This document shows, in pieces, positions 1 through 33,781 of a stretch of 33,781 nucleotides of DNA. The DNA comes from an uncultured Clostridia bacterium (GTDB lineage Bacteria > Aerophobota > Aerophobia > Aerophobales > B3-G15), in the NCBI GenBank assembly GCA_964482715.1, contig CAYZYX010000020.1:1-33781 (forward strand), in the 5' to 3' direction. Positions within the stretch are counted from its first letter, which is position 1. Every line of letters begins with the position of its first letter. A program made the translations under genes and the position numbers. The notes under the pieces were generated by a model. The model worked only from the letters and a program-made list of their open reading frames with translations. It was not told the DNA's origin and did not search any database.

Positions 1-180
1 TCTTTGTCGCTTAGTTCAATGCACCTCCATGGAAAAAGGTAGTAATGCCACTCAGTATCCACCAAAAATTGAACAATTACCAAAAGTACCTGTCCCTTGA
101 CAGGTTAAAGTGGGAAAGTACCCATTATATTAACAATCTCTCCATTTCTCAATCACACATATTATTATGAACCACAAGTG

Positions 181-209
181 TTGACTTTAAGCAAGAACTT
201 ATTTATATT
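181..209 (+). promoter_or_regulatory. Putative sigma70 promoter upstream of tRNA-Arg
   Basis: TTGACT (181-186), 17-nt spacer, TATATT (204-209). Confidence 0.45.
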
Positions 210-346
210 ATAAACAGTAAAAAGCAAGGGAAAAAGAGAAGTGCCTATAAATAATTTAGTATTATATATTGAGAGAGTTAAAAACAACAGCAAAGAGTGA
301 CGATGTTTTTAGTGACAAAGATGGCTCTCTTTTTCAAATTCAGGTT

Positions 347-423
347 GCGCCTGTAGCTCAGAAGGACAGAGCAGCGGCCTCCTAAGCCGCGGGTCGTGGG
401 TTCGAATCCCGCCAGGCGCACCA
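347..423 (+). tRNA. tRNA-Arg (anticodon CCU)
   Basis: Cloverleaf: acceptor GCGCCTG/CAGGCGC, D-arm GCTC/GAGC, anticodon stem GCGGC/GCCGC with loop CT-CCT-AA, T-loop TTCGAAT, encoded 3' CCA. Confidence 0.97.
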
Positions 424-425
424 TT

Positions 426-2126
426 TTATTTTTGTTCAACCATCTCCTGGGCTAATTTGAGTGCCTCTTCTTTTTGCCTGATTTTACCAGCGATTTGTGC
501 CTCGTGTATTTTCTTCAAAATTTTTGATATCTGAGGACCAGCCGGTATTCCCAGCGTATTGATAAGTTCTTCTCCGGATACTAATTTGGGAGGATTTAAA
601 ATTACTGAACGTTTCTTGAAAAAAACTGAAAGTATTTCAACAAGGGCTCTCATCCAGACTGAACCCTCAGGTTGAGCAGCAATTGCTGTAAGACAGATCT
701 CCACCGTTTCTTTCCCTGATAGGGAAAAAAATTCACATATTTTGGTGGAGTCAGGAGACTGGTCCTTCAATTTTTGCAACACAGGAGTAAGATTTGTGAT
801 CTTTTGAATAAATTTTACCTCTTTGTTCCCCAGTTTTAATGCTTTGTGTGCTGTTTCTACCAATTTCTCGTTTTTTTCAAAAGAGAAGATTAAATTGATT
901 AATCTTAAAAGTTGTATTCTGCTTCTGTGTCCCACTTTTTCTTGCAAGTGATCAAGAATTGGCGGTTTTAATGAGTAAAGCGGAGACTCTTCGGAGTTTA
1001 AGATCTTTTCAAGGCGAATCAAATTTTCCGGATAGCAAGGTAAATTCAATATTTCTTCAAACAACTTCCGAGCACAGGGTTGGTTTATGTGTTCACTACT
1101 GGATGAATAACTTAAAATAAGGAAGATTTCTTCCTTAATTCTCTCTCTGGCAACCTGATTTATGAGCTTATATTTATGAAGTATCATATCCAGGGTTCCT
1201 TCGTCGAGTTCAAAATCAAATTGTGTCTGGAGCCGAAAAGCTTTTAACATTCGCAAGGGGTCAACATCAAAAGCCTCAGGACTGACCAGCCTTATCTTAC
1301 CATTTAAGAGATCTTCCAGGCCATCTTTGAGGTCAATAAGACACAAATTGGGGCTTTCTACGTAATCCAGATCAAGGGCAAGAGCATCAATAGTAAAATC
1401 TCTTCTTTTCAAGTCAGATTTAATGTTCGTTTTTTTTAGGGTAAAGTCTAACTGATATCCATTCGGAAGAACAACCCTTACCAGATTTTCGTCTAAATAA
1501 ATGGGAGAGCTCTGATAACTGTGGGCAAATGGTTCTATTAATTTAAAGTCAGCACTATCCAGGATAAAATCAAAATCTCTACTTTCCCTGCCCAGAAGAC
1601 TGTCTCTTATAAATCCTCCCACGAGATATATCTTTTCACTTTGCTTAAATTTAATAAGAGAACTCAGGATAGGGTCATTTAGTCTTTTCTTAAGGTAGGT
1701 CCATTGGAGGGAACCATCTATGGCCCTTTCTCTGCGGATTCTATCTAATATTCCATTGACAAACTTCCCCGAATCAGAGGTCCCGTAACGCTTTGCTATT
1801 TCTACCGCTTCATTTATGCTCACTATTGAAGGTATATCTTCAACGAGGAGAAGTTCGTATATGCTGAATCGCAGGATATTTCGGTCAACAACGGCCATCC
1901 TTTCCAGAGTCCAGTTTTTGGCATAGGTCTTAATGAGCTCATCAATGCAGGGAAGATAATTTTCTGTTCCTTTTACGATCCTTCTGGAAAAATCTTCTAC
2001 CTCTTGTCTGAAGTGATATCTGGATAGAAGTTCCTTTAGAGATTGAGAGGGAGAAATTTCCCTGACATCAGCCTGATAGAGAGTCTGTAGTGTAAATTCT
2101 CTGGCCTTGCGTCTGTTTTTCATCAC
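426..2126 (-). CDS. nusB: Fusion: N-terminal transcription antitermination factor NusB + class II tRNA nucleotidyltransferase (CC-adding-like)
   Basis: aa 1-132 show NusB motifs (RRKARE..LQTLYQ, WTLERMAVVDRNILR, INEAVEIAKRYG, FVNGILD). From aa ~166: LVGGFIRD..DFDF, DLKRRDFTIDALA, GLEDL..KIR, DPLRMLKAFR, ERIKEE, C-terminal GEEL..LGIPAGPQI. Confidence 0.9.
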   Translation of the reverse strand: MMKNRRKAREFTLQTLYQADVREISPSQSLKELLSRYHFRQEVEDFSRRIVKGTENYLPCIDELIKTYAKNWTLERMAVVDRNILRFSIYELLLVEDIPSIVSINEAVEIAKRYGTSDSGKFVNGILDRIRRERAIDGSLQWTYLKKRLNDPILSSLIKFKQSEKIYLVGGFIRDSLLGRESRDFDFILDSADFKLIEPFAHSYQSSPIYLDENLVRVVLPNGYQLDFTLKKTNIKSDLKRRDFTIDALALDLDYVESPNLCLIDLKDGLEDLLNGKIRLVSPEAFDVDPLRMLKAFRLQTQFDFELDEGTLDMILHKYKLINQVARERIKEEIFLILSYSSSSEHINQPCARKLFEEILNLPCYPENLIRLEKILNSEESPLYSLKPPILDHLQEKVGHRSRIQLLRLINLIFSFEKNEKLVETAHKALKLGNKEVKFIQKITNLTPVLQKLKDQSPDSTKICEFFSLSGKETVEICLTAIAAQPEGSVWMRALVEILSVFFKKRSVILNPPKLVSGEELINTLGIPAGPQISKILKKIHEAQIAGKIRQKEEALKLAQEMVEQK

Positions 2127-2201
2127 CGGAACCTTTCACTTTTTATGTTAAAAGAACGTTTGGAAAAATTATGGAGTTCCAACAAAAGTCTGGATGGAAA
2201 T

Positions 2202-2283
2202 AACTTAATACACATTATTCAGTTTGTCAATAGGCCTTATTTTTCAAGAAGTTTCTTGACACTTTTTTTTATCCTGCTATTCT
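2202..2283. promoter_or_regulatory. Back-to-back divergent sigma70 promoters
   Basis: Minus: TTGACA (2230-2225), 17 nt, TAAGTT toward nusB fusion. Plus: TTGACA (2256-2261), 16 nt, TGn-TATTCT (2278-2283) toward phosphatase. Confidence 0.5.
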
Positions 2284-2319
2284 CCTTTGAGAACCTAAAC
2301 TAACAGCAGGGAGTATAAA

Positions 2320-3240
2320 ATGGATCCTTTGCAACTTGCTCGGGAAGCCTCTATCTCAACTTTTTTGGAGATGCAATCACTTTTAAAAGAAGCAATCCAT
2401 AAACTGAGAACAGAAAAAGAAAAGAGTAAAATTGGTATCCATAAGCTAAAAGGAGGTCTTGTTGAACTTAGTACTCGGGGGAGAGCTATCGTTGTGGGAG
2501 ACCTTCATGGAGATCTGGAAAGTCTTATAACTGTTCTCTCAAGAAGCCAGTTTATGAAAAAAACTCGGGAAAATGAAACCTATCTGGTATTTCTGGGAGA
2601 TTATGGAGATAGAGGGGAAGAAACACTCGAGGTTTATTGGGTAGTTTTAAAGTTGAAACTGATTTTTCCAGAAAATGTAGTCCTTCTGCGTGGAAATCAT
2701 GAGGGACCTCCAGACTTAGGGGTTCACCCCTTTGATTTACCCTATTTTTTAAGACAAAAGTATGGACCCAAATGGCAGGAGCTTTTTCCTTTATTTCCTG
2801 AGCTATTCAATACTCTTCCTTACGCTGTTTTTGTTCCCGAGAGATATCTTTTGGTTCATGGAGGACTTCCGGTAAATATTAGTTCCATTGAAGATATAGA
2901 AAAGGCTTTCTCCAACCATCCGACTAAAGACCATTTAACCCAGATTCTCTGGAATGATCCCGGAGAAATTGAAGGGTTCCTTCCATCTCCTCGAGGTGCG
3001 GGAGTGATTTTTGGGAGAGATGTATCGGAAAACATTTTAAAAAAATTAAAGGTAAAAACGCTTATCCGAAGCCATGAACCCTGTAATGGCGTTATGGTGG
3101 CTCACCAGGGAAAAGTGTTAACCCTTTTTTCTCGTAAGGGTGCTCCTTACTATAATGATCAGGCAGCCTACCTTACTATTGATCTCTCTGCTCCAGCTAA
3201 AGATGCCTTTCAACTTGCCCGGGAAGCACATCTGTTTTAG
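2320..3240 (+). CDS. PPP-family Ser/Thr protein phosphatase (calcineurin-like metallophosphoesterase)
   Basis: GDLHG, GDYGDRG, LRGNHE, HGG, LWNDP, SPRGAG..FG, IRSHE, TLFS motifs; RBS AGGGAG upstream. Confidence 0.92.
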   Translation: MDPLQLAREASISTFLEMQSLLKEAIHKLRTEKEKSKIGIHKLKGGLVELSTRGRAIVVGDLHGDLESLITVLSRSQFMKKTRENETYLVFLGDYGDRGEETLEVYWVVLKLKLIFPENVVLLRGNHEGPPDLGVHPFDLPYFLRQKYGPKWQELFPLFPELFNTLPYAVFVPERYLLVHGGLPVNISSIEDIEKAFSNHPTKDHLTQILWNDPGEIEGFLPSPRGAGVIFGRDVSENILKKLKVKTLIRSHEPCNGVMVAHQGKVLTLFSRKGAPYYNDQAAYLTIDLSAPAKDAFQLAREAHLF

Positions 3241-3260
3241 TAGTTCAAAATGGCGTGGAC

Positions 3261-3289
3261 TTGCTCACATCTTTCTTTTATGCTAAACT
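3261..3289 (+). promoter_or_regulatory. Putative extended -10 promoter of the AAA+ ATPase operon
   Basis: TTGCTC (3261-3266), 17 nt, TGn-TAAACT (3284-3289); RBS GAGGAG before ATG 3318. Confidence 0.4.
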
Positions 3290-3317
3290 ATAACAAAAAT
3301 TAACCAGAGGAGAAAGT

Positions 3318-5129
3318 ATGAATTACCCCGAATTGATACAGAGAATAAGAAAACTTCCTTCACCTAAAATATATAAAAATTCTACCGAAGTCTGCCGGGT
3401 AAAAGGGGTTTCTCTTAATTTATGGGATGTGATCACGGCAGCTGTTATCTCAGGATTGAACATCCTTATCGTGGGTGAAAAGGGAGAGGGTAAAACTCAG
3501 TTAGCTCTGGAAATAAACAACACCTATTTTGGAGGAAGGGGTACCTTTATCAGAGCTCACCCTGATTTAAAAACGAGAGATATATATACGGCTCTCAGTC
3601 TGGAGAAACTGTCTTCAGCGCGTGGAGATACCCACGAGGCTTTGAAAATAGTAGAGTCGGTGAGAAATCCCCTCACCATACTTGATGAAATAAACAGAGT
3701 TCCCCAGATAACTCAAAATCAGGCACTTTCAATTTTAGATGGATACATAACTGTTCCCGAGCGAAACGAAAACGTGTTCTTTGGAATTGATGGTTTTCAT
3801 ATCGGGGTAGCCACTGCCAATCTGGGGAGAAGTTATTCGGGAATTTTTCCTTTTGATCCTGCTTATCTTGATCGTTCACATCTTATTATCAATGTGGATA
3901 ACTTTCCGCCCACCACTACTGATCTTATTAAGATTCAGCAGCAGGACATAAACCCTCGTCTGGAAAAACCTGATCAGGAAGACTGCACTGATGAAATAGT
4001 TGCTATATGGAAAAGTTTGAGCGAAATGAGTCTTGCCCTTGATGGTTTAATAGCAGACCTCTACCTGAAAAAGAATCTTGACTTTTGTGTTAAATCTCCA
4101 ACAAAAAGAAAAAGCACTGTCAGGGATGATATTCCCAATATGTGTCAGGGTTGTTCTTCGGAGGGGAGGGAAGGGGGGTTATCCGAAGTTTGTGGATACG
4201 TTGTTCCCACCAGTACTCGTTCATTTAAAGCATACAAAGCTCTTGCTTTTGGACTTTGTGCCGTAGCTGATGCTAAATCCACTAATCCTACACCAGCTCT
4301 TCCCGGATACGCTGAAGTCCTGGAGGCTTTCAGAATTACAGGCCCTTATTCTGGAATACTCGATTCTGCCTGGATAAGACGTGACCATCACGGAAATCCT
4401 TATCTGGCTGTTGATTTTCTTTATCATCGGATTAAAGAAGACTTGGAGGCAAGGATTGATTATATTAAAAAGGGTTTCTCTGATGCTATTGCTGGAAGGC
4501 TTACACGAGATTCTATAGAGGCTCTGGGCGAAGAGTGGTTCTGGCTGGAAGAGATATTAAACGAAATAAACCTCATAGCCAGAAATAGTTCGGGAAGATT
4601 GGTTGAAGAGATTAAAAGCAGGAAGATACTTTATACTCAGGATTTCTGGATTGCAAGCCTCCTGCATCCGGATCAGACGCTTTTTGGTGAGAGTATCACT
4701 CAGTTAACCTACGGACAGGATATGGGAGAAAAGATAAGAGAAAAGCTGGACAGTATGTACGGTATAGCTTTCGCTACAGAAGATGGAATCTACATCTGGT
4801 ATGAAGGTATGAATGAACCTAAAAGAATATTTGAACTTCCCAGAGAGAGATTTAAAAAGAAAGAGATAAAAGGTCTTGCTTTTGTAAGAGGGAAACTTCT
4901 TTTTGCCATAGGAAATGAAATCTATGATATTGATAATCCAGAGGTTCCTCTCCTTAGTACCTCAAGCCCCGTTCAGGCTTTAACTCAAAGTGGAGACGTC
5001 CTGTTGGGAGCCGAAGAGGCTAAAATCTGGGTTTCCCGTGAAGGGAGAAAACGAGAGATTATGATTCCCTGGCAGAAAAAAGTTACAGCTGTTCTCTCGG
5101 CTCCCGTATATAAACTAAAGAGATTTTAG
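3318..5129 (+). CDS. MoxR-like AAA+ ATPase with Cys cluster and C-terminal beta-rich extension
   Basis: Walker A GEKGEGKT, Walker B ILDEINR, sensor ATANLG, DPAYLDRS (Arg finger); VWA gene starts 2 bp after its stop. Confidence 0.85.
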   Translation: MNYPELIQRIRKLPSPKIYKNSTEVCRVKGVSLNLWDVITAAVISGLNILIVGEKGEGKTQLALEINNTYFGGRGTFIRAHPDLKTRDIYTALSLEKLSSARGDTHEALKIVESVRNPLTILDEINRVPQITQNQALSILDGYITVPERNENVFFGIDGFHIGVATANLGRSYSGIFPFDPAYLDRSHLIINVDNFPPTTTDLIKIQQQDINPRLEKPDQEDCTDEIVAIWKSLSEMSLALDGLIADLYLKKNLDFCVKSPTKRKSTVRDDIPNMCQGCSSEGREGGLSEVCGYVVPTSTRSFKAYKALAFGLCAVADAKSTNPTPALPGYAEVLEAFRITGPYSGILDSAWIRRDHHGNPYLAVDFLYHRIKEDLEARIDYIKKGFSDAIAGRLTRDSIEALGEEWFWLEEILNEINLIARNSSGRLVEEIKSRKILYTQDFWIASLLHPDQTLFGESITQLTYGQDMGEKIREKLDSMYGIAFATEDGIYIWYEGMNEPKRIFELPRERFKKKEIKGLAFVRGKLLFAIGNEIYDIDNPEVPLLSTSSPVQALTQSGDVLLGAEEAKIWVSREGRKREIMIPWQKKVTAVLSAPVYKLKRF

Positions 5130-5131
5130 GT

Positions 5132-7009
5132 ATGGATTATAGAACCCTCCAGTATGAACTTACCGGTATAAATAATTTACTTGGTCTCAGTGAGGATTCA
5201 GTCAAAGTTTTACCGGTAAAACCTTCCCGTGGTCACATTGAGGTAAGATTAATTTCTTCTCTGCGTCAGATGCAGATAAATATAGATGAAGACTGGAATA
5301 TAAATCGAGACCCTGACCTGAGTCTCTACCTTAGTAAAAGTTATCACGATCATCCTCTTTTTGAGATGAGTAGAGACCTCCTCTGCAACAACATAGCCCA
5401 TGAGCAGTTCTGTCCAGGTTCTATTGAATATCATCATAAACTCATGGATGTTGTGGCCAAAATCCTGGAAAAGAAAGGAAAAGCCTCTCAAACTTCCTAT
5501 GTGTGCCATAGTTTGGAGGATATAATTGCCAATACCTGGTGTAAGCTCAATTTTGGGCATTTTAAGGGCATGGTAATATTTTTTTATGATCAACTTTCCA
5601 TTCCTTCGGATAATTTATCCGCATTTTCTTTACTGGGAAAAATACTTAAGATTATTCCCGCTCATCGGAAAATAAGTACTCCTTATGAAGTTTTTCTCCG
5701 GGTAAATCTTGCTCTCTGGGGAGAAGAAGATGATTTCTCATTTTTGGGAAGATTTTTTTCCCACCGCAGAGAAGTTGAAGAGAGAGTAAATAGGATTCTT
5801 GATATATTCCGTTTGCAAGACAGCGTTACTCTGGAGGAAAAGGTAGAGGTTCTTTCTGATAGGTCGCGATGGGAAAAAATTGTTCAGAGATTTTCTCTTT
5901 TAATGGCGGACTTATTGGATGAAGAATGTCCAGAGAAACTGAGTTGTGAAAATTGGTTTGAAAAGGAAATAATGAACGAAGAAACAAGAAAAAGATTTAT
6001 CAAAAAAATGTACGAACAGGGTAAAGAAAAGCCTCATTATGTTAATAGTCTGGAGATCACCAAGACTCTTTATGAAATCCTCTCACCCGAGATTCCCATC
6101 CAGGTTGATACCGAGAGAAGAGGAAGAGCTATGCCCGTTGTGCCTTTTAACTATGACCCCTTTGATCCTGCAGTTCACTCTCGAGAAGATATAGATCTTG
6201 GAGGTGTATTGATAGACCCGGAAAGTCCTTTTTTCAAAATGGTCAATTTTCGTGTTCCGAGATACCATTATGATCTTTTTATTCCCTACAGGGCTGAGCG
6301 AAAGGGGGCTTTTCCGGACATATGCTTTCTTATTGATACCTCAGCTTCTATGGCTGATGATGTTGAAGGAAAGATTTCCATTCAGACTATTGGAATGGCA
6401 AAAAGACTTATAAAATCAAGATTTTACTTTGGAGAAGGGAGACATTCCTGGAGTGATAAGAGTAAGTACCACCATGTTTTACTGGGATTCAATGGTGCAA
6501 TTAAATGGCTTCAGTCTCATGGAATAGCTCCCTATATCCGTTACAATGTAATCACTTTCTCTCGGGATACTCTCACCAGTGGTTGGAGGGAATATTCCGA
6601 ACTTGATGAATGCAAAAAAATAGCTTATTTACCTCAATTTGATACGACTCTGATTGATTACAGGGTTATTGAACAACAGCTTTTAAGGAGAGAGCCTTTT
6701 GTGCTTATTATACTCTCAGATGGAGAGATCTTTAACTGGGATGATTCTACTAAAGCTTATTCTCCTCACCGTTTGAGGGATTTTATAAGAGGGATAAGAC
6801 CGGTGAAAAATCTTTTTAAACAAATAGTGGAAAACAACATGGTTTCCCATATTCAAATTAGCGAAGGTGATTTTAAACCTCGAATTTCCCAGTTGACCTG
6901 CCAGGATCTCTCTGATTGGGGAGCTGAGATATACAGGATAAACGATATAAATCGTCTGGAGTCTCTTATGATTAGAATAACCCGCAAAGTTATGATTCCC
7001 TATCTGTAA
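5132..7009 (+). CDS. VWA (MIDAS) domain protein, probable partner of the MoxR ATPase
   Basis: C-terminal DICFLIDTSASM (DxSxS), NVITFS, DTT, IILSDGEI motifs; about 390-aa N-terminal region. Confidence 0.82.
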   Translation: MDYRTLQYELTGINNLLGLSEDSVKVLPVKPSRGHIEVRLISSLRQMQINIDEDWNINRDPDLSLYLSKSYHDHPLFEMSRDLLCNNIAHEQFCPGSIEYHHKLMDVVAKILEKKGKASQTSYVCHSLEDIIANTWCKLNFGHFKGMVIFFYDQLSIPSDNLSAFSLLGKILKIIPAHRKISTPYEVFLRVNLALWGEEDDFSFLGRFFSHRREVEERVNRILDIFRLQDSVTLEEKVEVLSDRSRWEKIVQRFSLLMADLLDEECPEKLSCENWFEKEIMNEETRKRFIKKMYEQGKEKPHYVNSLEITKTLYEILSPEIPIQVDTERRGRAMPVVPFNYDPFDPAVHSREDIDLGGVLIDPESPFFKMVNFRVPRYHYDLFIPYRAERKGAFPDICFLIDTSASMADDVEGKISIQTIGMAKRLIKSRFYFGEGRHSWSDKSKYHHVLLGFNGAIKWLQSHGIAPYIRYNVITFSRDTLTSGWREYSELDECKKIAYLPQFDTTLIDYRVIEQQLLRREPFVLIILSDGEIFNWDDSTKAYSPHRLRDFIRGIRPVKNLFKQIVENNMVSHIQISEGDFKPRISQLTCQDLSDWGAEIYRINDINRLESLMIRITRKVMIPYL

Positions 7010-7031
7010 AATTTCGCCTGTGAGAATTTAC

Positions 7032-7487
7032 ATGAAAGTTAAAAAAGTAAAAGATTTTATGAACACTCAGATAGTAAGTATAAAAAGAGCTACACCGATT
7101 GGAGAAATTGCCCGCATTTTTCTCACCCATGGTTTTGACTTTTTACCTGTGGTCGATGAAGAAAATCATCTGCTGGGTGTAATTACTAAAAAGGATATTC
7201 TTGCTCCCTTTATTCCCGAGTACTTTGAACTTTTAGACAGCGTGGATTTTATTTCCGATTTCGGTTCACTGGAATCCTCTGTTACAGAGACTTTAGAACA
7301 CTTACTTGTGGCTGAAGATATAATGATAAAGGATCCCATAACTATTGATGAGGAAGCCTCTCTTTTTAAAGCCATAGCCTTAATATCTCATCATAAGGTC
7401 AGGCATCTTCCGGTGGTGAGGCAGGGAAAAATTGTGGGAATAGTTAGTCGGACTGATATTTTAAGAGCGATATTTGAAGACAAATAA
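7032..7487 (+). CDS. CBS-pair domain protein
   Basis: Two CBS repeats (VKDFM..LPVVDEENHLLGVITKKDIL; AEDIM..LPVVRQGKIVGIVSRTDIL). Start is ATG 7032 or GTG 7020. Confidence 0.92.
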   Translation: MKVKKVKDFMNTQIVSIKRATPIGEIARIFLTHGFDFLPVVDEENHLLGVITKKDILAPFIPEYFELLDSVDFISDFGSLESSVTETLEHLLVAEDIMIKDPITIDEEASLFKAIALISHHKVRHLPVVRQGKIVGIVSRTDILRAIFEDK

Positions 7488-7496
7488 AATAAAGAG

Positions 7497-8672
7497 TTAA
7501 ACTTTTTCAATTCTTTTCAATCGGAGATTTCCGGATAATCCCTTCAGTCTAAGTGTAAGAAAAAGAAAAGCAGCAATAATCAAAGGTAAAAGTGTCCAGC
7601 GAAAAGAAACTCTCAATCCCCATCTATCGGCAAGAAAGCCAAATACAGCCGGGGCAATGGCTGTAACCATGGTATCCAGACTCATTCCTATCCCGAAAAT
7701 CTTTCCCTGAATTGTGTGTTGGCTTGCTTGAGATAACCAGATGTTCTGGGGTGGGAAAAAACCAATATGACAGATTCCCACAAGGAAAAGTAAAAGCACT
7801 GTTAAGAGAAGAGGCAGGCTAAAGGTGATAAATAGTATTGCTGGCAAAACTATTAAAAGAAGTGCAGCAATTATACTTAGCGGATGATTTTTGTCTGAAA
7901 GCCATCCGGTAATAAGTGAACCAATTACCCCTCCAGCAAAGATTAATCCTGAGAAATAAGATGCTGTTTGAATACTTAAATTTAAAGTATCCACGATAAA
8001 AAGAGGTACAAAAGAAACAACCCCGATCATTCCCAGAGTTCTAAGAGTTCTTGCTGTAAAAAAAGTGGTTAAGATAAAAGGGGGATATTTAATTTTCGAT
8101 TTTTCTACAGTTGAGGGTAAATCTGAATAGTCTGTTCGATAGAAAAAGTAGGCAAGTGGTATCCCAAAAAGAGCTATCAAAAAAGATATTACTCGCCATT
8201 CGATCAGATTAATCACCAGACCAAAAAGATACATCATTAATACAATCCCTGCACTTCCAGCTGCTTCAAAAATACCGAAAATTATACCCTTCTTATACCT
8301 GTAACGCTGATTAAGCAGAGGTGGAGCCAGAGAATGAAAAGTGCTAACTCCTACTGCTGCTATACCGAGTAAGATGAGAATGAAGGCAAAAGAATTAAAA
8401 CCCACCAGAAGAGTAAATCCAGCAGAAGTAAGAAAAAATCCCAGAGAGATTATTTTTTCTTTACCATATTTGTCCCCGAGATGACCGGTTATAAAGGAGA
8501 AAATCGCAATTATAAAAGTATAAAAGGTAAGAAGCAATCCACTTTGAGTGTAGGTCAGTTCAAACTCTTTTTTCAAAAGTGGCAGGATAAGGGGAAGAAA
8601 AAGCCAGAAAATATCGTTGTACCCATGTCCTATAGAGATTAAAAAAAGTGGATGCCTTGGTCTTTTTTTCAT
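7497..8672 (-). CDS. Major facilitator superfamily transporter (Fsr-like)
   Basis: About 12 hydrophobic segments; motif A GHLGDKYGKE and GWLSDK; N-terminal GHGYND and STFH typical of the Fsr-like group. Confidence 0.88.
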   Translation of the reverse strand: MKKRPRHPLFLISIGHGYNDIFWLFLPLILPLLKKEFELTYTQSGLLLTFYTFIIAIFSFITGHLGDKYGKEKIISLGFFLTSAGFTLLVGFNSFAFILILLGIAAVGVSTFHSLAPPLLNQRYRYKKGIIFGIFEAAGSAGIVLMMYLFGLVINLIEWRVISFLIALFGIPLAYFFYRTDYSDLPSTVEKSKIKYPPFILTTFFTARTLRTLGMIGVVSFVPLFIVDTLNLSIQTASYFSGLIFAGGVIGSLITGWLSDKNHPLSIIAALLLIVLPAILFITFSLPLLLTVLLLFLVGICHIGFFPPQNIWLSQASQHTIQGKIFGIGMSLDTMVTAIAPAVFGFLADRWGLRVSFRWTLLPLIIAAFLFLTLRLKGLSGNLRLKRIEKV

Positions 8673-8929
8673 AGAACAAGAGTTTATAAGATTTGCCTCA
8701 AACAGTCAATCTCAAAAAAGAAAATTGTCATGTCCAAAATTTTCTGTAGATTACCTCCAGGATAAGAAAGCTACAGTCAGAGGGGAAAATTTAAAAATCT
8801 AAACAAATCCTCTCCCGTGACTCTTTTTACCATATTTTTTCTTTTTTGTCATCTCATAAATCCACTCTTACCAATTTTAAATCAATAAGATGAGCTTACC
8901 TTAAGTATCCTGGAATTTTTTCCGGAACT

Positions 8930-10026
8930 GGAAAATACATGAAGATCTTTGGCCGGGAAAACTTCATCATTGAACTTCAGGATCATCTTCTACCAGAAGA
9001 ATACGAGTTAAACTTGAGACTCTTTGATCTTGCCTCAAGGCTTCATCTTCTTGTTGTTGCCACCAACGATGTTTACTATGCAAAGCCTACCCAGCATGAG
9101 ATTCATCAGGTCCTTGTTAGAGCAGCAAAACTCATCCATCACCGTGATATTGTAGAAAAGAAAAGTCCTGAGTATTACTTAAAATCATACCATAAGATGG
9201 CAAGTGTATTTACAAGATATCCCTTTGCCCTTTTTAACACAGATCTTATTGCAAGGGAGTGCAACTTAGAGCTTCCCCTGGGTAAAATCAGGTCTCCTGG
9301 GTTTTTAAGTAAAGATAATGCCCACCACCAGCTTGCAAAGATCTGCTTTCAAAACCTCCCCAAAAAATACAAGTCTCCCTCAAGAGAGGTTACAAGAAGG
9401 CTTATAAGAGAGCTTAAGATAATAAAGGAAAAGGGATTTTCCTCTTACTTTCTCCTGGTTCAGGACATTGTTAAATTTGCCAGGAAAAAGGGTATAAAAT
9501 GTCAGGTAAGAGGCTCTGCATCAGGTTCACTTGTTTCTTATCTTACCAGTCAGCTTATCTTAAGGTTTACTTTCCAGAAGAGTTTTACCTTGCTATCTTA
9601 AACAACCAGCCAGGACTTTATCCTCCAGGTGTTATCTTAAATGAGACAAAAAGATGTGGTATACCCATACTTGGTTTTAGCTTCACAGGACATCCAATTG
9701 AACTTTTCAGGAAAGCTTTTAAGGGGAAAAATAGGATAAAAAGTGGTAAGCTTACATCTCTAAGAGAAAACGAGAGAGTGGAAGTTGCCGGTGTAAAGAT
9801 AATCCTTCACACACCACCAACAAAAAGCGGGATAAGGGTTATCTTTTTAACACTGGAGGATGAGGAGGGTTTAATTGATGTTGTGGTTTTTCCTTCAGTG
9901 CAGGAGAAGTTTGCCAGGACCATCTATGAGGCTGATTTTCTCTTTTTGGAAGGCTACATTAAAAAACACGGCTCTTTAAGCTCACTGGTGGTAGAAAAGG
10001 TATATGACCTGCAAACCATGGTATAA
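8930..10026 (+). pseudogene. dnaE2: Internally deleted DNA polymerase III alpha (DnaE2-like) remnant
   Basis: PHP part (IELQ, VATNDVYY), then RLIRELKII..GFSSYFLLVQDIV..RGSASGSLVSY; frame change to SYQSAYLK..FY.AILNNQPGLY; jump to LGFS.TGHP and OB fold (PPTKSG..FLTLEDEEG). 5' end and catalytic core absent. Confidence 0.88.
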
Positions 10027-10178
10027 GGATAAATTTTACAGATTTTGATCAAAAGTCTAAATTTTGCTACCTTTGCCTTGGATAGATAAATAAGGGGATG
10101 TGAAATGAAAAAATTTCCCGGTCTTCTTGATGTCTGTTATATCCCCCAGTTTCCACATAATTTCTTTCGTTTATCATT

Positions 10179-11372
10179 TTACAGCCATGGATCCACGGCA
10201 ATGTCTTTATGTTTTCCAAGAATTTCCTCTGCCAGCCTTTCTAAGGCTTTAAAATCTTCTGCTTTTGGATAACCCTTAACTATTACCGGCTCAAGAATTT
10301 CCACCTTTACATTGGTCAAAAGTCCCTTTATATCCTCAACAAATTTACCTCCCCATCCATATGAGCCAATGATGGAAAAGAATTTTGTCTTCGGGCAGAG
10401 TTTGTTCACAAGGTAGGTTATGTAAAGTGCCAGCGGATGAGGTCCTGTGAGAACCATAGGTGTTCCTATAACCACAGTTGCAGCATCAACAAGAGCCATG
10501 GCAAGTTCACCTATATTGGTTTTTGTCAGGTTAAAAGGCTTAACAATTATATCTCTTTTCATAAGAAGGTCTGTAAAATACCTTACCATTTTCTCTGTGC
10601 TTCCATGCATGGATACATAAGGTATGACAACTTCATTTTTCACCTTATTGGAAATCCATTCTTTATATGCGTTAATTATGAACTCTGTATTCTTGTATAT
10701 TGGTCCGTGGCTTGGCACAATCATTTCTATATCCAGTGGCAATATTTTTTTCATATTCTTTTTAATAATTGCTCTGAAAGGCATCATTATCTCAGCATAG
10801 TATCTCTTTGCACTTTCCAGAAGCTTTTCTCCTTCCTCTGCAAAAAGTGAGGATGTTGCAAGGTGTGAACCAAAAAAATCACAACTGAAAAGCATTTTAT
10901 CTTGGGTGAGGTATGTAACCATAGTTTCTGGCCAGTGAATCCATGGAGTGAAGATAAACCTCAAAGTTTTATCACCAAGTGAAATCTCATCACCGTCTCC
11001 AATTGCTTTAAACCTGTCTTCCGGGATGTGTAATAGCTCCATCAAAAACTTTTTGCATTTTTCGTTTGTAATGACCCTTGCATTTGGATATGCGTTAAGT
11101 ATTCCGGGAATAGCACCTGAATGGTCTTGCTCTGCATGGTTTGCAATTACATAGTCTATCCTGTCTATTTTTAGTTCTTTAAGATTATCTATGAGTTCAC
11201 TTTCCTTAGTTGGGTCAACGGTGTCTATTAAGGCTGTTTTTTCGCTTCCCTTTACAAGATATGCATTGTAGGTTGTTCCATCTGGCAGAGGAATAAGCTC
11301 GTCAAAGAGTCTTCTATCCCAGTCTATCACTCCCACAGAATATATATTTGGTTTTATTTCTCTTGCAGGCAT
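10179..11372 (-). CDS. fprA: Flavodiiron protein (FprA/rubredoxin:oxygen-NO reductase type)
   Basis: GTTYNAYL, NHAEQDHSG, HWPET, CDFFG, PSHGP diiron ligands plus flavodoxin domain (SMHGSTEKM, GSYGWGG); RBS AAGGAGG. Confidence 0.95.
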   Translation of the reverse strand: MPAREIKPNIYSVGVIDWDRRLFDELIPLPDGTTYNAYLVKGSEKTALIDTVDPTKESELIDNLKELKIDRIDYVIANHAEQDHSGAIPGILNAYPNARVITNEKCKKFLMELLHIPEDRFKAIGDGDEISLGDKTLRFIFTPWIHWPETMVTYLTQDKMLFSCDFFGSHLATSSLFAEEGEKLLESAKRYYAEIMMPFRAIIKKNMKKILPLDIEMIVPSHGPIYKNTEFIINAYKEWISNKVKNEVVIPYVSMHGSTEKMVRYFTDLLMKRDIIVKPFNLTKTNIGELAMALVDAATVVIGTPMVLTGPHPLALYITYLVNKLCPKTKFFSIIGSYGWGGKFVEDIKGLLTNVKVEILEPVIVKGYPKAEDFKALERLAEEILGKHKDIAVDPWL

Positions 11373-11389
11373 TTTTATACCTCCTTAAA

Positions 11390-11590
11390 ACCTCCTCCTG
11401 CCTTTCCCTCGGGTAAAACTCTGGCAAAATATTCATCAAGTCCCACTTCTTCAGCTACCCATCTTGCAGCCTGCCGATTATCTCCTGTAAACACCATCCA
11501 TTTTATCACCATACTTTTAATATGGAGGCTACCTTCTTTGACTCAGCTCTTTATCACATCAGCAAGAGCTATGACTCCAGAGAGTTTTCC
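11390..11590 (-). pseudogene. Fragment of a copper-type P1B ATPase (CopB-like P domain)
   Basis: Manual translation GKLSGVIALADVI(K)..*..MVFTGDNRQAARWVAEEVGLDEYFARVLPEGKA; contains an in-frame stop and lacks the rest of the gene. Confidence 0.8.
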
Positions 11591-11641
11591 TGTAATATCT
11601 CACTGATAGATTCTTCTTCAACCTGTTCGTCTGTAAACCGG

Positions 11642-11842
11642 TTAATTTTTCCAGAGTCCGTGAATACTACAATATTTGCGGACACCTTTTATCTTTTCTG
11701 GCCTGACAGGAAATTCTGCTTCAGGAGCATCACCGGGAAGGAGGAATTTACGATAATTCCCTCCGGCCACTCCAATCTCTCTACCCATTCAATATAATGT
11801 TTTTCTTCCACTGGATGAGGAACAGAGCTAACTTTTACCTTT
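11642..11842 (-). pseudogene. Superoxide reductase/desulfoferrodoxin C-terminal fragment, frameshifted
   Basis: KVKVSSVPHPVEEKHYIEWVE, then after an extra AG in a GAGAGA run: IGVAGGNYRKFLLPGDAPEAEF..VRKYCSIHGLWKN* (stop 11642-11644). N-terminus missing. Confidence 0.85.
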
Positions 11843-11844
11843 CT

Positions 11845-12095
11845 TGGTGAACTGGAAGGCTGGAATTGCTGTAAGCTTCTTAACAAGAGGAGCCTGTTCG
11901 GCTTTCTTTAATCCATCAAGGTAGAGAATATATGAAAGATCAAAATCCTACAGATTCAAAAGGCTTATTCTCTTCCACTGAAGCTAATGCCCAGCGCATA
12001 TCAACTCTACATAGATCTATCCCTTTTGGTCCTTGAAGCCGAACTTTTGTACCATCAACCATTAAGAACCTATATTGATAAGAAATTGGGCCCAT
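11845..12095 (-). mobile_element. Degenerate DDE transposase fragments (ISH6/UPF0236-like, tentative)
   Basis: YRFLMVDGTKVRLQ..MRWALAS..PFESVGF joined in another frame to DLSYILYLDGLKKAEQAPLVKKL; resembles the first catalytic D region and the post-CxxH region of such transposases. Family call is from recall only. Confidence 0.5.
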
Positions 12096-12132
12096 AGCTG
12101 AGCTGGCGAGCAGCGGACTCATAAAAAACTTT

Positions 12133-13533
12133 TCAGGCATTTATCAAGCTGTCCAGGATTTTCTTTCTCTCCGGAGGAGTAAATTGAACAAGCGGGATTA
12201 TCTTTTTTGAGTAAGGTAAATACGGTATAACCAGGGCTTTAAGAATGCTGTCTTTAAAAGAGATAATTTTGCCGGGAAGATCTTTTAGATCATCATCTTC
12301 ATTTAAAAAGTCAAAGAAAGATTCCCCCTTTTCTCTTTTCATGGTGAGAATACTCTCTTCTACTGTGGAAAATCCAGGCATATCCTTCCGGGGAATCCCT
12401 TTAACAAAAAGTACCTTTTCAAGAGAATTTAAATTTACAAGATGGGTTATATATTTAACCGCTTCAATCCTGCCCTGAGACATTAAATTTAGTGCAACTT
12501 CAAGATGATAGGGAGATGCGCCACTTGTTCCTCCAATGAGGGGCCCATTGTAATGTATTTCGTTGGTTGGAATGTTTACCGTTTTTTCAGGAATTCCGCC
12601 AAAAAGACTTATAAATCCCCCTTTTTTGACTATTTGAAAGGCTTGAATTTGTGCCTCCACTGCGCTGCAGGCTGTAATAACCACATCTGCCATTTTTCCC
12701 CGGGTTATTTCCCTTACTTTTTCTTTTAAAATATCAGGTTTAGGGTTTTGGATATAGTGATCAGCAACCTGAAGTTTTCTGGCCATCTTCAGTTTGTAAG
12801 CAGAGCGTTGAGCCAGAATCACACAGCCTGCTCCTTGAGCCTTAGCCAGTTCTGCATGTATACAGCCAAGAGGACCTCCACCAATAACCGCTACAACATC
12901 TTCGGGTTTTAAACCAGCCATAAATCCATATTTTTTCTCTTCTCTTTTCCATCCAAGATAGCGGATTATCTTACTTTGTGCGTGAATAGCGCAGGCGACA
13001 GGTTCAGCCAGGGCTGCCTCATAGAGTGAAACATTATCAGGAACAAAGTAAACAGGTGGTATTTTCTTTTTAAGGATCCTTTCTGGCACAACCATATATT
13101 CGGCAAATCCCCCATTGTAGTTAAAACCGATGTCTTCACGGTTTTCACAAGCTTCAGGTCTTCCATCCAGACAGTTAGCACATTCTTCACAGGCTATTAC
13201 GGGGGCAACGACAACTCTTTGACCTTCTCTGTAAGTTCTTTTCTCTTTACCATAAGGTGTGGAAATCTCAAAATCTCTAACTCTTGAACCAACCTGCACA
13301 ATTGTTCCAGATAGTTCATGCCCAGTGATAACAGGGTAAGATTTTATAAGTTTATGTCCCTTAAAAAATTTTTTCACATCAGTCCCGCAAATTGCACAGG
13401 CAGCTATCTTAATCAGTATCTCACCGTCTCCACATTCCGGATCAGGAATCTCTTTTACCCTCACATGGTGAGGAAAACCGGTCGGATTATCAAGGAAAAA
13501 AGCACGCATCTTCAAAAAACTCCTTTCAGGCAA
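12133..13533 (-). CDS. Zn-dependent medium-chain dehydrogenase (L-iditol/sorbitol DH-like) with C-terminal extension
   Basis: CGTD, GHE, CEECANC..C structural Zn site, EPVAC, GGGPLG Rossmann motif. Confidence 0.88.
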
Positions 13534-15202
13534 GACCCTCTATCATCTGATATAAAGCAGCACCAGCTGGAACCATTGGATATACGTTTTCTTCACGTTC
13601 AATTTGAAAGTCCATTATTACCGGACCCTTAATCTGAAGGGCCTTTTTAATGGCAGGTTCTACCTCTTCCACCTTTTCTACTCTTATTCCTTCCACACCA
13701 TAAGCCTGAGCCACTTTTACAAAATCAGGAACTCCAGAAAGGTCGACCTGGGAGTAACGCCTGTCGTAAAAAAGTTGTTGCCATTGTCGAACCATACCCA
13801 GATAACCGTTATTAAGGATAGCCACTTTTACCGGGATATTGTATTTAGCGACTGTTGCAAGTTCCTGAATATTCATCTGAAAACTACCATCTCCAGCTAT
13901 GTCAAAGACAATTTCTCCTGGCCTACCAATCTGTGCCCCAATGGCTGCCGGGAACCCAAAACCCATTGTCCCAAGCCCTCCTGAAGAGATGAAACTACGT
14001 GGTCGTGTATAACAGTAAAATTGAGCTGCCCACATTTGACTCTGTCCAACCTCAGTTGCAATGATGGCTTTACCCCGGGTAAGCTCGTAAATCTTTTCTA
14101 CCACATATTGAGGCTTTAACTTGTTATTTTTTTCGTATCTTAAAGGATACTTTTCCTTCCAGGTGGCTATTTTTTGATGCCAGGCTTCCCTTTTTTTGCC
14201 GTTAGTTAGAGAAATTAGTTTTGACAGGATAAACTTTGCATCACCAACTATGGGTATGTCCACTCGAACATTTTTACTTATGGCTGTAGGATCAATATCA
14301 ATATGAATAATGGTTGCCTTGGGGGCAAACTCGGATATCTTACCGGTAATTCTGTCGTCAAATCTTGCACCTATAGCAATGAGTAAGTCAGCTTCACAAA
14401 CTGCGTAGTTTGCGTATCTTGTACCATGCATCCCCAACATTTTAAGCGAAAGGGGATCGTTTTCTGGAAAGGCACCCAGAGCCATCAGGGTTGTAGTGAC
14501 AGGAATATTATTATGACGGGCAAATTTAACGAGTTCTTCGGTAGCTCCAGAGGCAATGACTCCCCCGCCAGCGTAAATAACGGGACGTTCTGACCTGTCT
14601 ATTTCTTTAGCTGCCAGCTTAATTTGTTTTAAGTTCCCCTCATAATGAGGACGGTAACTTCTTATTTTTACTTCATCCGGGTAAGGAACCTGTGTTTTGG
14701 CGTTTTGAATGTCTTTGGGTAAATCCACCAGAACTGGCCCCGGACGGCCTGTTCTTGCTATGTAAAAAGCCTCTTTCAGAATTTGGGGAAGTTCATCCAC
14801 ATCTTTAACCAGGTAGTTATGTTTGGTGATGGAATAGGTGATTCCAGTTATATTGGCTTCCTGAAAAGCATCATTTCCTATCATGGAAGTTGGCACCTGA
14901 CCGGTTAAAGCAACAACTGGAGAGGAATCCATATAAGCCGTTGCTAATCCTGTAACCAGATTAGTTGCTCCAGGACCAGAAGTGGCTATACATACTCCTA
15001 CTCTTCCTGTGGCACGGGCATAACCGTCTGCAGCATGAGCGGCAGCCTGTTCATGACGAGTGAGAAAGTGACGGATATTTTTTGTATCATATAGAGCATC
15101 GTATATTGGAAGGACTGCTCCACCTGGATATCCAAAAATGGTATCCACCTTTTCTTTAATTAAAGCTTCAATAATTACCTCAGCGCCTGTTCTTTTTCTC
15201 AA
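13526..15202 (-). CDS. ilvB: Acetolactate synthase large subunit (biosynthetic)
   Basis: [62 protein letters not shown]. Confidence 0.97.
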
Positions 15203-15223
15203 GGCTATCCTCCCGGCTCAATC

Positions 15224-17764
15224 TTATTTTCCGCAACAGTACTTGTATTTCTTTCCACTCCCACATGGGCAGGGATCATTTCGACCCACCTTGGCTTTCT
15301 TCTTAACTTTTACCGTGGAAGTTGCCCTTCTTCCTGAAATAGAAGTCTTTATACTTTTCGGCTCCCCTTTAGGAAACTCGGGAGTTCTTCTAATAACTCT
15401 TTCTGGAGCAGGTTTTCCCGATATTTGAACCTTAAAGATAAGCTCCGATACTTCCTCTTTAATTCTCTGAATCATATCTTCAAACATGTTGAAGGCTTCT
15501 CTCTTATACTCAATAAGCGGATCTCTTTGACCATAACCTCTTAGCCCTATCCCTTCTCTTAAAGAATCCATGGCATAAAGGTGATCCTTCCACCTTGAGT
15601 CAAGAGTATGCAGGAGAATCATTCGTTCAAGTTCCCTCATCAATTCCTGTCCCAGACTCTGTTCTTTTCTTTCATAGGCAAACTTGACTGCCTGAAGAAT
15701 CTTTTCTTTTATTTTTTCTCTATCGTAAATTTGCTTTAAACTTTCACCGTCAATTTCAATTGATAGAAGATTTCTGATTCTTCTGGCCAGACCCTCCACA
15801 TCCCACTCTTCAGGTCGGATTTTCTCATCGGTATAAATTGAAACGAAGTTTTCTATCGTGTCCTCTATCATACTCCAGACTTGTTCTTTAACATCCTTTT
15901 TTTCCAGAATTTTTTTTCTCTCAGTATAAATCACCTCACGTTGCTGGTTCATTACGTCGTCGTATTCTAATAGCTGTTTTCTGATTTCGAAGTTTCTTCT
16001 TTCCACTTTTTGTTGGGCTCTCTCCAGGGCCCTGGTGACCCAGGGATGTTCAATTGGTTGGTCTTCGGGAATTTTTAATTTTTCCATCAGAACCGCCAGT
16101 TTTTCAGAGCCAAAAATACGCATGAGTTCATCTTCCAGGCTAACATAAAACTGAGCTGCTCCCGGAGCTCCCTGACGACCAGCTCTTCCTCTTAGCTGGT
16201 TATCAATACGTCGGGATTCATGCCTTTCGGTCCCTATAACAAACAGTCCACCAAGTTCCGCTACATCTTCTCCCAGTTTTATATCAGTTCCTCTTCCTGC
16301 CATGTTGGTTGCTATGGTTACAGCCCTTTTTTGTCCTGCCTGGGCAACTATTTGAGCCTCCCTTTCGTGGTATTTGGCATTAAGAACAGTATGAGGAATT
16401 CCTCTTTCTCTCAACATTCGCGACAATTTCTCTGATTTTTCTACAGATCTTGTTCCTACCAGGACAGGTCTTTCCTGTTTGTAAAGTTCCTCAATTTTAT
16501 CTATAACTGCTTTAAACTTGGCCTTCTCGGTCTTGTAGATTTTGTCTTCTAATTCCTGTCTGATACAAGGTTTATGGGTAGGAATAACCACGACTTCCAA
16601 TCCATAGATTTTCATGAATTCTTCAGCTTCGGTAGCAGCTGTGCCGGTCATTCCGGATAACTTCTTGTACATCCGGAAATAATTCTGGAGAGTAATGGTA
16701 GCCAGGGTTTGATTCTCATTCCTTATAGGAACCCCTTCTTTAGCTTCTACTGCCTGGTGAAGACCATCACTCCACCGTCTTCCAGGCATAAGTCTTCCTG
16801 TAAATTCGTCTATTATTACTACTTCTCCGTCCTTAACCAGATAATCCCTGTCTCTCTGGTAAAGTTCGTGAGCCCGGATGGCTTGAGTTATATGATGAAC
16901 AAGTTGCATCCGTGTATCCTGATAGAGATTATCCACCCCCAGCAGCTTCTCGGCTTTTCTTACTCCTTCCTCAGTTAAAGCAACAGTATGGTTTTTCTCG
17001 TCCACCTCATAGTCAGCATCTTTTTTTAACCTACGAATTAATTTATCAATATAATAGTAAAGTTCGGTTGACTCTTCCGCAGGACCGGAAATAATAAGAG
17101 GAGTTCGGGCCTCATCTATTAAAATACTGTCAATCTCATCAACTATGGCATAATGAAAACCGCGTTGTACTTGATCTTCTTTTCGAAGAGCCATGTTATC
17201 TCTTAGATAGTCAAAACCAAATTCGTTATTGGTTCCATAGGTAATATCGCATTGATAAGCTTTTTTTCTTTCCGGGATACTCATCCCACTCTGAAGGACT
17301 CCCACGGAAAGACCGAGAAATTCATATACAGGTGCCATCCATTCTCTATCCCTGCGTGCCAGATAGTCATTTACTGTTACTACGTGGACCCCTTTTCCTT
17401 CCAAACCATTAAGATAAGCCGCCAGGGTAGCAACCAGGGTTTTACCTTCCCCATTTGCCATCTCTGCAATGGCTCCCTGATGGAGAACAATTCCACCTAT
17501 TAACTGAACATCGTGATGGCGAAGCCCAATAGTCCGTTTAGCTGCTTCCCTTACCACAGCGAAGGCCTCTGGAAGTATATCATCAAGAGTTTCCCCGTTT
17601 TTTATTCGTCCTCTGAATTCGTCAGTTTTGGCCTGGAGATTCTTATCCGAGAGACGTGAAATTTTTTTCTCCAGAGAGTTTATCTTATTTACAATGGGTA
17701 TTAATTTTTTAATCGTTCTTTCCTGTTTTGATCCAAAAACCTTTGAAAGAAGATTACTGATCAT
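15224..17764 (-). CDS. secA: Preprotein translocase ATPase SecA
   Basis: [36 protein letters not shown]-terminal [18 protein letters not shown]. Confidence 0.99.
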
Positions 17765-17801
17765 AACTTGAGCCTTTTTCCTTTTAATTTAGTGTTTAAT
17801 A

Positions 17802-18323
17802 TTATACCACCTTTGAAATTAGGGGCAAGATGTGAATACCTTCTATTTCCAGTAGCCTCTTTTTTAGAGAAATTCCCCCCGAAAATCCACCTAAGGTCCC
17901 ATCAGCGTATATTACACGATGGCAGGGTACAATAATGGGGAAAGGATTTATACTCATTATTCTCCCCACTGCCCGGTATCCCCGGTTTTTTAATTTTAAA
18001 GCTACCCACCTGTAACTTCTCACTTCTCCATAGGGAATTTCCCTTACCACCTGAAGGATTCTTCTTGCCTTAGATGAAACACTGTTCATGTCAAGGGGAT
18101 AGGGGCTAAAATCTACCTTCTTTCCAGAAAGATAGCTTTTCAAATCTTCTCTTAACTTTTGAAACAAGGGACTGAGAGAAAGCCCGTTTTCCTGTTTTCG
18201 ATCTAAATTAGCCAAAGCCTTTTCCCTAATATAAACTCTTTTTACAAGATTATCCGTGCCTGCAACCTGGATTTGTATTCCCCTGCCTTCTACTGTAAAA
18301 ATTTTCACTCTTTGGTGAACCAT
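17802..18323 (-). CDS. ogt: Methylated-DNA--protein-cysteine methyltransferase
   Basis: IPYGEVRSY, RAVG, NP.PIIVPCHRV active site, KKRLLEIEG. Confidence 0.93.
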   Translation of the reverse strand: MVHQRVKIFTVEGRGIQIQVAGTDNLVKRVYIREKALANLDRKQENGLSLSPLFQKLREDLKSYLSGKKVDFSPYPLDMNSVSSKARRILQVVREIPYGEVRSYRWVALKLKNRGYRAVGRIMSINPFPIIVPCHRVIYADGTLGGFSGGISLKKRLLEIEGIHILPLISKVV

Positions 18324-20095
18324 TTTTTAATCATTTGGGCCTTTTTTTCACCAATACCTGGAATAGCCTTTAGCTTTTCCAAACTTGCCTCTTTAATTTC
18401 TTTTAGAGATTTAAAATGTGAAAGTAGCAGTTTTTTTGTCTGTTCTCCAATTCCTGGTATTTCCTCCAATTCAGACCTGGTTATGCTTTTGTCTCTTCTT
18501 CTCTGATGGTAAGAATGAGCAAAACGATGTGCTTCATCTCTCACTTTTTGCAGTAGCTTCAATCCCGGTGAATCCAGAGGCATTTCAATTGGGGAGTTTC
18601 TATCAGGTACGTAGATTTGCTCAAATTCTTTAGCCAGCCCGATGAGAGGAATAGATTCAAGACCCAGCTTTTTAAGTGTTTCAAGGCAAACCATTACCTG
18701 ACCTTTTCCTCCATCGACAAGGATTAAATTGGGCAGGTCTCTCTTTTCCTGGACAGCTCGTGTGTAATGACGCTTTATCACCTCTCTCAGCATGGCAAAG
18801 TCGTCAATTTTTCTCACAGTTCTGATTTTAAACTTTCGGTATTCCGATTTTTTGGGATATCCATCTTCAAAGACAACTACCGAACCAGTAGCCTCCTCTC
18901 CCCCTGTGGTAGAGATGTCAATTCCCTCTATTCTAAGAGGAAGATCTGGCAGTCCAAGATAATCCTTGAGTTGTAACAGAGCGAGATTTTCAGCCAGAGA
19001 TTCGCTTTGCTCCAGAATCATAATGGCATTTTCCCCTGCCAATTTCAACAGTCTTTTTTTATCTTCATCTTCGGGAACAACAAATTTCACTTGCTGACCT
19101 GTTTGTTGCGATAGCCAGGAAGCAATTTCTTTTTCCTCGCTGATTTTATCAGGCACAATAATCTGGTGAGGGACAAACGATGCCTTGGAATAGTACTGTT
19201 TAACGAAACTGGCCAGAATATCTGTTTCTTTATCCTCGAGCTGTATTTTCAGTAAAAAGTGATTTTTGTCTACAACTTTACCTTCTCTTATAACAAAAAC
19301 CAGAACGCAGGCTTTCTTTTCTTTACGAGCCAGGGCGATAAGGTCCATGTCTTCACCGGGAAATGAAGTGACGGTTTGCCTTTCTCCCATTTTTTCTATG
19401 GCAAATATTGTATCTCTGATTTTTGCCGCCCTTTCGAATTCCTGTTTTTTGGCCGCTTTTAACATCTCCTCTCTGAGTTTTGAGAGAAGAGCCTGATAAT
19501 GTCCCTCAAGAAAGAGCGAGACACTCTTCACGAGTTGATCGTAATCTTCTTTGCTTATTTTTCCCACGCAAGGTCCACTGCATTCTTTTATATAGAAATT
19601 GAGGCATGGAGCGAGGCGAGTTTTAAATTTATCCTTGCAACGTCTCAAAGGAAAAAGTCGGTGGATAAGTCTTAGAGTTTTTTTGGCAGCCTTAACATTA
19701 GTATAGGGACCAAAATACTGTGAGCCGTCTCTTTTTGGATTGCGGGTAAGATAAACTCGAGGGAATTCTTCATTAACGGAGAGCCTGATGTAAGGGTATG
19801 ATTTATCATCTCTAAATCTTATGTTGTATTTTGGGTGATGATGTTTTATCAGGTTGGATTCTAAAAGAAAAGCCTCAGCTTCAGATTCGGTAACTATCCA
19901 TTCCACATCTTCTATTTTAGAAACAAGAGCCCCAATACGAGGAGAGAACTCTCCTTTTTGAAAGTAAGATCTGACCCTTTTCTTGAGAGAAACAGCTTTC
20001 CCCACATAGAGGATCTTACCCTCTTTATTCTTTAAAAGATAAACCCCTGGTTTGTCAGGTAAAAGTCTTAATTTTTCCTCAAGTTTCAATTTCAA
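18305..20095 (-). CDS. uvrC: Excinuclease ABC subunit C
   Basis: GIY-YIG (PGVY..LYVGKA), UVR motif, DIS and DGGKGQ RNase H-like domain, RDEAHRFA, tandem HhH. Confidence 0.98.
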   Translation of the reverse strand: MKLKLEEKLRLLPDKPGVYLLKNKEGKILYVGKAVSLKKRVRSYFQKGEFSPRIGALVSKIEDVEWIVTESEAEAFLLESNLIKHHHPKYNIRFRDDKSYPYIRLSVNEEFPRVYLTRNPKRDGSQYFGPYTNVKAAKKTLRLIHRLFPLRRCKDKFKTRLAPCLNFYIKECSGPCVGKISKEDYDQLVKSVSLFLEGHYQALLSKLREEMLKAAKKQEFERAAKIRDTIFAIEKMGERQTVTSFPGEDMDLIALARKEKKACVLVFVIREGKVVDKNHFLLKIQLEDKETDILASFVKQYYSKASFVPHQIIVPDKISEEKEIASWLSQQTGQQVKFVVPEDEDKKRLLKLAGENAIMILEQSESLAENLALLQLKDYLGLPDLPLRIEGIDISTTGGEEATGSVVVFEDGYPKKSEYRKFKIRTVRKIDDFAMLREVIKRHYTRAVQEKRDLPNLILVDGGKGQVMVCLETLKKLGLESIPLIGLAKEFEQIYVPDRNSPIEMPLDSPGLKLLQKVRDEAHRFAHSYHQRRRDKSITRSELEEIPGIGEQTKKLLLSHFKSLKEIKEASLEKLKAIPGIGEKKAQMIKKWFTKE

Positions 20096-20576
20096 TATGA
20101 CCTATCTTTTGGTTTAAAAAGGCCTTTATCTTTTCTATGGAGTCTTCTACTTTCTTGAAATCAAATTCTATTATATCAAACCGGAGGTTTTTTTCCAGTT
20201 CCTGGAGCCATATACCTTTTCCTTTAACGAGACTTCTGCCGCGATAAACAAGAGATGCTGAACAGCAAGGGGACCGGGCAATAGCTATCAGGAGTGGAGT
20301 TTTCCCTTTTGTAATTTCCTGGCATCTTTTTTTAACTTCCAGGGCAAGTTTTTTGCAAAAATCTTTAAATCCCTCTATTTTTTCCCATTGATCCTGGGTT
20401 TTTTTCTCTCTATCTCCCAGAAAAGTATATTCAGGACAGGGAAGCTGGTAAAGGTAAATTGGGTATCTGCCAAGCAGAGTTAAAAATTTCTGGGTGGCTC
20501 CGGGCGTATAAGAATTACCAGCTCTTACCCTTTGATTTAAAAGACAGTGCGAGGAAAAAATAAAATAATTATCCAT
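20079..20576 (-). CDS. DUF523/TudS-related Cys-motif protein (putative desulfidase)
   Basis: SHCLLNQ, QLPCPE, SPCC and GKGIW match the SxC-CPE-SPSC pattern of DUF523. Confidence 0.7.
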   Translation of the reverse strand: MDNYFIFSSHCLLNQRVRAGNSYTPGATQKFLTLLGRYPIYLYQLPCPEYTFLGDREKKTQDQWEKIEGFKDFCKKLALEVKKRCQEITKGKTPLLIAIARSPCCSASLVYRGRSLVKGKGIWLQELEKNLRFDIIEFDFKKVEDSIEKIKAFLNQKIGHIEIET

Positions 20577-21120
20577 TTTTTTCCTTTCTTATGAAAGTTA
20601 GACAGATATCCCCGTATTTTCTCTGCTGAATTACAGTCATATTTCTCCTTTCCAGTTTCACTTTCTCACGGGGGTGGTGCTGAATGATAAGACCCCCCCG
20701 GTAGTTAACCAATTTTTCAATAATGTCCAGGGTTCTATCTTGCAGTCCCAAAAAATAAGGTGGACCAATAAAGATAAAGGGGAACTCTTCCTTTTTTAGC
20801 AAAAAAGGAAGAATTTGTAAAACGTCCTGCTGAAACACCCTGGCTGCAGAAGAAATACCCAGCTTCAAGAGGTTTTCTCTTATAATTTTTACACATTCTG
20901 GGTCTTTATCCACAAAAACAGCTTCACTTGCTCCTCTTGAAATAGCTTCAATTCCAACAGCGCCTGAACCAGCATAAAGATCCAGAAACTTCTTATCTTT
21001 TATCCCGTCACCGAGAAGGTCAAATAGAGATTTTCTTATTCGGGATAAAAGAGGACGTGTGGAGAGACCTTTTTTGCTTTTTATTTTCTTTCCTTTTAAA
21101 CACCCTGAAGTAATTTTCAT
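20569..21120 (-). CDS. rsmD: 16S rRNA m2G966 methyltransferase RsmD
   Basis: MKITSG..KGK, TRP, LDLYAGSGAVGIEAISRGA, PPY (as GPPY), RKYG. Confidence 0.9.
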   Translation of the reverse strand: MKITSGCLKGKKIKSKKGLSTRPLLSRIRKSLFDLLGDGIKDKKFLDLYAGSGAVGIEAISRGASEAVFVDKDPECVKIIRENLLKLGISSAARVFQQDVLQILPFLLKKEEFPFIFIGPPYFLGLQDRTLDIIEKLVNYRGGLIIQHHPREKVKLERRNMTVIQQRKYGDICLTFIRKEKNG

Positions 21121-21121
21121 C

Positions 21122-21649
21122 TTAAAAGGACTGTTCTTTAACTGCTTCTAAAAACTCCCTGTAATCTTTATCTGTATAAAGAACAAATCTGACTTCTTCC
21201 AGAGAAGTGGTAGTAGTTTCTTTTAGATGTTCTTTTACCTGGTTTAACATAATCTTTGCTGCCTCTCTAACAGAAAATCCTCCAACTCCACAACCCAAAG
21301 CAGGAAAAGCAATCTGCTTTATCTTTTTTTCCTCAGCTTTTCTAAGAGCGTTCCTTGTAGCACATTTTATCTTTTGGGAGTCAGTTTTAAAATCCATCCC
21401 CATCGTGGAGGCATGAATTACATACTTTGCAGGAAGCTTTCCTGCTGATGTAACAACAGCTTCGCCGATCTTAACCGGTCCTTGAGAAACAGCTTCTTCC
21501 TCAATTACCTTTCCACCTTTTCTCTTAATCGCACCAGCCACTCCTCCCCCCATGTAGAAGTGATTATTGGCTGCATTGACAATAGCATCTACTTTTTGTT
21601 CAGTGATATCACCTTTTATTATATTAATTTTTACTTTGCCTATCTGCAT
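21122..21649 (-). CDS. Macrodomain protein (ADP-ribose binding/hydrolase, AF1521/YmdB-like)
   Basis: GDIT, DAIVNAAN, GGGVAGAI, YVIHA, IAFPALGCGVGG. Confidence 0.93.
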   Translation of the reverse strand: MQIGKVKINIIKGDITEQKVDAIVNAANNHFYMGGGVAGAIKRKGGKVIEEEAVSQGPVKIGEAVVTSAGKLPAKYVIHASTMGMDFKTDSQKIKCATRNALRKAEEKKIKQIAFPALGCGVGGFSVREAAKIMLNQVKEHLKETTTTSLEEVRFVLYTDKDYREFLEAVKEQSF

Positions 21650-21660
21650 TTCGCCCTCCC

Positions 21661-23919
21661 TTAAAATACATCACCCATACCAAAATAAACCCTTGGTTTT
21701 CCCTCTTCGTTGACTCCGTAATCAAGACGAATCACTCCTAACGGGAGATTCATCCTTACTCCCATTCCAAAACCGGATTTATAGTTTTCCGTTCCCAAAT
21801 TTCCCCAAACCTTTGCGCTGTCAATAAAAAGATAGGCAAGGAAGTTTCTGTTGATAGGGATTCTAAATTCAACTGTCCCAAGGAGTGCTTTGGATCCTCT
21901 GAATTGATTTTGTTCGTATCCTCTTAGAGTTTCCTGTCCACCTATGTAAAATTCTTCATCAAAGGGTAGATCTTCACCTTGATACCCTCTCAGTCTGAGA
22001 GCTATTACAGGATTGGTCCAGATTTTTTTATATCTGAAGTAAGTTCTGAGTTCAACTTTGTACTTGGTGAAATCAACATCCCCTCCCAGGAAACCCCCGC
22101 TTTTTTCCATTGAAGTGAGTGCATAAAGGCCACTATAAACATTAAACATCTCATCTCTTGTTCTCGAATCCCATATTAGAGCTGGTTTTATCTTCTGATA
22201 GGTTTTTTCGCCTGATTCCAATTCATCGGGAAGATAATAGCCCTCTACAGGATCTATTTTGGTTTTTTGAGTTGATAGACTTAAAAGGAGGCTGAATTTA
22301 CTGAACCAGGGGCGACCGACTCCGATTTCTACTCCGGTTACCCTTTTTTTATAACCTTCGTTTTCGGCCGGGTAGTATTTTGATTCCTTGTTATAAACGC
22401 TAAGTTCCAGCCGGGTAGATGTATCTCTCCACCATCTATCAAGGTAATTTAACTGGTAGTCATTTCTCTTTTTCCCAAATTCCCAGTCAAGACTTATCAT
22501 TTTCCCCTGACCCCAAAGGTTATCTTTGGATAACTGGATAAAACCTTCAACACCCGAGTTAGAGCTGTAGCTTGCTCCCAGAAGCAACTTTCCCATTTTT
22601 TCCCTTTCTTTTACTTTAATTGAAAGGTCAAGAACTGAAGCATCGGAAGTATAAAGAGGTATCATCTCAACTTTTTCAAAAAAACCCAGATTGTACAGTC
22701 TTCTCCAGCTTTCTCTTATTTTGTAAGTGTTAAAGACTTCCCCAGAATGAAGCAACAAGGTATGTTTAAATACTCTCCACTTAGTATTTTCATTTCCCTC
22801 AATTTTTACCTGTCCCAGTTTAACCTGGTTATTCTCTTTAATGGATATCGTTATATCTACTTTTCTATTTTTCTGATCAAAATGAAGTCTGTTATCAATA
22901 ACCGCAAATATGTATCCCTGCTGACCATACATATCCTGAATTCTTTTGATACTTTCCCTTGCCTGACTGAGATTAAAAAATTCCCCCTCTTTAGGTCTAA
23001 ACTTCTCTTTTATTTCTTTTTTTGAGAATATTTTATTTCCCTCTACTGATACTTTACCTATTATGAACCTTTTTCCTTCTTGAATCTTGAGAAAAACTCT
23101 AACCCAGTTAACCCTGTATTTTTCAAAGAAGTGGAAGCCGGGTGGATCAATTTTAACAAAGTAGAAACCCGAATCTTGATATTTTTGTTTTATTTTCTCT
23201 ATATCTTCATCCAGGATTTGGGGATCAAGGTATCTTTTAAATCTGGTTTGCATAAAAGAACGAATCTGAGCGTTAGAAAAGAACGTATTGCCTGAGATTT
23301 CAACTTCCATCACCCTGGCTCTTTTCCCTTTTTTAATGGTGAAAATCGCCATACAGCTTTTTTCTTTTTCCAGTGAGGTGGTTGAAAAATTAACTTCAGC
23401 CTGAGTGTAACCTTGTTTTTTCAGGTACTCCAGAATTTTCTCCTGGCTCTCTTTAACTTTTTTGTAATTCCAGGGTTTTTCTATCTCAAGAGTGACAACT
23501 TTTCTTAGTTTTGCTACCTCAGAGCCAGAGATTCCTCTGAACCTTATCTCTTTTACCACAGGATTTTCCTCAATCTCATAGATAAGAATGATCCCGTCTG
23601 ATTTTTCCTCTTTAATGGCCCTTATTTTTGAAAAATAACCCAGCTGATAAATGCTCTGCATGTCCTTTTTTATTTTTTCTGGAGAGAGGATTTCCCCGCG
23701 CTGGGTGAAGATTAATTCTCTAATTTCTTTTTCCTTGACGTGAACGAGTCCCCTTATTTCTATCTTGATTATAGGGAGAAGATCCTGAGAGGATGCCAGG
23801 GAAGAAAATAGGGTAGAGAAAGAGATTAAAATTAAAATGGTAAGCAAAAATAACTGTTTTATCCCTTTAATAAAATCCCCCTCCCTGGCGAAGGAGGGGG
23901 TATGAAAACTATTTTTCAT
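21661..23919 (-). CDS. bamA: Omp85/BamA outer membrane assembly factor
   Basis: Hydrophobic signal region, several POTRA repeats (IEIRGL, VEISGN, VSVEGN, VKIEGN..TK), barrel with NLWGQG, GGQETLRGY, terminal Phe. Start codon uncertain. Confidence 0.88.
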   Translation of the reverse strand: MKNSFHTPSFAREGDFIKGIKQLFLLTILILISFSTLFSSLASSQDLLPIIKIEIRGLVHVKEKEIRELIFTQRGEILSPEKIKKDMQSIYQLGYFSKIRAIKEEKSDGIILIYEIEENPVVKEIRFRGISGSEVAKLRKVVTLEIEKPWNYKKVKESQEKILEYLKKQGYTQAEVNFSTTSLEKEKSCMAIFTIKKGKRARVMEVEISGNTFFSNAQIRSFMQTRFKRYLDPQILDEDIEKIKQKYQDSGFYFVKIDPPGFHFFEKYRVNWVRVFLKIQEGKRFIIGKVSVEGNKIFSKKEIKEKFRPKEGEFFNLSQARESIKRIQDMYGQQGYIFAVIDNRLHFDQKNRKVDITISIKENNQVKLGQVKIEGNENTKWRVFKHTLLLHSGEVFNTYKIRESWRRLYNLGFFEKVEMIPLYTSDASVLDLSIKVKEREKMGKLLLGASYSSNSGVEGFIQLSKDNLWGQGKMISLDWEFGKKRNDYQLNYLDRWWRDTSTRLELSVYNKESKYYPAENEGYKKRVTGVEIGVGRPWFSKFSLLLSLSTQKTKIDPVEGYYLPDELESGEKTYQKIKPALIWDSRTRDEMFNVYSGLYALTSMEKSGGFLGGDVDFTKYKVELRTYFRYKKIWTNPVIALRLRGYQGEDLPFDEEFYIGGQETLRGYEQNQFRGSKALLGTVEFRIPINRNFLAYLFIDSAKVWGNLGTENYKSGFGMGVRMNLPLGVIRLDYGVNEEGKPRVYFGMGDVF

Positions 23920-23942
23920 CTCTCCATGATAAGACTTGACTA

Positions 23943-26393
23943 TTAGCTGCCCACCTTTGCTTTACTTTCCTTCTTTTTAGTGAAAGTTATCTTTCCGTCT
24001 TTAACTCCCACCACCACGACATCCCCTTCACGGAATTTACCCTCAAGTATTTCCTCAGAAAGAGGATTTTCAATAAGTCTCTGGATAGCCCTCCTTAAAG
24101 GACGTGCACCAAAATCAGGATCATAACCTTCTTCAGCAATCAGGTCTCTCGCCTGTGGAGTAACCTCAAGTTCAATTCCTCTCTCCTGCAAAAGCTTTTT
24201 CTCTTCCGTTAACATAAGGTCCACGATCTTTTTTATCTCATCCCTGGAGAGAGGATGAAATACTATTATCTCATCTAACCTGTTGAGGAATTCTGGCCTG
24301 AAATGTCTCTTTAATTCAGTCAGTACCAGATTTTTCATTTCTTCATAGCTCATACCACTTTCTTGAGAGGACCGAAATCCTACACTGGCATTATTCCTTA
24401 TCTGTTCAGCCCCAAGGTTAGAAGTCATAATCAAAACTGTGTTCCTGAAATCAACTGTATGTCCCAAACTATCCGATAATCGACCGTCTTCCATTATTTG
24501 AAGAAGTATGTTAAAAACGTCAGGGTGTGCCTTTTCGATTTCATCTAAAAGTATGACTGAATAAGGTCTCCTCCTTACTTTCTCGGTTAACTCTCCACCC
24601 TCTTCGTAGCCCACGTATCCTGGAGGTGCTCCAGTCAAACGGGAAACGGTGAATTTTTCCATATATTCAGACATATCCAGACGGATCATAGCATCTTCAT
24701 CACCAAATAGAAATTCAGCAAGACTTCTGGCAAGTTCAGTTTTACCTACCCCCGTTGGACCAAGGAACATAAAGCAACCAATAGGTCGTTTTATGTTTTT
24801 CACTCCTGCCTGAGCACGGCGTATAGATTGACAGACTGCTTTTATAGCTTCTTCCTGACCAACCATTCTTTTATGAATTGCTTCCTCCATTCTCAGCAGT
24901 CTCTTGGACTCTTCTTCGGTTAAATCTCGCAGGGGAATATTTGTCCAACTGGAAACAATGTAAGCCACATCCTTCTCTGTAACCACCTCTTCTTCTACCT
25001 TTTTACCTCTTTCTGCTTCCCACTGTGTTCTTTCTTCCATAAGGATACGACGCAGGTTTTTCTCTTTATCTCTAAGTTGAGCAGCCTTCTCGAATTCCTG
25101 AGCTCTTATAGCAGCCTCTTTTTCTTTTCTTATCTGCTCAAGCTCAATTTCTACACTCTTCAGTTTTTTAGGTCTTATGCTGCTCTGGAGTCTCACTCTC
25201 GCTGCAGCCTCATCTATAACATCAATAGCCTTATCCGGCAAATAACGTCCCTGAATATATCTGTGTGAAAGCTTTGCTGCTGTCACCAGAGCTTCATCAG
25301 TGATCTTTACCCTATGGAAAGCTTCATATCTATCTCTTAAGCCCTTGAGGATCTCTATCGTTTCCTTTACTGTGGGTTCATTTACGATAACTGGCTGGAA
25401 TCTCCTTTCCAGAGCTTCGTCACGCTCAATATATTTTCTGTATTCATCCAGAGTGGTAGCCCCAATGCACTGAAGTTCTCCTCGAGCCAGGGCTGGTTTC
25501 AATATATTAGAGGCATCTATGGCTCCCTCGGCAGCGCCAGCTCCAACCAGAGTATGAATTTCGTCAATGAAAAGAATTATATTCTTAGCCTTCCTGATTT
25601 CACTTATAATTCTCTCCATCCTCTTTTCAAATTCACCCCTGTATTTGGTTCCAGCCACAACAGAACCCAATTCGATTGTTACCAATCTTTTATTTAATAA
25701 AGGTTCCGGGAGTGAACCTTCAACGATGCGCTGGGCAATCCCTTCAGCAATAGCTGTTTTACCTACTCCTGCTTCCCCAATGAGTACAGGATTGTTTTTA
25801 GTTCGACGGGACAGAATCTGAATCACCCTTTCAATTTCCTTTTCACGTCCTATAACCGGATCGAGTTCACCATTACGTGCCATTTCAGTAAGGTCTCTTC
25901 CATATCTATCCAGGGTCGGAGTATTAGTTGGTTGAGAAGATTTCTCTACAGAAATTTTTTCACCCAGAAGTGAAACTACTTCTTCTCTTACTTTCTCCAG
26001 CTCAGCTCCCAGGTTTGCGAGAATTTGTGCGGCAACTCCTTCTCCCTCTCTGATTAACCCCAGGAGGAGATGTTCAGTGCCTATGTAATTATGCCCTAAG
26101 TTACGGGCTTCAGTAACTGCCAATTCAAGCACTTTTTTTGCTCTGGGAGTGAAAGGAATTTGTCCCAGGAACAGCGAACCCCCACCTTTTCCTACCGCTT
26201 TTTCTACTTCCTGGCGGACCTGTTCAAGATCAATTCCAAGATTTTGCAGTGCTAATGCGGCAACTCCTTCTCCCTCTCTGATTAACCCCAGGAGGAGATG
26301 TTCAGTGCCCAGATAATCGTGATCCAGTCGTTTAGCCTCTTCCCTTGCTAACAGGATCACTCGTCTTGCTCTCTCGGTAAATCTGTTAAACAT
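23943..26393 (-). CDS. clpC: ATP-dependent Clp protease ATPase ClpC
   Basis: Double Clp-N repeat, [11 protein letters not shown] coiled coil ([10 protein letters not shown]), [11 protein letters not shown] ClpP loop, GARPLRR. Confidence 0.97.
26028..26309. repeat. Perfect 54-bp direct repeat in the clpC N-domain (26028-26081 and 26256-26309)
   Basis: TGCGGCAACTCCTTCTCCCTCTCTGATTAACCCCAGGAGGAGATGTTCAGTGCC occurs twice, 228 bp apart. Confidence 0.95.
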
Positions 26394-26425
26394 AACTTAC
26401 CCCCTTGTTGGGTAAACTCACTTAT

Positions 26426-26454
26426 TTTATACTAAAAAAATCCATGTAAGTCAA
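26426..26454 (-). promoter_or_regulatory. Putative sigma70 promoter of clpC
   Basis: Minus strand TTGACT (26454-26449), 17 nt, TATAAA (26431-26426); RBS AAGGGG before ATG. Confidence 0.6.
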
Positions 26455-26580
26455 GGTGTGTAGCCTTGAAATTGGGACACTTTTCCCATAATCTTCCTTT
26501 CTCGGGCCCTGGATATCTCACCGAAGACGGCCTTGCAAAGGTGTTATCTCACTTAAAAGTTGGGTGTAGGAGGCCTGAAA

Positions 26581-27867
<1,287 letters not shown>

Positions 27868-27896
27868 TTAATATCCTGAATTATTATTAATGAATC

Positions 27897-29267
27897 TTAT
27901 CTGAATTCCGGATTCTCAAAGCGGGTATACTCTTTGATAAATGTGAGTTTTATCTTATCTACAGGTCCTCTCCTCTGTTTGTTTACTATGACTTCTGCTA
28001 TTCCTTCATCCTCAGGATTATGAGTATAGTAGTGTTCCCTGTAAAGAGAGATGACCAAATCTGCATCCTGTTCAATAGCTCCAGATTCTCTCAAATCTGA
28101 CAGGCGAGGTCTTTTGTCCTCCCTCTGTTCCACTGCCCTGCTGAGCTGAGATATGGCAATTACCGGAACATTGAGCTCTTTGGCCAGTGCCTTTAGACTT
28201 CTTGATATTTCTGAGATTTGTTGTTGTCTGTTTTCTATACGACGATCCCCAGCCATAAGCTGGAGATAATCAACCACCACTAACTTTATATCTTTTTCGG
28301 CCTTTAATCTGCGAGCTTTAGCCCTGAGCTCCATAACGGAAATATTAGGAGTGTCATCTATATAAATAGGAGCTTCTGCTAAAACCCCTGCTGCATCTGT
28401 CAATTTTGACCAGTCTTCCTCAGAAAGAAAACCTGTCCTGAGTTTCTGGCTGTTAACCCTTGCTTCAGCACATAGCATCCTTTCTACAATTTGTTCTTTA
28501 GCGCTCTCCAGGCTGAAGATCACCGAGGAAACACCAGCATGAATTGCAGCGTATTGGGTTATATTGAGAGCAAAAGCTGTTTTTCCCATAGATGGACGTC
28601 CAGCTATTACTATAAGGTCAGAAGGCTGAAGCCCAGAAGTAAGTCTGTCAAGTTCAATAAAACCTGTAGGAACTCCTGTTACCTGCTCTTTCCGTTGATA
28701 AAGAGCTTCTATATGCTCAAATGTTCTGGTCAGAACTTCCTTGATATGAGAATAGGAAGTTCTGTTTGTTTGCTGGGCAATTTTAAAGATCAGGCTTTGA
28801 GCTTTGTCAAGAATAACTTCGAGATCAAGAGAATCCTCGTAGGCCAGATTGGATATTTCACTGGCGGCCTTTAGTAGATCTCTTAAAATATATTTCTCTT
28901 TAACTATGGTAGCATAATATTCAACATTGGCTGTGGTAACAACAGAATTGATAAGTTGCAAAAGATAAGAGGAACCTCCTATTTTGTCTAATTTTCCCTG
29001 TTTTCGGAATTCCTCTCTCAGAGTTATAAGATCCACTGGTTTGTTCTTTTCAAATAGTTTAAGGATACCTTCATATATTATTTTGTGAATGTCAGAGTAA
29101 AAAACGTCGGGACGATCAATTATCTGGATAACTTTGGGAATGGTTTCTTTTTCCAGCAGCATGGCCCCAAGAACCGAAGATTCTGCTTCCAGGGAATGAG
29201 GAGGTACTTTATTTAAAAGTCCGGTTTTTTGAACATTTCCTGAAGATAATGAGTCTTTAGTAAACAT
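27897..29267 (-). CDS. dnaB: Replicative DNA helicase
   Basis: PPHSLEAE, AGRPSMGKT, VDYLQL, SQLSR, DLRESGAIEQDAD; no intein. Confidence 0.98.
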   Translation of the reverse strand: MFTKDSLSSGNVQKTGLLNKVPPHSLEAESSVLGAMLLEKETIPKVIQIIDRPDVFYSDIHKIIYEGILKLFEKNKPVDLITLREEFRKQGKLDKIGGSSYLLQLINSVVTTANVEYYATIVKEKYILRDLLKAASEISNLAYEDSLDLEVILDKAQSLIFKIAQQTNRTSYSHIKEVLTRTFEHIEALYQRKEQVTGVPTGFIELDRLTSGLQPSDLIVIAGRPSMGKTAFALNITQYAAIHAGVSSVIFSLESAKEQIVERMLCAEARVNSQKLRTGFLSEEDWSKLTDAAGVLAEAPIYIDDTPNISVMELRAKARRLKAEKDIKLVVVDYLQLMAGDRRIENRQQQISEISRSLKALAKELNVPVIAISQLSRAVEQREDKRPRLSDLRESGAIEQDADLVISLYREHYYTHNPEDEGIAEVIVNKQRRGPVDKIKLTFIKEYTRFENPEFR

Positions 29268-29272
29268 TTTTA

Positions 29273-30850
29273 TTATAGATGTACTAACTTCGCCTCTAAC
29301 ACTTCTTCAAGACCACACAGCTCTTCCATGGCTTGGAGTGAAGGGGGACTGTCCAGTGTATAAACGGACACGTTTTCTTTTCCCGGGGCAGTTCTCCCCA
29401 TTCTAAGTCCGGCAATGTTAACACCATATTTTCCGAGAATAGTACTGATCTTTCCAACTGCACCCGGTTTGTCTATGTTGGTGCACACAAGAAGATAACC
29501 TTGAGGGATAAACTCCAGTGAAAAATTATCTATCCTTACCACATAGGGAATTTTTCCTTCCAGAACCGTCCCTTCTATTCTGAGCTCATGTTCTTCGCTT
29601 ACTATCTTAACTTCCACCAGAGAAGAGTATTCTCTTTTTTCAGTAGTTTTAGATTCCATTACCTTAATACCTCTTTCTCTTGCCAAAACGGGGGCATTGA
29701 TGTAATTTACAGTTTCCTTTAATATAAAAGCCAAAAGGCCTTTAATAAGGGAAATGGTCAAAGGCTTCACATTATAATCGGATAACTCTCCCCGGTAAAT
29801 AACTTCTACCTCTTTAAGCTGACCTTTAATAAGTTGAGCACCCAGACTACCCATCTTTTCCACTAAGGAAAGATAACCTCCCAATTTCTTTTTCAGATGG
29901 GCAGGGAAAGAAGGGATATTAACCGCATTTCTAATTTCTCCTCTTTTTAAGGCATCTGCAATCTGACAGGCTATATCAATAGCGACTCTCACCTGGGCTT
30001 CTTCCGTAGAAGCTCCCAGATGGGGAGTAGCTATGACTGAGTCAAGTTTCAGAAGAGGGCTTCCAAAAGGTTTACCCTTTTCAAAAACATCAAGTGCAGC
30101 TCCTTTAATTCGTCCACCTATTAAGGCCCTGTAAAGGGCATCCTCGTCTATGATACCACCCCGAGCACAGTTTATGATTCTTGCTCCTTCTTTGATTAAG
30201 CTAAGTTCCTTTTCTCCAATTAAACCTTTTGTGTTTTCGGTTAAAGGCGTATGTATGGACAAATAATCTACCTGAGGCAAAAGCTCATCCAATTCACATA
30301 GGGTCACACCTATCTCCTCTGCTTTTTCTGTAGATACGAAAGGATCATAAGCCAGAACTTTCATACCTAATGCTTGAGCTCGTCTGGCTACTTCACTTCC
30401 TATTCTCCCCAGTCCAATTATTCCCAGAGTTTTTCCATAAACCTCGGTTCCCATGAATTTTTTTCGGTTCCACTCACCTTTTTTTAAGGAGTAATTTGCC
30501 TGAGGTATGTTACGGGAAAGAGCAAGGAGCATGGATATGGTGTGTTCCGCTGCAGAGATGGTATTTCCCTCGGGTGTATTCATAACAATAATTCCCTTTC
30601 GTGTTGCCGCATCAAGGTCTACATTATCCAGCCCTGTTCCTGCTCTACCTATTATCCTCAAATTGGCTGCTGCATTGATTACCTTTTCAGTTACCCTGGT
30701 TCCACTTCTGATGATCAAAGCGTCATACCGGGGTATAATTTTAACTAACGTGTCTTCATCAACACCTGTTTTTTCATCAACCTGAAATCCCTCCTGTTTT
30801 AACTTAGTTATTCCTTCATTGGCTAACGGGTCGGTTACCAAAATCTTCAA
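29273..30850 (-). CDS. serA: D-3-phosphoglycerate dehydrogenase (type I, ASB+ACT)
   Basis: GRAGTGLDNVD, NTISAAEH, GLGRIG, NCARGG, TPHLGAST, C-terminal DKPG ACT domain; TTG start. Confidence 0.95.
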   Translation of the reverse strand: MKILVTDPLANEGITKLKQEGFQVDEKTGVDEDTLVKIIPRYDALIIRSGTRVTEKVINAAANLRIIGRAGTGLDNVDLDAATRKGIIVMNTPEGNTISAAEHTISMLLALSRNIPQANYSLKKGEWNRKKFMGTEVYGKTLGIIGLGRIGSEVARRAQALGMKVLAYDPFVSTEKAEEIGVTLCELDELLPQVDYLSIHTPLTENTKGLIGEKELSLIKEGARIINCARGGIIDEDALYRALIGGRIKGAALDVFEKGKPFGSPLLKLDSVIATPHLGASTEEAQVRVAIDIACQIADALKRGEIRNAVNIPSFPAHLKKKLGGYLSLVEKMGSLGAQLIKGQLKEVEVIYRGELSDYNVKPLTISLIKGLLAFILKETVNYINAPVLARERGIKVMESKTTEKREYSSLVEVKIVSEEHELRIEGTVLEGKIPYVVRIDNFSLEFIPQGYLLVCTNIDKPGAVGKISTILGKYGVNIAGLRMGRTAPGKENVSVYTLDSPPSLQAMEELCGLEEVLEAKLVHL

Positions 30851-30862
30851 GTTCCCCCCTCC

Positions 30863-31999
30863 TTAAATTTTTCCAGTTAGAACCTTCTCCGCCTCCTTTA
30901 CTCCATGTCCGAATTCCACAGGATAGCCAAGATCGTTCAAACACATCTCCAGAGCAGAAATAACACCTATAACGTCCAGCTTATCCATCCAACCAAGATG
31001 AGCAATTCTTATCACCTTCCCGGAAAGCTCTCCCTGTCCACCAGCAACGATAACTCCAAATTCTTCTCGCAGTTTTTTTCGTAAAATTTTTTCATCTATA
31101 TTCTGGGGCAGAGCAATGGTGGTGACTACATTGGAAGGAGGTTCTCCAAAAAGCTCCAGTCCCAGAGCACTGACTCCTCTTCGGGTAGCCTCTGCCAAGA
31201 GGAAGTGTCTTTTCAGGACATTATCCCATCCTTCCTCTCTTATTAATCGGAGGGATTCTCTCAGGGCACAGATAAGAGAGACAGCAGGTGTATAAGGTGT
31301 TTGTCCTTTAGCAAGGGAATTCTTTGCTTTTTTAAGATCCCAATAATACCTGGGCAAAGTTGAATTTTCAACCATTTTCCAGGCCTTTTCAGAAAGAGAG
31401 ATGAAGGAAAGACCAGGCGGTAACATAAGAGCTTTTTGCGAACCAGCAACCACCACGTCAACATTCCATTCATCAGTCAAAAGAGGTTCTGCTCCCAGTC
31501 CACTTATAGCATCTACTACTAAAACAGCAGGTGTTTTTTCAACTATTTTGCCTATTTTTTGAATATCGTTGACCACTCCGGTACTGGTCTCAACAAGCTG
31601 GGTAAAAACCGCTTTAACCTTGTCATTTTCTACAAGTTTTTGCTCTATCTTCCCCGGGTCAGCTGCCTTACCCCATCTTGTATCAACAGGAATAACTTTT
31701 AACCCGAAAGCTTCTCCTATCTCCGTCCATCTTTCACCAAACTTTCCCTGAGTGGTTACCAGAATCTTATCCCCAGGAGAGAGAAGATTGGCAACAGCTG
31801 CCTCCATAGCTCCACTACCTGAGGCTGTTAAAATCAAAACGTCGTTTTTAGTTTGAAAGACATACTTTAACCCCTGACACACCTCCTCAAATATTTTTGA
31901 AAACTCAGAGGTTCGGTGATGAATAATCTCTCTTACCTGAGATACTCTTACCTCTTCCGGCAGGGGAGTTGGTCCAGGTGTAAATATCCTTTTTTTCAC
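30863..31999 (-). CDS. Class V PLP aminotransferase (serine-pyruvate/phosphoserine aminotransferase type)
   Basis: [37 protein letters not shown] (PLP Lys), RIAHLG; adjacent to serA. Confidence 0.9.
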
Positions 32000-32019
32000 T
32001 TTGATTTCCCTTCTCCAAT

Positions 32020-32271
32020 TTATCTTTTTAAATCCATCACGACGTTAACCTTTCGATTAGAATCAAAATGTACATATCCATCGATCTTAGCAAATAGAGT
32101 ATCGTCTCTTCCCAAACCGACATTCAAACCGGGACGGAATTTCGTACCCCGTTGTCTCACCAGGATACTTCCAGCTTTTACAAATTGACCACCAAAAGCC
32201 TTTACCCCTAACCTTTTTGAGGCACTATCTCTACCATTGGAAGTATGTCCCTGACCTTTTTTATGGGCCAT
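32020..32271 (-). CDS. rpmA: 50S ribosomal protein L27
   Basis: [44 protein letters not shown]. Confidence 0.99.
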
Positions 32272-32313
32272 TTTTAGCTCCTTTTAGTTAATTTAAAATT
32301 TTGTGTTGCTTAC

Positions 32314-32487
32314 TTATTCTTTTAATTCACTTATTCCAATAGCCAGGACAACCAGGCCTACACCAGCTGCAGCTATTCCCACAATCCCTTGAAGGAAGAG
32401 CAGAACCTGTCTGGCAAATATAACTATTAACCAGATACCCACAGCGGTAGCTACCGCTCCACCTAATATTTTTAGCCATCTTTTCAT
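32314..32487 (-). CDS. Small 57-aa two-helix membrane protein (not in ORF track)
   Basis: AAGGAG RBS then MKRWLKILGGAVATAVGIWLIVIFARQVLLFLQGIVGIAAAGVGLVVLAIGISELKE*; fills the gap between rnpB and rpmA. Confidence 0.8.
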   Translation of the reverse strand: MKRWLKILGGAVATAVGIWLIVIFARQVLLFLQGIVGIAAAGVGLVVLAIGISELKE

Positions 32488-32534
32488 TGGTTAACTCCTT
32501 TAGGCTTAATTCCGTTTCCAAGCCATAACGATAA

Positions 32535-32885
32535 GGGGATGAGAGGAGTGTAAGCCGGGTTCTGTTGCCGAAGGAAAAGGCCCTCGGTGGTGACCATTTG
32601 TCTGGGATCCAGGTTACCCTGGACCTCAAGCGGCCTACCCGAGGTTAAACCTCCTATTTGGCCTTGCACCCGACAGGGTTTGCCCAGCCAGGAAATCACT
32701 TCCCTGCTGGTGGGCTCTTACCCCACCTTTTCACCCTTGCCCACTGTTTCTAACAGTGGGCGGTATGGTTTCTGTGGCACTTTCCAGAGGTCACCCCCTC
32801 TGGGAGTTACCCAGTGTCCTTAAGGGTGCCCGGACTTTCCTCAGGGAGGTGTTTCCTCCCCGCGGTCACCCATCCTCTCATCCCC
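32535..32885 (-). ncRNA. rnpB: RNase P RNA (bacterial, A-type scaffold)
   Basis: Minus strand has GAGGAAAGTCCGG, GGAAAGTGCCACAGAAA, AGGGTGAAA, ACAGAACCCGGCTTA; terminal P1 GGGGATGAGAGGA/TCCTCTCATCCCC. Confidence 0.98.
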
Positions 32886-33285
32886 TTGCAGCCTGTTTAG
32901 CCAGTTTATCGGCCTCTACGTTATCAGACCTGGGAATATGGCAAAATTTAACTCTGCTAAACAGACTTTCCAGGTGTTTTAGCTGGTTGTAAAGAAGTGA
33001 AAGAACACTGCTGCGTACCTGATAATTTCCATTTAGCTGTTTAATTAAGAGTTGGCTATCACTAAAGCAGATGAGTTCCCTGGCACCTTCTTTTAAAGCC
33101 TCCTGCATTCCATAAATAAGAGCTAAGTACTCTGCAACGTTATTAGTAGCATTTCCAATAAAATGAGCATCTTTTTTTATTAACTTGCCATCAGGAGTAT
33201 AAAGTATGTAAGATATCCCGGCTTTTCCCGGATTTCCCAGAGAAGCTCCATCAGTATAAAGGATTATTTTGGAGTGGTTTTTCAA
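32878..33285 (-). CDS. rnhA: Ribonuclease HI (short RNase_HI_like type)
   Basis: YTDGASLGNPG, TNNVAEY, SDSQL, N..ADKLA catalytic residues. Confidence 0.92.
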   Translation of the reverse strand: MKNHSKIILYTDGASLGNPGKAGISYILYTPDGKLIKKDAHFIGNATNNVAEYLALIYGMQEALKEGARELICFSDSQLLIKQLNGNYQVRSSVLSLLYNQLKHLESLFSRVKFCHIPRSDNVEADKLAKQAARG

Positions 33286-33286
33286 T

Positions 33287-33688
33287 TCAATCTGCTTTTA
33301 ACTTTTCTATTTCTTTTTCTTTATCCTTTATCTTTTTTTCTAAATCAATAGCCTCTTGCGCAAGTTTTTTTAAACCTTCTTCTACTCCTTCATAGACTCT
33401 TAATTCTACAGCGGTCTTACCAAGAGTCTTGTATTTTTCTTCCAGTTCTTTTCGCAGTTCTCGAATCTGACCTCGTAATTTAGCAACTTGTCCAAGTTCT
33501 TTAGTTTCAGATGCAAATTTTTCAAAACCTTCCTGTGCAGTCTTTTTAATCCTTTCGGCTAATTCATCAAGATGTTTCTTCCATTCCTTTGTTTCAGAAG
33601 CAGTTTTCTCTATGCCGCTTTGAGTAGCAACTTTCAGCTGATCAGCCAAACGGTCAAGCCTCTTTCCCAGCTCCTCAAAAGTTCCCAT
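33287..33688 (-). CDS. Hypothetical helical/coiled-coil protein with a tandem ~29-aa repeat
   Basis: GGAGGT RBS followed by ATG ATG ATG (likely start 33688 or 33691); Lys/Glu-rich heptad pattern. Confidence 0.75.
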   Translation of the reverse strand: MGTFEELGKRLDRLADQLKVATQSGIEKTASETKEWKKHLDELAERIKKTAQEGFEKFASETKELGQVAKLRGQIRELRKELEEKYKTLGKTAVELRVYEGVEEGLKKLAQEAIDLEKKIKDKEKEIEKLKAD

Positions 33689-33720
33689 CATCATACCTCC
33701 AGATTTTATCCAAGACAACT

Positions 33721-33781
33721 TGGCACGCCTGGAGGGACTCGAACCCCCAACCCGCGGATCCGAAGTCCGCTGCTCTATCCA
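33721..33781 (-). tRNA. tRNA-Arg (anticodon UCG), 5' end cut by window edge
   Basis: Reverse complement ..GGATAGAGCA GCGGA CT-TCG-GA TCCGC GGGTT GGGGG TTCGAGT CCCTC CAGGCGT G CCA. Confidence 0.93.

Follow-up and report, generated by a model that had tools for sequence, protein, structure and literature searches.

A conserved fusion of NusB with a class II tRNA nucleotidyltransferase, likely of the CC-adding subtype, in the phylum Aerophobota

The minus strand of the window (the whole stretch of DNA that was analysed, 33,781 nt) carries one open frame at 426-2126 that encodes a NusB domain, a conserved junction of fixed length and an entire class II tRNA nucleotidyltransferase. A sequence-only reading of this DNA had claimed that a complete NusB and a complete class II nucleotidyltransferase share one frame, and the ORF, Pfam and TIGR01951 all confirmed this. 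The features are the following.

426..2126, minus strand: whole fusion ORF, 566 aa from GTG 2126, with the stop codon at 426-428
1731..2111, minus strand: NusB domain, aa 6-132 (PF01029, TIGR01951), the genome's single NusB-family match
1674..1730, minus strand: junction, aa 133-151, with the motif ER-x5-L-x-W-x-[YHF]-L, predicted to be helical
429..1673, minus strand: class II tRNA nucleotidyltransferase, aa 152-566, with head, neck, body and tail
1569..1619, minus strand: motif A, GGxxR...DxD, with the catalytic carboxylates (G170, G171, D184 and D186 in the numbering of the 566-aa form)
1401..1448, minus strand: third catalytic Asp to motif B (RRDFT), 14 residues between them, the B/A motif and flexible loop being deleted
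1251..1262, minus strand: motif D, the nucleotide template (V)DPLR, with D and R invariant and the leading E not conserved
1113..1145, minus strand: motif E, ERIKEEIFLIL, which fits ERxxxExxxhh, of the CC/CCA type and not of the A-adding/PAP type
459..893, minus strand: body and tail, aa 412-556 (PF13735, tRNA_NucTran2_2), the tail aligning with that of 3wfo
347..423, plus strand: tRNA-Arg(CCT) with encoded CCA, a convergent neighbour outside the fusion, given for context

The probable start is ATG 2123, which gives a protein of 565 aa as in database entry P0001. In Pfam the fusion matched NusB at aa 6-132 (PF01029, whose cut-off is 23.1 bits, with 121.8 bits), the PolyA_pol head domain and tRNA_NucTran2_2 at aa 412-556. 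PF01743 and PF13735 both exceeded their cut-offs, the head-neck-body-tail architecture was present, and PolyA_pol_RNAbd (PF12627) scored 20.6 bits, just under its cut-off of 22 bits. The transferase part has no internal start, as had been noted from the letters, because no Met occurs from aa 78 to about aa 292. A minus-strand promoter scan of 2127-2319 gave no convincing candidate.

The source genome, a draft in 54 contigs assembled from a metagenome, is 94.7% complete, and this draft state would favour an artefact, in which an assembly or sequencing error merged adjacent genes or the contig is chimeric. However, contigs from three other studies crossed the junction, which the earlier reading placed at about 1630-1735.

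1123-2400: contig X2 record 8, with 0 gaps over 1630-1735
391-1881: contig X3 record 11, with 0 gaps over 1630-1735
857-2400: contig X6 record 32, with 0 gaps over 1630-1735

The absence of a stop or frameshift in the linker thus held. The sole indels among the crossing contigs, at 2160 and 2165, were both upstream of the start codon of the fusion. Also against an artefact are 26 fused frames in genomes of other species, an intact fusion ORF of 579 aa in at least one single-cell genome, and 65 protein clusters of several sources that share the fusion. On this evidence we ruled out an artefact, which we regard as having practically no chance of being the explanation.

NusB matches were found in 27 of 31 genomes whose record titles place them in Aerophobetes/Aerophobota, one per genome each time. 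In 26 of the 27, the match sat in a frame of 564-610 aa; the remaining one was in a 339-aa frame cut by a contig edge. The relatives therefore carry the fusion and not two separate genes, in agreement with the sequence-only reading. The possibility of a second nusB, which that reading had raised, found no support: none was detected in any of the 31 genomes or in the source genome, where the sole match is the fusion. In the databases, 65 clusters with 43-100% identity all had both PF01029 and PF01743. Seven families retain the fusion, at identities as low as 43%, and an unfused NusB was not seen. The fusion characterises the phylum as a whole and is its only NusB.

Among 1.84 billion representatives searched by profile, 2 full-length fusions and 3 fragments were found in the range covered, down to about 205 bits; a very divergent fusion may score lower. 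Of the best 150 matches, 145 were standalone transferases. When proteins of 311-991 aa were searched with the NusB region, 65 members of the fusion family and 20 other NusB fusions were recovered, and PolyA_pol was absent from all 20 of the latter (proteins in this size range sharing words with the query). At 75 standalone nusB loci from other phyla, no transferase ORF was found in flanks of up to 3 kb, and an origin of the fusion from neighbouring genes was rejected on this result. No description of a NusB-tRNA nucleotidyltransferase fusion was found in the literature searched; the earlier reading likewise did not know it as characterised. NCBI and JGI label the fusion proteins as 'NusB' or 'CCA-adding enzyme', and either label given alone hides the other half.

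The catalytic motifs of the transferase half are well conserved. In the 65 family sequences, the DxD carboxylates, the third Asp, RRD, DxxR and ER...E were invariant; for motif A these were G169, G170, R173, D183 and D185 in the numbering of P0001, and for motif E they were E327, R328 and E332. The leading Glu of EDxxR was missing here and in many family members. A motif pass with a strict regular expression parsed 21 of the 65 fusions. The hallmark motif of poly(A) polymerase was absent from this fusion and from all parsed family members, and motif E begins with Glu. The motif rule that separates the bacterial poly(A) polymerases is given in PMC2910056.

The bacterial CC-adding signature consists of a flexible-loop deletion together with ERxxxExxxhh, according to three papers (PMC2910056; PMC3925840; PMC7014341). 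The fusions carry both. In an alignment-based count, from which 20 of 267 sequences without a recognisable motif pair were left out, the loop was 14-15 residues long in all 65 fusions, compared with 29 residues in the organism's own long paralog (described below). Alignment with the CCA-adding enzyme of Thermotoga maritima left a 15-residue gap at the flexible loop. The best PDB sequence match of the transferase was 3wfo, with 148.9 bits over the full length; we take the entries 3WFO-3WFS to be AaS, the enzyme of Aquifex aeolicus that adds CC. This assignment is supported by the account of the CC-adding enzyme in a review (PMC3925840). The fusion resembles the A. aeolicus enzyme in the deleted loop, ERxxxExxxhh, the aligned tail motif and the presence in the genome of a second transferase, putatively of the A-adding type. 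It differs from 3wfo in a loop that is 5 residues shorter and a head that is 19 residues shorter overall, and from the A. aeolicus enzyme also in lacking the HD-like body motif, in the non-conserved leading Glu of motif D and in carrying NusB at its N-terminus. The HD domain is present in the nearest standalone relatives and absent from all 65 fusions.

In Foldseek, the T. maritima CCA-adding enzyme ranked first for the transferase (TM 0.76-0.77, compared with 0.65-0.70 for the 3wf* entries, over about 410-450 columns). Because the fold slightly favours the T. maritima enzyme over 3wf*, structure cannot separate the subtypes. From its motifs, the transferase is likely of the CC-adding subtype. 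The class II assignment of the sequence-only reading thus stood, the enzyme being complete, and is refined to this likely subtype, with a second enzyme, putatively of the A-adding type, in the same genome.

The second transferase is a protein of 862 aa with a DHH-CBS-transferase arrangement, which is the A-adding-type architecture. It matched the A-adding model NF041569 end to end with 694.6 bits, below the cut-off of 1440. Like enzymes of the NF041569 type, A-adding tRNA nucleotidyltransferases with a DHH-DHHA1-CBS N-terminus, the fusion is a class II transferase with a large N-terminal extension; unlike in the fusion, the extension of that type is DHH/CBS, its loop is full length at 29 residues, and its motif E starts with a residue other than Glu. 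In the 862-aa paralog, the residue before RxxxE is K, which is neither E nor the 'small' residue of the A-adding rule. Among the 31 genomes of the phylum, 28 had the long DHH-CBS type, and a third type of transferase was not found.

These data bear on a reading in which the long paralog is a complete CCA-adding enzyme of the T. maritima type, the transferase half of the fusion adds the full CCA, acts in repair or is otherwise redundant, and there is no division of labour between CC and A addition. The full CCA-adding enzyme of T. maritima has the same long architecture as the 862-aa paralog, which could for this reason itself be a complete CCA-adding enzyme. The score of the paralog below the A-adding cut-off, its K at the position where sRxxxE has a small residue, and the first rank of the T. 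maritima enzyme in Foldseek are also in favour. So is the observation in PMC3925840 that transplanting the loop sometimes fails to convert an enzyme that adds CC; the same review cautions that a short loop is not in every case enough to account for CC-only activity. Against it, deletions in the flexible-loop region block A addition, as stated in PMC7014341 and PMC2910056, and two transferases occur across the phylum, the fusion being present as 26 full-length copies plus edge-cut fragments beside the long type. We consider this reading unlikely.

CCA is encoded in 21 of the 30 tRNA genes of the genome. It is not encoded in 8 of the 29 genes that could be judged, among them the sole tRNA-Cys gene and the sole tRNA-His gene that were detected.

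The NusB half was the most conserved region of the protein, with a majority fraction of 0.79 compared with 0.52-0.69 elsewhere. It scored 138 bits against the NCBIfam nusB model TIGR01951, whose cut-off is 88.35. The size of standalone NusB (about 130-160 aa) does not fit, the domain lying here inside a fusion of 565/566 aa. In the AF2 model the domain is all-helical, with helices over residues 4-133, and in Foldseek its fold matched NusB of T. maritima (1tzt; TM 0.86, rmsd 1.6 over 132 columns). In comparison with the known NusB structures (T. maritima 1TZT, A. aeolicus 3R2C/3R2D, E. coli 3D3B), it is a full-length domain, with 114-147 bits to 1tzt and 47% identity. Y17 (Y16 in the numbering of P0001) is invariant in the 65 fusions and is presumably the counterpart of Y18 of Escherichia coli NusB, the Tyr that contacts S10. 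F122 and D81, both invariant in the family, align with F122 and E81 of the pocket for BoxA-U8 in A. aeolicus NusB. With the known NusB proteins the fusion shares the boxA-pocket residues, the presumed S10-contact Tyr and a boxA in rrn.

In S10 of this organism, H15 is kept and position 16 is basic. The predicted NusB-S10 complex scored 0.75, compared with 0.00 for the best control; the docking mark that it passed was attained by 58 of 80 solved complexes and by 2 of 110 mismatched pairs. Three runs shared at least 98% of the contacts, with a pLDDT of 81 for the partner, and all the predicted contacts were on NusB residues 12-21, 31-35, 77-79 and 112-116. NusB-NusE complexes have already been solved, so that this pass may reflect likeness to them. 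In the full-length fusion, the S10 face is predicted to be free.

The rrn leaders have a boxA (UGCUCUUUG) directly 3' of the promoter. In the organism's own leader, TTGACA-17-TATAAT is followed by TGCTCTTTGAAAATT and, about 45 nt further, by the start of 16S; TGCTCTTTG thus lies after the promoter, and the same arrangement was seen in all nine relatives that have a 16S gene. Five of the nine also carry another element, TTG[CT]TCTTTGACAACTGCAT, 3' of the spacer tRNAs. The organism's own boxA has the 8-nt core of E. coli boxA. Positions 1, 2, 5, 6, 8 and 9 of the E. coli sequence are backed by PMC3177189. The first ~330 nt of the organism's own 16S gene lie at the edge of contig C29, and the blank result for 16S in Rfam is a false negative.

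These results can be set against the possibility that the NusB domain has taken on a new task, in which it binds RNA for the transferase or targets it, and has lost its role in antitermination. NusB-fold domains work in this way in RsmB/Sun, the 16S rRNA m5C967 methyltransferase, which likewise joins an N-terminal NusB-fold RNA-binding domain to an RNA-modifying enzyme; the RsmB models match about aa 6-137 of the fusion, and other NusB fusions exist in the databases. However, the NCBIfam RsmB models match only that region, with at most 72 bits against cut-offs of 269-540, whereas with the NusB equivalog model the domain exceeds the trusted cut-off. Unlike RsmB, the protein has a NusB of orthologue grade and a nucleotidyltransferase with no methyltransferase domain. 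The conserved S10-contact and boxA-pocket residues, the boxA core after the rrn promoter, the degree of conservation of the domain and its being the genome's only NusB all argue against repurposing, which appears distinctly improbable. NusB function is probably retained, judging from the boxA of the rrn leaders and the predicted docking of S10 on the NusB face.

Between the two halves, the sequence-only reading had placed a linker of about 30 aa. The junction proved to be shorter and more ordered: it has 18-19 residues in all 65 family members, its Leu and Trp are invariant in the 65 sequences, and it was modelled as helices with pLDDT 92-95. Standalone transferases align already from about profile position 143. 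A single confident model spans both domains (pTM 0.84). The connector is short and conserved and probably rigid. Unlike in standalone NusB of about 140 aa, the C-terminal helix runs via this connector into an enzyme of 415 aa, and no free NusB was found in the Aerophobota genomes examined. NusB and the transferase are joined by a short connector; therefore, each NusB molecule carries a transferase.

We consider it somewhat probable that the fusion is a bifunctional protein that combines the sole NusB with the enzyme that adds CC in a split CCA system. The N-terminal 132 residues are the organism's only NusB, most likely still paired with S10 (NusE) on boxA. Binding of NusB-S10 to boxA right after the rrn promoter would nucleate the rRNA antitermination complex. 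The C-terminal ~415 residues would be catalytically active as a class II tRNA nucleotidyltransferase whose subtype is CC-adding, which may add C74 and C75 to about a quarter of the tRNAs, those from genes without CCA, and repair the others. A76 would then be added by the 862-aa DHH-CBS-transferase.

A further possibility is a physical coupling of the two activities, a tether to the antitermination complex having been suggested already in the sequence-only reading. The transferase, an additional subunit of the antitermination/chaperone complex, would ride RNA polymerase during rrn transcription through NusB-S10-boxA. There it might act on nascent 3' ends of tRNA or rRNA, or serve a structural role. 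In a variant, immature tRNA bound to the transferase would tune the availability of NusB and link rRNA synthesis with tRNA maturation. The fixed length and invariant Leu and Trp of the junction, the one confident model over both domains, the retention of the fusion over seven families in the absence of unfused NusB, and the S10 face predicted free in the full-length protein would fit such a coupling. In nine of nine relatives, tRNA-Ile and tRNA-Ala lie within the rrn operons, and a preserved boxA, together with a preserved S10 face and preserved boxA-pocket residues, supports coupling indirectly. On the other hand, most spacer tRNAs encode their own CCA (Ile in 7 and Ala in 8 of the 9 relatives), and none of the 30 tRNA genes of the organism's own genome had a boxA-like motif within 400 nt upstream. 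The genome has two copies of genes for a SuhB-like inositol monophosphatase, so that there is no obvious vacancy in the complex; that the fusion fills a vacancy left by SuhB was rejected for this reason. Co-expression alone can also sustain long-lived fusions. We regard coupling as a minority possibility. The same doubtful standing applies to its structural form, in which the rigid connector would mount the CC-adding transferase on NusB and so place a tRNA 3'-end polymerase beside the RNA exit path in every rrn antitermination complex.

NusB and the CCA-building enzymes are textbook proteins of RNA biology, and no report of a functional link between the two is known to us. Fusions of the 'Rosetta-stone' kind are often a sign of proteins that work in a common process. 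For annotation, labels that name a single half conceal what may be a bifunctional protein. The fusion hints at a tie between ribosomal RNA transcription and tRNA maturation in this phylum. If the transferase is indeed mounted rigidly on NusB, it would give the rRNA transcription/chaperone machine a new subunit that bears an enzyme; nascent spacer tRNAs or 3' ends of other kinds might be its substrates, or immature tRNA bound to it might feed back on rRNA synthesis.

The fusion gene is an uninterrupted ORF of 566 amino acids with a GTG start; the database entry of its product (P0001) starts one codon later, at ATG, and has 565 amino acids. Both starts are preceded, at a distance of 5-8 nt, by a GAAAGG sequence. 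The gene stands alone:

347-423, plus strand: tRNA-Arg(CCT) gene, convergent, downstream of the fusion
426-2126, minus strand: fusion ORF
2320-3240, plus strand: metallophosphoesterase gene, divergent, upstream of the fusion

The divergent plus-strand run at 2320-7487 encodes the metallophosphoesterase (306 amino acids), an AAA_5 ATPase (603 amino acids), a 625-amino-acid protein without Pfam matches and a protein with tandem CBS domains (155 amino acids). At 8939-10026 (plus strand), segments of a DNA polymerase III alpha subunit are split between two ORFs that overlap in different frames: positions 2-76 of 260 of DNA_pol3_alpha in an ORF of 220 amino acids and an OB-fold in one of 175. The pair resembles part of a dnaE gene, either frameshifted or surviving as a remnant.

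Pfam searches placed the following domains in the fusion protein:

Amino acids 6-132: NusB domain, 121.8 bits
Two stretches: PolyA_pol head domain
PolyA_pol_RNAbd: 20.6 bits, below the cut-off of 22
Amino acids 412-556: tRNA_NucTran2_2

Among NCBIfam models, the NusB equivalog TIGR01951 scored 138 bits (cut-off, 88.35) and RsmB models at most 72 bits (cut-offs of at least 269). Methionine is absent from the translation between amino acids 78 and about 292; therefore, the transferase part is without a start of its own. The sequence-only reading, which had described one uninterrupted frame of 566 amino acids with a NusB domain and no obvious internal start in the linker, is borne out on these points by the ORF, the Pfam and TIGR01951 matches and the methionine-free stretch.

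The junction (around 1630-1735) is spanned by contigs of three other studies (sets X2, X3 and X6):

1123-2400: X2 record 8, 0 gaps
391-1881: X3 record 11, 0 gaps
857-2400: X6 record 32, 0 gaps

The best-matching set, X1, which is possibly the source sample, was excluded from this comparison. A stop or frameshift in the linker, for which a check had been proposed, was found in none of the three, and the sole indels among the independent contigs, at 2160 and 2165, are both upstream of the fusion start.

In a collection of 5.8 billion proteins, the best 65 clusters (P0001-P0065) all had both PF01029 and PF01743, with 563-598 amino acids, 43-100% identity and coverage of 98% or more; the named ones were mainly 'Candidatus Aerophobetes bacterium'. 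The next-best matches were standalone transferases with at most 31% identity across some 70% of the query length. We compared 31 species genomes of the phylum, representing one order, seven families and 15 genera. Exactly one NusB match was detected in each of 27 genomes, within frames of 564-610 amino acids in 26 of them and next to a contig end in the 27th (339 amino acids). The four genomes without a NusB match are 69-84% complete, and one of them (G007) has a fusion-type transferase cut at a contig edge. An intact fusion ORF of 579 amino acids is also present in a single-cell genome, that of Candidatus Aerophobus profundus SCGC AAA252-L23. In the window's own genome (G000, 94.7% complete), no second NusB-family match was found. 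Neither a second nusB nor relatives with two separate genes, the two outcomes that had been named as points to check, were encountered in these genomes. The fusion is neither an artefact nor a one-off.

Searched with the profile, 1.84 billion representatives gave two full-length members and three fragments among the best 150; the remaining 145 were transferases matching the profile from position ~138 on only. With the NusB region as query, proteins of 311-991 amino acids yielded the same 65 clusters and 20 other NusB fusions, none with a PolyA_pol domain. These rare fusions (P0110 and P0278-P0285 among them), with LigA (an 803-amino-acid NAD-dependent DNA ligase), PHP, RibH (DMRL synthase), FolD, NUDIX and Lyase_1 as partners, mostly form clusters of one member and may be either genuine fusions or artefacts of read-through. 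Among the matches listed in a scan of GTDB species genomes, 80 loci were kept: five were full-length fusions, all of this lineage by identity, and 75 had NusB only, mostly in Omnitrophota, Planctomycetota and Verrucomicrobiota. No transferase ORF was found near any of these 75 loci (flanks up to 3 kb); therefore, the fusion did not arise by simple welding of a widespread gene pair. As far as the sensitivity of these searches allows, the fusion has a single origin and is restricted to the phylum.

In all 65 fusions, GG..R, the DxD carboxylates, the third Asp, RDF (motif B), DPLR (motif D) and E-R-x3-E (motif E) are invariant, so that the transferase looks active. Together with the Pfam domains, these motifs agree with the full class II nucleotidyltransferase claimed at first. 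According to the available parts of four sources, the flexible loop is missing from CC-adding enzymes, which have ERxxxExxxhh; sRxxxExxxhh is found in A-adding enzymes and in poly(A) polymerases, and the latter have an additional upstream motif (PMC2910056; PMC7014341; PMC3925840; bioRxiv 10.64898/2026.05.29.728689). Motif E of the fusion is ERIKEEIFLIL, and the upstream motif of poly(A) polymerases was not found in the protein. Its third Asp and motif B are 14 residues apart; a 15-residue gap in the alignment with the T. maritima CCA-adding enzyme falls exactly there, and the fusion is 5 residues shorter in this interval than PDB entry 3wfo. Across 247 parsed sequences of 267 (20 were dropped because their motifs were not recognisable), the spacing was 14-15 in 65/65 fusions, 13-15 in 181/181 nearest standalone relatives and 29 in the transferase paralog of G000. 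In its motifs and spacing, the fusion transferase agrees with the published rules for CC-adding enzymes.

Of the PDB sequences, 3wfo matched the profile best (148.9 bits, from head to tail), followed by the T. maritima CCA-adding enzyme (111.7 bits) and the 4wby/1vfg set (108.5 bits). We take 3WFO-3WFS to be the A. aeolicus CC-adding enzyme; their PDB titles read 'Poly A polymerase' or 'tRNA processing enzyme' only. The description of the CC-adding enzyme in the available part of a review is consistent with this identity (PMC3925840). Fold comparison (TM 0.76-0.77 for T. maritima CCA, 0.65-0.70 for the 3wf* set) does not separate the subtypes. An HD domain is present in almost all of the nearest standalone short-loop transferases (P0066-P0120), whereas PF01966 was found in none of the 65 fusions, so that the fused lineage has lost this HD phosphohydrolase module. 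P0232 (879 amino acids) is a further extended form of the enzyme: a transferase of the short-loop family occupies residues 9-489, and about 390 residues follow at the C-terminus.

G000 has exactly one further class II transferase, the paralog of 862 amino acids, with DHH-DHHA1-CBS ahead of the transferase. It aligned to positions 1-876 of 880 of NF041569 (NCBIfam, A-adding) at 694.6 bits, below the cut-off of 1440, and it has a full-length loop and K, not E, before RxxxE. This long type was found in 28 of the 31 genomes (23 in frames of 859-921 amino acids, five shorter), and no third class II type was found in the 31. Of the 30 tRNA genes found in G000, 21 encode CCA, eight do not, among them the sole tRNA-Cys and tRNA-His genes detected, and one at a contig end was left unjudged; de novo addition of both CC and A is therefore a requirement. 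The complete CCA-adding enzyme of T. maritima has the same long architecture, and the paralog might thus add the full CCA by itself, with redundancy instead of a CC/A split. In five relatives (G013:C1, G017:C58, G014:C17, G008:C4 and G004:C41), the gene for this long, A-adding-type transferase shares its strand with the rrn operon and precedes it by ~5-9 kb; on contig C29 of G000, the long transferase (5865-6248) is likewise on the rrn strand, ~5-6 kb from the 16S start.

The NusB half is the best-conserved part of the protein (majority fraction 0.79 versus 0.52-0.69 elsewhere), and its model resembles T. maritima NusB (TM 0.86, 47% identity). Positions 118 and 128 are Asp, as presumably are the corresponding positions in E. 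coli NusB, and the Tyr at the presumed S10-contact position, which we take to be E. coli Y18, is invariant across the family. The organism's own S10 keeps H15 and has a basic residue at 16. In the A. aeolicus NusB-NusE-BoxA structure, as described in the available part of its report, F122 and E81 form the uracil-8 pocket (PMC3177189). Their counterparts in a pairwise alignment, F122 and D81, are both family-invariant. The predicted complex of full-length fusion and S10 scored 0.75 (best control, 0.00), a score that was attained by 58 of 80 complexes of solved structure and by 2 of 110 mismatched pairs. Its runs share at least 98% of contacts, partner pLDDT is 81, and the confident contacts are all predicted on NusB residues 12-21, 31-35, 77-79 and 112-116. 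Because NusB-NusE complexes have already been solved and the prediction may lean on them, it shows resemblance and a freely accessible face rather than binding.

The end of C29 in G000 is an rrn operon start: TTGACA-17 nt-TATAAT, six bases, TGCTCTTTGAAAATT, ~45 nt and the 16S 5' end. The first eight bases of TGCTCTTTGAAAATT are identical to the E. coli rrn boxA core, which we take to be UGCUCUUU. Core positions 1, 2, 5, 6, 8 and 9 are backed by the available part of PMC3177189. All nine phylum genomes with an assembled 16S have the same leader arrangement, with TG[CAT]TCTTTGA[AG]AA 44-52 nt before the 16S, and five have a second element, TTG[CT]TCTTTGACAACTGCAT, after the spacer tRNAs. A stricter version, GCTCTTT[AG]A[CA]AA, has a single match in the 1.57-Mb G000, at the rrn leader site. 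An Rfam search of G000 returned no 16S, though the first ~330 nt lie at the C29 edge (minus strand); the search missed this partial gene, and its blank is a false negative.

Standalone relatives align already from fusion profile position ~143; therefore, the true connector is ~10-18 residues, not the ~30 of the sequence-only reading. Junction positions 133-150 comprise 18 or 19 residues in all 65 members, with the motif ER-x5-L-x-W-x-[YHF]-L, in which Leu and Trp are invariant. AlphaFold2 with the family alignment gave a single confident model of the whole chain (mean pLDDT 92, pTM 0.84), in which the connector forms two short helices (pLDDT 92-95). The model suggests that NusB and transferase are held in a fixed mutual orientation.

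Searches of the full-text literature, including that on Aerophobetes, found no description of a NusB-tRNA nucleotidyltransferase fusion, common or otherwise, and 'NusB', 'fusion' and 'Aerophob' are absent from the available main text of a 2026 survey of class II CCA enzymes (bioRxiv 10.64898/2026.05.29.728689). Public annotations name the proteins either NusB or CCA-adding enzyme. Thus, the architecture is deposited in databases yet undescribed, as far as our searches reach; both domains are members of known families.

Physical coupling of the transferase to the rrn complex via NusB would fit a conserved junction of fixed length, the absence of free NusB from the phylum genomes examined, the S10 face predicted to be unobstructed, and the tRNA-Ile and tRNA-Ala genes inside the rrn operon in 9/9 relatives. 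However, these spacer tRNAs mostly encode CCA (Ile in seven and Ala in eight of the nine), a boxA-like motif was found within 400 nt upstream of none of 30 tRNA genes in G000, and SuhB-like genes are present in G000, so we consider such coupling unlikely. In two spacers, L098 (G027) and L101 (G017), tRNA-Ile, and in L098 also tRNA-Ala, is without a complete encoded CCA (...ACC, then T or C). On this balance, we prefer the best-supported reading, that the fusion is probably bifunctional, serving as the sole NusB and as a CC-adding enzyme.

Follow-up and report, generated by a model that had tools for sequence, protein, structure and literature searches.

The ATPase and VWA genes of this locus probably form a two-gene operon that represents a divergent MoxR/VWA remodelling branch, of which the flanking PPP phosphatase and CBS genes are not obligate parts (probability about 0.6). 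The locus lies in a window of 33,781 nucleotides, the whole stretch of DNA that was analysed. Four co-oriented genes had been described here, and the list of open reading frames places all four on the + strand, as are all further features given below: a PPP phosphatase gene (2320-3240, 306 aa), the long form of a MoxR-like AAA+ ATPase gene (3318-5129, 603 aa), the gene for a VWA/MIDAS partner with an N-terminal zincin-like remnant (5132-7009, 625 aa) and a stand-alone CBS-pair gene (7032-7487, 151 aa from the ATG at 7032, with the frame open from a GTG at 7020). The phosphatase and ATPase genes are separated by 77 bp, and the ATPase and VWA genes by the 2 bp already reported (stop TAG at 5127-5129, ATG at 5132). 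The spacing of 10 to 22 bp given for the CBS gene is likewise correct: the VWA stop occupies 7007-7009, leaving 10 nt to the GTG and 22 nt to the ATG, the latter being the likelier start because both linked orthologues open with MKIKKVKE. Other neighbours in the window include an MFS protein and a NusB-CCA fusion, and the chromosomal setting is one of housekeeping genes (SecA, UvrC, BamA, DnaB, PurA, SerA).

Conservation and probable promoter of the ATPase/VWA pair

Genomic neighborhood analysis confirms the ATPase and VWA genes as a tight, conserved module. The two are adjacent in 11/11 evaluable Aerophobetes loci, the window included, with 1-31 bp between them in each of the 10 Aerophobetes loci besides the window for which sequence further downstream is available. 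The genes of a paralogous short pair also adjoin each other in 5/5 loci, and two old paralogous pairs occur together in one genome. Outside Aerophobetes, each of eight loci (seven archaeal, one from Hydrothermales) has a VWA relative no more than 3 kb downstream of its ATPase gene. The archaeal loci are labelled Nanoarchaeota and Woesearchaeota, groups with very small genomes. The neighbours of the pair vary strongly by lineage and comprise the PPP phosphatase, a Mut7-C RNase, GXGXG proteins, or P-loop kinases together with unknown proteins.

The pair probably has a promoter of its own at 3261-3289, as judged from the conservation of the upstream region. The promoter-like element 5' of the ATPase gene (3261-3292) consists of TTGCTC (3261-3266), 17 nt and a TG-extended -10, TGCTAAACT (3281-3289). 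Read by eye, TTGCTC-17 nt-TAAACT fits only 7/12 positions, and a generic promoter scan reported no site in the 3241-3317 gap. The lone match to TGCTAAAYTATA in the window (3281-3292) is not above chance (0.44 expected), and the evidence is its conservation: TGCTAAAYTATA is invariant in the spacers of 6/6 directly PPP-adjacent loci of f1, the window's own family of Aerophobetes, and a two-mismatch copy precedes the ATPase gene in genome G003, where the upstream gene is different; in all, the element recurs in the seven f1 loci. The earlier caveat that a separate promoter-like element divides the phosphatase from the ATPase therefore holds. In two further genomes (G011 and G028), TTGACA and TAAAAT precede the ATPase gene, again by eye. 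A sigma-70-like match also lies 5' of the phosphatase gene (2256-2283, TTGACA-16-TATTCT with TG before the -10); with 10/12 positions it is the best site between 2100 and 7700 in the generic scan, which in total found no more sites than chance predicts (10 against 11.9 expected).

A catalytically intact MoxR-type ATPase

The window ATPase is of the MoxR type of AAA+ proteins and retains its catalytic residues: K59 (Walker A), E124 (Walker B), N168 (sensor 1), R186 (Arg finger) and R301 (sensor 2) are invariant in 40/40 family members. In Pfam, the protein matches AAA_5 (30 bits, cut-off 22), the other matches at E ≤ 0.01 being Sigma54_activat and AAA_14. The model of MoxR proper, AAA_3 (PF07726), gives no match to it at E ≤ 0.01; the ATPase of the short paralogue does reach AAA_3 (29.1 bits, cut-off 27). 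Structurally, the predicted model (pLDDT 77.6) aligns best in VIA with the MoxR-family structure 2r44 (Z 22.7, 301 aligned, rmsd 3.7) and RavA (3nbx, Z 19.8), followed by BchI (Z 15.9) and MCM (Z about 15), with CbbQ2 at Z 12.4 and NorQ at Z 11.4. Foldseek also ranks 2r44 first (E 6.5e-9). The sequence family is small, with 308 relatives among 1.84 billion representatives (phmmer, E ≤ 0.001). NCBIfam returns no family at E ≤ 0.01 for either the ATPase or the VWA protein, and Pfam no subfamily-specific domain for the ATPase. Judged by these curated models, the pair indeed matches no named MoxR subfamily.

The ATPase carries additional elements. An insert in its lid region contains four cysteines (C257, C276, C279 and C292; 4086-4193) and is a putative zinc site. 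Each cysteine is present in 23/24 sequences of one alignment (A1) and in 27-30 of 40 in the wider family alignment (A3); residues 257-289 are modelled with low confidence. The C-terminal extension opens with the linker motif PDQTLFGES (residues 451-459; 4668-4694), which is conserved as P-x-Q-[TI]-[LI]-F-[GA]-[DE] in 15/15 long-form ATPases. It continues into a β-rich domain (residues 480-599; 4755-5114) that is confined to the Aerophobetes long forms and missing from relatives of 410-470 aa. This domain has no Pfam match; its model aligns with the nidogen YWTD propeller 1npe_A (Z 9.3, 112 aligned, rmsd 3.2, VIA rank 41), and we provisionally describe it as propeller-blade-like.

The VWA partner and its N-terminal domain

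The partner protein has no match in Pfam, VWA models included, or in NCBIfam. Its model nevertheless contains a VWA fold over residues of about 390-625 (VIA Z 15.1 to 12), with matches that include the NorD VWA domain 9qh8 (Z 12.7), BchD (Z 12.4) and the MIDAS domains of Rea1/MDN1, in agreement with Foldseek. The domain (6299-7006), with which the protein ends, has an intact MIDAS site (D402-x-S404-x-S406, T506, D530), and these residues are invariant in both VWA-partner alignments (A2 and A4).

The N-terminal domain, common to the whole family, provisionally looks like a degenerate zinc-peptidase module. All eight relatives outside Aerophobetes carry HExxH in this domain. The corresponding region of the window protein (5381-5533; N86-N87-x-x-H90, C94-P95, E129-D130-x-x-x-N134) aligns with the HExxH...GCPTD...AFEDxxxN of these relatives. 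The position of the catalytic Glu is occupied by N or Q in 18/18 Aerophobetes long forms (N86-N87-I-A-H90 in the window), and the first His is mostly lost in Aerophobetes too. The suggestion that both partners bear extra domains is thus correct; the VWA protein's N-terminal domain is family-wide, the ATPase's C-terminal one specific to Aerophobetes.

The phosphatase and CBS genes

The upstream gene encodes a member of the PPP Ser/Thr phosphatases. It matches Metallophos in Pfam (E 1.6e-27) and 93 PDB sequences at E ≤ 0.001, headed by PP5, PP1 and PP2A (E 1.9e-31, the top match, to 1e-25), and it carries the motifs GDLHG (60-64), GDYGDRG (93-99) and GNHE (125-128). The downstream gene encodes a CBS pair (E 8.6e-36, in two stretches).

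We take both genes for neighbours that synteny has preserved in closely related genomes, not for obligate parts of the module. The phosphatase is encoded within 1.3 kb upstream of the pair in 7/7 f1 loci and near it in 0/5 evaluable loci outside f1; in three of these five genomes the orthologue is on another contig. Across 31 genomes of the same order, PPP is found in 26, the ATPase in 13 and both in 11, with 15 genomes carrying PPP without the pair and 2 the pair without PPP, so that the distribution of the phosphatase among genomes is independent of that of the pair. The CBS gene lies 3' of the VWA gene in three of nine evaluable loci (G000, G004 and G002 only). In G019 its orthologue sits unlinked on another contig, and the window CBS query found none in G005, G003, G001 and G011. 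At the thresholds applied, no match to PPP or CBS was obtained in the eight loci outside Aerophobetes.

An autonomous pair to which the phosphatase (in f1) and the CBS protein (in three genomes) were recruited in particular lineages, as regulator or client, would agree with the strict adjacency of PPP in f1 and with the conserved length of the PPP-ATPase spacer, 64-100 bp in the six directly adjacent loci. However, we regard such recruitment as unlikely. Gene order within f1 can by itself explain the adjacency, because the f1 genomes are close relatives (ATPases 73-83% identical). In addition, an aldo/keto reductase gene separates the phosphatase and ATPase genes in G003, and G006, of the f1 family, has the phosphatase but no detectable pair.

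The preliminary description had proposed that all four genes form one system, a remodelling machine under the control of dephosphorylation and of adenylate sensing. The shared orientation and short gaps, the f1 linkage and the placement of CBS within 22 bp of the VWA gene in three genomes all favour it, as does a P-loop kinase-like gene that follows the VWA gene in 3/3 loci of the sister archaeal clade, by which a loose phospho/nucleotide theme recurs. Against these stand the loci and genomes in which phosphatase and pair occur apart, the limited linkage of CBS, and the conserved promoter-like element, which splits PPP from the ATPase and stays with the latter in G003. Moreover, the window contains no kinase gene, as had been observed, and Pkinase (PF00069), hence a Hanks-type kinase, has no match anywhere in the source genome (94.7% complete). 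A four-gene system is therefore not borne out, and we consider it very improbable. The proposal had been tied both to linkage in other genomes and to the standing of the pair outside the characterised MoxR subfamilies: the linkage of PPP and CBS fails elsewhere, and the pair does fall outside these subfamilies.

Comparison with known systems

The pair probably represents a small and strongly diverged branch among the pairs that combine a MoxR-like ATPase with a zinc-peptidase-like/VWA protein. Its closest architectural counterparts are the DUF2201 pairs (PF13203, 'putative metallopeptidase', with PF09967, 'VWA-like'), which likewise join an AAA+ ATPase to a protein with an HExxH-type domain and a MIDAS VWA domain; all five DUF2201 genes examined adjoin an AAA_5/AAA ATPase gene. 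To our knowledge, DUF2201_N + DUF2201 pairs have been described and their function is uncharacterised. By hhalign against seven DUF2201 proteins, the best local match centres on HExxH...A.D..iN, with a probability of only 30-38% (E 3.3e-4 to 5.4e-4), and weaker matches are collinear (HExxH, A.D..iN, DTSGS, GGT...DG). Even at E values as high as 10, neither PF13203 nor PF09967 matches the window VWA protein or six archaeal relatives. An Atlas feature search with the N-terminal domain points to a CobT cluster (0.90) and a DUF2201_N cluster (0.86), as leads only. While the architecture resembles DUF2201, homology is at most putative given the absent Pfam matches and the low alignment probabilities. 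Unlike the seven DUF2201 proteins (376-599 aa), partners of the window family are longer (about 600-625 aa), and those of Aerophobetes lack the catalytic Glu, the window protein having no HExxH. The window-type ATPase further differs in its four-cysteine insert and, in Aerophobetes, its C-terminal propeller-like domain.

With CbbQ/CbbO, NorQ/NorD, RavA/ViaA, BchI/BchD and CobS/CobT, the pair shares the ATPase fold, the catalytic residues and a MIDAS VWA partner encoded next door. Unlike the characterised MoxR/VWA pairs, it shows no sequence-level membership and has other accessory domains, and no gene for Rubisco, cNOR or a chelatase H/CobN subunit adjoins it.

A further parallel is offered by the MoxR-vWA β-propeller ternary conflict systems (Kaur, Burroughs, Iyer and Aravind, 2020, eLife, PMC7159879), which also combine a MoxR-vWA couple with a short, few-bladed propeller and a long α-helical N-terminal region on the vWA protein. 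Unlike in those systems as presented there, the propeller-like fragment of the window is part of the ATPase and a third gene is absent. That the pair is the core of such a defence system, with lineage-specific third components acting as sensors or effectors, has little probability. The propeller-like domain recalls the β-propeller class, and a conserved core with changing neighbours and a patchy presence (13/31 same-order genomes), both patterns also known from conflict systems, would fit, as would the two old paralogous pairs in one genome; bpMoxR (PF20030) weakly matches two archaeal ATPases below its cut-off (E 5.5e-4 and 6.9e-4). However, the window ATPase is not recognised by bpMoxR at E ≤ 0.01, and none of the four defining third components is present at the window locus. 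PADLOC-DB 2.0 gives no family for any of the four proteins (E ≤ 0.1), and a recognised effector domain is absent. Neither IMG/VR nor a set of 50,697 phage records contained a match, and both the housekeeping setting and the presence of relatives in loci labelled Nanoarchaeota and Woesearchaeota argue against this reading.

Proposed mechanism

CbbQ/CbbO, NorQ/NorD, RavA/ViaA and Rea1 are thought to work through capture of a client by the MIDAS site and ATP-driven remodelling. For the two-gene module preferred here, we infer a similar course. The ATPase would presumably assemble as a hexameric ring, and the partner would bind its client, a protein or peptide, by an acidic residue at the intact MIDAS site of the VWA domain. 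ATP hydrolysis by the ring could then remodel or release that client. Archaeal partners, which keep HExxH, may also cut the client. As the catalytic Glu has been lost in Aerophobetes, the module there would most likely be a non-proteolytic remodeller or assembly factor, and the C-terminal fragment of about three propeller blades gained by the Aerophobetes ATPase may provide an extra docking surface.

In the sister archaeal loci, accessory proteins bear at their termini a motif akin to the ATPase linker, Q-x-F-F-[GD]. As Q-x-F-F-[G/D]-[D/K], it stands at the extreme C-terminus of a conserved protein of 320-325 aa (3/3 loci) and at the N-terminus of a protein whose gene lies between those for the ATPase and the VWA partner (2/2). 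This allows the tentative and rather doubtful proposal of an undescribed AAA+/MIDAS/zincin machine that recognises the terminal peptide Q-x-F-F-[G/D]-[D/K], with a self-tethered, non-proteolytic remodeller as its Aerophobetes form. If so, the motif in Aerophobetes would mark the junction at which the propeller-like domain was fused onto the ATPase, the partner peptidase having been inactivated, and a tail-recognising, possibly tail-cutting machine would have become a self-tethered remodeller without proteolytic activity.

Gene content and the conserved two-gene unit

The preliminary description had four co-oriented genes here, and this layout is borne out, with ORFs at 2320-3240, 3318-5129, 5132-7009 and 7020-7487 and only 2 nt between the ATPase stop and the VWA start. 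The first gene encodes a eukaryote-type PPP phosphatase (Metallophos, E 1.6e-27; PP5/PP1/PP2A chains, E 1.9e-31 to 1e-25), the second matches AAA_5 (30 bits), the third has no match in Pfam or NCBIfam, and the fourth is a CBS pair by the Pfam/NCBIfam search. The CBS gene starts either at a GTG 10 nt past the VWA stop or at an ATG (7032) 22 nt past it; the ATG is favored because two linked orthologs start with MKIKKVKE. The source names of close homologs point to Candidatus Aerophobetes, and the remaining window is ordinary chromosome (SecA, UvrC, BamA, Clp ATPase, PurA, DnaB, SerA).

Gene neighborhoods were compared across 41 searched genomes, 31 of them of the same order (the window's own included), with locus flanks mapped by tblastn. 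Thirteen of these 31 encode the long-form ATPase, the window's genome being one of them. The ATPase and VWA genes adjoin in all loci with downstream sequence (10/10, gap of 1-31 bp), and one further locus breaks off within the ATPase gene. The phosphatase gene lies directly upstream of the ATPase gene, at 64-100 bp, in six loci of f1, the family to which the window belongs (window counted); in the seventh f1 locus, that of genome G003, an aldo/keto reductase gene stands between the two. Outside f1, the phosphatase is away from the pair in 5/5 evaluable loci: orthologs (53-54% identity) are found on another contig, among other genes, in G019, G028 and G024, and no ortholog was found in G010 and G011. 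The phosphatase was found in 26 of the 31 same-order genomes: 11 have it together with the ATPase and 15 without it. A further 2 have only the ATPase, and 3 show neither gene. Given incomplete MAGs and close kin, these counts are descriptive only. The CBS gene directly follows the VWA gene in just 3 of 9 evaluable loci; its ortholog is unlinked to the pair in G019 and was not found with the window query in G005, G003, G001 and G011. At the thresholds used, none of the eight loci outside Aerophobetes has a PPP or CBS match.

The separation of the phosphatase from the pair outside f1 and its frequent occurrence alone thus argue against its membership in the system, as the loose linkage of the CBS gene does for that gene. 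The functional module comprises two genes and belongs to the peptidase-like/VWA class. From the earlier interpretation, the idea of a divergent MoxR/VWA module that carries unusual domains and has no name survives, and that of a four-gene system linked to phosphatase and CBS does not; in correction of the original claim, neither of these two genes should be annotated as a system part.

Several features of the surrounding sequence were observed separately. The phosphatase N-terminus (MDPLQLAREA) and C-terminus (AFQLAREAHLF) repeat one short helix-like sequence, and the ortholog ends are similar. Divergent from the phosphatase gene, a single 566-aa ORF (426-2126, minus strand) fuses NusB to a CCA-adding/poly(A) polymerase-type nucleotidyltransferase, an arrangement that looks unusual; the NusB domain is full (residues 6-132, E 3.2e-35), and the nucleotidyltransferase part matches PolyA_pol head and tRNA_NucTran2_2. 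At 8939-10026 (plus strand), an ORF of 220 aa overlaps one of 175 aa; both match DnaE (DNA polymerase III alpha) and cover only positions ~165-370 and ~948-1073, respectively, of models ~1,150 long, apparently a remnant of the gene that has shifted frame and lost a large internal part.

A probable promoter of the pair

In a generic promoter scan, the top site (2256-2283, 10/12 positions) precedes the phosphatase gene, and the phosphatase-ATPase gap yielded none. Alignment of this gap from six genomes reveals an invariant block, tttnTGCTAAAyTATA, preceded at 17-nt spacing by cTTGyC; together these can be read, from sequence, as a -35 hexamer with a TG-extended -10. The 12-mer of the block is absent elsewhere in the fetched loci. 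A copy with two mismatches precedes the ATPase gene in G003, though the upstream gene there is the reductase, and in G011 and G028, TTGACA and TAAAAT were seen by eye ahead of the ATPase gene. Because the block is conserved, including the G003 variant, the ATPase/VWA pair looks like an autonomous transcription unit.

The long-form ATPase

A phmmer search of 1.84 billion representatives returned only 308 ATPase relatives at E ≤ 0.001, a number that falls to 159 at E ≤ 1e-10; almost all are 410-470 aa long. The catalytic residues are invariant in 40/40 aligned members. The AF2 model (pLDDT 77.6) is closest to 2r44 (MoxR-family, Z 22.7) and RavA (Z 19.8), followed by BchI and MCM, and Foldseek agrees. 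The hallmark of the family is a set of four cysteines (C257, C276, C279 and C292) in a low-confidence lid insert; the close alignment shows each of them in 23 of its 24 sequences, and the wide one in 27-30 of 40. PDB sequence searches with single proteins and profiles gave nothing useful. On the phage side, PHROGs yielded only weak ATPase matches (E 4.4e-5 to 0.004), tblastn against phages gave no match for either protein, and an IMG/VR pattern scan found no relative.

Past residue ~446, the ATPase carries an extension that exists in the Aerophobetes long form only. It opens with a linker, P-x-Q-[TI]-[LI]-F-[GA]-[DE], kept in 15/15 long forms, and continues as a beta-rich domain whose one structural match in the list is the YWTD propeller 1npe_A (Z 9.3, 112 aligned residues), spanning three blades' worth of propeller. 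On the model, the domain is provisionally described as propeller-like. Complex prediction for ATPase residues 447-603 with VWA residues 1-300 scored 0.03 (mark 0.32) and was counted neither way. In locus L026 (G001:C5, 6333-8142), the long ATPase gene is broken near residue 530, with one TAA inside the match and a split into ORFs of 535 and 84 aa, which points to gene decay or an error in sequencing.

The VWA partner and its putative zincin-like domain

The C-terminal part of the partner protein (residues ~390-625) is a VWA domain by structural match (Z 15), in which D402, S404, S406, T506 and D530 are invariant. The first ~270 residues are mostly helical, and no Pfam model matches this N-terminal domain. 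Relatives outside Aerophobetes, reached through the ATPase by a search with the close alignment, include loci with the source labels Nanoarchaeota, Woesearchaeota, Hydrothermarchaeota and Methanosarcinales. The VWA partners from these archaeal-labeled loci, of 596-626 aa, share 26-32% identity with the window protein along almost its entire length, which makes the N-terminal domain an ancestral feature of the family. This domain bears HExxH followed by GCPTD and AFEDxxxN in 8/8 relatives outside Aerophobetes, two database homologs counted. In the Aerophobetes long forms, the HExxH glutamate is replaced in 18/18 sequences (Asn in 13, Gln in 5) and the first histidine is Asn in 16/18. The second histidine (H90), C94, P95, D130 and N134 are retained. 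Since the catalytic-motif glutamate is replaced and these other residues are kept, the N-terminal domain can be read as a zinc-peptidase module, apparently no longer catalytic in Aerophobetes.

Paralogs and archaeal relatives

A second, short pair (ATPase ~435 aa, VWA ~375 aa) is found in the window's genome as well as in five or more relatives. It is without both extra domains, its genes are adjacent in the five loci with fetched flanks, and a Mut7-C RNase gene precedes it in 3/3 loci scanned. Short pairs at G000:C9:6153-8578 (minus strand, locus L032) and in L033-L036 show ~40% (ATPase) and ~32% (VWA) identity; in L033 a ThiS-family gene follows.

In a quick ML tree built from 57 ATPase cores, with SH-aLRT support only, the long-form ATPases form one clade (support 100), whose sister relationship to an archaeal clade has support 82. 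The sister loci are ordered as ATPase, a 243-aa unknown, VWA and a P-loop kinase-like gene, with an additional divergent 320-325-aa unknown. In L054, L055 and L061, the VWA gene is of HExxH/VWA type and is followed by one or two P-loop dNK/TMPK-like kinases; the ORF between ATPase and VWA in L054 is 389 aa, aligns poorly and may be miscalled. A CYTH-like identity for the 320-325-aa proteins, suggested by eye (EIExK, LQLEIEY), was rejected, with no PDB profile match at E ≤ 10 and no Pfam support. The short-form ATPases group apart from these in a clade of their own (support 100), next to a Nanoarchaeota locus with many GXGXG proteins.

GXGXG (PF01493) proteins accompany the pair in three archaeal loci: L053 has three paralogs separating the ATPase gene from the VWA gene, and L057 and L059 have one immediately after VWA. 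L057 and L059 also share a B12-binding radical SAM gene upstream and, downstream, a gene of the histone-deacetylase family. GXGXG has no match in the window's genome. Two further loci are fragmentary: L060 (Woesearchaeota) retains a 227-aa ATPase ORF and a 193-aa VWA ORF, and in L062 (Hydrothermales) the pair is split among several short ORFs, with WYL-domain and SLOG genes alongside.

A terminal motif shared with the ATPase linker

Q-x-F-F-[GD] forms the extreme C-terminus of 3/3 archaeal 320-325-aa proteins (L054, L055, L061 locus type) and the N-terminus of 2/2 archaeal 243-aa proteins. Across 24 loci, ORFs of 80 aa or more contain 25 instances of the pattern; six fall close to a terminus, and the archaeal proteins just named account for five of the six. 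The linker of the long ATPase has the same form, and its position corresponds exactly to the place of the gene between ATPase and VWA in the sister clade. The C-terminal domain of the ATPase matches neither the archaeal 243-aa proteins (hhalign probability 2.4%) nor the GXGXG proteins (0.5%), and hmmsearch with its profile over the archaeal ORFs found nothing significant (best E 0.013, an unrelated ORF). As these comparisons fail, a gene fusion is suggested only by the short motif and by gene order. A vague likeness to the motif in the C-terminal tails of the CBS proteins (IFEDK, LFSEEK, IFGE; IFPL in the unlinked ortholog) probably reflects no more than the end of a CBS helix and was set aside. 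In the window's genome, 2,460 ORFs of at least 80 aa contain 18 occurrences, two near a terminus; both of these sit in small ORFs (100 and 140 aa) and are probably chance, leaving no candidate client by this motif.

Relation to DUF2201 pairs and proposed mechanism

Profiles were compared with seven DUF2201_N-bearing proteins from other genomes. The HExxH...A.D..iN region aligned by hhalign with probability 30-38% (E 3-5e-4), and the DTSGS and GGT...DG regions were collinear and weakly aligned. An AAA_5/AAA ATPase gene adjoins 5/5 DUF2201 genes examined. Architecture and ATPase pairing are thus the same as in the window pair, with homology unproven at that probability. Judged by titles and opening lines of abstracts, the papers returned by a search on DUF2201 include no functional study. 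To our knowledge, the peptidase-like/VWA class of MoxR/VWA pairs has no assigned function.

A mechanism can be proposed from the residues observed here and by analogy with characterized MoxR/VWA pairs, as covered in Kaur et al. 2020 (PMC7159879). A client would be captured through the VWA MIDAS and remodeled by the AAA+ ring, and in the Aerophobetes version proteolysis would have been lost. In the archaeal loci, the terminal Q-x-F-F-G motif is a specific candidate for the peptide that is recognized. Few AAA+ machines without known clients are as widespread as MoxR/VWA pairs. The family offers a natural contrast between archaeal loci, where HExxH is intact, and Aerophobetes, where it is dead and a domain has been added to the ATPase, a contrast that could reveal whether proteolysis belongs to the mechanism.
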